DNA of 64,000 bases from Gammaproteobacteria bacterium (GTDB lineage Bacteria > Pseudomonadota > Gammaproteobacteria > GCA-001735895). The stretch is taken from assembly GCA_050306135.1 (NCBI GenBank), contig JBNLGQ010000112.1, positions 67,794 through 131,793 on the forward strand. Direction: 5' to 3'. How positions within the stretch are numbered: the first letter of the stretch is position 1; each line of letters begins with the position of its first letter. Positions 1 through 64,000 of this stretch are shown here, one piece after another. Below the pieces are notes generated by a model that was not told where the DNA came from, ran no database searches, and was given only the letters and a program-made list of their open reading frames with translations. Position numbers and translations under genes: made by a program.

Positions 1-148
1 AACCAGTTAATATGACAATTCTGGTACTTAAAATTTTTATACCCGTATTGACAGATAAATATGGATAGAGCAGATAGAACTAACAGATATCAGACAAGTC
101 TGACTCACTATACAAAAATAATTTAACACATTCAAAGGTAGTACTTAT

Positions 149-814
149 ATGTTTCGATGGTTTGTTATACCCCTTAGTTTCGCTAGTTTCTTAAACGTGT
201 TTGCCTCCGATAATTTGACATCACTTCAAAACAATGCCATCAACAACTGGGAGAAGAAAATTTTTTCAGGTGAAACCAGCTATCGTTTGCTTGAGTATAA
301 AAATCGTATTGCCTTAAAAGCAACCAGTGAAGATTCAGCATCTGGACTGGTATTTAAAAAACAAATCGACCTCAGGAAAACGCCTTATTTAAACTGGAGC
401 TGGGCAACCAAATATAAGCTTCCAGCGCTGGATGAACGTAGTAAATCAGGTGATGATTATGTAGCTCGAGTTTATGTAGTTATCGATGGTGGATGGCTGG
501 TCTGGAACACCATTTCACTTAGCTATGTCTGGTCAAGTAACCAGGACAAAGGTCAGGTATGGGATAATGCTTTCGCCGGCTCCAATGTCAAAATGTTATC
601 CGTAAGGGGTATGCAGGATGAATCTGGACAATGGTACGATGAAAAGCGCAACGTTTATCAGGACCTGATTGATTATTTTGGTGACAAGGGTAGCGATAAG
701 GAAAACCTCGATGCCTATAGATACATAGACGTTATCGCCATTATGACTGATACAGATAATAGTGGGAGCAAAGCTGAATCTTACTATGGTGATATAATTT
801 TTAGCCCTAAATAA
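149..814 (+). CDS. DUF3047-family secreted protein (signal peptide, unknown function)
   Basis: 221 aa ORF with an N-terminal hydrophobic signal (MFRWFVIPLSFASFLNVFA). Conserved W/Y-rich core (YLNWSWA...YVARVYVV) resembles the DUF3047 family. An AGG-containing RBS lies upstream. Confidence 0.5.
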   Translation: MFRWFVIPLSFASFLNVFASDNLTSLQNNAINNWEKKIFSGETSYRLLEYKNRIALKATSEDSASGLVFKKQIDLRKTPYLNWSWATKYKLPALDERSKSGDDYVARVYVVIDGGWLVWNTISLSYVWSSNQDKGQVWDNAFAGSNVKMLSVRGMQDESGQWYDEKRNVYQDLIDYFGDKGSDKENLDAYRYIDVIAIMTDTDNSGSKAESYYGDIIFSPK

Positions 815-992
815 TTATTACATGACATCACAATGACCCCTATTATGGAAAAAAGTCAAACTCGTTATTTTCTATCTTTAAATAATTCTTATATCTTCCT
901 CGTTTGTAATATTAATCCCACGCAATAACTATGTCTAAAGCCTGGGGATATATGACTATACTGTCTACCGACTTCTTATATTATCCTGAATA

Positions 993-1406
993 ATGGAAAA
1001 TTTAGAAAAGGTTACCTGGTCAAAAGATTTCAGTGTCGGTAATAAAGATCTTGATGCCCAGCATTTAAAGATTGTTAATTTCATCAATGACCTGATTGAT
1101 ATGCCTAGTTTCAAAAATCAGGCTCAAGCACTTGATTGCATCACTAAAATGCTGGCCTATTCAATAGAGCACCTCGACTATGAAGAACAACTATTACAGG
1201 AACTCGGCTATCCTGAAGCTGACAGTCATTCTTTTATTCATCAGTTTTACGTCAGTAAAGTCAAAAACCTGTTAAAATCTTCGTTTCACAATGATGAAAT
1301 GTTCAAGCATGAGATTTTGGATTTTCTTAAGGAATGGTGGACTTATCATATCCTTGAAGAAGACATGAAGTATAAACCCTTTCTGCAAAGTAAAGGGCTG
1401 CTGTAG
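993..1406 (+). CDS. hemerythrin-like metal-binding protein (bacteriohemerythrin)
   Basis: 137 aa. His/Asp/Glu ligand spacing typical of hemerythrin HHE cation-binding domains (H..H..E...H....D). Similar to the second hemerythrin at 33500. Confidence 0.6.
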   Translation: MENLEKVTWSKDFSVGNKDLDAQHLKIVNFINDLIDMPSFKNQAQALDCITKMLAYSIEHLDYEEQLLQELGYPEADSHSFIHQFYVSKVKNLLKSSFHNDEMFKHEILDFLKEWWTYHILEEDMKYKPFLQSKGLL

Positions 1407-1417
1407 TAAGCAGCCCC
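1394..1417. terminator. GC hairpin (gggctgctg...cagcccc) shared by the convergent hemerythrin and prpF 3' ends
   Basis: Perfect 8-9 bp GC stem overlapping the hemerythrin stop. Only weakly T-rich tails on either strand. Confidence 0.35.
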
Positions 1418-1443
1418 TATATCATCTTTAGCTTGTCTGTAGT

Positions 1444-2622
1444 TTAAAAACAATCGCCAGGAACGCGAACCCAACCTTCCATCAATACTCTTGCACTACG
1501 ACTCATAGCGACTTTTTTGACTGTCCACTGACCATCAACTTGAGTAGCTTCTGCACCCACTTTTAAGGTGCCGGAAGGATGGCCAAAAATAACCGAGTCT
1601 CTTTCACCACCACCGGCAGCCAGATTTACCAGCGTACCCGGTATAGTTGCAGCGGTACCAATGGCAACAGCTGCAGTGCCCATCATCGCATGATGTAATT
1701 TGCCCATCGATAGTGCGCGAACATTAAGGTCTATATCTGAAGCATTAATCTGTTTGGCGCTGGATGAGGTATAAGCCTGTGCCGGTGAAACAAAAGCCAC
1801 CTTGGGGGTATGCTGTCGAGCTGCAGCTTCTTCAACTTTCTGTATCAAGCCCATTTTGATCGCACCATGCGCACGGATAGTTTCAAACATGGTCAGTGCT
1901 TTATCATCGCTATTGATGGCATCCTGTAATTCAGTACCAGAGTAACCGATATCTGCGGCATTCAGAAATATGGTTGGGATGCCAGCATTTATCATGGTGG
2001 CCTGAAACGTACCAACACCTGGAACCTCAAGTTCATCTACCAGATTGCCGGTGGGAAACATATCGCCTTCACCATCTGCGGGATCAAGAAACTCAACCTT
2101 CACTTCAGCAGCAGGAAAGGTGACACCATCCAGCTCAAAGTCACCGGTTTCCTGAACCTCTCCATTAGTCATAGGTACATGCGCGATAATGGTTTTTTTG
2201 ATATTCGCCTGCCAGATACGGACTACTGCGGTACCATTTTCAGGTACCTGCTCAGCATCTACCAGTCCACTGCTGATGGCGAACGATCCCACCGCAGCGG
2301 TCAGGTTACCGCAGTTACCACTCCAATCGACAAAAGGCTTATCGATGGAGACCTGTCCGAACAGATAATCTACATCATGGTCGGGCTGACTGCTTTTAGA
2401 CAGGATAACCGTCTTGCTGGTACTGGAAGTTGCACCACCCATGCCATCGGTCTGTTTGCCGTAAGAGTCGGGGCTGCCGATAACACGCAATAACAATTTA
2501 TCGCGCGCTTCACCTGGAACCTGTGCCGCTTCGGGTAAATCACTCAGCTTAAAGAAAACGCCCTTACTAGTACCGCCACGAATATAAGTAGCAGGAATCT
2601 TGATTTGGGATATAAATGTCAT
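1444..2622 (-). CDS. prpF: 2-methylaconitate cis-trans isomerase PrpF
   Basis: N-terminal IKIPATYIRGGTSKGVFF and overall PrpF/AcnD-accessory family similarity. Lies immediately downstream of acnD. Start chosen at the ATG of MTFISQ (392 aa). The track's longer start is a GTG inside the upstream repeat. Confidence 0.85.
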   Translation of the reverse strand: MTFISQIKIPATYIRGGTSKGVFFKLSDLPEAAQVPGEARDKLLLRVIGSPDSYGKQTDGMGGATSSTSKTVILSKSSQPDHDVDYLFGQVSIDKPFVDWSGNCGNLTAAVGSFAISSGLVDAEQVPENGTAVVRIWQANIKKTIIAHVPMTNGEVQETGDFELDGVTFPAAEVKVEFLDPADGEGDMFPTGNLVDELEVPGVGTFQATMINAGIPTIFLNAADIGYSGTELQDAINSDDKALTMFETIRAHGAIKMGLIQKVEEAAARQHTPKVAFVSPAQAYTSSSAKQINASDIDLNVRALSMGKLHHAMMGTAAVAIGTAATIPGTLVNLAAGGGERDSVIFGHPSGTLKVGAEATQVDGQWTVKKVAMSRSARVLMEGWVRVPGDCF

Positions 2623-2640
2623 GGATTTAGTCTCTTGTTT

Positions 2641-2722
2641 AACCACAGAGAACACGGAGTACACAGAGAGATATTTTTATAATTCAATACCTCTGTGCTC
2701 TCTGTGTCCTCTGTGGTTTAAA
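2641..2722. repeat. palindromic CACRGAG nonamer-array repeat, copy 1 (acnD-prpF intergenic)
   Basis: Left arm aaccacagag-aacacggag-tacacagagag, a 20 bp AT-rich loop, then an inverted right arm cctctgtgc-tctctgtgt-cctctgtgg. Same family as 6159-6293 and 39473-39590. Confidence 0.8.
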
Positions 2723-2727
2723 TGTTT

Positions 2728-5313
2728 TTACTGGTTAGATTCAAGAAAGTCCTGAGCAAAACGCTGCAATACACCACCTGCTTCATATACCCGGACTTCT
2801 TCAGCAGTATCCAGACGACAGGTCACTGGAATTTCTACACGCTCACCATTAGCTCGATTCATAACTACCGTCAATTTGGTACGCGCTGTGATTTCACCAA
2901 TCACGTCATAGGTTTCGGTACCATCGATGTTATAGGTATGGCGATTTTCACCCGCCATGAATTCCAGCGGTAGGACGCCCATACCGACTAGATTGGTTCT
3001 ATGAATGCGCTCAAAACCTTCGGCAACAATGGCTTCAACGCCTGCCAGACGAACACCTTTTGCCGCCCAGTCACGTGATGAGCCCTGACCATAGTCAGCA
3101 CCTGCAACGATTATCAAAGGCTGCTTACGCTGCATATAGGTTTCAATCGCTTCCCACATACGTGTGACCTTGCCTTCGGGTTCTATGCGTGCCAGTGAGC
3201 CCTGCTTCACTTCACCATTTTCCTGCACCATTTCATTCAATAGTTTGGGGTTAGCAAAGGTCGCACGTTGCGCGGTCAGATGATCACCACGATGGGTTGC
3301 ATAGGAATTAAAATCGACTTCGGGTAATCCCATTTTGGCGAGGTATTCGCCGGCTGCACTGCTGGCCAGGATCGCGTTGGATGGTGACAGATGGTCGGTA
3401 GTGATGTTGTCACCCAGTACCGCCAGTGGTCGCATGCCCTTCATGGTGCGTTCGCCTGCCAGTGCACCTTCCCAGTAAGGAGGGCGACGGATATAGGTGG
3501 TTTGCGGACGCCAGTCATACAGTGGACTGCTGGCTTCTTCCACTTGGCCCAGGTCGAACATTGGATCGTAGATCTGGTGGAATTGCTCTGGCTTTACGCA
3601 GCTACTGACAATCGCATCGATCTCTTCATCGCTGGGCCAGATATCTTTTAAGGTGATCGGTTTACCGGCTTTATCAGTGCCAAGAACATCCTGTTCGATA
3701 TCAAAGCGCACGGTACCCGCGATGGCATAAGCGACCACCAGTGGTGGCGAGGCGAGGAACGCCTGCTTGGCGTATGGGTGGATACGACCGTCGAAGTTAC
3801 GGTTACCGGAAAGCACCGCTGTTGCATACAGATCACGCTCGATGATTTCCTGTTGAATCTTTGGATCGAGTGCGCCACTCATGCCGTTACAGGTGGTGCA
3901 GGCGTAGCCGACAATACCAAAGCCGAGCTTTTCCATTTCGGACAGCAGACCTGCTTCTTGCAGATACAGTTTGGCAACTTTAGAGCCGGGGGCAAAGGAA
4001 GATTTAACCCAGGGTTTACGTATCAGACCAAGCTCATTCGCTTTACGCGCAACCAGTCCAGCAGCAACGACGTTACGCGGATTACTGGTATTGGTACAAC
4101 TGGTGATGGCGGCAATAATCACCGCACCATCCGGTAATTCACCTTCTTTTTCTTCCCATTTACCTGCAATGCCACGAGATTCAAGATCAGCGGTTGGTAG
4201 ACGACGGTGCGGGTTGGAAGGTCCCGCCATATTACGGCATACAGAAGATAGATCGAATTCCAGTACACGCTCGTATTCAACGTTTGCCAGATCATCCGCC
4301 CACAGGCCGGTGAGTTTGGCGTACTGCTCAACCAGTGCAACCTGCTCCGGTTCACGGCCAGTGAGTTTCAGATAATCGATGGTTTGCTGGTCGATATAGA
4401 ACAGACCTGCTGATGCGCCAAATTCAGGCGTCATATTAGAGATGGTCGCGCGATCACCAATGGTCAGATTAGCGGCACCTTCGCCAAAGAACTCCAGATA
4501 GGATGAAACGACCTTCTCATTACGCAGAAACTCGGTGATTGCCAGTACGATATCGGTGGCGGTGATGCCAGGCTGGCGCTTACCAACCAGCTTGACACCG
4601 ATGATGTCGGGCAGGCGCATCATAGAGGGACGGCCCAGCATGACGGTTTCTGCTTCCAGACCACCAACGCCAATTGCGATAACGCCCAGTGCATCAATAT
4701 GCGGGGTATGGCTGTCAGTACCTACACAGGTATCGGGGTAGGCGACGCCATCACGCGCCTGGATAACGGGCGACATCTTTTCCAGATTGATCTGGTGCAT
4801 GATGCCATTACCGGCAGGAATCACGTCGACATTCTTGAATGCGGTTTTGGTCCATTCGATAAAATGGAAGCGATCATCGTTACGGCGATCTTCAATTTCA
4901 CGATTTTTGTCGAACGCGTCTGGATCAAATCCACCAAACTCAACCGCCAGCGAATGATCCACAATCAACTGAGTAGGTACGACAGGGTTGACTTCGGCTG
5001 GGTCGCCACCCATATCGGCAATCGCATCACGCAGACCAGCCAGATCTACCAGCGCAGTTTGACCCAGAATGTCATGACATACCACACGCGCTGGATACCA
5101 GGGAAAATCCAGATCCTGTTTGCGTTCGATAAGCTGTTTCAGTGAGTCAGTAAGTGCGTCAGGATCACAACGGCGCACCAGTTGTTCGGCCAGTACACGA
5201 GAGGTATAGGGGAGTTTTGCATAGGCACCAGGCTGTATAGCCTCGACAGCCTCACGTGTATCAAAGTAATCAAGCGCTGTGCCAGCCAAAGGCTTGCGAT
5301 ATAGTGTATTCAT
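2728..5313 (-). CDS. acnD: Fe/S-dependent 2-methylisocitrate dehydratase AcnD (aconitase family)
   Basis: 861 aa. N-terminus MNTLYRKPLAGTALDYFDTREAVEAI matches the AcnD family. Aconitase Cys ligands are present. The start codon overlaps the regulator stop (TAATG). Confidence 0.9.
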   Translation of the reverse strand: MNTLYRKPLAGTALDYFDTREAVEAIQPGAYAKLPYTSRVLAEQLVRRCDPDALTDSLKQLIERKQDLDFPWYPARVVCHDILGQTALVDLAGLRDAIADMGGDPAEVNPVVPTQLIVDHSLAVEFGGFDPDAFDKNREIEDRRNDDRFHFIEWTKTAFKNVDVIPAGNGIMHQINLEKMSPVIQARDGVAYPDTCVGTDSHTPHIDALGVIAIGVGGLEAETVMLGRPSMMRLPDIIGVKLVGKRQPGITATDIVLAITEFLRNEKVVSSYLEFFGEGAANLTIGDRATISNMTPEFGASAGLFYIDQQTIDYLKLTGREPEQVALVEQYAKLTGLWADDLANVEYERVLEFDLSSVCRNMAGPSNPHRRLPTADLESRGIAGKWEEKEGELPDGAVIIAAITSCTNTSNPRNVVAAGLVARKANELGLIRKPWVKSSFAPGSKVAKLYLQEAGLLSEMEKLGFGIVGYACTTCNGMSGALDPKIQQEIIERDLYATAVLSGNRNFDGRIHPYAKQAFLASPPLVVAYAIAGTVRFDIEQDVLGTDKAGKPITLKDIWPSDEEIDAIVSSCVKPEQFHQIYDPMFDLGQVEEASSPLYDWRPQTTYIRRPPYWEGALAGERTMKGMRPLAVLGDNITTDHLSPSNAILASSAAGEYLAKMGLPEVDFNSYATHRGDHLTAQRATFANPKLLNEMVQENGEVKQGSLARIEPEGKVTRMWEAIETYMQRKQPLIIVAGADYGQGSSRDWAAKGVRLAGVEAIVAEGFERIHRTNLVGMGVLPLEFMAGENRHTYNIDGTETYDVIGEITARTKLTVVMNRANGERVEIPVTCRLDTAEEVRVYEAGGVLQRFAQDFLESNQ

Positions 5314-6029
5314 TATTTTACTCTCTTGAAGGCGTTTATATGGTTAAGTAATTTGGGTTGCAGGTTTTTCTGGGTATATTGAATGTGTCGCCGCATCAGC
5401 ATCTCAGCCAGCTCGGCATCACGGTTAGCGATCGCCTGTACAATATGCCTGTGCTCGTCAAAAGCCGTAGTGACACGAGGACCGGCCATGCCAAGTTGCA
5501 CTCGATACATGCGAATCAGGTGATAGATGCCATTCATCAATTCAGAGATCAGATGCTGGTTCTTACTACCCAGTATGATGCGGTAATGAAAGTCCACATC
5601 ACCGGCTTCCTGGTAGTAGGTTTCCCCTCCTTTCACGGTCTGAAAATGCGTATTTAACAGGGCTTGCAGGTCTTCAATTTCCTGATCGGTCATATTGCTT
5701 GCCGCAAGTCGAGCCGCCATACCTTCCAGAGCCTCACGAACCTGATACAGACCGGTAAGGCCTTCAGCGGTAAGTGCAACCACACGTGCACCCACATTAG
5801 CCTTGCGCTCGACCAGATGACAGGTTTCCAGTCGGTTGATCGATTCGCGTATCACTGCACGGCTGACCGCGTATTTTGTCGACAAATCGGTTTCACTAAG
5901 CTTCGAACCGGAAACGATAGCACCCTCAACAATATCTGACCGAAGCTGGATAAAGGTTTTATCTGCAACAGTTACAGGTTGTTCGTTGAAAAGCAAAACA
6001 GAGGTCATATTGAGTTTTCCGGGCTCCAA
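5313..6029 (-). CDS. GntR-family transcriptional regulator (FadR/FCD-type), likely regulator of acnD-prpF
   Basis: N-terminal winged-HTH GntR signature (LSETDLSTKYAVSRAVIRESINRLE) with an FCD-like C-terminal domain. Translationally coupled to acnD. Confidence 0.75.
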   Translation of the reverse strand: MEPGKLNMTSVLLFNEQPVTVADKTFIQLRSDIVEGAIVSGSKLSETDLSTKYAVSRAVIRESINRLETCHLVERKANVGARVVALTAEGLTGLYQVREALEGMAARLAASNMTDQEIEDLQALLNTHFQTVKGGETYYQEAGDVDFHYRIILGSKNQHLISELMNGIYHLIRMYRVQLGMAGPRVTTAFDEHRHIVQAIANRDAELAEMLMRRHIQYTQKNLQPKLLNHINAFKRVK

Positions 6030-6158
6030 TTGTCGACAATATAAGCAATATTTAACTAAATATCCACCATTGTTAGGCTATATTGTCGACAAAAGTTAAG
6101 TATGAATACTTATATATAGAGAACTTTTTGCGTTTATTGACACATTTTAAAAGATATT

Positions 6159-6293
6159 AACCACAGAGGGCACAGAGAACACGGAGAATGATGAGTTTGG
6201 TTATCTATCGCTACTTATCATTTTGATAAATCGAATCGATGCAGTTCCAAAAAAACCTGAATACCTCTGTGCTCTCCGTGTCCTCTGTGGTTA
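6159..6293. repeat. palindromic CACRGAG nonamer-array repeat, copy 2
   Basis: Arms aaccacagag-ggcacagag-aacacggag and cctctgtgc-tctccgtgt-cctctgtgg enclose a loop of about 75 bp. Lies in the divergent promoter region between the GntR gene and the GNAT gene. Confidence 0.8.
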
Positions 6294-6334
6294 AACTCTT
6301 TTAACGATGGAAAAATGTTCGAGCAAAAAAGCCT

Positions 6335-6796
6335 ATGAAAATTATTGAAGCCGATTATAAAAGTCTGGCAAAGGTAACGGATTTATTCCGTGAATATCAG
6401 CAATTCATCGGTGTAGATCTGTGTTTTCAGGGCTTTGAAGAAGAACTGGCCGGTCTACCGGGCAAGTATGCGCCACCAGCAGGAGCTATTTTTATTGCCA
6501 TTGATAACGGAGAATTGATTGGTTGTGTGGCGATACAACCCATCGATCAGCAACTGGCAGAGTTAAAGCGACTTTATGTCCGACCAGCCTGGCATGGTCA
6601 GGGGATTGGGAAGCAGTTGTTTGAATGTGCAATGGCGCGGGCGCAATCGATTGGGTATGGCAGTATTGTGCTGGATACGCTGGAATCGATGCGCAGTGCG
6701 CGGAAGTTGTATCTGGGGTATGGATTTAGGGAGATAGAGAGTTATTATCATAATCCGGATCCGACGACTAAGTTTTATCGGTATGATTTTGGGTAA
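6335..6796 (+). CDS. GNAT family N-acetyltransferase
   Basis: 153 aa. Acetyl-CoA binding motif RPAWHGQGIGKQL (R/Q-x-x-G-x-G/A). Confidence 0.75.
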   Translation: MKIIEADYKSLAKVTDLFREYQQFIGVDLCFQGFEEELAGLPGKYAPPAGAIFIAIDNGELIGCVAIQPIDQQLAELKRLYVRPAWHGQGIGKQLFECAMARAQSIGYGSIVLDTLESMRSARKLYLGYGFREIESYYHNPDPTTKFYRYDFG

Positions 6797-6837
6797 TCGT
6801 ATTTTTGTTCATTATTGGTAGTAGTAACTTCCTGGAC

Positions 6838-7880
6838 AGTTGTTTCACACGCCTTAGCTTTTCTTGCTTCGTAGTGTCTAACGAGTAGGCGTGCGAGTGG
6901 CTTTCTTTTGCGCGAAAAGAAAGTCACCAAAGAAAGCGCGCCCCTCAATCCCTTGATTATTCCGGGCTTCCTGCCCTCCACCCTTCGGGCCACACTGTGT
7001 GCGTTCAAAAATGTTCCTGACATTTTTGTCGTCAAAATGGCGCGGGCTTGAAAGGGGAGTTACTGCAGTCTGCTAACATAGTTACTATTTAATTTACTAT
7101 TGTGGTTTAAAGAGATATGGAAATAATTGATATTAGAGAAGCTGTATTAACTGATGTAGATGATTTACAGGAACTTTATGCTCATGTGGATCAAATACAT
7201 CATGACGAATATCCCGAAATATTTAAACCATCAATTAACATCAATAGACCTGCCTCATTTTTTGAAGGAATCTTTTCTGATGACAATATAAAGTTTCTTG
7301 TAGCATGTATTGATAATCAAATTATCGGTTTTATTCATGCGGAATTAAAAAAGGCAAATCACCCTGTGTTACAAGATTACTCTTATGGGCACATATCAGA
7401 TATTGTTATTAGGCCAGATCACAAAAGAACAGGAGTAGGAAGTAAGCTTTTTAAATCAATTGAGAAGTGGTTTAAAGAAAATGAAGTTAAAGAAATAAGC
7501 CTTACCGTATTTAGTTTTATTGAAGAGGCTATAGCTTTTTATAAAAAAACAGGCTTTACCAATAGACATTGTACAATGACTAAAAATGTCGAAGTCTTTT
7601 AACGCCCTTATTGAGTGCCGATTGTGAGTCATTTTGCAGGGTCAGCGCACACGGACGTCCGCTGAGGATCGTTGAGCAGGAGCGAATCTGTTCGTGGCGT
7701 TATTGCCAGGGATGGCGGAAGTGCTGGGAATGCAGGAGCAATTCCCAGTGAAAAGGAGCTCGCACGCCTGTTAGAAAGACACTACGAAGCAAGAAAAGCT
7801 AAGGCGTGTGAAACAACAATCCGGTAAGGTGCAAGCGTAAATAAGATCGCCGCGCTAACGCTCGCGATGACAGGAAAAAA
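6838..7880. repeat. composite repeat element E1 with terminal inverted repeats of about 60 bp (GTTTCACACGC...GCGTGTGAAAC) carrying a GNAT cargo gene
   Basis: The left TIR (6842-6903) is the reverse complement of the right TIR (7750-7812) at about 57 of 62 positions. Internal conserved blocks P (6838-7062) and Q (7606-7812) match element E2 at 40766-41520. The GNAT gene sits where E2 has a 150 bp AT-rich spacer. Confidence 0.75.
7117..7602 (+). CDS. GNAT family N-acetyltransferase (cargo of repeat element E1, low GC)
   Basis: 161 aa. Motif RPDHKRTGVGSKLF. AT-rich relative to the flanking sequence. Confidence 0.7.
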   Translation: MEIIDIREAVLTDVDDLQELYAHVDQIHHDEYPEIFKPSININRPASFFEGIFSDDNIKFLVACIDNQIIGFIHAELKKANHPVLQDYSYGHISDIVIRPDHKRTGVGSKLFKSIEKWFKENEVKEISLTVFSFIEEAIAFYKKTGFTNRHCTMTKNVEVF

Positions 7881-7886
7881 ACAAAA

Positions 7887-8040
7887 ATGCTACTCAACTA
7901 CATAGAACCCGTATTCCGCCCCCCAGTAAGGCTAAATCAATCATTCTACAAGTAACAAACGGTGCTCCTGGAACTAATGTAAATTCTGCGATATGTATAG
8001 CGATGAAAAAAATGCTTCGTCCAAAATCTATAGCGAACTA
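7887..8040 (+). pseudogene. frameshifted 5' remnant of the radical SAM gene (degenerate duplicate of 10335-10490)
   Basis: The first 34 nt are identical to the start of the 10335 gene (atgctactcaactacatagaacccgtattccgcc). Then about 75% identity with a 1-nt deletion, giving MLLNYIEPVFRPPVRLNQSFYK*. The upstream 70 bp is also duplicated (7813-7886 versus 10236-10334). Confidence 0.7.
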
Positions 8041-9374
8041 AAGATATTCCCAGATAGTTTTAATAATAAATCCTTATCAGGCATATTTTTTAGTGTATTA
8101 ACAATTAGAGCATAATTACTTGATTGAATAAGTACTGATTTTTCCTTAGATACATATCTCAAATTTGATGTCTTGTCATGAGTATTTGTAGTGGTTTCGG
8201 TTGTAAATTTAGTCTTCCAACTTTGTGCTATTTTTGAAATAAAGTCTCTACTTTTATCCTCATCACCCATATCTAATAAGAGAATAAAGAAAGAATAATC
8301 ATCAAAGTCATAATAATTTTCATCAGAGAGATTGAAAAGCTTAAGTGTCAGTGACTGATAATATGGTGGCGATTTTTTTGGATAAGTCACTTTTATACCA
8401 GTTAATGATTTTATAGCTGCTAACACCCTTGGCGGTGAATATACATCATAATGATATATATATTCTTCATCCGAAAATTCATTTTTCAGGGTCGATAGTC
8501 CAACCATCATCTGATCTGCAGTTTTAAACGTGTTGTTAACAAGGTCTTTATTCTCAGGATATAAGATAAGCATTGCAGAGTTAGATAACTCAGATAATCT
8601 ACGCGGCATAGGATCAATTCCTTGAGACTTTTTATATTTTTCTGCAATATATTTTTTTCCTAGATGATATTTAAATCGCAGTTCCTGTTTATATAACTTA
8701 GATAATTTTTTCTTAGACGTACTTTCATTATCGTTTTTTTCAGGCTTTTGTTTTGATCCTTTATCTAGAATTTCATAGCCTTCTTCACAGCCATATTCTT
8801 TACATAGCTTTTCAGTGAGATATTCAGAATTTCCTTCTAGTAGCGCGCTGAGTAATTCACTTTGACCAGGTCGATAAATGTCATCATTCATGTTGGCTGG
8901 AAATTTTTCAAAATCAGCTGCATGAACAAATTCATGAATAAATAAAGCCTCGTAAATTTGTTTAGCGACATCAGGATCTTTTAAATCATAAGAATATGCA
9001 ATTTCTAGTTCTTCAGGATTAATAAAAATTGTTTTTATATTATCTTTATACTTACCAAGAACATTTTCCGATGAAGCAGCTGAGGAAGCATCGGATAAAA
9101 GCCGTGCATAAAATGGATGATTAATCATCATTTTATATTCATCATACGCATCTTTATAGGTAAGACGTTTTAGCCGGTATTTATCGGCCAGCTCCCATCG
9201 CACATGGCTAAGATCAACTTGAAGTTCTTTTTCTACAGCATTTCTAGATAATTCGGCTGTAACCCTAAGATTTACCTTGTGTTGATATACACTTTTGAAA
9301 TCGTGAGTAGCACAAGAAGTAATTAGAAATGAAGTTAAGAATAAGATAACCCCACTAGCTTTTCTGATCTTCAT
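8028..9374 (-). CDS. lipoprotein with HExxH zinc-metallopeptidase-like motif (unknown family)
   Basis: 448 aa. Signal peptide plus lipobox (LITSC). HEFVH motif followed downstream by Glu (LLEGNSEY). K/E-rich, low-GC gene that overlaps its upstream partner by 20 nt. Confidence 0.55.
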   Translation of the reverse strand: MKIRKASGVILFLTSFLITSCATHDFKSVYQHKVNLRVTAELSRNAVEKELQVDLSHVRWELADKYRLKRLTYKDAYDEYKMMINHPFYARLLSDASSAASSENVLGKYKDNIKTIFINPEELEIAYSYDLKDPDVAKQIYEALFIHEFVHAADFEKFPANMNDDIYRPGQSELLSALLEGNSEYLTEKLCKEYGCEEGYEILDKGSKQKPEKNDNESTSKKKLSKLYKQELRFKYHLGKKYIAEKYKKSQGIDPMPRRLSELSNSAMLILYPENKDLVNNTFKTADQMMVGLSTLKNEFSDEEYIYHYDVYSPPRVLAAIKSLTGIKVTYPKKSPPYYQSLTLKLFNLSDENYYDFDDYSFFILLLDMGDEDKSRDFISKIAQSWKTKFTTETTTNTHDKTSNLRYVSKEKSVLIQSSNYALIVNTLKNMPDKDLLLKLSGNIFSSL

Positions 9375-10020
9375 TTATGTTCTTTAATTCTTCAAGGTGA
9401 GGGTTGATTGAAATCTTACCTGCTTTGATATCCCCAATAAAACCATTCAGAACAACGTCAGATAACGAGCTAGAGTCATAATTGCATAGATAACCAGTAA
9501 TTTTTGCATCTCCTTTCACATCGAATATTGATGCACCTCCAGAAACATAGTCATAAGATAGGCCAGTAAAATCTCGATATCTTCGAAAGTAGTGGCAATT
9601 GGCATCTTCCAAAGTAAATGGAACAATGGAAATATATTCTACTTTTTTAGGCATTTTATTAATAACTTTAGTTATAATTTTTTCTTTTCCTGTTGATAAA
9701 ACCCTATCTTCAAAAGATTCTTGAATTAAATCTTCAACCGTTGATTCGTTAAGAAATATATAATTATCTAAAAGGTAGGTATAGGAAACAAAGAAATCGA
9801 TGGTTCTTTTTTTATTTATCCAACGGGATGACTCGTAATAATACTGATTCTGTTTTACCTGTTTATAACCATTTACAAATTTTAAATCCAGACTATTTTT
9901 AGGTATAGATACTACTAGAGTAGTTGGTTCTTTTAGTTGACCCTCTAGTGGTACGGTTTGACATGATGCCTGTAAAATTATTGAGATTATTAAAATCAAC
10001 GAAGAAAGGGCTTTTAGCAT
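9355..10020 (-). CDS. lipoprotein of unknown function (first gene of the low-GC two-gene islet)
   Basis: 221 aa. Signal peptide plus lipobox (LQASC). No recognisable domain. Preceded by a 280 bp AT-rich leader. Confidence 0.5.
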   Translation of the reverse strand: MLKALSSLILIISIILQASCQTVPLEGQLKEPTTLVVSIPKNSLDLKFVNGYKQVKQNQYYYESSRWINKKRTIDFFVSYTYLLDNYIFLNESTVEDLIQESFEDRVLSTGKEKIITKVINKMPKKVEYISIVPFTLEDANCHYFRRYRDFTGLSYDYVSGGASIFDVKGDAKITGYLCNYDSSSLSDVVLNGFIGDIKAGKISINPHLEELKNINEDQKS

Positions 10021-10334
10021 AATATTTTGATTTATGTACTACAAAAGGGTCGCTATATTACTAAAGGCAACACTTATATATAATGAGCAATAAACGATTA
10101 TAATTGTAGGGTTCTTCCTACATAAACTAGAAATGAAGTAAGTTCCTATGTATAACAATTGATAAAAATACAAAATAAATCATTTCTAGATACAGAATAA
10201 TGTAGATTAATCGATCCAAATGTTTAAATATTCAGAAATACATCAGCAATCCGGTAAGGTGTAAACCTAAATAAAATCACCGCGCAAAGTTAATACCTTT
10301 GGGTATTTGCGATGACAGGTATAACAAAATATAT

Positions 10335-11222
10335 ATGCTACTCAACTACATAGAACCCGTATTCCGCCCTCCCAGTGAGGCTGAATCACTCATCCTGCAG
10401 GTAACAAACGGTTGCTCCTGGAACCAGTGCACCTTCTGCGATATGTACACCGATGAGCAGAAAAAATTCCGCCCAAAATCCATCGAAAACATCCGCAAGG
10501 AACTCGCTTATGTTGCATCATCAAACTACCCTCTGCGACGGGTATTCCTCGCTGACGGCGATGCAATGACCTTATCATTCCGTCGTCTGCTGGAAATTAT
10601 GCAGGCGATCAATGAATACCTGCCAGATATACAGCGTGTGTCTGCCTATTGCCTGCCCCGTAATATCAAAAATAAAACGATCGATGAATTAACGCAATTA
10701 CGCGAGCTGGGTCTGAGTCTGGTTTATGTGGGCTGCGAGACCGGTGATGATTTAATCCTGGAGAAAATCAGTAAGGGTGAAACCTGGCAAAGCTCACTTG
10801 ATGCTTTATTGAAGCTGGGTGAAGCAGGTATCAAACGCTCAGTCATGATTCTTAATGGTCTGGGAGGTACCCGATATACTGAACAGCATGCCCTGAATTC
10901 AGCGAGTTTGATGAATGAATCTCAACCAGAATATCTGGCTACTCTGGTGGTCACTTTTTATAAAGGGCCAGAGCGATTCCAACAGGGCTTTGGCGGTGAG
11001 TTTACAGCTCTCAATCAGCTGCAACTGGCAAAAGAAATGAAAATGTTGATAGAGTCCTTGTCGCTGGATAAGACCATATTCCGCAGCGATCATGCATCTA
11101 ATTATCTGATCCTTAAGGGTGTATTAAATAAAGACAGGGATAAACTCCTGGGCTTACTGGATAAGGCAATTAATCAACCGGGTTCCGTACCACTTAGACC
11201 GGAATGGCAAAGAGGTCTCTAA
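10335..11222 (+). CDS. radical SAM protein with noncanonical CX4CX2C cluster motif
   Basis: From the DNA: GTA ACA AAC GGT TGC TCC TGG AAC CAG TGC ACC TTC TGC translates to VTNGCSWNQCTFC. A glycine-rich SAM motif follows downstream. ATG start at 10335; the track's start at 10299 is a TTG. Confidence 0.65.
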   Translation: MLLNYIEPVFRPPSEAESLILQVTNGCSWNQCTFCDMYTDEQKKFRPKSIENIRKELAYVASSNYPLRRVFLADGDAMTLSFRRLLEIMQAINEYLPDIQRVSAYCLPRNIKNKTIDELTQLRELGLSLVYVGCETGDDLILEKISKGETWQSSLDALLKLGEAGIKRSVMILNGLGGTRYTEQHALNSASLMNESQPEYLATLVVTFYKGPERFQQGFGGEFTALNQLQLAKEMKMLIESLSLDKTIFRSDHASNYLILKGVLNKDRDKLLGLLDKAINQPGSVPLRPEWQRGL

Positions 11223-11229
11223 TTAACGC

Positions 11230-11871
11230 TTAGTTTCTGGCATCAACTCGTTGCTCTGAAAATCCCAGGGCTATCGCAAAGCCGATAAAGATCACTCCAG
11301 TAACCTTATTAAATACGGTTCTTGTAAAATCATTATTCAACCAGTTTCTAACCTGGCTGGCCATAACGACATACGACATAAATATTAAAAACTGCAACAT
11401 AGCAATGGCAGGATTAATGCTAACTAGTTGAGTGAGTACGGGTTGATGTATATCGATAAACTGTGGCAATAATGCAGTGATATAGATAAATGCTTTGGGG
11501 TTGGATGCGGTTACCAGAAAAGCATGACGAAACAGGTAAGAGAGTTTTCTATGCCTGGGTAAGGTTTCGTTAAGATCAAGTTTATTCACTGGCAAAAACC
11601 AGATTTTCAAACCGAGATAGAGAAGATATAAAGCCCCAGCAATTTTAAACAGATTGAATATAGTGACCGAGGTTGCCAGAATCGATCCAAGTCCAATGGC
11701 ACTGAGAATAATCAAAATCTGTAAAGCGACTACATTACCCAGTACCGCCATAACGGATCGTTTCACACCATGTTGTACACCATTATTGATACACAACAAA
11801 ATGGCTGGTCCCGGAGAGGCCATATAGAAGCCTGTAATGGTTAAAAAGATGACATATTGGTCAAATGTCAT
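11230..11871 (-). CDS. LysE/RhtB family amino-acid exporter
   Basis: 213 aa. Six-TM profile. N-terminal LTITGFYMASPGPA is typical of LysE translocators. Confidence 0.7.
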   Translation of the reverse strand: MTFDQYVIFLTITGFYMASPGPAILLCINNGVQHGVKRSVMAVLGNVVALQILIILSAIGLGSILATSVTIFNLFKIAGALYLLYLGLKIWFLPVNKLDLNETLPRHRKLSYLFRHAFLVTASNPKAFIYITALLPQFIDIHQPVLTQLVSINPAIAMLQFLIFMSYVVMASQVRNWLNNDFTRTVFNKVTGVIFIGFAIALGFSEQRVDARN

Positions 11872-11880
11872 AAAGGTCCC

Positions 11881-12972
11881 TTAATCATGTTGAAGATTGA
11901 TCGGTAAACGTCTTGCTCCCCAGTTTCCTGGAGTAGCTTCAAACACCCCACTGCAGGAAGCACCACAATATTGGCATTTTCCCGTTGCGGTAAGATTCCA
12001 GTCAGAGAGAACATACCAGTCCCGTCCAATCAACATCTCGCCGCATTGATGACAATAGCTACTCTCTCCCCTTTTGTCATGAACATTTCCGGTGTAGGCG
12101 TAATACACACCGTTTGTAATGGCTATGGAGCGTGCTCGCTCAAGAGTCTCGATGGGTGTGGATGGAATATCAAGCATTTTATAATCGGGATGAAAAGCAC
12201 TGAAGTGCATAGGTACATCCGGGCCTAGTTTTTCCACTACCCAGCGGGTCATGGCATCCAGTTCTTCTGCGGAGTCGTTTTTACCGGGAATCAATAGTGT
12301 GGTCAGCTCAAACCAGACATCGGTTTCATGCTTAAGATAGATCAGGGTATCCAGCACAGCCTGTAGATGACTACCGGTCAACTGATAATAGAAATCATCA
12401 GTGAATGCCTTGAGGTCAATATTGGCAGCATCGATATGCCGATAGAACTCTGCGCGTGGTTCAGCGCAGACATAACCCGCTGAAACTGCGACAGTTTTTA
12501 TTCCATACTGATGGCAGGCCCTGGCGACATCAATGGCATACTCGTGAAAAATGACCGGGTCGTTATAGGTAAAAGCGACCGAACGACAGCCATACTCACT
12601 GGCGCTTCTGGCGATCTGATCAGGGCTGGCAGTATTAGCCAGAGTATCTGTTTCGCGCGATTTACTGATATCCCAGTTTTGACAGAATTTACAGGATAGA
12701 TTGCAACCTGCAGTACCAAAACTCAGCACAGGAGTACCAGGCAAAAAATGATTCAGTGGTTTTTTTTCGATAGGGTCAATACAGAATCCACTGGAGCGAC
12801 CATAGCTGGTGAGTACTATCGAGTTAGCTTGATTGGCTCGCACAAAACAAAGCCCACGTTGACCTTCTCTCAATTTACAGTAGCGCGGACAGAGATCGCA
12901 CTGCACTCTTTCACTATCAATAGCGTGCCAGTATCGGGTAGAGACCGTATAGCGAGGATCGAAAGAGCTCAT
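11881..12972 (-). CDS. AmmeMemoRadiSam system radical SAM enzyme
   Basis: 363 aa. CNLSCKFCQN (CX3CX2C) plus a C-terminal Cys cluster (CHQCG...CQYCG). Divergently adjacent to the Memo-like and AMMECR1 genes. Confidence 0.8.
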   Translation of the reverse strand: MSSFDPRYTVSTRYWHAIDSERVQCDLCPRYCKLREGQRGLCFVRANQANSIVLTSYGRSSGFCIDPIEKKPLNHFLPGTPVLSFGTAGCNLSCKFCQNWDISKSRETDTLANTASPDQIARSASEYGCRSVAFTYNDPVIFHEYAIDVARACHQYGIKTVAVSAGYVCAEPRAEFYRHIDAANIDLKAFTDDFYYQLTGSHLQAVLDTLIYLKHETDVWFELTTLLIPGKNDSAEELDAMTRWVVEKLGPDVPMHFSAFHPDYKMLDIPSTPIETLERARSIAITNGVYYAYTGNVHDKRGESSYCHQCGEMLIGRDWYVLSDWNLTATGKCQYCGASCSGVFEATPGNWGARRLPINLQHD

Positions 12973-13081
12973 AGTTATAAGGTTTTAATAAGCAATGAAT
13001 AGCACTATACTTGAATGAGAGCTGATAGAAAAACATCATATTATCCAGAGCCTGTGAACTGGCCCTAATAATTCTAACAAT

Positions 13082-13891
13082 GTGGTACAGATGACTAAAT
13101 CAAAAAATATCAGAAAACCTGCTGTAGCAGGTCAGTTCTATCCAGATGATGCCAGGGAGCTTACCCGAGTATTAAAGGGTCTTTTTGCAGCTTCAAAAAC
13201 CCTTCAGGTTAGTCAGGTCAAAGCCATTATCGTACCTCATGCCGGTTATATTTACTCTGGTGAAGTTGCTGCCACTGCCTATATGACACTGATCCCGCAA
13301 ATACATAAGATCAAGCGCGTCATCCTGATAGGCCCCGCACATAGGGTTGGGTTTCATGGCATCGCGACAACCTCGGTAAGTGATTACTCCACACCACTGG
13401 GTGATGTAACGATTGATAAGTCGGCGATCAATATCATTGAATCACTTCCTCAGGTAATAACACTGGATCGCGCACATACCCATGAACACAGCCTGGAGGT
13501 TCAACTGCCTTTTCTGCAAAACCTGCTCGATGAATTTACTCTGGTTCCATTGATTGTAGGAGACTGTAACTCGCAACAGGTGTCTGAGGTACTCGAATTG
13601 CTATGGGGTGGAGAGGAAACACTGCTCGTCATCAGCTCTGATTTAAGTCACTACAATAACTACAATGATGCCTTACATCAGGACCGAAAAACCTCTCAGG
13701 CCATAATAAATCTACAACCTGAGAATATAGACTTTGATGATGCCTGTGGACGTATTCCAATCAAGGGCCTGCTGATGTGTGCAACTCGGCATAATTTAAC
13801 TCCTCTACAGGTAGACCTGAGAAATTCGGGCGATACCGCCGGTACCAGGGATAGAGTAGTCGGCTATGGTGCCTATATTTTTACTCAATGA
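13082..13891 (+). CDS. AmmeMemoRadiSam system protein B (MEMO1-like)
   Basis: 269 aa. Memo signature AGQFYP...PHAGY...GPAHR...SSDLSHY. The stop overlaps the AMMECR1 start (ATGA). Confidence 0.8.
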   Translation: MVQMTKSKNIRKPAVAGQFYPDDARELTRVLKGLFAASKTLQVSQVKAIIVPHAGYIYSGEVAATAYMTLIPQIHKIKRVILIGPAHRVGFHGIATTSVSDYSTPLGDVTIDKSAINIIESLPQVITLDRAHTHEHSLEVQLPFLQNLLDEFTLVPLIVGDCNSQQVSEVLELLWGGEETLLVISSDLSHYNNYNDALHQDRKTSQAIINLQPENIDFDDACGRIPIKGLLMCATRHNLTPLQVDLRNSGDTAGTRDRVVGYGAYIFTQ

Positions 13892-14445
13892 GCTATAGCC
13901 CTCAACAACAACTAATACTACTGGCCCTTGCCAGAGACTCGATTGCTAACGGCATACAAAGCGGCAAAGCACTTCAGATAAATCCCCTGGATTATGATGC
14001 TGAACTCCAGCTGCTAAGGGCCTCTTTTGTTACTCTTCAAAAAAACAATCAGCTCAGAGGCTGTATTGGAAATCTGCAGGCCAGCAGGTCACTGGTCGTA
14101 GACGTTTGTGAAAACGCCTATGCAGCGGCGTTTCGAGATCCAAGGTTTGACCCTGTTAAACCATCAGAACTAGATAGCCTGCAAATCAGTATTTCAGTGC
14201 TTACACCAGCAGAAGTGATGAGTTTTAAATCCGAGCAGGATTTAATCCAGCAAATAAAACCGGGCATAGATGGCCTGATACTCCAGGAGGGTTACAACAG
14301 AGGCACATTCCTGCCCGCAGTGTGGGAGCAATTACCCAAAGCTGAAGAATTTCTCCAGCATTTGAAACTCAAGGCTGGACTACCTGCCGATTACTGGTCC
14401 GAGTCCATTCAGATCAGCCGTTATGGTGCCGAAAAAATCGAGTAA
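13888..14445 (+). CDS. AmmeMemoRadiSam system protein A (AMMECR1 domain)
   Basis: 185 aa. AMMECR1 core LRGCIGN...PRF.P...FLP. Confidence 0.8.
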   Translation: MSYSPQQQLILLALARDSIANGIQSGKALQINPLDYDAELQLLRASFVTLQKNNQLRGCIGNLQASRSLVVDVCENAYAAAFRDPRFDPVKPSELDSLQISISVLTPAEVMSFKSEQDLIQQIKPGIDGLILQEGYNRGTFLPAVWEQLPKAEEFLQHLKLKAGLPADYWSESIQISRYGAEKIE

Positions 14446-14535
14446 ATAGCTCAAACAGGACTTCCAACTGTAACAGTTTGTATCAATCCGATATATATAT
14501 ATTGACGATACATTTTCATATCGTATAGTCGCGGC

Positions 14536-15096
14536 ATGGATATAAAAACTCTCTGCCTTGGCATACTGACCATGGGTGATGCCAGCGGTTATGAAATCAA
14601 GCAGGTGTTCGAAGATGCTTTCAGCCCTTTCTATGTAGCCGGTTTCGGATCTATTTACCCTGCCCTGGCAGATCTGACTCATGATGGTCATGTTACGGTC
14701 AGTAATATCGAGCAGGAGAAGCGTCCTGCAAAAAAGGTGTATCGCCTGACATCGAGTGGCCATGATGTATTTAATGCTGCATTAACCGAAACCTACCCTC
14801 ATCACCGCTTACGTTCAGATTTCCTGGTACTGATGATATTTGCTGATTTGTTATCAGCTGAGAAAATTTCTCAAATCTTCGATGAAAGACTGGCAGAAAT
14901 ACAACGCAAGATAGATGAAATTGAATCCTGCCTGAATGATGAGAATTGTAAATACGAAACACAACCCGGCGCACAATTTTGTGGTGGGTATGGACTGGCT
15001 ACCTTGACAGCTGGCAAAGATTATATCCTGCAAAATAGAGATAAATTAATTCTAGCGCTACAACATCAAAAGGAAAAAAATAGTGAAAACCTCTAA
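14536..15096 (+). CDS. PadR family transcriptional regulator
   Basis: N-terminal winged HTH (LGILTMGDASGYEIKQ...YPALADL). Overlaps the start of the RND adaptor gene. Confidence 0.7.
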   Translation: MDIKTLCLGILTMGDASGYEIKQVFEDAFSPFYVAGFGSIYPALADLTHDGHVTVSNIEQEKRPAKKVYRLTSSGHDVFNAALTETYPHHRLRSDFLVLMIFADLLSAEKISQIFDERLAEIQRKIDEIESCLNDENCKYETQPGAQFCGGYGLATLTAGKDYILQNRDKLILALQHQKEKNSENL

Positions 15097-16147
15097 CATT
15101 ATTGCAGCTGCAATCGTAGTGATCGTTACACTATGGATGCTCAGCGGTATTTTAAAAGGCGACGAAATGAAGGCCGAAGCTAAAGTTGAGCCTGTTCATA
15201 AACTGACGCGCGTTCAGGTCCAGCGCCATCAGGCGGAGCCAATGCAGCGTGAAGTCATTGTGCAGGGCCAGAGCCAGGCTAAACGCGAGGTAGTTGTCAA
15301 AGCACAGACTTACGGACAGGTGGAACAGGTGCTTGCGGATAAAGGTGCAGCAGTCAGTCGAGGTGCAGCAGTAATCAAGCTGCAGGATGATGCGCGCGCC
15401 CTGCAATTACAGGAGGCTCGCTCTTTAGTGGCTCAACGTAATCTGGAATACGATGCTGCCAGAAAACTGAAAATCAAAAATCTGCAGACTGACAGGCAGG
15501 TTGCCGAAGCAATGACACTTTTGAACAGTGCCAAAACTCAGTTAAAAAATGCCGAATTGAACATTCAGCGACAGAATCTGACAGCACCCTTCGCTGGTCT
15601 GATTCAGGCACGTTATGCAGAAGTGGGGGATTATCTTCAGGTGGGTGATCCCGCTTACACATTAATTAACCTCGATCCATTAGTGCTAAGTGGCGATGTT
15701 TCTGAAAACGAAGTTGACCGTCTTAAACCTGGTCAAACTGCCAATATAGAGCTCAGTAATGGCGTAAAAATGACAGGTAAACTTAGCTTTATTGCGCCAA
15801 TGGCGGATAGCGATACCCGGACTTACTCAATAGAGCTTGAGGCTTCGAATTCTGATCTTAAACAACGCGCAGGTATGAGTGCCACCATTCGTATACCTTT
15901 AGATACTATGCCCGCACATAAAGTATCCCCAGCATTACTATCGCTTAATGATGAAGGGGTTATGGGCTTAAAGATTGTTGATAATGAAAGTATTGTTCGT
16001 TTCTATGCAGTCGAACTTCTAAAATCCGAGCGTGATGGTTTATGGCTAGGTGGTCTGCCGGAGCGTATAGACCTAATCACGGTCGGGCAGGGATTTGTAC
16101 GCGATGGCGATAAGGTGGAGATCGCACGCGAAAAGGAAGCCAACTGA
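15083..16147 (+). CDS. RND efflux pump periplasmic adaptor (membrane fusion protein)
   Basis: 354 aa. N-terminal TM segment, coiled-coil hairpin, and beta-barrel segments typical of HlyD/AcrA-family adaptors. Confidence 0.75.
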   Translation: MKTSNIIAAAIVVIVTLWMLSGILKGDEMKAEAKVEPVHKLTRVQVQRHQAEPMQREVIVQGQSQAKREVVVKAQTYGQVEQVLADKGAAVSRGAAVIKLQDDARALQLQEARSLVAQRNLEYDAARKLKIKNLQTDRQVAEAMTLLNSAKTQLKNAELNIQRQNLTAPFAGLIQARYAEVGDYLQVGDPAYTLINLDPLVLSGDVSENEVDRLKPGQTANIELSNGVKMTGKLSFIAPMADSDTRTYSIELEASNSDLKQRAGMSATIRIPLDTMPAHKVSPALLSLNDEGVMGLKIVDNESIVRFYAVELLKSERDGLWLGGLPERIDLITVGQGFVRDGDKVEIAREKEAN

Positions 16148-16148
16148 G

Positions 16149-19100
16149 ATGAAAAATCTAATCAATGCAGCCTTTTCACGGTCACGTACCGTACTTGCTC
16201 TATTGGTGCTGATTCTGATCAGCGGTAGCATTTCCTATATCACCATTCCAAAAGAGTCAGACCCTGATGTAGCGATTCCCATCATCTATGTTTCGATGAG
16301 TCATGAGGGCATATCACCGGAAGATGCAGAGCGTTTGCTAGTGCGACCTATGGAGAAGGAGCTACAAAGCATAGAAGGCGTGAAGGAAATGCGCTCCAAT
16401 GCAGGTGAAGGCCATGCCTCTGTACTACTGGAATTTGATGCCGGTTTTGATAGTGATCAGGCATTACAGGATGTACGTGAAAAGGTAGATCTGGCAAAAG
16501 GTAAGCTGCCTGCCGACACCGATGATCCAAGCGTCAACGAGGTTAACGTTGCTCTGTTTCCCGTACTAGTGGTAACCCTTGCGGGAAATGTTCCAGAACG
16601 AACTCTGCTCACCCTGTCGCGAGATCTACAGGATAAAATTGAAGGTTTGCGCGAAGTACTGGAAGCAAAGATTGCGGGCGATCGTAAAGAGGTGGTAGAT
16701 ATAGTTGTCGAGTCAAGGGTACTGGATAGCTACGGTATATCGTATGAAGAGTTAATTAACTTTATCTGGCGTAATAATAAGCTAGTAGCGGCTGGTGCAC
16801 TGGATACGGGTAAGGGACGTTTCTCAGTTAAGGTGCCAGGGCTGCTGGAAGGTGCAGTGGATGTACTATCCCTGCCAGTTAAGGTGGTCGAAGACCGGGT
16901 AGTTACCTTCGGTGATGTCGCTACAGTACGTCGTACTTTCAAGGACCCCACCAGTTTCGCACGTGTGAATGGTCGTCCCGCCATCAGTCTGGAGATTACC
17001 AAACGGGTCGGTGAAAACGTTATAGAAACTATCGATAAGGTTCGCGCCATAGTCGCTGAAGAACAGGCTACCTGGCCACAGGGTGTTGAGGTGAGCTTTT
17101 CGCAGGATAAGTCCAAAGATGTGAAGGACATGCTTTCTGATCTTCAGAATAATGTATTAAGTGCTGTGCTGCTAGTAATGGTAGTGATTGTTGCTGTACT
17201 GGGTTTACGGACTGCCGGACTGGTCGGAGTGGCAATCCCGGGCTCCTTTCTAACCGGTATTTTGATCATCAATTCCATGGGCCTGACCATCAACATTGTT
17301 GTGCTGTTCTCACTCATTATGGCGGTTGGCATGTTAATCGACGGTGCCATCGTGGTAACCGAAATGGCGGATCGTAAAATGATTGAAGGCATGCCTCGTG
17401 AGCAGGCTTATGCCTTTGCGGCTAACCGTATGAGCTGGCCAATTACCGCTTCAACAGCCACCACACTAGCTGCATTCATGCCGCTGTTATTCTGGCCTGG
17501 GGTAATCGGTGAGTTCATGAAGTATTTGCCTATCACACTGATCGCCACATTGTCAGCATCACTATTGATGGCCTTGATATTCGTTCCCACACTGGGTGAA
17601 TTGATCGGTAAACGTAGCCCTTTAAGTGATAACACCCTGAAGAGTCTGGCTGCGGCCGAAACTGGTGAGCTACATGAAATAAAAGGATTCACCGGACTTT
17701 ATATACGTATTCTGGAAAATACATTACGTTTCCCTGGTTTAATTCTGTTCGCCTGTTTCGGCTTTCTGATTTTTGTTTACGTGATTTATGGTATTTACGG
17801 CAAAGGGGTAGAGTTCTTTCCAAAGGTAGAACCACCATCGGCCGCTGTTAATGTACTGGCGCGCGGAAACCTGTCTGTGCATGAACAGGATGATTTGGTG
17901 TATGAGGTAGAAAAACGCATTCTTGGTCTGCAAGGAATCAAGACCTTATATAGTCACAGCGGCCTGGGTATAGCCGGTGGTGGGCAGGATGTTCCTCCTG
18001 ATACGATTGGTGTCATCCAGATGGAGTTCGACGACTGGGATAAGCGCGACCCTGCGGATACCATACTGGCCGAAATTCGTCGTCGTACAGCTGATATTGC
18101 TGGTGTACATATTGAGACCCGTAAGCAGGAAGGAGGTCCTCCTGGTGGCAAGCCGGTTCAGTTACAGATTGGCTCGCGTTATCCGCAGCTGCTAGAACCA
18201 GCTGTTATTAAAATCAGAGAGTTAATCGATGAGGCAGACGGTTTTGTAGATGTGGAAGATGATAGACCATTGCCTGGCATCGAATGGCAGATTAGCGTAG
18301 ACCGAACCAAGGCAGCCCGTTTCGGCGCTGATATAACTACCGTCGGCAATGCAATAAAAATGGTCACCAATGGAATCAAGGTGAGTGACTACCGACCCGA
18401 TGATGCCGATGAAGAAGTCGACATTATTGTTCGATTACCTGAAGACCAACGTGATCTTGGAGCACTGGATCGTCTGCGCGTACAGACCAGATACGGTCTG
18501 GTGCCCATCAGCAACTTCGTCACCAGTAAACCTGCTGCCAAACAGGGCACCATCAGTCGGGTAGATGGACAAAGAGTGATGACCGTGAAAGCCGATGTGC
18601 CCGAAGGGATTCTGCCTGCCAACAAGGTAGCTGAGATTCAAAAATGGCTGGATAACAATGCTCAACTCGATTCACGTTTAGATCTTAAGTTCAAGGGAGA
18701 GGATGAAGATCAGCGTGAAGCGGAAGCATTTCTCAGTAAGGCCTTTCTAGTCGCATTATTCATCATGGCGATTATCCTGGTCACTCAGTTCAACAGCTTT
18801 TACCAGGCCTTTCTGATTCTAACCGCAGTCATTTTCTCAACCGTTGGCGTCTTACTAGGCCTGCTCACCACTGGCCAACCATTCGGCATAGTGATGAGCG
18901 GTGTGGGCGTTATTGCACTGGCTGGAATTGTGGTGAATAACAATATCGTTTTGATCGATACCTACAATATATTGAGAGCACAGGGAATGCATGTAAAAGA
19001 GGCAATCTTAAGAACAGCTGCACAACGTCTACGTCCGGTTATGCTTACCACCATTACCACTATTTTAGGTTTGATGCCGATGGTGCTAAAACTCAACATA

Positions 19101-19298
19101 GACCTGATTCACAGAGATATCACGGTAGGTGCACCATCTACTCAATGGTGGGTGCAACTGGCTACCGGAGTCGCGGGTGGTCTAACCTTTGCTACTATTC
19201 TCACACTGGTACTTACCCCCTGTATGTTACTGCTGGGTGATAATACGGCAAAGCGCTGGCTCAATCGAAACAAAGGTAAGCCAATAAATCAGGGTTGA
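16149..19298 (+). CDS. RND family efflux transporter permease (AcrB/CzcA-like)
   Basis: About 1050 aa with 12 TM segments and two large periplasmic loops. ATG start at 16149 right after the adaptor stop (TGAGATG). Confidence 0.85.
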   Translation: MKNLINAAFSRSRTVLALLVLILISGSISYITIPKESDPDVAIPIIYVSMSHEGISPEDAERLLVRPMEKELQSIEGVKEMRSNAGEGHASVLLEFDAGFDSDQALQDVREKVDLAKGKLPADTDDPSVNEVNVALFPVLVVTLAGNVPERTLLTLSRDLQDKIEGLREVLEAKIAGDRKEVVDIVVESRVLDSYGISYEELINFIWRNNKLVAAGALDTGKGRFSVKVPGLLEGAVDVLSLPVKVVEDRVVTFGDVATVRRTFKDPTSFARVNGRPAISLEITKRVGENVIETIDKVRAIVAEEQATWPQGVEVSFSQDKSKDVKDMLSDLQNNVLSAVLLVMVVIVAVLGLRTAGLVGVAIPGSFLTGILIINSMGLTINIVVLFSLIMAVGMLIDGAIVVTEMADRKMIEGMPREQAYAFAANRMSWPITASTATTLAAFMPLLFWPGVIGEFMKYLPITLIATLSASLLMALIFVPTLGELIGKRSPLSDNTLKSLAAAETGELHEIKGFTGLYIRILENTLRFPGLILFACFGFLIFVYVIYGIYGKGVEFFPKVEPPSAAVNVLARGNLSVHEQDDLVYEVEKRILGLQGIKTLYSHSGLGIAGGGQDVPPDTIGVIQMEFDDWDKRDPADTILAEIRRRTADIAGVHIETRKQEGGPPGGKPVQLQIGSRYPQLLEPAVIKIRELIDEADGFVDVEDDRPLPGIEWQISVDRTKAARFGADITTVGNAIKMVTNGIKVSDYRPDDADEEVDIIVRLPEDQRDLGALDRLRVQTRYGLVPISNFVTSKPAAKQGTISRVDGQRVMTVKADVPEGILPANKVAEIQKWLDNNAQLDSRLDLKFKGEDEDQREAEAFLSKAFLVALFIMAIILVTQFNSFYQAFLILTAVIFSTVGVLLGLLTTGQPFGIVMSGVGVIALAGIVVNNNIVLIDTYNILRAQGMHVKEAILRTAAQRLRPVMLTTITTILGLMPMVLKLNIDLIHRDITVGAPSTQWWVQLATGVAGGLTFATILTLVLTPCMLLLGDNTAKRWLNRNKGKPINQG

Positions 19299-19522
19299 GG
19301 GTTAGTGTCAATTCATGGCTATATTGACTATGGACATAGGGAAGCTCTGATTAATTCAGAGCTTTTCCTTGATGATAAGGGTTTTATCTGTCTCTGGCCC
19401 GTTAAATTCAAGCAGCATTACGGTAAGCTATTGGCCCTTAGCAGTGGAAATATATACCTAAAAAATAGTCTCTTTCTGCTAATAACAAATTTGTAACTGA
19501 CCAATATCCGCTGTAGATATGC

Positions 19523-20014
19523 CTAACAGCCCGACGTTGTAGCTGTTATTGTCACCTTTCCGCCACCATGAAAAGCATCTACATATGCTACCGAACAGTT
19601 AGCAGGATCTGCCGCACTTTCAACCTCAAACAGGGTAGTACTATTTGATATCTCGGTGATTCTATAACCCGACGTGATAACCAAACTATCAATTTGTAAT
19701 CCAAATACAGTATTGCCCGCATCAGGCCATCCATAATTGAATCGATAGATGTTACCGTCATCCATGGTAAAGAGTGCTGTTGATGCACTTTCATCACAAG
19801 CAGGCGAAACGATACACGAAACATGAGCTATCTCAGCAGTAGAGCGAAGTTCACCAGCTAGAGCCTGAACTGTTGCCGCTCTCGCATTAGAGCCTAGTGA
19901 TACAAATTTACCCAGTGCTGTTGCAGATAAGATACCTAACAGGACAATAACCACTACCAGCTCAATAAGAGTAAAACCAGATGTTTTTTTCAAAACTGTA
20001 ACCTTAATTATCAA
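19523..20014 (-). CDS. type IV pilin / pseudopilin (prepilin N-terminal methylation motif)
   Basis: Leader KKTSG|FTLIELVVVIVLLGILSA, matching the G|FTLIE prepilin peptidase site. C-terminal Cys pair. Confidence 0.75.
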   Translation of the reverse strand: MIIKVTVLKKTSGFTLIELVVVIVLLGILSATALGKFVSLGSNARAATVQALAGELRSTAEIAHVSCIVSPACDESASTALFTMDDGNIYRFNYGWPDAGNTVFGLQIDSLVITSGYRITEISNSTTLFEVESAADPANCSVAYVDAFHGGGKVTITATTSGC

Positions 20015-20208
20015 AATCTTCCTGTCGAGACTTGTTTTATCAAAATCAGGAATATGAAATGCCTAAAACATTGAATACATATATGCATCAAATATAGCTT
20101 AAAGGGCTAAAGTATCCACTAATACATTAGCGCCATTGAATATGGACTTAGATGGTATTAACGGGATTATGACCGATGATAGATTGAAACCTTGGGTGAC
20201 ATAAATCT

Positions 20209-21219
20209 CTAACCCGCTTTTAAGCTATGATCCGTACTTAAATCGGGTATGTAACGACTGATGGAATAAGGTTGCAGGAAACCAAAAATTAAACTACGAG
20301 TTTTATACCAGTAGGTGCCAAAAAAGATCACGAAAAGGCCCAGCCCTATCAGGATGTACATCAATACATTTTGAGTACTACTAATATGGCTCTGCAACAA
20401 CTGGGTTAAGGCATAGATTACATAGATCTGGGTTGAAATCAGTATCGCTCTTCGATCCAGAAATAATGCGATAAGAAAGAATGCGGCGAAGAATATAATC
20501 ATGATGACTTCTTTATTGATCGACTGTAACCAGGCTGGATTATTGATCAAAAGTGTCACCATCGTCCCATGAACAATAAGTGGTGCAGCCAATAGATGTA
20601 ACCAGAAAGCACTGTCACTTAGATGTGACTTTCTGGCGGTATCCTGAATATCAAAGCCCATTGCAATAGTGAATACAATCAGTCCGAGCAGGATAAACAC
20701 CCATGGTTTTTCTAATAAATCCATGCCTAGTTGCAACATAATAATGGCCAATATCCCGGCAACCAGTGGCAGCAGACTAAATGGCATGCGATAGCGCAGA
20801 TAGTACAAAAGACTGGTCACCGATAATACGGCAAGGCTGAGAGTTGTTGCCTCGTTGTGATTAAACGCTACGGCTTTATTGACGAAATAAAGAATGGCTA
20901 TAAGAATCGCCATGCCGGGTAACACTAGCTTTCTGACTCTTACCAGCCACTCAGCTAGAACCACAAATCCTGCTGCAGGTATCAGATAATAATAACCACT
21001 GATATTGATTTGATGGCTGGCGAGAACCAGTAGCACTATACCCAGCGTTATAAAGATATCTCCAAAACTACGAATAAACTTTAACGGCTCTTCTCGTGAT
21101 TCAACAGCAGCAGAAATTTCCTGCTCATCCTTTTTTAAGAATTCATACAGTGGTTCAAGCTGTTGTTGCTGTATGAGATTGTGTTCAACAGCCTGCTGTA
21201 ACTTTTCACGCGATATCAT
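20209..21219 (-). CDS. polytopic inner-membrane protein of unknown function
   Basis: 336 aa. Soluble N-terminal Q/E-rich segment followed by about 8 predicted TM helices. No diagnostic motif. Confidence 0.45.
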   Translation of the reverse strand: MISREKLQQAVEHNLIQQQQLEPLYEFLKKDEQEISAAVESREEPLKFIRSFGDIFITLGIVLLVLASHQINISGYYYLIPAAGFVVLAEWLVRVRKLVLPGMAILIAILYFVNKAVAFNHNEATTLSLAVLSVTSLLYYLRYRMPFSLLPLVAGILAIIMLQLGMDLLEKPWVFILLGLIVFTIAMGFDIQDTARKSHLSDSAFWLHLLAAPLIVHGTMVTLLINNPAWLQSINKEVIMIIFFAAFFLIALFLDRRAILISTQIYVIYALTQLLQSHISSTQNVLMYILIGLGLFVIFFGTYWYKTRSLIFGFLQPYSISRYIPDLSTDHSLKAG

Positions 21220-21264
21220 GTTTGATGAGAGGATTTATTGAGTTAGTAGCAGGATAGTAATCGA

Positions 21265-21960
21265 TCAAAGCGCTTTAAAGAACCTCTCTGTTCGGGGAAG
21301 ATAATAATTATCGTAGTTTAATGACATCACCACTTCGCTCGAACGACCTACTATTTCTGCTCTGGGCACCAGGCCGATGACTCGCGAATCAGCGCTGTTG
21401 TCCCGGTTATCTCCCAATACCAGATAATAGTTTTCAGGGACTTGAATGGGGCTAAAGCTGCTGTATTGAGGGTTTGCATTTAAATGGACTCGAATGTCGT
21501 GATAAACACCAGTTAGATTTTCCTCGGCATCGATTATGTCCGGATGGCTTTGTTTGATGTGGTAAGGAAGCTGTTTTCCATTAATGGTTAAACGGTTGCT
21601 CAACATGCTGACGCTGTCACCGGGTATTCCAATGACGCGTTTGACCAGACGCTTGTCAGAGACTTTCGAATCAAAAATGATAACATCGCCACGTTCGGGA
21701 TTACCCAGTTCTAGCAGGGAGATATGCGTGAATGGTAGCCGAATATCATAGGCCATCTTGTTCACCAGTATACGATCACCTTCAAGAATAGTGGGTTTCA
21801 TCGATCCAGTGGGTACATTATTCCAGTCAGCGACTACGCTACGAAATACAAACATCAACAGCATAAATACGATAAAAGAACGATTATCACGTATGATTTT
21901 TTTGACAGATTGTTGCATCCTGATCCCTTCAAATAATAATTGAGCCTCTTTTGAAGACAA
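21265..21960 (-). CDS. lepB: signal peptidase I
   Basis: Catalytic Ser box TGSMKPT, Lys box KRVIG, and the C-terminal GDNRDNSADSR box. Confidence 0.85.
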   Translation of the reverse strand: MSSKEAQLLFEGIRMQQSVKKIIRDNRSFIVFMLLMFVFRSVVADWNNVPTGSMKPTILEGDRILVNKMAYDIRLPFTHISLLELGNPERGDVIIFDSKVSDKRLVKRVIGIPGDSVSMLSNRLTINGKQLPYHIKQSHPDIIDAEENLTGVYHDIRVHLNANPQYSSFSPIQVPENYYLVLGDNRDNSADSRVIGLVPRAEIVGRSSEVVMSLNYDNYYLPRTERFFKAL

Positions 21961-21961
21961 A

Positions 21962-21996
21962 AAAAAGCCGGAAAGATTCCGGCTTTAATTTTAATG
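21962..21996 (-). terminator. rho-independent terminator downstream of acnB
   Basis: On the minus strand, gccggaatctttccggc hairpin followed by TTTTTTTT. Confidence 0.75.
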
Positions 21997-22008
21997 CTTG
22001 TTGATGAT

Positions 22009-24615
22009 TTAGAAATTCATCTCTACAGCAACAGTTTTACCGCGTTCTGCAGAGGCAATAAAATCAGGCAGCTTATCAAAATTCAGATACTTGTAGATAT
22101 CGGCTGACATGCTGTTAATTTGACTTGCGTACTGCATATATTCTTCAACCGTTGGTAATTTGCCAAGAATAGAAGCAATTGCAGCGAGTTCAGCGGACGC
22201 CAGATAAACATCAGCGCCTTGCCCTAAACGATTGGGAAAGTTACGTGTTGAAGTTGAAACCGCAGTTGAACCTGCAGCGATACGAGCCTGATTCCCCATA
22301 CATAATGAACAGCCTGGCATTTCGGTACGCGCTCCAGAAGAGGCAAAAATATTGTAGATACCCTCATCCATCAGCTGCTTTTCATCCATCTTGGTGGGCG
22401 GTGCAATCCATAAACGCGTTGGAATCACGCCACCGGAGGCTTCCAGTAATTTGGCAGCCGCACGGAAATGGCCGATATTGGTCATACAGGAACCGATGAA
22501 TACTTCGTCAATTTTAGCTCCGGCGATTTCAGATAATGGTTTTACATCGTCAGGATCATTCGGACAGGCCAGTAGAGGTTCTTTGATTTCTGACATATTG
22601 ATTTCGATGACTTCAGCATATTCTGCATCAGCATCTGCACGCATCAGGGTTGGGTTTTCAAGCCAGTCTTCCATCGCGCGCGCACGACGTTCCAGGGTAC
22701 GTGCATCGTCATAGCCATTGTCGATCATCCAGCGCAGCATAACGATATTCGAACGCAGGTATTCAGCGACTGATTCTTCTGATAATTCAATAGTACAACC
22801 ACCTGCTGAACGTTCGGCAGAAGCATCGGAAAGTTCAAACGCCTGTTCTACGGTTAAATCCGCTGGCAGACCCTGAATCTCAAGGATACGACCGTTATAA
22901 ACATTCTTTTTGCCTTTCTTTTCAACGGTCAGTAAACCACTCTTAATGGCTTCGTAAGGAATCGCATTAACCAGATCACGCAGCGTAATCCCTGGCTGCA
23001 TTTCACCACTAAATTTGACCAGTACTGATTCAGGCATATCCAGAGGAATAACACCTAGCGCAGCACCAAAAGCCACCAGTCCGGAACCTGCAGGGAAGGA
23101 GATACCCAGAGGGAAGCGGGTGTGAGAATCACCACCGGTACCAACCTGATCGGGTAACAGCATGCGGTTCAACCAGGAATGGATGATACCGTCACCGGGA
23201 CGAAGTGATACACCACCACGAGTCTCGATAAAATCTGGCAAAGTGTGTTGTGTATTGATATCAACAGGCTTGGGGTAAGCGGCAGTATGACAGAATGACT
23301 GCATAACCAGATCAGCTGAGAATCCCAGGCAGGCCAGTTCTTTAAGCTCATCACGAGTCATTGGGCCAGTGGTATCCTGTGAACCCACAGTACTCATACG
23401 TGGCTCGCAGTAGGTACCAGCGCGAACACCTTCAACGCCACAGGCCTTGCCGACCATTTTCTGTGCCAGGGTATAGCCCTTGCCACTGTCAGCAGGATCA
23501 ACTGGGCGGCGGAAGACATCACTTGCTCCCAGACCCAGTTCTTCGCGTGCTTTTTCTGTTAACGAGCGGCCAATGATCAATGGTATGCGACCACCCGCCT
23601 GAACTTCATCCAGAATGACATCGGTTTTCAGTTCAAATTCTGAGATCACTTCACCGGCTTCGTTATACACCTTGCCTTCATAAGGCTTAAGGGTAATAAC
23701 ATCGCCCATATTCATTTTATCTACCGGACATTCAATAGGTAGAGCACCGGAGTCTTCCACGGTGTTAAAGAAGATCGGTGCGATCTTGCTACCCAGAACC
23801 ACACCGCCCTGACGCTTGTTAGGAACATAAGGAATGTCATGACCCATGAACCAGAGTACAGAGTTGGTAGCTGATTTACGTGAAGAACCGGTACCAACTA
23901 CGTCACCCACATAGGCTAGCGGCAGGCCCTGTTGCTCCATTGATTCAATCAGTTTGATGGGGCCAACCTTGCCAGCATCATCCGGTTCAATGCCATCGCG
24001 CGCATTCTTTAACATAGCCAGTGCATGTAATGGAATATCAGGACGAGACCAGGCATCCTGTGCTGGTGACAGATCATCGGTATTGGTTTCACCGGTGACC
24101 TTGAATACACGAAGTTTGATTTCTTCAGCGACCTTATCTTTACGGGTAAACCATTCGGCATCCGCCCAGGACTGTAAAACTGCCTTAGCGTTAGCATTGC
24201 CCGCTTTGGCTTTTTCAGCGACATCGTGGAAGGCATCGAACATTAATAAGGTGAATTTAAGCTGTTCTGCTGCCAGTTCACCCAGCTCAGCATCGTCCAG
24301 TAACTCGATCATGGAAACGATATTGTAACCACCCATCATAGTACCGAGTAACTCGACAGCCTGTGATGAACTGATTAGTGGAGATTGAGCCTCACCTTTG
24401 GCTAGCGCAGACAGGAAACCTGCTTTTACATAAGCCGCTTCATCTACACCAGGTGGAACACGATTAGTGAGTAAGTCGACTAGTGCCTCTTCTTCACCTG
24501 CTGGTGGGTTTTTTAATAACTCAACCAGGTCAGCGACCTGTTCAGCATTCAATGGTAAAGGGGGAATACCTTGTTGGGCGCGTTCTTCGACGTGTTGACG
24601 ATAGGCTTCGAGCAT
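22009..24615 (-). CDS. acnB: aconitate hydratase B (bifunctional aconitase / 2-methylisocitrate dehydratase)
   Basis: 868 aa. N-terminus [43 protein letters not shown] is near-identical to enterobacterial AcnB. Confidence 0.95.
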
Positions 24616-24840
24616 GGAGAACCTCTTGTTAGATGTTTGCTAGCGCTATGGTTAGCGCATATAGTTAATTTAAAATGGCGTTGCAATATAGCGAAATGCC
24701 GGATTAAACACAATTTTGACAACCTGGGCAGATCGGAATTACCGGACCACCCAGTTTAATGAATTCATATCCAGTGAATAACTCATCTGCATCAATGCAG
24801 TCTATTGAGTTCTTCAGGGGTTAACGTCTTCCGTTACGGC

Positions 24841-25785
24841 TTAGCTGGCGTTAGCAACCTTTTTATTACAGGTTTCGTCAAACAAATCATTGGACAGTAT
24901 TTCAAGAAATCCACGTGCCTGAGGCGTGAGGAATTTTCCCTTGCGGATAACTGCGCCATAGACTTGCTTGGGGAAGTATTTGGCCAACGAAATCGCTTTA
25001 AGATTTTCCTTACCAGTTAAGGACAGGCAGCTAACGATAGAAACACCCATACCTTCTTCGACGTAGGTTTTGATGACTTCCCAACCACCAACTTCCATCG
25101 ATACCTTATAGGGAACATTATTTTCGTTAAAAATCTTGTCTACCTTACGCCAGGTGGATAACTCACGAGGTGGCAATATCAATCCATAAGGGGAGATATC
25201 TTTAAGAGTGACCTCCTTTTTACTGGCTAGCGGGTGGTCAATCGGTGTAATCAGCACCGGCTCAAATTCATGTAAGGGTTCAAACACCATATCGTCACTG
25301 TTGTCAGCCATGGTGCCTACCGCGAAATCAACGGTATCGCTCTTTAGTAATGCACGACCTTCCTTACCGGTATTGTTAGATAATTTAACATGGATACTGG
25401 GGTATTCTTCTCTGAATTTACTGATGTATTTGGGTAGTAGATACATACAGGCAGTTTGTCCTGCAGTAATATGTAGTTCTCCTGACTCCATACGTCCGGC
25501 TAAACTATTAAAATTTTGTGATAGATTATCGATACCGCCAATTAAAGGCTTGGACAGTTCGTAAAGTATCTGTCCATCTGGCGTGAGGTTGATGACGGGT
25601 CCTCGGCGTTCAAATACCTGAACACAGAGCTCTCGTTCCAGTGCACGTATCTGTAGAGATACAGTTGGCTGAGAAAGGAATAATTCTTCACCGGCTTTTG
25701 AGATGCTTTTTGTTTCAACGGCTTTACAGAATGCACGTAGCTGTTTCAGGCGATTCTGCTTATAACAGGGTGGTGAAATGCTCAT
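24841..25785 (-). CDS. LysR family transcriptional regulator
   Basis: 314 aa. N-terminal HTH (LRAFCKAVETKSISKAGEELFLSQPTVSLQIRALE) plus a periplasmic-binding-protein-like effector domain. Confidence 0.8.
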   Translation of the reverse strand: MSISPPCYKQNRLKQLRAFCKAVETKSISKAGEELFLSQPTVSLQIRALERELCVQVFERRGPVINLTPDGQILYELSKPLIGGIDNLSQNFNSLAGRMESGELHITAGQTACMYLLPKYISKFREEYPSIHVKLSNNTGKEGRALLKSDTVDFAVGTMADNSDDMVFEPLHEFEPVLITPIDHPLASKKEVTLKDISPYGLILPPRELSTWRKVDKIFNENNVPYKVSMEVGGWEVIKTYVEEGMGVSIVSCLSLTGKENLKAISLAKYFPKQVYGAVIRKGKFLTPQARGFLEILSNDLFDETCNKKVANAS

Positions 25786-26035
25786 CTTTAATGCCTCGTA
25801 TGAGTGATTATTAAATTTATTTTTATTATTAAGATGCTGATATATATCATATTAGCTTGATATTAAATACTTAGTATTTAGTATAACTATATTTGATTTT
25901 TTACTTTTGGATCCTTTGTATCTAGTCGACAGCCTCGTCATGGACGAGGCCATCTGGTGTAAAAAGGCGCCTCAGATATTGAGACGCAACGGACATTGAG
26001 GAGTGTCAAATGTCGAGATTCTTTTACTTTCTGCC

Positions 26036-26782
26036 TTAAGCAGACATAAACATACCGCCGTTAACCGGGATATTGGCACCGGTGGTATAGGCATTTTGAG
26101 CATCGGCCAACCAGGCTACAGTATTCGCGATTTCTTCAGGCTTACCCATACGTCCCACAGGAACCGCGTTGACGATAGATTGAAGCACTTCTTCGGGCAT
26201 AGCACTGGTCATAGCAGTTTCGATATATCCAGGAGAAACGGTATTTACTGTTACACCTTTTGATGCAGTTTCCTGAGCAACTGACATGGTAAAACCGTGT
26301 AAACCCGCTTTCGCTGCAGAGTAGTTAGCCTGGCCGAATTGACCTTTCTGACCATTCACTGAAGAAATATTAACGATACGACCGAAACCACGCTCAGTCA
26401 TGCCGGTTACCACATGTTGGGTAACATTGAATGCACTGTTCAGGTTGGTGTTGATGACAGCAGTCCACTGATCAGGTGTCATACGCTTCAAGGTTTTGTC
26501 GCGAGTGATGCCGGCACAGTTAACCAGTACATCGATAGGTCCAATACTGGATTCGATAGACTTAACCATTTCGCCGCATTCTTCATAGCTAGTCACATCA
26601 GCAGGGGCAATATGAACATCAGCATTTCTGCTTTGCATATCGGCTAACCAGCTTTCTGCTGCTTCTTTATCAGCAGGGAAGTAGTTGGCAACAACACTAT
26701 GACCGCTGGAAGCCAGGGCTTCACAGATTGCTGTTCCGATTCCGCCGGTACCGCCAGTGACTAATGCTACTTTCTTGGACAT
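26036..26782 (-). CDS. phaB: acetoacetyl-CoA reductase (PhaB paralogue 2)
   Basis: 248 aa SDR. VTGGTGGIGTAIC and NYSAAKAGLHGFT. About 60% identical by eye to Cupriavidus PhbB. Confidence 0.8.
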   Translation of the reverse strand: MSKKVALVTGGTGGIGTAICEALASSGHSVVANYFPADKEAAESWLADMQSRNADVHIAPADVTSYEECGEMVKSIESSIGPIDVLVNCAGITRDKTLKRMTPDQWTAVINTNLNSAFNVTQHVVTGMTERGFGRIVNISSVNGQKGQFGQANYSAAKAGLHGFTMSVAQETASKGVTVNTVSPGYIETAMTSAMPEEVLQSIVNAVPVGRMGKPEEIANTVAWLADAQNAYTTGANIPVNGGMFMSA

Positions 26783-26960
26783 ATAAACCTCATTAATTCT
26801 TTATATTATTTGTTTCAAAGATGCGTTGAATTTTGATGATCTAAATTTCAGCGCAGTAAAAATTCTTGTGTTTCAACATCTATAATGATGTCCGGTTGAA
26901 TCTGACGGCACAGGTAAACCACTCTGTGCCGTCAGCAGATCTGATTAAATCAGTCTGTAA

Positions 26961-27359
26961 TTAAGCAGCTTTTTTGGCTGTTTTCTTAACAACTTCTACG
27001 CCTGAATCGAAAGCTTTAGTGGCATATTCGCTGTTCAGCTTAACTGCATCATCGATAGCAACTTTCAGTTCGTCGCGAGATTTAACTGCGTCAGCAGCTG
27101 ATTCTTTAACAAAACCAGTTACGCTGTCAGAAACAGTTTGCATCAGAGCACTAGAGGCCTGCATTGCATCAACTGGAGATTTTGCAGAAGAGATTTCTTT
27201 ACTGGTAGCAAGAGCTGCTTCAACGATTGTGTTAGTCAGTTCAACTTGCTTGTTGATGAAAGATTGAGCAGTTGCAACGTTCAGGTCACCAAAAGCACGC
27301 ATAGCTTCCATCGCTTTAGTGTTGTATTCGTAAAATAATTCAACGGTAGGGTTAGACAT
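26961..27359 (-). CDS. phaP: phasin family PHA granule protein
   Basis: Start set at MSNPTVELF (GGAGA RBS 7 nt upstream). Ala/Lys-rich amphipathic helices. Located next to phaR with PhaR-type operator repeats upstream. Confidence 0.65.
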   Translation of the reverse strand: MSNPTVELFYEYNTKAMEAMRAFGDLNVATAQSFINKQVELTNTIVEAALATSKEISSAKSPVDAMQASSALMQTVSDSVTGFVKESAADAVKSRDELKVAIDDAVKLNSEYATKAFDSGVEVVKKTAKKAA

Positions 27360-27409
27360 GGTATATCTCCGAGCTTGGGTTAAATAAGTAAATTTAAAAT
27401 TCTGTTTTG

Positions 27410-27436
27410 TGCACTGCACAATGTTGCACTGCACAA
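27410..27436. promoter_or_regulatory. tandem direct repeat TGCACTGCACAA x2 (15 bp period) upstream of the phasin gene; candidate PhaR operator
   Basis: Copies at 27410-27421 and 27425-27436, 50-75 bp upstream of the phasin start. PhaR is known to bind TGC-rich repeats in Paracoccus and Cupriavidus. Confidence 0.5.
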
Positions 27437-27555
27437 ATAATATGTCTGGACAGAAATTTGTCAAGCGGGAAATGAAATATATTTTTTAATATAAAAAGAT
27501 ATTTATATTATATCCTGATAAATCAATAACTTAATTTATTTTCTGAGGATGAGAT

Positions 27556-28029
27556 TTATTTTTTTAAATCTTCAGAAGAGCCAGATTTGAAAAATTTGCT
27601 CTGTAATTCACTTAGCTTTTCAAGATTTTGACTGGTCATTTGCATCCAGAAATCCATCGGAGAGTTCTTGAAAACCTTATCCATCTGGTTCACTAGAGAG
27701 CCCTGTTGCTCAGAAAATAACTGCATACTGGCCTGTAAAAAGCTGGAGAAATAATCTCGATTGGTCTGACTGTTGTTGCGGATAAATTCGGAAAGAATAT
27801 CGCTATTAAATAGTGGTTCGTTATTGTTTTCCTGCTCCATGATAATCTGTAACAGAATACTACGGGTAAGATCTTCGCCGGTTTTCTGATCCACAACCTT
27901 AAATGGTGTGTTGTCTATAACCATCTGTTTGGCATCATCAAGGGTGATATAACGACTATCCTGAGTATCGTATAAGCGACGGTTGGGGTATTTTTTTATA
28001 AGACGTTCATTATCACTAGTTTCTGACAC
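27556..28029 (-). CDS. phaR: PHA synthesis repressor PhaR
   Basis: KKYPNRRLYDT signature near the N-terminus. 157 aa. Apparent GTG start. Confidence 0.85.
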   Translation of the reverse strand: MSETSDNERLIKKYPNRRLYDTQDSRYITLDDAKQMVIDNTPFKVVDQKTGEDLTRSILLQIIMEQENNNEPLFNSDILSEFIRNNSQTNRDYFSSFLQASMQLFSEQQGSLVNQMDKVFKNSPMDFWMQMTSQNLEKLSELQSKFFKSGSSEDLKK

Positions 28030-28050
28030 AGCATGTTTCCTCAGGTTATT

Positions 28051-28081
28051 TGCAGCGCATCTTAGCTCAAGATGCGCTGCA
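28051..28081. promoter_or_regulatory. 31 bp perfect palindrome TGCAGCGCATCTT-agctc-AAGATGCGCTGCA between phaA and phaR; candidate PhaR autoregulatory site
   Basis: 13 bp arms, TGC-rich, 22 bp upstream of the phaR start. No T-tract on the minus strand, so it is unlikely to be a simple terminator. Confidence 0.4.
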
Positions 28082-28097
28082 TCACTAATAGACTTGA

Positions 28098-29285
28098 TTA
28101 ATCTACCAATTCAACTGCCATAGCAACACCCTGGCCACCACCGATACACAGGGTAGCAAGTCCTTTTTTCGCTGATTTACGTTGCATACCATGTAACAGA
28201 GTTACCAGTATACGAGCACCGGAAGCGCCTATCGGGTGACCTAATGAAATAGCACCACCGCTAACATTAACCTTATCCGTATCCCAGCCAAGTGTTTTAT
28301 TGACTGAAAGTGCCTGTGCTGCGAAAGCTTCATTGGATTCAATTAGATCAAGATCAGAAATATCCCAACCTGCTTTTTGCAGGCATTTCTGAGTAGAAGG
28401 AATGGGTCCTGTGCCCATAATCTTGGGATCAACACCAGCACTGGAGAAAGCCACGATACGGGCAATCGGTTTCAAACCAAGCTCTTTGGCTTTCGATTCT
28501 GTCATTACCATAACTGCGGCCGCGCCATCGTTGATACCGGAAGCGTTACCAGCGGTAACCGTACCATCTTTTTTGAAAGCAGGGCGTAATCCCCCCAGCT
28601 TTTCTGCAGTAGTACCAGCGCGGGGAAATTCGTCTTTTGCAAAGACTAGAGGGTCACCCTTGCGTTGAGGGATAGTGACAGGAGTAATCTCTTTGTCAAA
28701 ATTGCCGGCATTTTGAGCGGCTTCAGTTTTTTGTTGTGAAGCAGCAGAGAAAGCATCCTGATCATCACGTGTTAAGGAGAACTGTTCTGCAATATTTTCT
28801 GCGGTGACACCCATATGAATATTATTCATGGCACACCATAGACCATCAACAATCATGCTGTCTTCCAGCTCCCAGTTACCCATCATCTTACCGTTGCGAG
28901 ACTTAGGTAAAACATGTGCAGAAAGACTCATATTTTCCTGACCACCTGCAATCACAATATCTGCATCACCACAGCTTACTGATTGAAATGCCAGATGAAC
29001 GGCCTTTAAACCACTGCCACAAACTTTATTAATGGTCATTGCTGAAGATGTATCGGGAAGTCCTGCAGCTAAAGCGGTTTGACGAGCAGGGTTTTGACCA
29101 GCACCAGCAGTAAGAACCTGACCTAAAATGACTTCATCGATCTGATCTGCAGGCACACCGGACTGATCAAGCAAAGATTTGACAACAGTGGAGCCGAGCT
29201 CAACTGCAGAAACATTCGACAGTGAGCCTCCGAAGGAGCCAATGGCGGTTCTTGTAGCATGGGTGATGACAATAGATTCGGACAT
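28098..29285 (-). CDS. phaA: acetyl-CoA acetyltransferase (beta-ketothiolase PhaA)
   Basis: Thiolase active-site Cys in NKVCGSGLKA. C-terminal GGGQG motif. Start at MSESIVITHATRTAIGSFGG with an AAGAGG RBS. Confidence 0.85.
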   Translation of the reverse strand: MSESIVITHATRTAIGSFGGSLSNVSAVELGSTVVKSLLDQSGVPADQIDEVILGQVLTAGAGQNPARQTALAAGLPDTSSAMTINKVCGSGLKAVHLAFQSVSCGDADIVIAGGQENMSLSAHVLPKSRNGKMMGNWELEDSMIVDGLWCAMNNIHMGVTAENIAEQFSLTRDDQDAFSAASQQKTEAAQNAGNFDKEITPVTIPQRKGDPLVFAKDEFPRAGTTAEKLGGLRPAFKKDGTVTAGNASGINDGAAAVMVMTESKAKELGLKPIARIVAFSSAGVDPKIMGTGPIPSTQKCLQKAGWDISDLDLIESNEAFAAQALSVNKTLGWDTDKVNVSGGAISLGHPIGASGARILVTLLHGMQRKSAKKGLATLCIGGGQGVAMAVELVD

Positions 29286-29484
29286 GGATTGAAAACCTCT
29301 TGTTATTAATTTATTAGGATGCTTCACTGCCCTTGAGGACATAGTTAAATGCAAATACCTGTCAACAGGCTCTGCTACATAATTTGTATTGAAATTATCC
29401 TACATATTTAAACACGATTAATTGTTGCGGTGCAACATTTAGAATGGTAGTGTTTTACGATTAACACCGCTGGGGGAAAGATTA

Positions 29485-30525
29485 ATGTCAAATAACAATA
29501 ATGATGGTCAGGATTATCTAGCTCAACTTTACGATTTACAAAAACAGTACATGAGCAACCTGCAACAGATGATGCAACCGCAGGCACCCACAAACCCAAT
29601 GGAACAGATGTTTAAAGCCTGGATGCCGGGAAATGCCTCCCCCAGCAATCCATTTGAACAGATGCAGAACCCAATAAATAGCTGGATGCAGCAAACGGGG
29701 ATGGGTTCGATGAACTCACTCTACCAGCAAATGAATGAACAATTTAAATCCCAGTTACAGAATCCATTCGCCTCATTAATGATGCCGGGCATTCAGAACC
29801 AGTTCAAAATGCCAGAATTACCAGATATGAGCAGCATGAAATCGCCTTTTATAGATATGATGCAAGGGTTATTCAATGATGATGAGCGTAGCAAGGCTGA
29901 AGCGCTGATGAATTCTTTAAAGGATTACCAGCAGGTATCGATGGAGATAAACCATTTAATGGCTCAACTCGCTATTGAAAGCCTGGAAAAATTACAGCAA
30001 AAAGTTAACGAAAAAGATAAACAGGATCTTAATAATGTACCTCAGTGGTGGGTTGAGATTACTCAATCTGTTTTTGAAGAATCAAAAACGAGTGAAGCCT
30101 ATCAGGAATTACAGAAAAAAATGGAAATGGTACAGTCAAAACTGGAAGATGATAAAGAGCAGTATCGTGAGACTCTTGCCCAGAGCCTGGGTCTGGTTAC
30201 TGAAAAAACCTATAATGCGATGCAGATGCAACTGGAAGCATTGCAGAAACAAATTAAGGAATTGAGTGAAAAGAAGATTGATCAGGAAGCAATAAATGCA
30301 GCTGCTGAAGATTTCACCGTGCTTAACGGTATTGGGCAGAAGTTTAATGAAAAGCTACATGAACAAGGTGTAAACAACTTGAAGCAGTTAGCCTCTATGT
30401 CAGATGAAATGCTTAAACATCTTGATGGTGAATTGCAGACAAAAGGAAAAGTTTTCCAGGATCAGTGGCGTGAACAGGCCGAGCAGTTTTTAAATTCCAT
30501 GTCGGGAAAACCCGCAAAAAAGTAA
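29485..30525 (+). CDS. Q/M/N/P-rich low-complexity protein with C-terminal helix-hairpin-helix; possible PHA-granule associated protein by context
   Basis: 346 aa. The N-terminal 130 aa contain repeated NP(F/M)EQM and MMPG motifs. A central coiled coil. C-terminal FTVLNGIGQKFNEKLHEQGVNNLKQLA HhH-like motif. Confidence 0.35.
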   Translation: MSNNNNDGQDYLAQLYDLQKQYMSNLQQMMQPQAPTNPMEQMFKAWMPGNASPSNPFEQMQNPINSWMQQTGMGSMNSLYQQMNEQFKSQLQNPFASLMMPGIQNQFKMPELPDMSSMKSPFIDMMQGLFNDDERSKAEALMNSLKDYQQVSMEINHLMAQLAIESLEKLQQKVNEKDKQDLNNVPQWWVEITQSVFEESKTSEAYQELQKKMEMVQSKLEDDKEQYRETLAQSLGLVTEKTYNAMQMQLEALQKQIKELSEKKIDQEAINAAAEDFTVLNGIGQKFNEKLHEQGVNNLKQLASMSDEMLKHLDGELQTKGKVFQDQWREQAEQFLNSMSGKPAKK

Positions 30526-30542
30526 TTCATAGGTAGTTTGTA

Positions 30543-32717
30543 ATGTCATATATCCATATTAAAAATATCAAGGTTGCACAGTCACTGGTTGATTTTGTCA
30601 ATACAGAGGTTTTACCAGAACTGGAAATGGACTCAGCGATTTATTGGGAAAATTTCGAATCCATAATGACCTCTTTCAGTAAAGAGAATGTCGAGTTATT
30701 AAACAAAAGAGATGAAATCCAGCAACAGATTGATGGCTGGCATAAAAAGAATAAGTACGATGCAGGCAACCTGGATAGCTATAAGCAATTTCTAACTGAA
30801 ATCGGTTATATCGTTCCCGAAAAAGAAGATTTTAAAGTCAATATTGAAAATGTAGACCGTGAAATTTCAAGTGTTGCCGCCCCTCAACTGGTGGTTCCCA
30901 TCAATAATGCACGCTTTGCAATCAATGCAGCGAATGCAAGATGGGGCAGTCTATACGATGCACTGTACGGTACTGACATGATTGCTGACGAAGGCGAAAC
31001 TGCGATTGGTAAGCAATATAATAAACAGCGTGGTCAGGCGGTATTTGATTTCTGTACCCAATGGCTGGATAAGGTACTACCGCTGCAGGGTGGTGTATCT
31101 CATGCGGAGGTTAAGGAATACGGCCTGGAACTGATCATGGGCATAGAGAGACCTTTCTTTAAACTGGACAATGGTGTACGAGTCAAGTTACAGGATGCAG
31201 ATCAGTTTAAAGGCTACTCGCATAGTGGTGATCTGGTACTTTTATTTATCCATAATGATCTTTATTTTGAGCTTAGAATCAATAAGAGAAGCATCATAGG
31301 TCAGCATCATCCAGCAGGTTTAACCGATATTATTCTGGAAGCTGCAGTTACCACCATTGAAGATTGTGAAGATTCAGTTGCGGCGGTAGATACAGAAGAC
31401 AAAATGCTGGTGTATCGAAACTGGAGAATGTTAGTGCATGGCGAACTGTGTTTCGAAATGCGCAAAGATGGCAAATCATTTACCCGTGTATTAAACGCGA
31501 ATCGCGAGTATCGAAATAAGAAAGGTGAGGCATTCAGCTTACCTGGTCGCAGTTTGATGCTGGTGCGAAATACAGGCTTACATATGAAGACAGATCTGGT
31601 GCTGGATGCAAAAGATCAAATGATGCCCGAAGGTCTGGTCGATGGTTTAATCACGGTTTTGATTTCGCTTTACGATATTTCAAAGCGCCATGCTTACAAC
31701 AATAGCCGTAAAAAGAGTATTTATATCGTAAAGCCCAAGATGCACGGGCCAGAAGAAGTGGCTTTTACCTGTCGCTTGTTTGATGCCATCGAAGAAGCTT
31801 ATAGCTTACCGAAGAATACCGTAAAAATCGGTATTATGGATGAAGAAAGAAGAACCACTGTAAACCTGAAAGAATGTATCAGAGAGGCTAAGGAAAGAGT
31901 TATTTTTATCAATACCGGTTTTCTGGATCGCACCGGTGATGAAATCCATACCAGTATGAAAATTGGTGCCATGCTGCCTAAAGGAGAGATCAAAGGCGAA
32001 AGCTGGATGACAGCCTATGAGAACTGGAATGTAGATACTGGGTTAATGTGCGGACTGGACGGTGTTGCACAGATTGGTAAGGGCATGTGGGCTGTGCCAG
32101 ACCAGATCAAGGCCATGTACGACAGTAAGCAGACTCACCCGGAAGCCGGTGCCAACTGCGCATGGGTTCCCTCACCTACCGCTGCGGTAATACATGCCCT
32201 GCATTACCATAATGTCTATGTAAAACAGGAACAGCAAAAGATTAAGCTGAGAAATCGCGCCAATATAGACCACATATTGACGGTTCCTCTGCTGCCTAAG
32301 AATAGAAAATTATCTGACAGCGAAATTCAGCAGGAACTGGATAATAATGCCCAGGGTATTTTAGGTTATGTTGTGAAATGGATAGATCAGGGTGTGGGTT
32401 GTTCCAAGGTGCCGGACATCCATGATGTAGGCCTGATGGAAGATCGCGCTACACTGCGTATTTCCAGCCAGCACATGGCTAACTGGCTATTACACGGTTT
32501 ATGCACTGAAGAGCAGGTAGTTGAAACCTTTAAGCGTATGGCCAAGGTGGTGGATAAGCAAAATAGCACAACACCTGGTTACAGAAATATGGCACCGAAA
32601 TTCGACGGTGTGGCATTTGAAGCAGCATTGCAACTGGTTTTACAGGGTGCCGAATCCGCTAATGGCTATACTGAAGACCTGCTACAAAAGTATCGATTAA
32701 AAGCCAAGCATGCCTGA
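30543..32717 (+). CDS. glcB: malate synthase G
   Basis: 724 aa. Length and N-terminus are typical of GlcB. Conserved catalytic region. The RBS overlaps the preceding stop. Confidence 0.85.
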   Translation: MSYIHIKNIKVAQSLVDFVNTEVLPELEMDSAIYWENFESIMTSFSKENVELLNKRDEIQQQIDGWHKKNKYDAGNLDSYKQFLTEIGYIVPEKEDFKVNIENVDREISSVAAPQLVVPINNARFAINAANARWGSLYDALYGTDMIADEGETAIGKQYNKQRGQAVFDFCTQWLDKVLPLQGGVSHAEVKEYGLELIMGIERPFFKLDNGVRVKLQDADQFKGYSHSGDLVLLFIHNDLYFELRINKRSIIGQHHPAGLTDIILEAAVTTIEDCEDSVAAVDTEDKMLVYRNWRMLVHGELCFEMRKDGKSFTRVLNANREYRNKKGEAFSLPGRSLMLVRNTGLHMKTDLVLDAKDQMMPEGLVDGLITVLISLYDISKRHAYNNSRKKSIYIVKPKMHGPEEVAFTCRLFDAIEEAYSLPKNTVKIGIMDEERRTTVNLKECIREAKERVIFINTGFLDRTGDEIHTSMKIGAMLPKGEIKGESWMTAYENWNVDTGLMCGLDGVAQIGKGMWAVPDQIKAMYDSKQTHPEAGANCAWVPSPTAAVIHALHYHNVYVKQEQQKIKLRNRANIDHILTVPLLPKNRKLSDSEIQQELDNNAQGILGYVVKWIDQGVGCSKVPDIHDVGLMEDRATLRISSQHMANWLLHGLCTEEQVVETFKRMAKVVDKQNSTTPGYRNMAPKFDGVAFEAALQLVLQGAESANGYTEDLLQKYRLKAKHA

Positions 32718-32740
32718 TATTTTTTAATATTTAAGACCTG

Positions 32741-32772
32741 AGAAAGCCGCTAAAAGCGGCTTTCTTTTTTAC
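32741..32772 (+). terminator. rho-independent terminator after glcB
   Basis: aaagccgct-aaaa-gcggcttt hairpin followed by cttttttac. Confidence 0.75.
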
Positions 32773-33389
32773 TGACCCGGCTGTTTTATTAAATCCCACC
32801 CTGGCTGGTAAAAAGTCTGCATCGAACGAATAAATAGCTGTGCGCCTTTTTCTGCACAGCTCGCTTCAATTTCTAATCTCGTTGCTGTAGCGGGTTTTAC
32901 ACTCGCCTGTAGTACGATATCACCACAGTCAAATGACTCACTCAATAGGTGTAAGCTCACTCCAAAATTCGACTCCCCAGCATGCAGCTGATCGCTAATC
33001 GGATCAAATCCCCGAAAAGCTGGTAATAAGGAGGGATGAAGATTAACAGCAGCACAATTCACACTATTTATAACTTCAGCAGTGATTAGTTCAGGCCAAC
33101 AGACGACCAGTAAAAAGTCTATATGGTGTTGTTTAATCCAGTCTGCAAGCGGTAGCGAGTTTTGATAATAGTATGCAATATCGTGTTGTTTCGACAGCAT
33201 ATATACAGGCGTCAATGATCGTGAACTTTCAACAGGTATATTCTCAAAATATCCAGTGGCTTCGGATATTTGTGAACCGTATTGTACATAAGCAAGCGGC
33301 ATACAATCAGCGGATATCAGCTGTTTGAGAAGCTGAAAAGTCAGGTTGGAGCCACTGCCAAGCAGTAGAAAGTTTGGGGGCCTGGGCAT
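32769..33389 (-). CDS. formyltransferase-domain protein (Fmt/PurN N-terminal-like)
   Basis: 206 aa. NLHPSLLPAFRG matches the formyl_trans_N catalytic region (HxSLLPxxRG). Confidence 0.55.
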   Translation of the reverse strand: MPRPPNFLLLGSGSNLTFQLLKQLISADCMPLAYVQYGSQISEATGYFENIPVESSRSLTPVYMLSKQHDIAYYYQNSLPLADWIKQHHIDFLLVVCWPELITAEVINSVNCAAVNLHPSLLPAFRGFDPISDQLHAGESNFGVSLHLLSESFDCGDIVLQASVKPATATRLEIEASCAEKGAQLFIRSMQTFYQPGWDLIKQPGQ

Positions 33390-33499
33390 TTACATACAGT
33401 AACAAGAGATTTCAGATAAGAGTATATCTATTCGGACTAAAAAAAATTTTGCCATGTAAAAAATGCCTGATATAAAGATACAACCTTGAGGAGGATACA

Positions 33500-33865
33500 A
33501 TGAAAAAAACCAGTGATCTAATCTGGCAGGATAAACAACATCAGGTTCTATTCGAACTCATAGATCAGCTAGAGACTGGGCATGGTGATTCATCAGTATT
33601 CCGGCGTCTCAATGAATTCGCTGAAAATCATTTTTCACTGGAAGAAGAATATATGATGATACTCGAATTTCCACATTACGATGCGCATAAACGCGCGCAT
33701 GACAAATTCAGGAGTGAGCTGGAATTAATGATAAGAGAATGTCATACCTACGATATCAAGTTCTGTTCAGCATTAGCTGAATTTCTGCGCGAGTGGTTGC
33801 GCAGCCATATTTTTGGAATAGATAAAGCCCTGGAAGACTTTATCCTGAAATCCGACGCCAAATAA
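33500..33865 (+). CDS. hemerythrin-like metal-binding protein
   Basis: 121 aa. W..K.H...F..I..L pattern with His/Glu ligands. A paralogue of the ORF at 993. Confidence 0.6.
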   Translation: MKKTSDLIWQDKQHQVLFELIDQLETGHGDSSVFRRLNEFAENHFSLEEEYMMILEFPHYDAHKRAHDKFRSELELMIRECHTYDIKFCSALAEFLREWLRSHIFGIDKALEDFILKSDAK

Positions 33866-33881
33866 CTGGAAAAACAGGCAA

Positions 33882-34775
33882 TTGAACATTTCGCAAACGA
33901 CACAGGGCTTTCTGTATGGCTTTCTGGCTTACAGTATGTGGGGAGTATTTCCCCTGTTTTTCCATTTATTTCGAGATATCTCTTCAACCGAGGTCCTGTT
34001 ACACAGGGTTATCTGGTCATTTGTATTTGTGTTAGGCATCCTGCTGTTGAGGGGCTGGTATAAACGTTTAATTGAGGCCATTCGTAAACCTGCATTGATA
34101 CGAGGCCTGGTATTCTCGGCTTTTCTGGTAAGTTTAAACTGGCTGATCTATATCTGGGCGGTAGGTCAGGGTCGTGTTGTTGAATCCAGTCTGGGTTATT
34201 TTTTGACACCTTTAGTGAGTGTATTTCTGGCACGGGTATTTCTGCAGGAAAGGTTAAACCGAAAACAGCTACTAGCTATTGTTTTAGCCACTTTGGGCAT
34301 TATCTGGCTGGTAGTCAAACTGGGTAATTTACCCTGGATCTCATTAACCCTGGCAGCAAGTTTTGGACTGTATGGTCTGGTTAGAAAACGCCTGGAGGTT
34401 GATACATTAACCGGTTTGACGGTAGAAACGGGTTTAATGTTTCCTCTGGCCATGTGTTACTGGTTTTATCTTATTCAGCATAACGCTGACCATTTTTATC
34501 AGGCGCAAGATACCTACACACTGTTACTGCTTTCCTGTGGCGCAGTCACTTCAGTTCCTTTATTACTGTTTGCTTCAGCCACCAAAAAGCTAACGCTATC
34601 GATTATTGGTTTCATGATGTATATAAACCCGACTTTGCAATTCTTAATCGCGCTGTTTATCTTAAAAGAACCTTTTAATCATGATCAATTTATCGGTTTC
34701 TGCTTTATTTGGGCCGCATTGATCGTATTCACACTGGGATCGATAAAGAAAAGAACTCAGTTGGTCCGAGGTTAA
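33882..34775 (+). CDS. rarD: EamA-family transporter RarD
   Basis: 297 aa, 10 TM. N-terminus GFLYGFLAYSMWGVFPLFF is typical of RarD. Confidence 0.75.
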   Translation: MNISQTTQGFLYGFLAYSMWGVFPLFFHLFRDISSTEVLLHRVIWSFVFVLGILLLRGWYKRLIEAIRKPALIRGLVFSAFLVSLNWLIYIWAVGQGRVVESSLGYFLTPLVSVFLARVFLQERLNRKQLLAIVLATLGIIWLVVKLGNLPWISLTLAASFGLYGLVRKRLEVDTLTGLTVETGLMFPLAMCYWFYLIQHNADHFYQAQDTYTLLLLSCGAVTSVPLLLFASATKKLTLSIIGFMMYINPTLQFLIALFILKEPFNHDQFIGFCFIWAALIVFTLGSIKKRTQLVRG

Positions 34776-35825
34776 TCAACGCTGTACACCGCTATAACGG
34801 CGCCATTGCTGAAAGCTATCGTATTTTAAATAGCCTTTGGTCAGAATATAACCAAGAATACTGCGCATACGATAGAGTTTGACCACTGAATCGACACGCA
34901 AAATTTCTATACCCTGCTCATTAAAGAAGACTGTTGTCGGTGAGTAATGTATACCCAGCTTCTCGGCCCAATCGCGTGCGGATGTTTTCTCACCCGCGGG
35001 TGTCATGACAGGCGTATCCGACCATGCATCCAGTTGTCTTATTTCAAACCCTGCTAACCATTGCTGTGTAACTTCATTATTGAGCGGTTCTGAATGTAAT
35101 TGATCGCAGGCATGGCATTCCTTTTGTTCAAAGATTACTGCCAGAGGTTTACTCCCTGCGATAACACGTCTATCAAGAATAATAGGACCTTTCAGTATTT
35201 GCTCATGTTCGTTCAGGTCTTCCTGTGAGAATTTTGGTGGGGGGGCGGCGCGTTCAAGGTAATCACGAAAGCTTTCAAATTTATAAAAATCTTCAACAAC
35301 ATAGGTGAGCATGGCCTGAAAGCGATACGGGGGATAGTAACCGCGCATCCTGAAAGCCATATCACCGACTTCGTCGTAAAAAATAATGGAGGGCGTGAAA
35401 TTGGTATTTTCTCGAATCGACAAATTACGTTCACTAATCTGACTGCCATCAAACATGGTGATCATACGACTACCCCAGATATCCAGAGGAATAATTTCAT
35501 AGTTATCCTGAAGGTATTTAACGATATCGGGTTTGGTTAAGTTTATTTCCATCAGTGCCTTGCAATAGGCACAATGCTCCTGACCAAAGTATAAAGCGAT
35601 GCCCTGTTTGCCCTCGGCTTTTGCCTGCTGTAGATCTTCACGAAGATCGAGAAAGGATTCCTTAAACCATTCAGGATGATGAATTTCACGTTCCAGTGGG
35701 GCATCGTTAAAGCCCTCTTCAAAATCTTTTTGAAAACTGGAAGACTGCTTAGCGTTAACTGCTGTAATCGGGAAAAATATTAATACGGTGAGGAAGACAG
35801 ATTTCAGAGCAAAGAGCTTAAACAT
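34776..35825 (-). CDS. secreted thioredoxin-fold protein with two CxxC motifs
   Basis: Signal peptide. CAYC and CHAC motifs, each in a thioredoxin-like context. Confidence 0.5.
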   Translation of the reverse strand: MFKLFALKSVFLTVLIFFPITAVNAKQSSSFQKDFEEGFNDAPLEREIHHPEWFKESFLDLREDLQQAKAEGKQGIALYFGQEHCAYCKALMEINLTKPDIVKYLQDNYEIIPLDIWGSRMITMFDGSQISERNLSIRENTNFTPSIIFYDEVGDMAFRMRGYYPPYRFQAMLTYVVEDFYKFESFRDYLERAAPPPKFSQEDLNEHEQILKGPIILDRRVIAGSKPLAVIFEQKECHACDQLHSEPLNNEVTQQWLAGFEIRQLDAWSDTPVMTPAGEKTSARDWAEKLGIHYSPTTVFFNEQGIEILRVDSVVKLYRMRSILGYILTKGYLKYDSFQQWRRYSGVQR

Positions 35826-35883
35826 CTTCGAAAATTACTACTCAGCTACTACTGCTAAGGAAAATTTTTTTAAAGTCATCTGC

Positions 35884-36333
35884 TTATTGCACAAGAAAAT
35901 TAGAAAATAAAACTTCTTCTATATCATCCCTTCCCACCAGATCTTTATAAACACTACGCACTTTATCGGTAATCTGTTTACGAAGCTTTTCGCGCTCAAC
36001 TGGCGATTTCATTTTGGCAGAATCCTGTTCACTAAGCATTAAAATGACCTGATGACGTAGGGCAGGCATGTGTAACGTAACCGAATCAATACTATCTTCA
36101 TCCCTGACCAGAACATCCGCCTTCAATTGAACAAAGGTCAGGCGAGGACTATCTGTGGCCAGATTAAGCACCATTGCCTCACCCATAGAAACATAACCCG
36201 GTGTTAATTCAACCTTTTCCGGTTCATCTGCTGCCATCAGCGGTAAGGTGAAAATCAGTAGCAACAGGCCGAGTAATATTTTTTGCATGGTTATTTCCGA
36301 GTGAATTGATACTATATTCATGTTTTTTAACAA
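35884..36333 (-). CDS. FliL-like membrane protein (orphan)
   Basis: Single TM, then YVSMGEAMVLNL...VLFSNFLVQ matching the FliL family pattern. The likely real start is MQKILLG at 36288. Confidence 0.5.
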   Translation of the reverse strand: MLKNMNIVSIHSEITMQKILLGLLLLIFTLPLMAADEPEKVELTPGYVSMGEAMVLNLATDSPRLTFVQLKADVLVRDEDSIDSVTLHMPALRHQVILMLSEQDSAKMKSPVEREKLRKQITDKVRSVYKDLVGRDDIEEVLFSNFLVQ

Positions 36334-36345
36334 TTTTTAAATTCT

Positions 36346-36582
36346 ATGACACCACAACATATCGAGCAAAAAATTATTCAGGGTATGCCTGATGCCAGTG
36401 TTTCAGTTTCTGGCGATGAAGGTAAATATACCGCTCAGGTAGTTAGCGAACAATTTGCCGGCCTGACTACGATTAAACGACATAAACTGGTCTATGCCTG
36501 TGTGAATGATGATATTGCTTCAGGTGCATTACACGCTTTAACGATAGTTGCAAAAACGCCGCAGGAAATCACTCAGGGGTAG
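36346..36582 (+). CDS. BolA family protein (IbaG/YrbA-like)
   Basis: 78 aa. BolA fold signature with conserved His (TPQEI...HAL). Confidence 0.7.
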   Translation: MTPQHIEQKIIQGMPDASVSVSGDEGKYTAQVVSEQFAGLTTIKRHKLVYACVNDDIASGALHALTIVAKTPQEITQG

Positions 36583-38107
36583 TTACCACCAGTCTATCAC
36601 GGCCTGAATTCTTTGCCTGATAGAGTGCCTTATCAGCACGTTCGTAGAGTGATTCGGTCGTATCGTTTTCGCGCATGCAGCTAAGCCCGGCAGAAAGGCT
36701 GATATTGACTTTCTGCTGCTTGAAATGAAAATTGGTTTCTCCCACTGATTTACGAATCTTTTCTACCAGTGGTGCTGCACCCTGTAGAGATGTTTTAGGC
36801 AGAATCAATACGAATTCTTCGCCACCAATACGAAACAGAAAATCAGTTTTGCGGATATTCCTCGACATCATCTGAGCGACAATCTGTAATGCCTTATCAC
36901 CGGCATTATGCCCGTATTCATCGTTGATACGTTTGAAGTGGTCGATATCCAGCAGCGCATAGCTAAAGGTCTCATGATATCGCGCATATCGTGAAAACTC
37001 CTGTTCGAGTATTTCGTCGTAAGAAAGTCGATTGCGTACCCCGGTAAGTGTATCGAACATCAGCTTTTTGCGGTTTTCGCTGAGCTTCTTTTTAAGCTGA
37101 TTGGACTCCTGTTCCATAAATTGTATCTGTTGCTGTAACTTCTGGTTACGCGATTCAGCTTTTTCGTAACGCTGTGTATCATGCACAACAAATTCCGTCA
37201 GGCCAGTTTTGATAGATAACAGACTATCGCTGATAGCAGACTTCAGTTGATTGATATCCGTTTCCGATTGCACTGTTTGCTGGATGTTTTGTACGCTTTT
37301 ATCCATAACTTCCTGTAATTTCTGTGTTTCTTTACGGCCTTCCAGCGTATCCTCGCGGTCGTCGTTGAGCGCACTGGATATTTCGCCAAGCTGACGTGTC
37401 ACATCAACGATCAGACCCTCTAACTCGACCTTCTCATTGCTGATTCCATGAAAAATGACACGGATTTCCCTGATAATTTGATCTAGATAATCACGCCAGT
37501 TGTCATTCTTACCGACATTTTCAAGCTTATCGGTCAGCGCATCCAGCTCTGCTGTATTACCGAAAGTGAAGGTGATTTTTTCAATCATGCAGATCAAAAC
37601 CTGAAAGCTCTCACCCTTATCTTCACTGTTAGAAGCATCAATTTTCAAAAGTTTGTTAATCAGTAATGCAAGTTCGGACAGGCAGTTTTCGGGTGAAGTA
37701 CCAGGTAGCTTATTACGCAGTTGATCAACTTGAAGTTGCTGTTCCTGATTTACCTGTAGTTGATCGATGAGGGCAAGTGTAAACGAACTTTCATCCACAC
37801 CATGACTGATATCTGTATCGATTTCGGGCAGTTCTGTCTTGCTTGATGGCTTTTCATCGATGCGTAAAAGCGTCTGTGCCAGATTTTCCAGATCATCCTG
37901 CAGCTCCAGGTCTTTTTTATTGCGCGTATGCTTCTGGATATCATTCAGGATTCTATCAAGTTGAGGATCAATGCCCTTGGCAGTGATAGTTACTCTGGAA
38001 ATGGTTTTACGCAGCATATCCTCGAGCTTGCCCCAGGATTTCTCCATCTCTTCGAGCTCTTTGAGGCTGGTAAAATATTTTGATTTCCAGTCCTTATCGT
38101 CTGACAC
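36569..38107 (-). CDS. diguanylate cyclase (GGDEF) with long N-terminal coiled-coil region
   Basis: C-terminal GGDEF domain with RxGGEEF, preceded by about 330 aa of heptad-rich sequence. No TM. Confidence 0.8.
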   Translation of the reverse strand: MSDDKDWKSKYFTSLKELEEMEKSWGKLEDMLRKTISRVTITAKGIDPQLDRILNDIQKHTRNKKDLELQDDLENLAQTLLRIDEKPSSKTELPEIDTDISHGVDESSFTLALIDQLQVNQEQQLQVDQLRNKLPGTSPENCLSELALLINKLLKIDASNSEDKGESFQVLICMIEKITFTFGNTAELDALTDKLENVGKNDNWRDYLDQIIREIRVIFHGISNEKVELEGLIVDVTRQLGEISSALNDDREDTLEGRKETQKLQEVMDKSVQNIQQTVQSETDINQLKSAISDSLLSIKTGLTEFVVHDTQRYEKAESRNQKLQQQIQFMEQESNQLKKKLSENRKKLMFDTLTGVRNRLSYDEILEQEFSRYARYHETFSYALLDIDHFKRINDEYGHNAGDKALQIVAQMMSRNIRKTDFLFRIGGEEFVLILPKTSLQGAAPLVEKIRKSVGETNFHFKQQKVNISLSAGLSCMRENDTTESLYERADKALYQAKNSGRDRLVVTTPE

Positions 38108-38201
38108 CAGGTTACCTGCTTATAGTTTTATTGAGGGAAAGAGTAAATGTATTAGTATTGTAGAATTTATACTACAGGTTTCCACTTAAAGCGGAGATAT
38201 T

Positions 38202-39089
38202 TTGCAAACTCTTTCACCCAAATTGCTGATCGTTGGCAATTGCATTCTGGACCAGATCTGGGAAATAGACAGGTTTCCAGATGAAGATGCTGAATTTCGC
38301 GCTCAGTCACGTTTGCAGCAACTGGGCGGTAACGCCAGTAATACGGCCAGTGTCCTTGGCAAACTTGGCCATGAAGTAGAGCTGATAAGCCTGATGGCAG
38401 ATGACACAAATGCCAGCTGGTTACGTCAACAGCTGGAAAATAAAGCGGTCCAGACATCTCTATGTCCTACTGTAAAAAACAGTATTACACCTGTTTCCAA
38501 TATCTGGCTAAACACCAGTAACGGTAGCAGAACCATCTGTCACTATCGTGATCTGCCAGAACTTTCTTTGCAACAACTTAAACAGATACAACCCGATAGC
38601 TATAAGTGGATACATTTTGAGGGTAGAAATATCCCGGTATTACTTGAGTATTTACCGCTGTTACACAATCTGCATGCTGTGCCTATTTCACTGGAGATTG
38701 AAAAACCACGCGCTGACATCGAAAAGCTGTTGCCTTATGTGAGTGTAGTCATCGTTTCCAACGACTATCTAAAACAACAGCACAACAGTGCTCATGCCTG
38801 CATAAAGCAATTTGCTGAGATTAATCCGCAGCTGAAAATAGTCTGTACACAGGGATCCAAAGGCCTGATCGCGGCTGATGAACAGAAAGAAATTATTGAA
38901 TTAAAAGCTGAAGCCGTTGTTAAAGTTGTCGATAGCATTGGTGCAGGTGACTGCTTTATTGCCGGATTAATCAGCCGATTGAGCCAGCGACAGTCGTTTA
39001 AGCAGGCGTTAATATTTGCCAATAAACTGGCAGCGATTAAAGTGCAACATCATGGCATGAATTTCAATACGGAATGTTTCAATGAATGA
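38202..39089 (+). CDS. PfkB-family carbohydrate kinase (ribokinase/ketohexokinase-like)
   Basis: 295 aa. N-terminal GNCILD, and the C-terminal GAGDCFIAG anion-hole motif. Confidence 0.7.
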   Translation: MQTLSPKLLIVGNCILDQIWEIDRFPDEDAEFRAQSRLQQLGGNASNTASVLGKLGHEVELISLMADDTNASWLRQQLENKAVQTSLCPTVKNSITPVSNIWLNTSNGSRTICHYRDLPELSLQQLKQIQPDSYKWIHFEGRNIPVLLEYLPLLHNLHAVPISLEIEKPRADIEKLLPYVSVVIVSNDYLKQQHNSAHACIKQFAEINPQLKIVCTQGSKGLIAADEQKEIIELKAEAVVKVVDSIGAGDCFIAGLISRLSQRQSFKQALIFANKLAAIKVQHHGMNFNTECFNE

Positions 39090-39423
39090 AGATTTGTATA
39101 TATGTAAGCTAAGTGAAATCAGCGACCCAGCTAGCCGAGGATTTAGTGTCAAAAAGGGTGACAAAGATATCGAAGGGTTTGTGGTGCATCAGGATGGGCA
39201 GTTTTTTGCTTACCTTAATCAGTGTCCTCATACCGGCGCGCCATTAGACTGGGTAGAGCATCAGTTTCTGGATACTGATTCAGCATTGATACAATGTGCG
39301 GTACATGACGCCCGATTTGACATACGAACCGGGCTTTGTGTATCCGGCCCCTGTGTAGGTGATTCCCTGTATCAGCTTGAGGTAGAAATCCGTAACGACA
39401 GTCTATATCTTGTGCTGGCTTAA
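39082..39423 (+). CDS. Rieske [2Fe-2S] domain protein
   Basis: CPHTGAPL ... CAVHDARF (CxH...CxxH). Overlaps the pfkB end by 8 nt. Confidence 0.75.
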   Translation: MNEDLYICKLSEISDPASRGFSVKKGDKDIEGFVVHQDGQFFAYLNQCPHTGAPLDWVEHQFLDTDSALIQCAVHDARFDIRTGLCVSGPCVGDSLYQLEVEIRNDSLYLVLA

Positions 39424-39472
39424 GCTTTCCTGGTAGTTACCAATTTTCGGCTATTATAAAAATTAGAACCTT

Positions 39473-39590
39473 CTCACCACAGAGTACACAGAGATCACAG
39501 AGGTTAAAACGTCCATCTTTTAGTTTCAGAAGATTTCTAAAGTATCAAAACATGTTGATAATCAGTTTAAATTCTCCTCTCTGTGGTGAG
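39473..39590. repeat. palindromic CACRGAG nonamer-array repeat, copy 3
   Basis: ctcaccacagag-tacacagag-atcacagagg, a 70 bp loop, then cctctctgtggtgag. Lies between the convergent Rieske and qor genes. Confidence 0.75.
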
Positions 39591-39642
39591 TGCATTTTTA
39601 CATGCGGTAAATTAAATGAGTATCAGAAGTATTGAGGTAAAC

Positions 39643-40617
39643 TTAAACTGTCAAAACCGTACAGCCACTGGTTTGTCTTCCTTCCAGTGCACGATGTGCA
39701 GCAGCACAATCAGACAGGGCAAAGGTTTGATTCACATGAATCTTGACCTCACCACTGGCAACCACGCTCATCAAACGATTGGCGCCTTCCAGAAATAATT
39801 CCTTGGTCGCTATATGTGTTGCCAGGGTAGGACGTGTGACATACAGCGAACCCCTGGGAGCCAGAATGCCAGGATTAAAGGCTTCTACCGGACCGCTTGC
39901 ATTACCATAGGTCGCCAGAACACCAAAAGGCCGCAGGGAATCCAGTGAAGCCTCAAAAGTCGCCTGGCCTATAGAGTCATAAGCCACCGCAACGCCCTCG
40001 CCATTGGTGATTTCGGCTACACGGCTTGGGATATCTTCATCACGATACATGATAATATGGTCACAGCCATTGGCCCGAGCAAGGTCGGCCTTATCTTTGG
40101 AACCAACGCAGCCGATCACGGTGGCGCCCAGTAATTTCGCCCACTGGCAAAGGATTAATCCAACCCCGCCTGCGGCAGCGTACATCAGGATGGTATCACC
40201 CGGTTTAACGGGATAGGTTCTGAACAATAGATAATGTGCAGTCAGCCCTTTCAGCATCATGGCTGCAGCAGTCTGATCGTCAATATTTTCTGGAACCTTG
40301 CATAGCTTTTCCGCATCAATTAGACGTTCTTCGGCGTAAGCACCGAGGCACATTGGATAGGCCACTCTATCGCCAACTTTAAATGAATTTACGCCGTCAC
40401 CGAGCTCAGTAATGATCCCTACTGCTTCCATACCCAGTATGGCGGGCATTTCGCCTACTGAGTAGAGGCCAGTTCTACCGTAAACATCGATGTAGTTAAG
40501 GCCACAGGCTGTTTGTTTGAGTTTTACCTGGCCCGGGGCAGGTTGACCTACTTCGATATCTTCCCATTTTAGGACTTCGGTACCGCCAGTTTTGTGGATT
40601 CGGATGGCTTTAGTCAT
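39643..40617 (-). CDS. qor: NADPH:quinone oxidoreductase (MDR/zeta-crystallin family)
   Basis: 324 aa. GAAGGVG nucleotide-binding motif. N-terminus similar to Qor. Confidence 0.8.
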   Translation of the reverse strand: MTKAIRIHKTGGTEVLKWEDIEVGQPAPGQVKLKQTACGLNYIDVYGRTGLYSVGEMPAILGMEAVGIITELGDGVNSFKVGDRVAYPMCLGAYAEERLIDAEKLCKVPENIDDQTAAAMMLKGLTAHYLLFRTYPVKPGDTILMYAAAGGVGLILCQWAKLLGATVIGCVGSKDKADLARANGCDHIIMYRDEDIPSRVAEITNGEGVAVAYDSIGQATFEASLDSLRPFGVLATYGNASGPVEAFNPGILAPRGSLYVTRPTLATHIATKELFLEGANRLMSVVASGEVKIHVNQTFALSDCAAAHRALEGRQTSGCTVLTV

Positions 40618-40765
40618 GGTGGCTCTCCTCTTTTTGAGGAAGATAATTTAACCTTTTTTTGTTTTGTGTGCTTTGGTTTTTTGAAGAGGGTGTAGCTTAA
40701 ATTTGATAGTGTCATTGTGAAGGTAGTAAAACTACCTTTTAACAATAGCTAATTCCCGGATAATG

Positions 40766-41520
40766 GTTTCACACGCAATGCTTTCCTTACTCCGTAGCCA
40801 ATGACGAGTACGCGTGCTAGTGGCTTTCTTTTGCGCGAAAAGAAAGTCACCAAAGAAAGCGCGCCCCTCAATCCCTTCATCGTCAAAATGGCATCCAGAG
40901 CGCGGTCGGCTCAGACGCGGGTCCAACCGCGCTGAGCCTCAAATGACATCCTTGTCATTTGACCCCACTCTGAATGCCATTTTGCCGCGGGCTTGAAAGG
41001 GGGATATAAAGGAACTTCTTATCTCCGTTAACATAAAAGTATGTCATAACTCTATCTAATCAATAATAAAGAATATCCAAAGAAATGGTTAATAAATGGC
41101 CAATAGCAAATGTATAACACGTTATTTTTTACTGCCAGTTAACCATAGCGCTTTCCCATTGCCCTTATTGAGTGCCGATTGTGAGTCATTTTGTAGGGTC
41201 AGCGCACACGGACGTGCGCTGAGGACAGTCGAGCATGGATGCGAGTCTGGCCGTGGCGTTATTGCCAGGGATGTCATGTATGCAGAAAATGCAGGAGCAA
41301 TTTTCTGTTCAAAATGGCTTAATTTTCGGGAAGCCGCTGGCCACTCAATTGGGATGTCCTTTTTTTCGTCTCTTTTTGTGGACAAGCAAAAGAAAGCCAC
41401 TCGCACGCGTACCCGTCATTGGCTACGGAGTAAGGAAAGCATTGCGTGTGAAACAGTAATCCGGTCAGTTGCTAACCTTTTAAAGATTGCAGCGATAAAG
41501 CTCGCAATGACATTATCGAC
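40766..41520. repeat. composite repeat element E2 with terminal inverted repeats of about 62 bp, no cargo
   Basis: The TIRs at 40766-40827 and 41395-41456 are reverse complements, with 2 mismatches. Internal P and Q blocks are homologous to E1 (ggctttcttttgcgcgaaaagaaagtcaccaaagaaagcgcgcccctcaatccctt, and cccttattgagtgccgattgtgagtcattttg-agggtcagcgcacacggacgt). The flanking R block aatccggt-ag-tg also matches. Confidence 0.75.
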
Positions 41521-41539
41521 TTGCGGCAGTAGCCAACAA

Positions 41540-42247
41540 TCACTCCACCAACTCAATAATTATCCGCCTATTCTGCTTCCCCTTCTTCTCAATCTTCTTA
41601 ACCCTGACCGCCCCAATCTCATTTGAATTCGCAACATGCGTCCCACCACAAGGCTGCAAATCCACTCCCTCAAAATTAACCAGTCTCACCTTACCATGCC
41701 CCATCGGGGGCTTAACACTCATGGTGCGAATCAACTCTGGTTGCGCTTCCATTTCTGCATCACTGATCCATTGCATAGTCATCGGATGATCTGCTGTGGT
41801 GATATCATTCAGGGCCTGCTCAATCGCCAGCTTGTCCGGCGGCTCAGGTAAATCAAAATCCAGCCGTGCAGTGCCGTCATCACGGATGCTGCCGCCAGTC
41901 ACCGGCTCGGGTATCACAGCACATAACATATGCATACAACTATGTAATCGCATAATCTGATAGCGTCGATCCCAGTCTATGCTTAGTGTCAGCTGTTCGC
42001 CTATCTCGGGCAGGTTATCGCCTTCAACCTGATGTAATATCTCAGCACTTTCTCTATCCTTGATGGTATTGATGATTTTTATTTCCGAGTGATCAGGACG
42101 CAGCATAATTCCACTGTCTCCTGGCTGTCCACCGCCTACTGGGTAGAATACGGTTTGGTCAACGATAATATGGCCATCCTGAATGCCAGTTACCTTTGAT
42201 GTACATTGTTTGAGATAACCATCTTCTCGAAATAATTCTAGAGTCAT
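41540..42247 (-). CDS. AlaX-like alanyl-tRNA editing protein (tRNA synthetase second additional domain, SAD)
   Basis: 235 aa. HSCMHMLC...CGGTH zinc-binding editing-domain motifs (HxxxH...CxxxH). Confidence 0.7.
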   Translation of the reverse strand: MTLELFREDGYLKQCTSKVTGIQDGHIIVDQTVFYPVGGGQPGDSGIMLRPDHSEIKIINTIKDRESAEILHQVEGDNLPEIGEQLTLSIDWDRRYQIMRLHSCMHMLCAVIPEPVTGGSIRDDGTARLDFDLPEPPDKLAIEQALNDITTADHPMTMQWISDAEMEAQPELIRTMSVKPPMGHGKVRLVNFEGVDLQPCGGTHVANSNEIGAVRVKKIEKKGKQNRRIIIELVE

Positions 42248-42302
42248 TGTTTTATCCTTAGCTTAAATAATATTTACTTTAAAACAGTATGGCAGAAACA
42301 AC

Positions 42303-42332
42303 AACGGCCCTGAAAAGGGCCGTTAGTTTTTT
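42303..42332. terminator. GC hairpin (aacggccc-tgaaaa-gggccgtt) flanked by an A-run and a T-run; terminator of the phaC-phaB operon
   Basis: Lies 13 nt past the phaB stop. The flanking A6 and T6 tracts make it bidirectional in form. Confidence 0.5.
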
Positions 42333-42344
42333 AGGTCTAAAGCT

Positions 42345-43067
42345 TTAGTACATCTGCTGACCGCCGTTAACGTCCAGTGTGGAACCAGTGATAAAACCCG
42401 CTTCATCGGCTATTAGAAACATGACGCTACGCGCAATATCTTCCGGGTCGCCCAGACGTCCTACCGGTATACGCTGGATGATTTTTTCCAGTACCTTTTC
42501 CGGAACCGCTCGCACCATATCTGTCAGTACATAACCAGGAGCAACTGCATTAACCGTAATGCCTTTAGCTGCACCTTCAAGTGCTAATGCTTTGGTGAAT
42601 CCGTGGATGCCAGATTTGGCTGCTGCATAGTTCACCTGTCCATACTGTCCTGCACGACCATTGATGGAACCGATATTGACGATGCGCCCGAATTCACGTT
42701 CGCGCATTCCATCGATTACCGCACGACACATATTAAAGCAGGATGCCAGATTGGTCTGAATGACTTCATTCCATTGCTCGAAAGTCATTCTATGCATGGT
42801 GGTATCTCTGGTAATACCTGCATTGTTAACCAGTACTTCAACCGGACCGAGATCAGCTTCAATGGTTTCTATACCTTTTTGACAGGCTTCGAAATCTGCG
42901 ACATCAAATTTATAAGCCGGTATTTTGGTAACTTCGGTAAAAGCTTTAGCAGAGGCTTCATTACCTGCATAGGTTGCCGCTACATTGTATCCTGCTTTTT
43001 TTAACGCCAGGCAAATTGCTTCACCTATGCCACGTGTACCACCTGTAACAACTGCAACTCTTCCCAT
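42345..43067 (-). CDS. phaB: acetoacetyl-CoA reductase PhaB
   Basis: 240 aa SDR. VTGGTRGIGEAIC and NYAAAKSGIHGFT. Confidence 0.8.
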   Translation of the reverse strand: MGRVAVVTGGTRGIGEAICLALKKAGYNVAATYAGNEASAKAFTEVTKIPAYKFDVADFEACQKGIETIEADLGPVEVLVNNAGITRDTTMHRMTFEQWNEVIQTNLASCFNMCRAVIDGMREREFGRIVNIGSINGRAGQYGQVNYAAAKSGIHGFTKALALEGAAKGITVNAVAPGYVLTDMVRAVPEKVLEKIIQRIPVGRLGDPEDIARSVMFLIADEAGFITGSTLDVNGGQQMY

Positions 43068-43083
43068 TTCACTCCCCTCATAG

Positions 43084-44877
43084 TTATATATTCACGATTT
43101 TAGTTTTTACATATCGGCCGGGGGCATCTTCGATAACTTTGAGCTGATGATCCCCGGGTTGCCTTGCATCAATTTGTTCACCGCTATATTTGCTTACCCA
43201 TTTATCCCATGCAGGCCACCATGACCCCTCATTCTGTTTGGCCTTATCTGCCCATGCCTGTGCATCTTTAGGTAACTTAGCTGTGGTCATTTTGTAACCG
43301 TATTTGTTAGCTGCAGGAGGATTCACGATTCCTGCAATATGGCCAGATCCACCCAGGATAAATTTTACCGGTCCAGAGAAATTTTGGGCCCCCATCCAGG
43401 TCGATTTCCATGGAGCTATATGATCCTCTACGGTAGAGATAAAAAGTGCCGGAGTTTTGATTTTTGTTAAATCAATAGGCGTGCCATCTATTTCCAGTGT
43501 TCCAGGTTTAACCAGATTATTGTGCAGATATAGATTTCGTAAATACCATTTATGCATAGCTGCTGGCATACGTGTGGAATCTGAATTCCAGTACAACAGG
43601 TCAAATGCACGAGGGTCATTTCCCATTAGATAATTGTTGATATAAAAAGACCAGATTAAATCGTTTGAGCGCAGCAGATTAAAGGTGCCAGACATCTTGC
43701 CACCATCCAGATATCCTTCCTGATCCATTTTCTCTTCCAGTGAAGCTAACTGCTGTTCATCAATGAACATACCCAACTCACCCGGTTCAGAAAAATCGAT
43801 CATGCTAGTAAAGAAGGTTGCACTTTTAATACGATTGTCATCGTGTGCAGCCATATAGGCAAGGGTGGTCGCTAATAATGTTCCACCGATGCAATAACCG
43901 ATGGCATTGATGTCTTTTTCTCCAGTGGCCTGTTCGATCTGATCGATGGCGGTGAGTACACCTTCCTTCATGTATTCAGTGAAGCCAACCTCTTTGTAAC
44001 TTTCGTCAGGATTCACCCATGAGATGACAAATACCGAATGGCCCTGTTCAACCAGCCAGTGAATCAGTGAATTTTTTTCCTGTAGATCGAGAATATAAAA
44101 TTTATTGATCCAGGGTGGCACTATCAGCAATGGTGTCTTATTTACCTTTTCGGTAGTGGGTGTGTACTGAATCAGCTGAAACATGCGATTTTCATAAACC
44201 ACCTTGCCTGGGGTGGTAGCCACATTTTTGCCCAGTTCAAAAGCACTGTAATCGGTCATGCTGATCTGCAGCTTGCCTTCTCCACGCTCCAGATCATCGA
44301 TCATATTTTTCATCCCATGCAGCAGACTCATGCCGCGCGTTTCTATGACTTTTTCAAGTACCGCTGGATTAGTCGTAGCAAAGTTAGTGGGGGATAAGGC
44401 ATTCAGAAAAAGGTGGGTAAAAAACTCTGCCCTTTGTGCAGTTTTTTCATCCAGGCCTTCTGTCTCTTTGACCAGTCGAAGCATATGCTGAGATAACAGA
44501 AGATAAGATTGCTTAATCATATTGAAAGAGGGTTGATCCCAGCCTTCATGTCTAAATCGTCGATCTGTTTTATCTGCTTCTACGGTAGTCGGCAGAGGTT
44601 GTTGTGTCATTATAGCCTGTAGAGAATTCTGGTATAATTCCAGACTTTGTTTCCAGAAATCAATATTAGCTGTTAAAACTTTTTGCGGGTTTTCATTCAT
44701 ATGCGCAAAAAGATCCGTATAAACATCACCCATCTTTAGCGGGTCAAAGTCCGGTTTGTCCTGTTGTGTAGTAAAAGCTTTTAACAGTTTTTCAGCCTGT
44801 TTGTAACTGGCTTCGATTCCCTGAGAAATAGATGTGAAACCTAAGGCATCCTGAAACGTTGATTGTTGATCGGACAT
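43084..44877 (-). CDS. phaC: class I poly(R)-hydroxyalkanoate synthase PhaC
   Basis: 597 aa. Lipase box GYCIGG with catalytic Cys. Conserved Asp and His downstream. Confidence 0.9.
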   Translation of the reverse strand: MSDQQSTFQDALGFTSISQGIEASYKQAEKLLKAFTTQQDKPDFDPLKMGDVYTDLFAHMNENPQKVLTANIDFWKQSLELYQNSLQAIMTQQPLPTTVEADKTDRRFRHEGWDQPSFNMIKQSYLLLSQHMLRLVKETEGLDEKTAQRAEFFTHLFLNALSPTNFATTNPAVLEKVIETRGMSLLHGMKNMIDDLERGEGKLQISMTDYSAFELGKNVATTPGKVVYENRMFQLIQYTPTTEKVNKTPLLIVPPWINKFYILDLQEKNSLIHWLVEQGHSVFVISWVNPDESYKEVGFTEYMKEGVLTAIDQIEQATGEKDINAIGYCIGGTLLATTLAYMAAHDDNRIKSATFFTSMIDFSEPGELGMFIDEQQLASLEEKMDQEGYLDGGKMSGTFNLLRSNDLIWSFYINNYLMGNDPRAFDLLYWNSDSTRMPAAMHKWYLRNLYLHNNLVKPGTLEIDGTPIDLTKIKTPALFISTVEDHIAPWKSTWMGAQNFSGPVKFILGGSGHIAGIVNPPAANKYGYKMTTAKLPKDAQAWADKAKQNEGSWWPAWDKWVSKYSGEQIDARQPGDHQLKVIEDAPGRYVKTKIVNI

Positions 44878-44976
44878 ACAGTTCTCTTATTTGTTTAAAG
44901 CGGATCAGCCATCCTATAACACTTTAGCTATTTCAGCATTGTTAATTTTAATAGTTTTTATACTGCTAATCGATGA

Positions 44977-45618
44977 TTAAAATAAAATGATATGGCGTAG
45001 CATCGATTGACTCAGCCCCATAATATTTTGAAAAATAGGAACGCCCAGCAGCGATAATCCAATGATAGATAATAATACCCACTGACCATAGCGGTCATTG
45101 TAGTAAAAGTAAAATCGAGCCATTTTCTTTGGCAGCAAAAAGGGCAGGATATAATGTCCATCTAGCGGCCCGATAGGAATCAGATTAAACAACATCAATA
45201 ACATGTTGATACTAGCCAGATAAACAAAAAAGATATTGGCCGCCTGACCTTCGAAAAGGGGGACACCTAGCTGGAGACCTAGTCCATATAAATTTACCGC
45301 CATAAAAGCCACCAGCAAGTTCATCATGGGCCCTGCTGCTGCGACAAAAAAGATTCCCCATCGCGTACTGTAGTTACGCGGATTTGTCGGTACCGGTTTG
45401 GCAAATCCGAAACCGATCATGATGACCATCAATAAACCCATCGGGTCAATATGTGCAATTGGATTCAGGGTTAACCTACCCTGCATTTCTGCTGTGCGAT
45501 CACCAAAGTATTTCGCCACGATGCCATGACCATACTCGTGGAAGGTTAAGGAAAATATCAGACAGAACAGGATAAGGGTGAAAAGCATTACATGCCCTTC
45601 CAGTAAAAGCTCAATCAT
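44977..45618 (-). CDS. site-2 protease family (M50) membrane metalloprotease
   Basis: HEYGHGIVAKYFGD within a TM helix. Additional TM segments. 213 aa. Confidence 0.75.
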   Translation of the reverse strand: MIELLLEGHVMLFTLILFCLIFSLTFHEYGHGIVAKYFGDRTAEMQGRLTLNPIAHIDPMGLLMVIMIGFGFAKPVPTNPRNYSTRWGIFFVAAAGPMMNLLVAFMAVNLYGLGLQLGVPLFEGQAANIFFVYLASINMLLMLFNLIPIGPLDGHYILPFLLPKKMARFYFYYNDRYGQWVLLSIIGLSLLGVPIFQNIMGLSQSMLRHIILF

Positions 45619-45739
45619 TAAGGTTTACACCGGTCATTATTGCAGTTTTAGATTATGAGTTAGCTTGCAAGGTATCACAATCAACCTTTTCAGCCATAAT
45701 TTGCGTTCATTTGTTATGACAAATACTAACCCAAAAAGG

Positions 45740-46681
45740 TCATACTGATTGAAGACAAAAGCTATTGTAGGCTAAGGATAGATTGCGACTAAACAATTGC
45801 ATTAAATCGAAGTTACTGCTGGATATGTATTCAATTTCTGAAAAATAGATTAAACCATAATAACCCTGCATATTCGCCGAGAGAAAAACTGCTTTGCCAT
45901 TTTCGATGATGGTTGCCCTTTTAATAATCGCCTTCTTGATGATATGCATATCTTCTAGGTCGAGTACACTATCAATACGATGCCCAGCTGAATCAGTAAA
46001 TCGCCCATTTCCAGATAAAATCCATGGAAAACAGTCAGTCTCGTCTTTGTTACAGGCGGCAAGCAGGAAAGATTGTTTAGTTTTATCACTCAATTGCCCT
46101 GTATCTATTCCCAGTACCTTAGCAATTTGAATGCTTATGTCCGAGATAAACTCTTCCACCTGAGTGTGTTCAAACAGATTAGACGTTGAATCTATAACTC
46201 TTCGCAACACGGAGCGTTGCTTATCCAGATTGATTAAATCACGATACATACGCAACGATGTATACATAGTGGTTTTCAACTTCTGGATGGTTAGTTCGTT
46301 TTTGGACTTGTAATCGTTGATGTCATAGTCGCGGACTATGTTTTCTTCTGGTGCCGCATCTGGCAGACCGGTGCGGATTATAAGACGTACAAATGGATTT
46401 TTGAGTTCTTCGCGGATATAACGCGCTGCCTGCAGACCCGCATCGTCAGTTTCCATCACCACATCCAGCAGTGCAACCGCCATATCCGGGTTTTGCCTGA
46501 GCATTTCTCCTGCCTCGACACCACTATAGGCATGATAAAAGCTGATGGGTTTATTGTTGAAGAGGAAGCGTTTTAACGCCAGGGTTGTCACATCGTGAAT
46601 AAGTTGTTCATCATCTGCGATCAAAACCTTCCAACTATCCAGAGCATAAGCAGCTGGTGTTAGATCAGTCATATACGACAT
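45740..46681 (-). CDS. response regulator receiver fused to a DUF3369-like output domain
   Basis: REC domain (LIADDE ... LLDVVM ... K) followed by about 180 aa of uncharacterised domain. Immediately downstream of the HDOD gene. Confidence 0.6.
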   Translation of the reverse strand: MSYMTDLTPAAYALDSWKVLIADDEQLIHDVTTLALKRFLFNNKPISFYHAYSGVEAGEMLRQNPDMAVALLDVVMETDDAGLQAARYIREELKNPFVRLIIRTGLPDAAPEENIVRDYDINDYKSKNELTIQKLKTTMYTSLRMYRDLINLDKQRSVLRRVIDSTSNLFEHTQVEEFISDISIQIAKVLGIDTGQLSDKTKQSFLLAACNKDETDCFPWILSGNGRFTDSAGHRIDSVLDLEDMHIIKKAIIKRATIIENGKAVFLSANMQGYYGLIYFSEIEYISSSNFDLMQLFSRNLSLAYNSFCLQSV

Positions 46682-46769
46682 ATAAATTCACATACCCTTA
46701 ACTATTTCTGCGTTGGTACTTATAGCTTACAAATCAAGTTTATTTTAGCAATCAGTATTTTCACGCCAG

Positions 46770-47648
46770 CTAAGCTTCTATTTTCATTTGCGTCATACCT
46801 AAGGAATCCATGACTTCATGCACCTGCTCCTCGGCAATTATACAGGCCGCAGTGATATTCTCCAGAGATAGTCCATAATCCTGCCAGCCTGGAATATCCT
46901 GCAGGGCATACTCGACTTCTTCTTCCTCTATAGGGGCAATCAGAAAACCCAGGTTATTCGCCACATAAATAATGCCGGTTTCAAGAATATATTCTGTAAT
47001 TGACTGTGGATTATGATGAGACTGGGCAGCAGACGCCAGAATATCAGGTAACTCCCATTTTTTGATAAAGCCAGCTCCTACATCACAATGGGTAAATCCC
47101 AATATTCGCTCTTCTGCGTGGTAAAGGTCTCCATCCTCAATATCTACGGCCTCCAGAACCTGTTTGGTTTGCTCAGGAATCATTTTTGCCATAATCAAAC
47201 GACCAACATCATGTAGCAACCCCGCTGTAAATAGGGAGTCAGACTGTTGTGCACAATCTGTCTGCAGACTGAGATATCGTGCAAGAATCGCAGTTTTTAC
47301 ACTGTGTCTCCAAAAGTCTTCCATGTGGAATACATGATTTTCCATTTTTCCGAACACACCACTCAGTACAGAACCGATCAATATCTGCTTCAGTCGTTCA
47401 CGACCCAGAATGGTAATAGCCTGGGCAATACTGTCGATCTTATGTTGAAAGCCATAAAACGCGCTATTTACCATCTTCAATATTCGTAAACTTAACGCTG
47501 GATCAGTTTCCACAACCTGTCCGATCTGTGCTGATGTGGCGGTTTCACTATCCAGCAAATCGGAAATTCGAATATATATCTCGGGTAAAGAAGATAACTC
47601 ACTTTCTCTGGAAAGCAGTGATTGCAGCGTAATAGTAGATGATTCCAT
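46770..47648 (-). CDS. HDOD domain signalling protein
   Basis: HDOD motifs (LLHDVGRL ... H..ER...G..H). Confidence 0.7.
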   Translation of the reverse strand: MESSTITLQSLLSRESELSSLPEIYIRISDLLDSETATSAQIGQVVETDPALSLRILKMVNSAFYGFQHKIDSIAQAITILGRERLKQILIGSVLSGVFGKMENHVFHMEDFWRHSVKTAILARYLSLQTDCAQQSDSLFTAGLLHDVGRLIMAKMIPEQTKQVLEAVDIEDGDLYHAEERILGFTHCDVGAGFIKKWELPDILASAAQSHHNPQSITEYILETGIIYVANNLGFLIAPIEEEEVEYALQDIPGWQDYGLSLENITAACIIAEEQVHEVMDSLGMTQMKIEA

Positions 47649-47808
47649 ATGTCTTTCCTTTATTAAACTCAGATGAGCATAGCAGAATCATGGCTCATTT
47701 TTATCCTCTGGATCAGAGTATTTTTTCACTCACCAGTGACAAATGGCTATGACTGCTGATTAATTGCAAAACTGTTACAATTGCGCTTTCTAGCCTACGT
47801 TCATTTGT

Positions 47809-49245
47809 ATGACACTTACCGAACAACAATTATATCTGCTTCTGATCTGCCTGCCTGCCTTGATTAGTTCCATCGTTGTTTATGGCATCTGTGCAATTTA
47901 TCGTGAGAAAACCGTTAGCCAGTTACGTGAGCAGAATGAAAATACTCTGACTGACTTACATAATGCAAACGATCAGCTTCAGGATAGCACTACTCAGAAT
48001 GCATTGGCGCAACAAAAGATACAGTATCTGCAACAGTCACTGAACGATATTCAACAACAAAACAATAATCTATCCCTTCACAATGAGCAATTATCCAGTG
48101 ACTTAAATAAATCTCAAAGCTTGGCACATGAGCTACAGGTTTTACAACAACAGGAACGCCGACATCATGACGAAAAGTTGCAACAACTGGAGAATAGTCG
48201 TTTACAGTTGAAGAAAGAGTTTGAAAGCCTGGCGCAGCAAATTCTTAAATCAACCCAGCAGGAATTCACTCAATCCAGCAAAGAAGGTATGGAAAACTTC
48301 CTGCAGCCTTTTCGACAGCAAATTACAGATTTCAACCAGAAGGTAGAAACCATTCATACCAATGATTTAAAACAGCGAGAAGAGTTAAAAACCGAGCTTA
48401 AAAACCTGCAAAAACTGAACCTGCAGATGACTGAGGAAGCCCATCAGTTATCCACAGCACTGAAAGGGCAGAAAAAAACTCAGGGCAACTGGGGTGAGTT
48501 AATACTAGAAAATGTACTCGATCGATCTGGCTTACAGCTGGATAAGGATTACAAACGTGAAGTTAGTATAAATACCCAGGATGGACGCAAAAGGCCTGAT
48601 GTAATTGTGTATTTACCTGATGAAAAGCATCTGGTCATCGATGCCAAGGTATCATTGAATGCCTACACGAGATACGTAAATGCTGAAAATGACATTGAAC
48701 GCGCGCAGGCTTTAAAGGAACATATTCTCGCGCTGTCTTCTCGCATCAAGGAACTGTCTGATAAAAATTATTTTGATTTACCCGGCCTGAAATCACCCGA
48801 AATGGTTTTCATGTTCGTACCTATAGAGTCTGCTTTTGTCGAGGCTATTCGAGCAGATCAAGCCCTGTTCCAGCTAGCTATAGACAAACAGGTTCTGGTC
48901 ACAACACCAACTACTTTATTGACCAGCCTGAATATAGTACGCCAGCTGTGGCGCTTTGAAGATCAGAATAAATACAGTGCACGCCTGGCAGAAGAGGCGA
49001 GTAAGGTTTATAACCAGTTGAGGTTATTTCTGGAAAGTATGGATGCTCTCGGCAAACAACTGGATAAATCCAGACAAACCTACGATACCGCGCTCAAACA
49101 GTTTATCTCGGGCAAGGGGAATCTGGTCAAACGAGTGGAAGACTTCCAAAAGCTGGGTGTATCAGTGCAAAAGGAAATGCCCGCAGAAATGCTTGAAAAA
49201 GCGCGCCTGGAACTGGATTTAATCGAGCATAAGACTGAAGATTAA
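47809..49245 (+). CDS. rmuC: DNA recombination protein RmuC
   Basis: N-terminal TM, long coiled coil, and the conserved RmuC C-terminal domain (GNWGELILENVLDRSGL...VIDAK). Confidence 0.85.
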   Translation: MTLTEQQLYLLLICLPALISSIVVYGICAIYREKTVSQLREQNENTLTDLHNANDQLQDSTTQNALAQQKIQYLQQSLNDIQQQNNNLSLHNEQLSSDLNKSQSLAHELQVLQQQERRHHDEKLQQLENSRLQLKKEFESLAQQILKSTQQEFTQSSKEGMENFLQPFRQQITDFNQKVETIHTNDLKQREELKTELKNLQKLNLQMTEEAHQLSTALKGQKKTQGNWGELILENVLDRSGLQLDKDYKREVSINTQDGRKRPDVIVYLPDEKHLVIDAKVSLNAYTRYVNAENDIERAQALKEHILALSSRIKELSDKNYFDLPGLKSPEMVFMFVPIESAFVEAIRADQALFQLAIDKQVLVTTPTTLLTSLNIVRQLWRFEDQNKYSARLAEEASKVYNQLRLFLESMDALGKQLDKSRQTYDTALKQFISGKGNLVKRVEDFQKLGVSVQKEMPAEMLEKARLELDLIEHKTED

Positions 49246-49370
49246 TCAGACTCTTCTGCTGCAGCCTGGTCTGAATCCATCTTTTTCAGCAACCAGAGTA
49301 TTTTCCATACCACCACTCCAATAAACAACACTGAAGATCCAATCACAATAAATAGAATAGAGTTATCCAT
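49242..49370 (-). CDS. 42-aa single-pass membrane small protein (unannotated)
   Basis: GGAGG then 5 nt then ATG. The start overlaps the FNR-like stop (ATGGATAA). Product MDNSILFIVIGSSVLFIGVVVWKILWLLKKMDSDQAAAEESD. The 3' end overlaps the rmuC stop by 4 nt. Confidence 0.45.
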   Translation of the reverse strand: MDNSILFIVIGSSVLFIGVVVWKILWLLKKMDSDQAAAEESD

Positions 49371-50403
49371 TTTTACCTCCCTGCATTGCAGTTAATGCAT
49401 CGGTTGAATAATCAAAAGAATCATAATACAGACGGTTTACATCAAGCCCCGCTGCGATAAAGCTTTCTTTGCAGGATTCTATCATCTGTGGAGGGCCGGC
49501 CATATAGACGGCATAACCACTTAAATCAGGATAAGCTTGAATTACGGACTTATGTACAAATCCAGTTGCTCCCTGCCAGTCATCTTCTGCGGCTGGGTCA
49601 GAAAGCACAGGCGTATATTGAATGGAAAAATCATCCACCCATTGATGAACCATTGCTTCCTGATAAAGATCTTTTCTGGCCCTGGATCCCCAGAATAGAT
49701 GGATGGGTTGTTGGATACTCTGTTGACTGATTTCTTCGAAAATACCCTTAATAGGTGCAAACCCGGTACCACCAGCTACCAGCAGAACAGGACAGTCATC
49801 ATGTTGAAACCAGAATGTGCCGTGCGGCCCTTCGATACGCAACATGGCACCCACCTTTAACTCGTTGAATACAAAATCGGTAAATACTCCACCTACGGCA
49901 TGTCGAATCTGTATTTCCAGCTGATTGTTTTCATTGGGTGAATTCGCTAATGAAAAGGCTCTTTTGCGACCATCTTTCAATAGAAAATATATCCATTGTC
50001 CAGCCTTAAAATGAAACGTCTCTAATGCAGGCAACTGTAGCATGAGCTTAATCACATCGTCAGACAGATGTTCAACCTGCGCAACTTTACAGGGCAGTGT
50101 CTTAACCACGATTTCGGGCTGAGGTTCCACCAACTTAACATCGATTGTGACATCTGATACAGGAACCGCTTTACAAAACAGTGCTTCACCTTTTTCCATT
50201 TCCTGCTGTTGAAGGCCACCGGGCTGTCCTTCGGGATAATCTATCTGGCCACTGATCAATTGTCCTTTGCAGGATCCACAGAACCCATTACGACAGCCGT
50301 ATGAAATGGTAATTCCTTCAGCCAGCGCTGCATCAAGAATGGTTTGGTCTGCTGCACAGGGAAAGGTTAAATCCTGTTCAGCGATGGTAACAACAAAAGT
50401 CAT
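49363..50403 (-). CDS. 2Fe-2S ferredoxin / FAD / NAD(P)H oxidoreductase (FNR-family reductase, AscD-like)
   Basis: N-terminal plant-type ferredoxin Cys motif (CRNGFCGSC...C). FAD-binding RAFS and NAD-binding GGTGFAP motifs. Confidence 0.7.
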   Translation of the reverse strand: MTFVVTIAEQDLTFPCAADQTILDAALAEGITISYGCRNGFCGSCKGQLISGQIDYPEGQPGGLQQQEMEKGEALFCKAVPVSDVTIDVKLVEPQPEIVVKTLPCKVAQVEHLSDDVIKLMLQLPALETFHFKAGQWIYFLLKDGRKRAFSLANSPNENNQLEIQIRHAVGGVFTDFVFNELKVGAMLRIEGPHGTFWFQHDDCPVLLVAGGTGFAPIKGIFEEISQQSIQQPIHLFWGSRARKDLYQEAMVHQWVDDFSIQYTPVLSDPAAEDDWQGATGFVHKSVIQAYPDLSGYAVYMAGPPQMIESCKESFIAAGLDVNRLYYDSFDYSTDALTAMQGGKNG

Positions 50404-50473
50404 AGGGTTCAGGCCTGATTAAACAAGCGGCTGAGTCTAAGTGTTTTATCTGTATTAATAAAGTACCGGATAG

Positions 50474-51121
50474 TCAGGAATTTATTGCGCGACTACGTTT
50501 ACTGTTTAACCACTTGATGACAGGATCCCATTGTTCAAGATCGCGAGCAATCTGGTAGGGTGGTAATTCAAAGATTCCCAGTCCTCTTTCAGCAGCGCGA
50601 TTATAGTTTTGTGTTTCACGTAGCACTGAGATAAATGGGACTTTTTTGATCTTGCTGAGAAAAGTCTCCAGCTGGTGATATACATTGGTATTTTCTCGAC
50701 AACGGTTGGCTAATAGCGCCAGCCGAGTTTCTTTGCGACTTACACGACCATTCGCCAGGATTTCCTGTATGAAATTTGTGGCTGCGCGCATATCTATTGG
50801 TGAGGGTAAAACAGGTATGATGACTGATTCAGCTTTACGCAGCATGGCGGTTAGTTCCTTACCTCGCACAGCGGCTGGCGTATCGTAGATGACATAATCG
50901 ATATTGCGCGGGGTACGAAAAGTGCCAGCGCTACCATCTATTGCGGTAATAGACTGTCGCCCTGATGGCCTTGCGTTTAGCCAGTCCAGACTAGAATGTT
51001 GTGGATCATAATCTACCAGCATGACTTTATTGCCATTGCTAGCATAATAGCTTGCGAGGTTGGTTGCTACGGTGCTTTTTCCAGATCCGCCCTTAGCATT
51101 CAAAACCATGATCGATCTCAT
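50474..51121 (-). CDS. ParA/MinD-family P-loop ATPase
   Basis: Deviant Walker A NAKGGSGKST. About 210 aa. Confidence 0.7.
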   Translation of the reverse strand: MRSIMVLNAKGGSGKSTVATNLASYYASNGNKVMLVDYDPQHSSLDWLNARPSGRQSITAIDGSAGTFRTPRNIDYVIYDTPAAVRGKELTAMLRKAESVIIPVLPSPIDMRAATNFIQEILANGRVSRKETRLALLANRCRENTNVYHQLETFLSKIKKVPFISVLRETQNYNRAAERGLGIFELPPYQIARDLEQWDPVIKWLNSKRSRAINS

Positions 51122-51222
51122 CCGTCATTCCTCTTTTTTATTTTATGTTTGACTGATAGTCAGGCAAAGATAGCCTCTGTACTAAAAATTCTCAAGTTCA
51201 TTCATTAATTATCAGCGTTCCC

Positions 51223-52695
51223 TTAATCTAGAGAAATACCCAGTTCCTCCCACATATCATCAACGCGTTGTTTCACCGATGATTCCATTTGAATGGGTAC
51301 ACCCCATTCTCGGTGGGTTTCACCTGGCCATTTATTGGTAGCATCCAGACCCATTTTTGAACCCAGCCCTGAAACAGGAGAAGCAAAATCCAGGTAATCG
51401 ATAGGCGTGTTTTCGACCAGAGTTATATCTCTTGCCGGATCAACTCTTGTCGATATCGCCCAGATAACATCCTGCCAGTTTCGTGTATCTACATCATCAT
51501 CAACCACGATAACAAATTTGGTATACATAAATTGTCGCAAAAATGACCATACGCCCATCATCACGCGTTTGGCATGGCCAGCGTACTGTTTTTTCATACT
51601 GACTATCGCCACCCGGTATGAGCAACCTTCTGGTGGTAGATAAAAATCTATAATTTCAGGAAACTGTTTCTGCAAAATGGGAATGAACACTTCATTTAAA
51701 GCGAGTCCTAATATGGCAGGTTCATCCGGTGGCCGTCCAGTATAGGTACTGTGATAGATCGGTTGTTCCCTTGTGGTGATAGTTTCTATGGTAAAAACCG
51801 GGAAGCTGTCGACCTCGTTATAATATCCAGTGTGATCTCCAAATGGCCCTTCATCAGCCTGTTCACCTGGATAGATAAAACCTTCCAGTACAATCTCTGC
51901 TCTAGCGGGAATTTGCAGATCAGACAATAAAGCTTTTGCCAGTTCAGTTTTACTACCACGTAATAAACCGGCAAATGCATATTCCGATAGATTATCGGGT
52001 ATTGGAGTTACCGCTGCCAGGATAGTTGCAGGATCACACCCCAGAGTCACGGTTACCGGGAAAGGTTCTTCGGGTCTTTGTTGTAGCCATTCCTGATAAT
52101 CAAGTGCACCACCGCGATGGGATAACCAGCGCATAATCACCTTGTTTTTAGCAATCACCTGTTGCCGGTAAATACCCATATTCTGACGATCTTTATGAGG
52201 TCCCCGAGTGGTGACCAAACCCCAGGTGATCAAAGGGCCCGCATCTCCAGGCCAGCAGGTCTGTATTGGCAGCATGGACAGGTCTACTTCATCTGAGTTA
52301 TAGACTTTTTGCTGACAAACGGGTTTTTTCACGACTTTTGGCGACATATCGAGGATTTTTCGATATATGGGCAAGGTAGACAGGGCTTCTTTAAATCCCT
52401 TTGGTGGCTCAGGCTCTTTCAGGAATGCGAGTAATTTACCCACCTCTCTTAAGGCTGTAGCTTCAACTTCTCCTAAAGCTCGCGCCACTCTCTGTTCTGT
52501 ACCAAACAGATTGGCCAATAGAGGAATGTCACTATCGCCTGCCTTTTCGAACAATAACGCCGGCCCGCCCGCACGTAATGTACGGTCAGATATCTCAGTG
52601 ATTTCCAGGTAAGGATCTACCTCTTTTTCAACCCGAACCAATTCGCCATCCTGCTCCAGAGCCTGGATGAAATCTCTTAAATCCCGATATTTCAT
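51223..52695 (-). CDS. ubiD: 4-hydroxy-3-polyprenylbenzoate decarboxylase UbiD
   Basis: 490 aa. N-terminus [22 protein letters not shown] and conserved UbiD family regions. Confidence 0.9.
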
Positions 52696-52702
52696 TGTGT
52701 GC

Positions 52703-53419
52703 TTACCAGACCTTCACACCCTGGAAACGCCGCTTAACCTGAGCTTCGACCATTTTTTTGCCTGCGAGAAATCCTATTAAAACAAAAACAAGCAGAACAC
52801 CCGCTAATACGTACCAGTATTGTTTAACAATATCGATTATCTCGAGAATCCCTATCTTACCCTGTTTTGCATCTTCAAGCTGTTGCTGAAGTTGTTGATT
52901 TTTTTGTTGCGCCTGTTCATAGTTTTTCTGAAGTTCTTCAATCTCAGATGACATTTTTGTTTCATCAGATTTCATCAGACTAATCGTATTTTCATAATCT
53001 GCTACCAACTGTTGAGTGTTAGAATACTGCTCTAACTGATTTACAAGTATCTCGTTTTTTTTCTTTTCTTCTATTAACTGAAAACTCGCGGTTGGTTCAG
53101 AAACCAGAAATCCTGTTTTAACCCACCCGACCAGACCCTGGTCAGTTTTCACCCTGGCATAATTACCTGAACTTTCTAATATTTTAAGTTTATCACCCGA
53201 GGTCAGTAATTTGATCGTCGCACTATTTCCGTTTGGTAATTTATACAAAGAGAGTCTTAACTTGTCGGTGACATATTTTATTTCCTGAACCTCTTCTTCT
53301 GGCGCAGATTCATGAGCTTGCGCAACGACAATCTCCTCGCCCTCAGTGGTTTGCTGAGCAAAAACAGAAAAGCTGATTAAGCCTAAAATTAAAAACATCC
53401 AGCGAATAAAATTTTTCAT
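52703..53419 (-). CDS. SH3-domain protein with coiled coil and C-terminal TM anchor (YgiM-like)
   Basis: Signal peptide, then bacterial SH3 ([13 protein letters not shown]), a Q-rich coiled coil, and a C-terminal TM. Confidence 0.6.
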
Positions 53420-53420
53420 A

Positions 53421-55481
53421 TTATTGTACCGATACCGACTCTATTCCATTATGTCTCAACAATGCATCTATCTCAGGCTCTCTACCCATAAAACAGATAA
53501 AAGATTCCAGAGCTGGACGCATTCCACCTTTCTGTAATATGCACTGAAGAAATTTCCTGCCCGTTTGCGGGTTAAAAACCCCTTCCTCTTCAAATCGAGA
53601 AAATGCATCTGCAGATAATACTTCTGCCCATTTGTAACTGTAGTATCCAGCTGCATATCCACCAGCAAATATATGAGAAAAACTATTCTGAAACCGATTA
53701 AATGAAGGTGGAATGATCACGGCTACCTGTTCTCGTACCTCATTTACTATTTGCTGGATTTGTTCAGTAGTTTCTATGTTTACCAATTGATGAAGTTTAA
53801 TATCAAATATAGAGAATTCCAGCTGTCTTACCATTTGCATGGCAGATTGATAATTTTTAGCTGCAATCATCCTGTTATACAGATTCTCAGGTAATGCTTC
53901 ATGCGTTTGATAGTGACGCGCAAATAAATCGAGAGCTTCACGTTGCCAGCAAAAATTTTCCATAAACTGACTGGGCAACTCAACAGCATCCCACTCAACA
54001 CCATTTATACCAGATACCTCAGGTACATCGACCTGAGTCAGCATGTGATGTATGCCATGGCCAAATTCATGAAACAGCGTTATCACTTCATCATGGGTAA
54101 ATAATGCCGGTTCGTCACCGACTGGTGGCGTTAAATTACAGGTCAGGTATGCCACTGGTAGCTGAACATTATCTCCAATGACATGCCTGTTAATACATTC
54201 ATCCATCCAGGCACCACCACGTTTATGTTCCCTGGCGTATAGATCAAGATAGAACTGCCCTATCAAGCGCTGCTGCTCATCAAATATCTGATAAAAGCGA
54301 ACATCCTTATGCCATAGCTCGATACCGTCATTCACCTGTTTGATATTGATTGAAAACAGTTTCTCTACAATATCGAATAAACCTTGAATGACCCTGTTAT
54401 CGGAAAAATACGGTTTTAGATCTTCATCACTAAATTCAAATAACTGCTTTCTCTGTTTTTCACTGTAATAAGCAATATCCCAGGCCTGTATATCGTCATC
54501 TAAACCATTGTTTTGTGCGAATTCCTGAAGTTGTTGATATTCCAGCTTTGCTGCAGCGTGACTCTTATCAGCCATTTGTGACAGAAAATCGATCACCTGA
54601 TTTACATCTTTCGCCATTTTTGTCTCAAGCGATAGCTCTGCATAGTTGTTGAATCCGAGCAGAGCTGCTTTTTGCTGACGCTTTTGTAAAATCTTCAGCA
54701 TGATTTCAGCATTATCCCATTTTTTATCAGTAATGCCCTGATCTGAGGCTCTTGTACTGTAGGCCTGATAAATCTCTTTGCGCAATTCCCTGTCATCTGC
54801 ATAGGTGACTATTGCGATGTAACAGGGCATATCCAGTGTTAAACGGTAACCTTGCAGTGACTTACTTTCTGCATTCTGTTTTAACATGGCCAAAGCATAT
54901 TCCGGCAAGCCACTTAGTCGATCATTGCTTTCTAGTGTTTTTTCCCAGGACTGGTTAGCATCAAGAACATTATTTTCGAATCTGGATTGTAATTCAGACA
55001 GCTCCTTCTGAATCATTTGATACTCTTTTTTTGCCTCACCAGATAAACCAACACCAGCAAGCTCAAAATGTTTCAAAGAGTCTGTGATGGTTTTTTTCTG
55101 GGCCTGTGATAATTCACTGAAATCTTCACTTTGCGCTATAGACTTATAGGCCTGATAAAGCTTTTGATTTTGACCAATCTCTGTCGAGTATTCACTTAAC
55201 ATGGGTAGACACTGATTATAAGCTTCGCGTAACTCATCACTGCTTTTAACCGAGTTTAAATGCCGGACTGGTGACCATGCCTTATTTAAGCGGTCATCCA
55301 TAATTTCCAGTGGTTGAATCAGGTTCTCCCAGTTCACTTCTGTAAGGTCTTGCAGTTGTTTTATCAGCTCGAGGTTATCCTGCAATATTTGCTGGATTGC
55401 AGGTTCTATCATATCGCTAGTAATCTGAGTAAATGCTGGTAAATCTGGCTGATCTAATAATGGATTTTTCAATATTTTCAC
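53421..55481 (-). CDS. prlC: oligopeptidase A (M3 family)
   Basis: 686 aa. HEFGHGIHH zinc motif. N-terminus typical of PrlC. Confidence 0.9.
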   Translation of the reverse strand: MKILKNPLLDQPDLPAFTQITSDMIEPAIQQILQDNLELIKQLQDLTEVNWENLIQPLEIMDDRLNKAWSPVRHLNSVKSSDELREAYNQCLPMLSEYSTEIGQNQKLYQAYKSIAQSEDFSELSQAQKKTITDSLKHFELAGVGLSGEAKKEYQMIQKELSELQSRFENNVLDANQSWEKTLESNDRLSGLPEYALAMLKQNAESKSLQGYRLTLDMPCYIAIVTYADDRELRKEIYQAYSTRASDQGITDKKWDNAEIMLKILQKRQQKAALLGFNNYAELSLETKMAKDVNQVIDFLSQMADKSHAAAKLEYQQLQEFAQNNGLDDDIQAWDIAYYSEKQRKQLFEFSDEDLKPYFSDNRVIQGLFDIVEKLFSINIKQVNDGIELWHKDVRFYQIFDEQQRLIGQFYLDLYAREHKRGGAWMDECINRHVIGDNVQLPVAYLTCNLTPPVGDEPALFTHDEVITLFHEFGHGIHHMLTQVDVPEVSGINGVEWDAVELPSQFMENFCWQREALDLFARHYQTHEALPENLYNRMIAAKNYQSAMQMVRQLEFSIFDIKLHQLVNIETTEQIQQIVNEVREQVAVIIPPSFNRFQNSFSHIFAGGYAAGYYSYKWAEVLSADAFSRFEEEGVFNPQTGRKFLQCILQKGGMRPALESFICFMGREPEIDALLRHNGIESVSVQ

Positions 55482-56401
55482 TTATTCGGTAGGGTTATCA
55501 TGGTTATTAAAGCTGTCAACATGACAAAGAATAACATCACATACAAAATTAATGATAGACGCTTTTTATTTAATAATTCAGCTTCCAGTTTTGTAGAAAT
55601 CAGGAATGGGTGATTTTGCTCCACTGGCTTTCGTATAGTATGGATGACGGTTTGCTGATTTTGTTCCCTGACCTTAAATTCAGCATGTCTTTTAATTTCA
55701 CGCCATTCATTTTTCTGTATCTTTCCATTCCCATCCAGATCAAAAGGTTTTAAAAATCGCATGGGCTGAATTTTCCAGTGACGTATTAATTCCTTAACCT
55801 GCTGCTGTATAGATTGTTCAGCAGGATTTTTTCTTATGGATTCAAAATCACCCAGCACGTATATTGGATCAGCTACAAATATCATTTTTTCAGTAAATCG
55901 ATAGTTCCCCATTCCTGAAAAACCCGGAAAACCCGAATCCTTTGGCGCTAACTTTGATGCCTGTATGCTGTTGCCATACCAGACTCTTTGATGTGAAGGT
56001 ATTACCTCTGCCTGATCGGGGATAACGATACATTCACCAGTATCATCTTTAAGCAAAAATATCTCATCTGAAACCTGATCGCTTTCTTCAACCCAATGAC
56101 TACGTTTACCTGTGGATTTTTTTATTTCTACTCTGCATTGATACCAGATACATTTTCTTTGACTGAAAGGCGATACAATTTTTGATTCAGGTAATAACTC
56201 TGCCAGCCCCTTTAATTCAACGTAACCCTGAGCAGCTGAAGCGATACGCGAGGTCGCTGTATCCTGGATAAACCGATATTGGTGGTGAGTCTGGTAAATT
56301 TTATACAGACTAAATAACACTGTAATAAAAAGTACCAGAGTAAAAAAGTTAAATTCAGCCTGACTTAATCCGTAAATATAGTCCGATAACCATTGTGGCA
56401 T
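55478..56401 (-). CDS. two-TM membrane protein with EF-hand Ca-binding loop (LemA-partner, GIDE-like)
   Basis: N- and C-terminal TM helices. DLDGNGKIQKNE canonical EF-hand loop. 4-nt overlap with prlC. Directly follows lemA. Confidence 0.5.
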   Translation of the reverse strand: MPQWLSDYIYGLSQAEFNFFTLVLFITVLFSLYKIYQTHHQYRFIQDTATSRIASAAQGYVELKGLAELLPESKIVSPFSQRKCIWYQCRVEIKKSTGKRSHWVEESDQVSDEIFLLKDDTGECIVIPDQAEVIPSHQRVWYGNSIQASKLAPKDSGFPGFSGMGNYRFTEKMIFVADPIYVLGDFESIRKNPAEQSIQQQVKELIRHWKIQPMRFLKPFDLDGNGKIQKNEWREIKRHAEFKVREQNQQTVIHTIRKPVEQNHPFLISTKLEAELLNKKRLSLILYVMLFFVMLTALITMITLPNK

Positions 56402-56410
56402 TCAGAATGG

Positions 56411-56986
56411 TCACTCTTTAAATAGAGAACTTAAATTTACGTCCTGAATTTCCTGCTGTTCAAACTCTAGTAAGTCTCGTTCGGTAAAATTCAATAGACG
56501 CGCTACGATAATATCCGGAAATTGCTCGATACGTGTATTATTGATATTCACCGATTCATTATAGAATTCACGACGATCTGCTATTGCGGATTCCAGACCA
56601 CTGATACGGCCCTGTAGATGCTGGAAATTTTCATTAGCTTTTAATTCAGGATAGGCCTCGGCTACAGCAAACAGATTACCTAAACCCATTCTTAGCATAC
56701 CCTCGGCAGGCCCTAAACTCGCCATATCCTGAGACTGCCTGGCACTGGAAACCTGCGATCTAGCCTGCATGACTTTTTCCAGGGTTTCCTTTTCAAACTT
56801 CATATATTGTTTGCAGGTTTCTACCAGCTTGGGAATTTCATCATGGCGTTGCTTGAGCAAAACATCAATATTTGACCAGGCTTTAGATACATTATGCTTA
56901 ATCCTGACCAGATGGTTATAGATATTGATAATGTAAAATGCCAGCCCAGCTACAACTACCCAGAATATAATTGATCCTGTTTCCAT
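56411..56986 (-). CDS. lemA: LemA family protein
   Basis: 191 aa. N-terminal TM plus the conserved LemA core (LVARL...FNESVN..N..I..FP). Confidence 0.75.
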   Translation of the reverse strand: METGSIIFWVVVAGLAFYIINIYNHLVRIKHNVSKAWSNIDVLLKQRHDEIPKLVETCKQYMKFEKETLEKVMQARSQVSSARQSQDMASLGPAEGMLRMGLGNLFAVAEAYPELKANENFQHLQGRISGLESAIADRREFYNESVNINNTRIEQFPDIIVARLLNFTERDLLEFEQQEIQDVNLSSLFKE

Positions 56987-57005
56987 CTAATCTAAAACCC
57001 TGTTC

Positions 57006-60490
<3,485 letters not shown>

Positions 60491-60510
60491 AAAGCTTGTA
60501 TAAGATTTAA

Positions 60511-61611
60511 CTACAGGCGCATGGGCATCACTACATATCTAAATTGATTAGAGTCTGGAGTGGTAATTACACAGCTACTGTTGGAATCTTTCAATTTAAT
60601 CAAAACCTGTTCTGAATCCAGTACCGATAATACATCGAGTAAGTAGGTCACATTGAACCCAATTTCCAGGGTCGATTCATCAAAATCTACGGTTATCTCT
60701 TCTTCTGCTTCTTCTCGATCAGGGTTATTAGCCTGAATTGAAAGATTATTTTCTCCAAGCGTTAAACGAATCCCTCTATATTTTTCATTCGATAAAATTG
60801 AGATCCTGTGTAATGACTGCTTTAACAGATCCCTGTTTACACTCAGGGTTTTATTTCCATCTAGCGGTATAACCCTGTTGTAATCAGGAAATTTTCCATC
60901 GATCAATTTTGAAGTAAAAGTAAACTGTTTTGTTTCTACACGGATATGATTATTACTGATTTTAACTTCTGCAATTTCGTCCGTGTTGGACAGTAATCTG
61001 GCTAACTCAAGAATTCCCTTGCGAGGAATAATGATCTGCTCCTCTGTGGTTATATTATTTTCACTTTCATATTCACTTAAAGCAAGCCTGTGCCCATCAG
61101 TGGCAACAAGACGCAAAAAGTCTTTACTGAGTTCCATCAATAAGCCATTCAGATAATACCGAACATCCTGCTGTGCCATTGCAAAAGCTGTTTTATCTAT
61201 TAACAGCTTGAGATTCTTTTGTGGAATCTCAAAGGTGAGTTTAGCTTCGATATCTTCAGTACCCGGAAAATCCTTTCCAGGCAGAGAGGATAGGATAAAA
61301 CGAGATCTCGCCGAAGTAAGCGTGACCTGATTATCTTCTATATTAAACTTGATTTCGCTTTTATCAGGTAGCGCTTTACAGATATCGAGTAGTTTTCTGG
61401 CCGGCAATGTGGTGAGAATATCTTCATTAATCGGAATATCCAGATGAGTTATTAATTCTATCTCAAGATCGGTAGCCGTAAGGGAAAGATTCCCATTGTT
61501 GGATTGAAATAAAACATTCCCCAAAATAGGTAAGGTTTGTTTACGTTCTACCGCTCCTATCACCTGTTGAAGAGGATTGAGCAAGTCTTCTCTATTAATA
61601 ACAATATTCAT
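60511..61611 (-). CDS. dnaN: DNA polymerase III beta sliding clamp
   Basis: 366 aa three-domain clamp. N-terminus and length are typical. Confidence 0.95.
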   Translation of the reverse strand: MNIVINREDLLNPLQQVIGAVERKQTLPILGNVLFQSNNGNLSLTATDLEIELITHLDIPINEDILTTLPARKLLDICKALPDKSEIKFNIEDNQVTLTSARSRFILSSLPGKDFPGTEDIEAKLTFEIPQKNLKLLIDKTAFAMAQQDVRYYLNGLLMELSKDFLRLVATDGHRLALSEYESENNITTEEQIIIPRKGILELARLLSNTDEIAEVKISNNHIRVETKQFTFTSKLIDGKFPDYNRVIPLDGNKTLSVNRDLLKQSLHRISILSNEKYRGIRLTLGENNLSIQANNPDREEAEEEITVDFDESTLEIGFNVTYLLDVLSVLDSEQVLIKLKDSNSSCVITTPDSNQFRYVVMPMRL

Positions 61612-61847
61612 TATATATATTATCTGTTGTTGTTATTAGCATCTGCCAAAAAAATAGTAAGTCAAAATTATCTTTAAAATTCAATGAGTTATTTTAAAAA
61701 TAGGCTTTCGGTTGTTGTGACTATATTATCAGTAAACTGTGGATAACATAGGGATAAACTTACCGCAAATTTTTATTAAATACTTATCCACAAGCTGCAC
61801 ACAGGCTTATGCATTTTATGCTATTTGTCTTCATGTGCAACATCCCA
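61612..61847. promoter_or_regulatory. dnaA-dnaN intergenic region with two perfect inverted DnaA boxes and an AT-rich tract (oriC-like or dnaN control region)
   Basis: TGTGGATAA at 61738-61746 and TTATCCACA at 61784-61792, plus a weaker gggataaac. About 120 bp of 75% AT sequence at 61612-61735. Confidence 0.5.
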
Positions 61848-63188
61848 TTAATTACTCAGGGTTAGATAAAGATTTTCGTAATCTTCGCTAAACCTTTGAT
61901 CCTGTTGTTTTAATTCCTCTACCTTACGGCAGGCATGTAGCACTGTCGTATGATCCCTTCCCCCAAAAGCAGCACCAATCTCAGGCAAGCTGTGTCGAGT
62001 CAGCAATTTTGATAAAGACATGGCTATCTGACGAGGTCGGGTGATAGAACGGGTTCGTCTGTTGGATAACAGATCAGAAACATTGATTTTGAAATAATCA
62101 GCGACTGTTTTCTGAATATTGATCATGGAAACATTTCGTTCCTGTACTGCCAACAGGTCTTTTAGCGCTAACTTGGTGAATTCCTGAGTGATTGCTTCAC
62201 CTGTAAAACGTGCATGAGCAATTACCCTTTTCAAAGAACCTTCCAGTTCACGAATATTCGATTTGAATTTATTAGCGATGAAGAATGCCACTTCTTCTGG
62301 TAATACGACATTCGCGGATTCTGCCTTGGTGTGCAATATGGCAACACGGGTTTCCAGATCCGGTGGTTTAATATCAACGGCAAGTCCCCAGCCAAGTCTT
62401 GAGCGGATGCGATCGTCTAGTCCATCGATCTCTTTTGGAAAACGATCGCAGGTAATAATCATCTGAGATTTAGCTTCGTAGAGAGAATTGAAGGTATGGA
62501 AAAATTCTTCCTGTGAGCGGTTCTTATCCGCCAGGAACTGAATATCATCAATCAGTAAGGCATCCACATTGCGATAAAAGTTCTTGAATTCGTTGATTTT
62601 GCTATGTTGCAGGGCCTTAACCATATCTGAAACAAAGCGTTCACAATTTACATAAACGACATTGCTATCCGGTTTTAGGCGTCGAATCTGGTTTCCAGCA
62701 GCCTGCATTAAATGAGTTTTGCCAAGACCTACTCCGCCATAAATATACAGCGGATTATAATCAGCACCCGGATGATTACTTACCTGGATGGAAGCAGCCC
62801 TGGCCAGCTGATTTGATTTACCCTCAACATAGTTTTCAAACGTTTGAGATACATCCAGACCACTGGGATAGCTATTGGTAAGCGTTTCAGCTGAATTATG
62901 CTTTACCTGGGGTTGAGCAGATGGTGCAGAACTGGCAGATCGGGTTTGACTGCCAATGCCAATGGTCACATCCATGGATTTACTGTCATCCAGTTGCAGT
63001 ACAATATTTCGAATTTGATCCAGAAAATTTTTCTTCACCCAGTCCATCACGAAACGATTGGGAGCCAATAAACATAACTGATTGTCTTTAAGCTCTGTTT
63101 GCAGCGGGAGAATCCAGGTATTGAATTGCTGTTCACTCAGTTCGCCTTCCAGATAGGAAAGGCACTGCTCCCATAACTCGAGTTTCAA
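61848..63188 (-). CDS. dnaA: chromosomal replication initiator DnaA
   Basis: AAA+ Walker A GGVGLGKTHL. C-terminal DNA-binding domain with DnaA signature. Confidence 0.97.
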   Translation of the reverse strand: MKLELWEQCLSYLEGELSEQQFNTWILPLQTELKDNQLCLLAPNRFVMDWVKKNFLDQIRNIVLQLDDSKSMDVTIGIGSQTRSASSAPSAQPQVKHNSAETLTNSYPSGLDVSQTFENYVEGKSNQLARAASIQVSNHPGADYNPLYIYGGVGLGKTHLMQAAGNQIRRLKPDSNVVYVNCERFVSDMVKALQHSKINEFKNFYRNVDALLIDDIQFLADKNRSQEEFFHTFNSLYEAKSQMIITCDRFPKEIDGLDDRIRSRLGWGLAVDIKPPDLETRVAILHTKAESANVVLPEEVAFFIANKFKSNIRELEGSLKRVIAHARFTGEAITQEFTKLALKDLLAVQERNVSMINIQKTVADYFKINVSDLLSNRRTRSITRPRQIAMSLSKLLTRHSLPEIGAAFGGRDHTTVLHACRKVEELKQQDQRFSEDYENLYLTLSN

Positions 63189-63303
63189 GATGTTTTACCT
63201 TAGTGTTTTATATCAAAATCAAACAATTGCCCAATCTTAAAGCATCATGGCCAATTTTATTCTGACATCAGGGTTGTTAAAAAAGAAACGCAGATTATCA
63301 TAC

Positions 63304-63312
63304 TTATCCACA
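63304..63312 (+). promoter_or_regulatory. perfect DnaA box TTATCCACA in the rpmH-dnaA divergent promoter region
   Basis: Exact 9-mer in a 280 bp AT-rich intergenic region. Confidence 0.6.
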
Positions 63313-63470
63313 GCAGGTGCAAAACAAAAAGCGCTATATATCAGAAATAATCGAATATAACTGGGATTTGATATTGACGAACTGGTAACTTATCGGTATC
63401 TTTTCGCGCCTGCTTTTAAACAGGCCCTTTTCGCCAGTAAAAAGCGACTGATCAGTATTGAGGCAATAAC

Positions 63471-63605
63471 ATGAAACGTACATTTCAACCCAGTAACTTA
63501 AAACGCGCCAGAACTCATGGTTTTCGCGCTCGCATGCAAACTCGTGGTGGCCGTTTAGTCATCAAGGCAAGAAGAGCTAAAGGCAGAGCACGTCTTACTC
63601 CTTAG
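63471..63605 (+). CDS. rpmH: 50S ribosomal protein L34
   Basis: Not in the ORF track because it is under 60 aa. Translates to [44 protein letters not shown], a canonical L34. Confidence 0.95.
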
Positions 63606-63608
63606 TCG

Positions 63609-63977
63609 ATGATTCAAAAGACCGGGGAATCGTTTTCCAGGTCATCCAGGTTGACCAGTGCCGCTGATTTTCAACCGGTATTTCAGGATAATTTTCGAAT
63701 TGGCGATGACTGTTTCACTATTCTTGTTTGCAGAAAAAAAGGCAGTTGTGCAAGGCTGGGGTTCGCTATCGCCAAAAAACAGCTTAAACGAGCTGTAGAT
63801 AGAAATCGTATAAAACGGTTAATACGCGAAAGCTTTCGCCACAACCTAAAAGATTTACCGGATCATGATCTAGTAGTTATGGTACGCTTCAAAATTCTGA
63901 GTTTAAGCAATCCTGAAATATTTACTCGATTAAGTAAGCACTGGTCCAGCGTCCAAAGAAAATGCGAAAACTGCTAA
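63609..63977 (+). CDS. rnpA: ribonuclease P protein component
   Basis: 122 aa, basic. RNR-like motif KKQLKRAVDRNRIKRLIRE. Immediately follows rpmH. Confidence 0.9.
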   Translation: MIQKTGESFSRSSRLTSAADFQPVFQDNFRIGDDCFTILVCRKKGSCARLGFAIAKKQLKRAVDRNRIKRLIRESFRHNLKDLPDHDLVVMVRFKILSLSNPEIFTRLSKHWSSVQRKCENC

Positions 63978-64000
63978 TTCTGCCTATTCGATTTTATCAA

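Follow-up and report, generated by a model that had tools for sequence, protein, structure and literature searches.

The repeat copy beside alaX in the window (the whole stretch of 64,000 nucleotides that was analysed), referred to here as E2, is on balance probably a gene-less member of an undescribed modular fold-back repeat family, hairpin-ended, non-autonomous and REPIN-like with a gene slot, which belongs to a clade of uncultured gammaproteobacteria. The R-block that continues outward from its arms is the outermost ~55 nt of each half-unit of such an element.

The initial annotation had described E2 as having the arms, the P block and the Q block of a second copy in the window, E1, without a gene between P and Q. 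A repeat search and two alignments (A1, A2) confirmed this and showed that the order of modules is identical in both copies. In the repeat search the inverted arms of E2 fell at 40746-40834 and 41386-41474 (89 nt, 90% complementary) and those of E1 at 6828-6904 and 7752-7828 (77 nt, 84%). On the P side, 6857-6957 of E1 aligns with 40780-40880 of E2 (101 nt, 89%), while on the Q side there are two matching blocks, 7604-7678 with 41161-41235 (75 nt, 93%) and 7682-7754 with 41241-41313 (73 nt, 77%). The interval between P and Q is occupied in E1 by a 161-aa GNAT open reading frame (7117-7602; Pfam Acetyltransf_1, E = 9e-18) and in E2 by a 156-nt AT-rich spacer (41005-41160). The open reading frames listed across E2 traverse conserved non-coding modules; the longest, of 176 aa, spans Q, arm and R and matched only itself among 5.8 billion proteins. 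It was rejected as spurious, and when used as a protein probe for other copies it again retrieved itself alone.

Neither boundary of the previously proposed extent, 40766-41520, was retained. The true extent is about 40710-41512 (TGTCATTGTG... to ...CGCAATGACA), with the right end at 41512 (...CGCAATGACA). On the left the element continues outward: the inverted repeat runs on past GTTTCACACGC to 40746 (repeat search, I1), and a diverged inverted R occupies 40710-40765. The parts of E2 are as follows.

40710-40765, minus strand: left R extension (R*), TGTCATTGTG-hairpin(AAGGTAG/CTACCTT)-..ACAATAGCTAATTCCCGGATAATGG, also read as TGTCATTGTG...CCGGATAATGG
40766-40820, minus strand: left arm, 55 nt, with invariant blocks GTTTCACACGC / CGTAG / GAGTACGCGTGC.AG (alignment A4, 21 arms)
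40822-40851, no strand: pyrimidine/purine hairpin, GGCTTTCTTTT-GCGCG-AAAAGAAAGTCACC, read from the sequence
40852-41004, minus strand: P domain, made up of P1 (AAAGAAAGCGCGCCCCTCAATCCC), a three-way junction at 40881-40987 and the slot-boundary motif GCCGCGGGCTTGAAAGGGGG
41005-41160, no strand: empty gene slot, AT-rich, without a credible open reading frame
41161-41362, plus strand: Q domain, with a sharp start at GCCCTTATTGAGTGCC; the strand is given only by symmetry with the P half
41363-41399, no strand: T-rich tract and right pyrimidine/purine hairpin, CTCTTTTT..AAAAGAAAGCC, read from the sequence
41400-41454, plus strand: right arm, CTCGCACGC...CTACGGAG...GCGTGTGAAAC
41455-41512, plus strand: right R extension, AGTAATCCGGTCAGTTGCTAACCTTTTAAAGATTGC-AGCGATAAAGCTC-GCAATGACA

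The gene-carrying copy and its neighbours are the following.

About 6842-7872, plus strand: E1, preceded by a degenerate left R at about 6800-6841
6842-6897: left arm of E1, followed by P to about 7078
7117-7602: GNAT open reading frame in the slot of E1
7604-7757: Q of E1
7759-7814: right arm of E1
7815-7872: R of E1
7888-8030, plus strand: 5' fragment of a radical-SAM gene, frameshifted, 84-90% identical to 10335-10480 and duplicated together with the R of E1
8028-10020, minus strand: two AT-rich genes, whose products of 448 aa and 221 aa match no Pfam family
10244-10317, plus strand: third R-block, directly upstream of the intact radical-SAM gene at 10335-11222

Comparison with related loci (numbered with the prefix L) shows that a family element consists of two diverged half-units that are inverted relative to each other. 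Read outward, a half-unit begins with a structured domain, which is P in the left half and Q in the right one, and continues through the pyrimidine/purine hairpin and the 55-nt arm to the R extension. The invariant blocks of the arm hold family-wide (CTCGCACGC..CTACG..GCGTGTGAAAC), and the pyrimidine/purine hairpin, which forms the apex of the arm stem in minimal members, occurs in covarying versions in L005-L012. The borders of the slot are sharp (..GCGGGCTTGAAAGG(GG) / slot / CGCCCTTATTGAGTGCC..) and identical whether it is empty (E2), holds the GNAT gene (E1) or holds other genes (L004, L021). AT-rich accessory genes occupy it in E1 and at related loci, and the first ~45 nt of the E2 slot are homologous to the slot start in E1, L019 and L021 (..TCTCCGTTAACATA..).

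The fold of P was analysed in six distinct copies, GC-rich ones included. The consensus of the three-way junction has 44 pairs, 11 of which carry compensatory changes on both sides, and 98.1% of its cells are paired, compared with 91.4% in shuffles (0/500 reach the observed value) and 34-42% when the partners are slid by 1-3 columns. The structure is conserved across AT-rich and GC-rich lineages. Among the non-Watson-Crick cells, 16 are G.U when read on the minus strand as against 2 A.C, from about 7 G.U columns in six sequences. A covariance model of P scored 103-123 bits on the outward strand versus 33-46 on the other; E2 itself reached 123 bits on the minus strand versus 46 on the plus strand (model R1). 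For the few sequences at hand, this asymmetry points to P being a putative single-stranded fold of the strand that is read outward from the slot. In E1 the M module of P is present and the three-way junction is deleted. By eye, a conserved TATGTT, to which no weight is given, can be seen on the minus strand roughly 30 nt upstream of P in E1, E2 and L021, with TATGTA in L019.

Q contains two hairpins with compensatory changes across three copies. The conserved hairpins in E2 are CAGCGCAC/GTGCGCTG and CAGAAAAT/ATTTTCTG, the latter covarying with CTGGGAAT/ATTCCCAG in E1. Its folding-energy advantage on the plus strand was discarded as strand evidence, since shuffled sequences show an equal difference and the effect is one of base composition. 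The P model also gave a weak hit on the outward strand of L004, within its Q region (28 bits, E about 0.003), which hints that P and Q may be diverged inverted paralogues. Each arm can fold on itself through an invariant UCGCACGC/GCGUGUGA stem, next to which one pair switches between C-G and G.U. The types of mismatch between arm and arm show no wobble bias, hence the arm-arm stem provides no strand evidence.

The flanks to the right of the arms had been reported to resemble one another, and local alignment against 1000 shuffles bears this out: the right R of E1 and that of E2 are identical at 41/55 positions (z = 16.4), the right R of E1 matches the third block (10244-10317) with z = 17.4, and the third block matches the right R of E2 with z = 5.3. 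A search for AATCCGGTNAGNTG gave exactly three perfect matches within the window, all of them at R-block sites. Of the two explanations offered at the time, the first, that the copied unit extends beyond the right TIR, proved correct, with an R extension following the arm at at least 12 ends from at least 8 loci in one register. When at least 20 arm ends from related loci are read in a single orientation, the consensus is GCGTGTGAAAC-n3-AATCCGG-n-AGTTGCTA-n-C..AAAGATTGC-(12 to ~70 nt, hairpin)-GCAATGACA. An inverted R is also present at the left ends of E2, L015, L019, L021, L024, L004 and L006. The terminal stem covaries and GACA always stands next to it: the stem is ATTGC/GCAAT in the right R of E2 and at the left ends of L015 and L021, ATCGC/GCGAT in the right R of E1, ATTAC/GTAAT at the right ends of L015 and L004, and ATTGT/ACAAT at the left end of E2. 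Because R follows the arms in register and ends in a covarying hairpin plus GACA, it is a real terminus of the element. The second explanation, that R is a conserved chromosomal target for arm-bounded elements, is not needed and is highly implausible: R-only units do exist after alaX (L022) and before qor (L027), and re-insertion is one way to interpret the exchange of element cores relative to their R flanks in the window, but the register of R with the arm is fixed, its orientation is inverted at the two ends, no stand-alone R occurs in the window outside the three sites, and the armless units are truncated remnants that lie exactly where sister genomes have full element ends.

The right R of E2, whose end is 27 nt away from the stop codon of alaX, has orthologues in the alaX-proximal R (R') of L015, L021 and L029. 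The left R is located some 95 nt ahead of the start codon of qor, with a TGTCATTGTGA match at 40710. Taken alone, its pairwise similarity to the right R is weak (z = 1.4-2.1, local alignment, 1000 shuffles), and the left R was identified because of its family motifs, its position and a stand-alone R unit (...CACAATGAACA) that precedes qor in L027/L028 and is orthologous to it.

The family is dispersed and sparse. An exact 21-mer from Q was found at at least four loci in one-genome-per-species collections; the four genome loci come from MAGs that carry the label Gammaproteobacteria, apart from one MAG that is probably mis-binned, and one locus (L003) is 100% identical to part of E1. The arm pattern occurs on at least eight metagenome contigs of 48-56% GC, the family as a whole ranges from 42% to 56% GC, and at least five family contigs come from one metagenome. 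Two copies were seen in the 64-kb window, plus one remnant on another contig of the same MAG. Copies are intergenic, beside unrelated housekeeping genes and often at contig ends; in L006 the adjacent gene is xerD. Sizes range widely, from a minimal member of 145 nt that consists of arms only (L011, 1038-1182) and a member of 320 nt (L008) to a multi-unit array in L004, where several right-hand units are combined with four genes. The nearest named AlaX is that of Motiliproteus coralliicola, at 70% identity.

E2 had no blastn match in plasmid and phage collections, the arm pattern had none in the viral contigs scanned, and the window had none in Rfam at gathering thresholds. The best relaxed Rfam match, TwoAYGGAY, was rejected (29.2 bits against a threshold of 43, with loops that neither E1 nor L004 conserves). 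When the literature was searched in full text for the invariant motifs, the only matches were eukaryotic primer sequences, which are unrelated. The repeat family is thus recognised by none of the databases used and appears to be undescribed; the present analysis defines its real boundaries and modular anatomy.

Several known classes of repeat share features with it. REPINs have a symmetric organisation in which conserved blocks alternate with compensated variable stretches, and they persist vertically for long periods (PMC3116915; bioRxiv 10.1101/2021.07.10.451892). Like REPINs and BIMEs, the family sets two inverted hairpin-forming units in symmetry, is intergenic, makes no target duplications and persists in lineages. 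Its invariant blocks also alternate with stretches in which only pairing is kept (the variable blocks of the arms differ between E1 and E2 yet match within each element), each arm contains a conserved CTAC/GTAG motif, and the 145-nt member in L011 is exactly REPIN-shaped. Unlike REPINs, however, the half-units are about 330 nt long rather than about 25-50 nt, they carry P, Q and M domains and a slot that holds genes, few copies were seen per genome and no RAYT gene was found; GTAG also lies in the loop of the arm, whereas in REP sequences it is located 5' of the stem.

MITEs and MICs likewise come in gene-less and gene-carrying forms (PMC5444012, PMC4133298). With such elements, among them the qnrS2 MIC of Aeromonas plasmids and the Tn3-derived TIMEs, the family shares bounding inverted repeats, the lack of a transposase of its own and the coexistence of both forms. 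It differs in having neither target duplication nor a known parent insertion sequence, and in inverted repeats that extend over hundreds of bases, are built of modules and have a structure supported by compensatory changes. The ERIC and Correia elements of enterobacteria and Neisseria, which are transcribed, are also imperfect intergenic palindromes with size variants that arise from indels at fixed points, and, like them, the family may work as an RNA hairpin or provide the genes beside it with an outward promoter or leader; the sequences are nevertheless unrelated, and the present family is larger, has a gene slot and ends in terminal hairpins with a conserved GACA. While it is still of a general kind, that of non-autonomous palindromic repeats, it goes further than the known MITEs, MICs and REPINs in combining half-units of several hundred bases with structured domains, hairpins at the termini, a slot for genes and a role at the junctions of inversions.

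We infer mobility only because copies are dispersed to unrelated loci in other genomes; none of the loci compared showed a fresh insertion together with its empty counterpart. Tentatively, and as a possibility to be taken seriously, we propose that the family spread as a non-autonomous hairpin-ended element without target duplication, with an enzyme acting in trans on strand-specific single-strand hairpins. In the manner of REP/REPIN-RAYT or IS200/IS605-like systems, these hairpins would be recognised by an HUH-type enzyme supplied in trans, and the gene of this mobilising enzyme would be located in the slot of a master copy. Spread of the HUH type appears the likeliest because covarying hairpins stand beside a fixed tetranucleotide at the ends, target duplications are lacking and the arms resemble REPIN halves. 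No target duplications were found at E2, L015 or L011, and the intact L015 element is flanked by ..GTCGATGA/TGTC...GACA/GGAAAAAA.. without a direct repeat. The copies of the family are old, and a short target duplication could have decayed. Against this proposal, the master copy is hypothetical and the enzyme is absent from about 280 kb of related DNA: neither the window nor the annotated neighbourhoods examined contain a RAYT (Y1 HUH) gene or any of the transposase, integrase or recombinase Pfam families. Copies per genome also appear few (2-3 seen) by comparison with a typical REPIN or MITE population. The strand evidence for P comes from six sequences and about 7 G.U columns, the asymmetry of Q is compositional, and the copy beside alaX has kept to a single locus in lineages with AlaX proteins of 85-100% identity.

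The family could instead be a classical MITE, or a MIC when it carries a gene, in which a DDE transposase encoded elsewhere recognises compound TIRs of the form 5'-TGT...ACA-3' and P and Q are passengers. The inverted termini TGTCAT ... ATGACA (element ends TGTCATYGCGAG) are of this form, there is no internal transposase, gene-less and gene-carrying forms coexist, copies are dispersed between genes, assemblies are broken at copies, and deletion derivatives and nested modules occur. We nevertheless consider this unlikely. The intact L015 copy is without target-site duplication, and a related autonomous element was not found in about 280 kb of related loci. Moreover, the compensatory changes and conserved fold of P would be superfluous for a DDE enzyme, the terminal hairpin stem covaries rather than keeping its sequence, copies are few and the alaX copy has long been retained at one locus.

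According to another reading, which has a small chance of being right, the half-units are functional RNA modules (terminator, stabiliser, leader or small RNA) that are transcribed outward from the slot, selected at their loci and spread by recombination and not by transposition; two RNA genes placed divergently would then give the incidental appearance of an inverted repeat. The compensatory changes in P with their G.U excess on one strand, the conservation of its structure between AT-rich and GC-rich lineages and the persistence of the alaX copy across lineages with AlaX 85-100% identical would all fit. A terminator-like hairpin follows the end of P in L015, L004 and L024, and R ends 15-22 nt before the start codon of the radical-SAM gene in L015, L017 and the window, and therefore the promoter or leader of that gene would lie inside the element. 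Set against this are the lack of an Rfam family, scans of E1 and E2 for sigma-70 promoters and terminators that gave results at or below chance, and the orientation of copies, which face flanking genes both ways (about 6 sense, 6-7 convergent). The strand evidence for Q is compositional, and copies at many unrelated loci in different genomes would still require a means of movement. The proposal of trans-mobilised hairpin ends, the RNA-module reading and the MITE/MIC reading are not mutually exclusive and can hold together.

It is improbable, though conceivable, that the half-units are strand-specific docking sites of an undescribed gene-capture system, in which a structure-specific single-strand enzyme would insert accessory genes into the fixed slot between two inverted units, or between the units of an array such as L004, and the units would supply transcription signals to captured and neighbouring genes. 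Such a system would be a functional parallel to integrons built from unrelated parts. If the P and Q domains and the fixed slot are functional, the family would offer a model for how hairpin repeats gain genes and regulatory roles in uncultured marine-type gammaproteobacteria.

A true integron-type cassette system, with half-units as attC-like folded sites downstream of captured genes, is very unlikely. The resemblance is in the cargo, which is typical of chromosomal cassettes (GNATs and small AT-rich open reading frames of unknown function, with accessory genes that are promoter-poor), in the strand-specific folding and in the L004 array, whose genes are separated by units of the same orientation. 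However, RYYYAAC/GTTRRRY core sites are absent from the slot borders (GGGCTTGAAAGG/ and /CGCCCTTATTGAG) and from the unit borders, and the arm ends GTGAAAC and GTTTCAC are off consensus. The units, at about 330 nt, are larger than attC sites, which are 55-141 nt; they are inverted rather than direct around the slot, and no integrase was found in the annotated neighbourhoods examined.

The history of the alaX copy was reconstructed from contigs that encode AlaX orthologues of 85-93% identity. In four sister lineages (L015/L016, L017/L018, L021 and L022/L023) alaX and the radical-SAM gene are adjacent, with the element between them. The order in L015/L016 is PhaC-SDR-AlaX, an element of about 500 nt, then radical SAM-LysE-radical SAM-Memo-AMMECR1. 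After the alaX stop codon of L015 come R' (TGTCATTGCGAGCGCTAGCGTGGCAATC...), an E2-type arm and a P that is 97.6% identical to that of E2; beyond P lie a terminator-like hairpin, a decayed Q and arm, R (...AATCCAGTAAGGTGC..CTCGTAATGACA) and the GG..ATG of the radical-SAM gene. In the sequences of L015, L021 and L022, alaX is followed by R' and the radical-SAM gene is preceded by R. In L021 and L022/L023 the R before the radical-SAM gene is decayed, and orthologues of the 448-aa and 221-aa proteins of the window lie between alaX and the radical-SAM gene in L021 and L022, that is, in the slot of the ancestral element. L017/L018 have kept only the right arm and R before the radical-SAM gene, and L017 has no R' after alaX.

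From this adjacency, with R' on one side and R on the other, it follows that the right R of E2 (at alaX) and that of E1 (at the radical-SAM fragment) represent both termini of a single old element. The three R-blocks of the window are therefore not three copies, as had been supposed: the right R of E2 and the right R of E1 are opposite ends of one ancestral element, and 10244-10317 is a duplicate. Nor is the latter the end of an independent element; it is rather a second, allele-like version of the same right end. The repeat search delimits a duplication of ~216 bp that takes in the third R-block together with the leader of the radical-SAM gene and the initial ~150 nt of its coding sequence. 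The third block represents the right end of the ancestral alaX/radical-SAM element in a version closest to that of L022. The puzzling similarity between flanks is thus explained by the shared ancestry of two element ends.

In the window, by contrast with the sister lineages, some 30 kb separate alaX (41540-42247, minus strand) from the radical-SAM gene (10335-11222, plus strand). The two genes are on opposite strands, and the junctions are occupied by E2 and E1. The GC skew of the plus strand is positive from about 6 to 40 kb and negative on both sides, flipping at E1 and E2, whereas in L015, L021 and L022 the skew has the same sign on either side of the alaX/radical-SAM junction (+0.05 to +0.08). 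Since the skew flips at E1 and E2 and the two ends of the old element are ~30 kb apart, the copies mark an inversion. These observations directly support a position of the element copies at the breakpoints of a ~30-kb inversion that extends from the radical-SAM gene to qor; recombination between long inverted repeats may also have made the copies its cause. The presence of rnpA at the right edge of the window indicates that the replication origin is nearby and hence that the inverted segment runs against its replichore. This provides a concrete example of an intra-replichore inversion, near the replication origin, with a palindromic repeat marking its junctions. As in inversions mediated by insertion sequences, rRNA operons or other inverted repeats, repeat copies are found at both junctions together with a discontinuity in GC skew. 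Unlike the usual repeats of this kind, the present one is palindromic, so that copies in either orientation can recombine and the interior can flip.

More than a single event is needed. In L026-L028 qor is preceded by oxaloacetate decarboxylase genes and not by alaX, and the left flank therefore calls for at least one further inversion. The block proximal to alaX is P in L015, L019, L021 and L024 and Q in the window, so the interior of E2 has flipped, which is plausible because its arms are 97% complementary/identical to each other across 65 nt. The rearrangement history comprises at least two inversions plus the flip of the interior, and more than one order of events fits; the 97.6% identity of the E2 P to the alaX-proximal P of L015 fits some orders better than others. 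In the near-identical strains L029 and L030, which were compared for polymorphism in the orientation of the interior, the contigs end within the arm or hairpin.

The locus at which alaX and a radical-SAM gene flank one element in sister lineages is a hotspot for foreign DNA. In L017, one of the loci compared from other contigs and genomes, about 5 kb of AT-rich DNA (10709-15936) encoding glycosyltransferase and LPG-synthase genes stands in place of the alaX-side half of the element, of which only a decayed right arm and the terminal R remain, ahead of the radical-SAM gene. In the window, two features precede the intact radical-SAM gene:

7888-8030, frameshifted pseudogene fragment of the radical-SAM 5' end, 84-90% identical to 10335-10480
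8028-10020, two AT-rich genes (31-32% GC) encoding products of 448 and 221 amino acids

Both products have lipoprotein-like N-termini, and neither was assigned to a Pfam family. The compared loci L021 and L022 retain both AT-rich genes, placed between alaX and the radical-SAM gene. Sequence comparison showed that the leader of the fragment is like those of L015 and L017, while that of the intact gene is like that of L022. This pattern points to insertion of a relative's allele jointly with the two AT-rich genes.

The element family also contains a sub-module of about 72 nt (TTATTCCGGGC..CCCTTCGGGCC..CAAAATTGTTCCAGACAATTTTG) and forms a composite array:

L004 5160-5090 and 5079-5010, sub-module
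L024 10940-11076, sub-module
Window 6955-7028, sub-module
L004 480-5540, minus strand, composite array

The sub-module, which ends in a covarying hairpin, occurs in either orientation and at varying positions within elements; it may be a mini-repeat that moves on its own. The L004 array begins with two long R units in tandem, followed by a left arm with an insertion and then P (the innermost left-hand segment). After P come three genes of unknown function and an inverted P unit, and the array ends with three right-hand units in succession, between which lies a MarR-HATPase-DUF4325 gene.

A weak match to the Rfam family TwoAYGGAY in Q, the innermost right-hand segment (41200-41253; 29 bits versus a threshold of 43), owes its score to two hairpin loops, ACGGAC and AUGGAU. 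These loops are not conserved in the gene-bearing copy E1 or in L004, and the match was therefore taken as chance.

Across positions 1-64000, cumulative GC skew climbs between about 6 kb and about 38 kb and declines over the rest. The position of rnpA (63609-63977) points to a replication origin just past the right edge of the window.

A repeat search of the window detected a second intergenic inverted-repeat family, unrelated to that of E1 and the empty-slot copy E2, with CACAGAG-like heptads:

2637-2731
6147-6304, arms of 40 nt spaced by 78 nt
39473-39503
61040-61065

On the slot side of the L005 element copy (20-110), REP-like palindromes (GTCATTCCGGCGCAGGCCGGAATCC and an inverted partner) are a separate repeat family nested beside the element.
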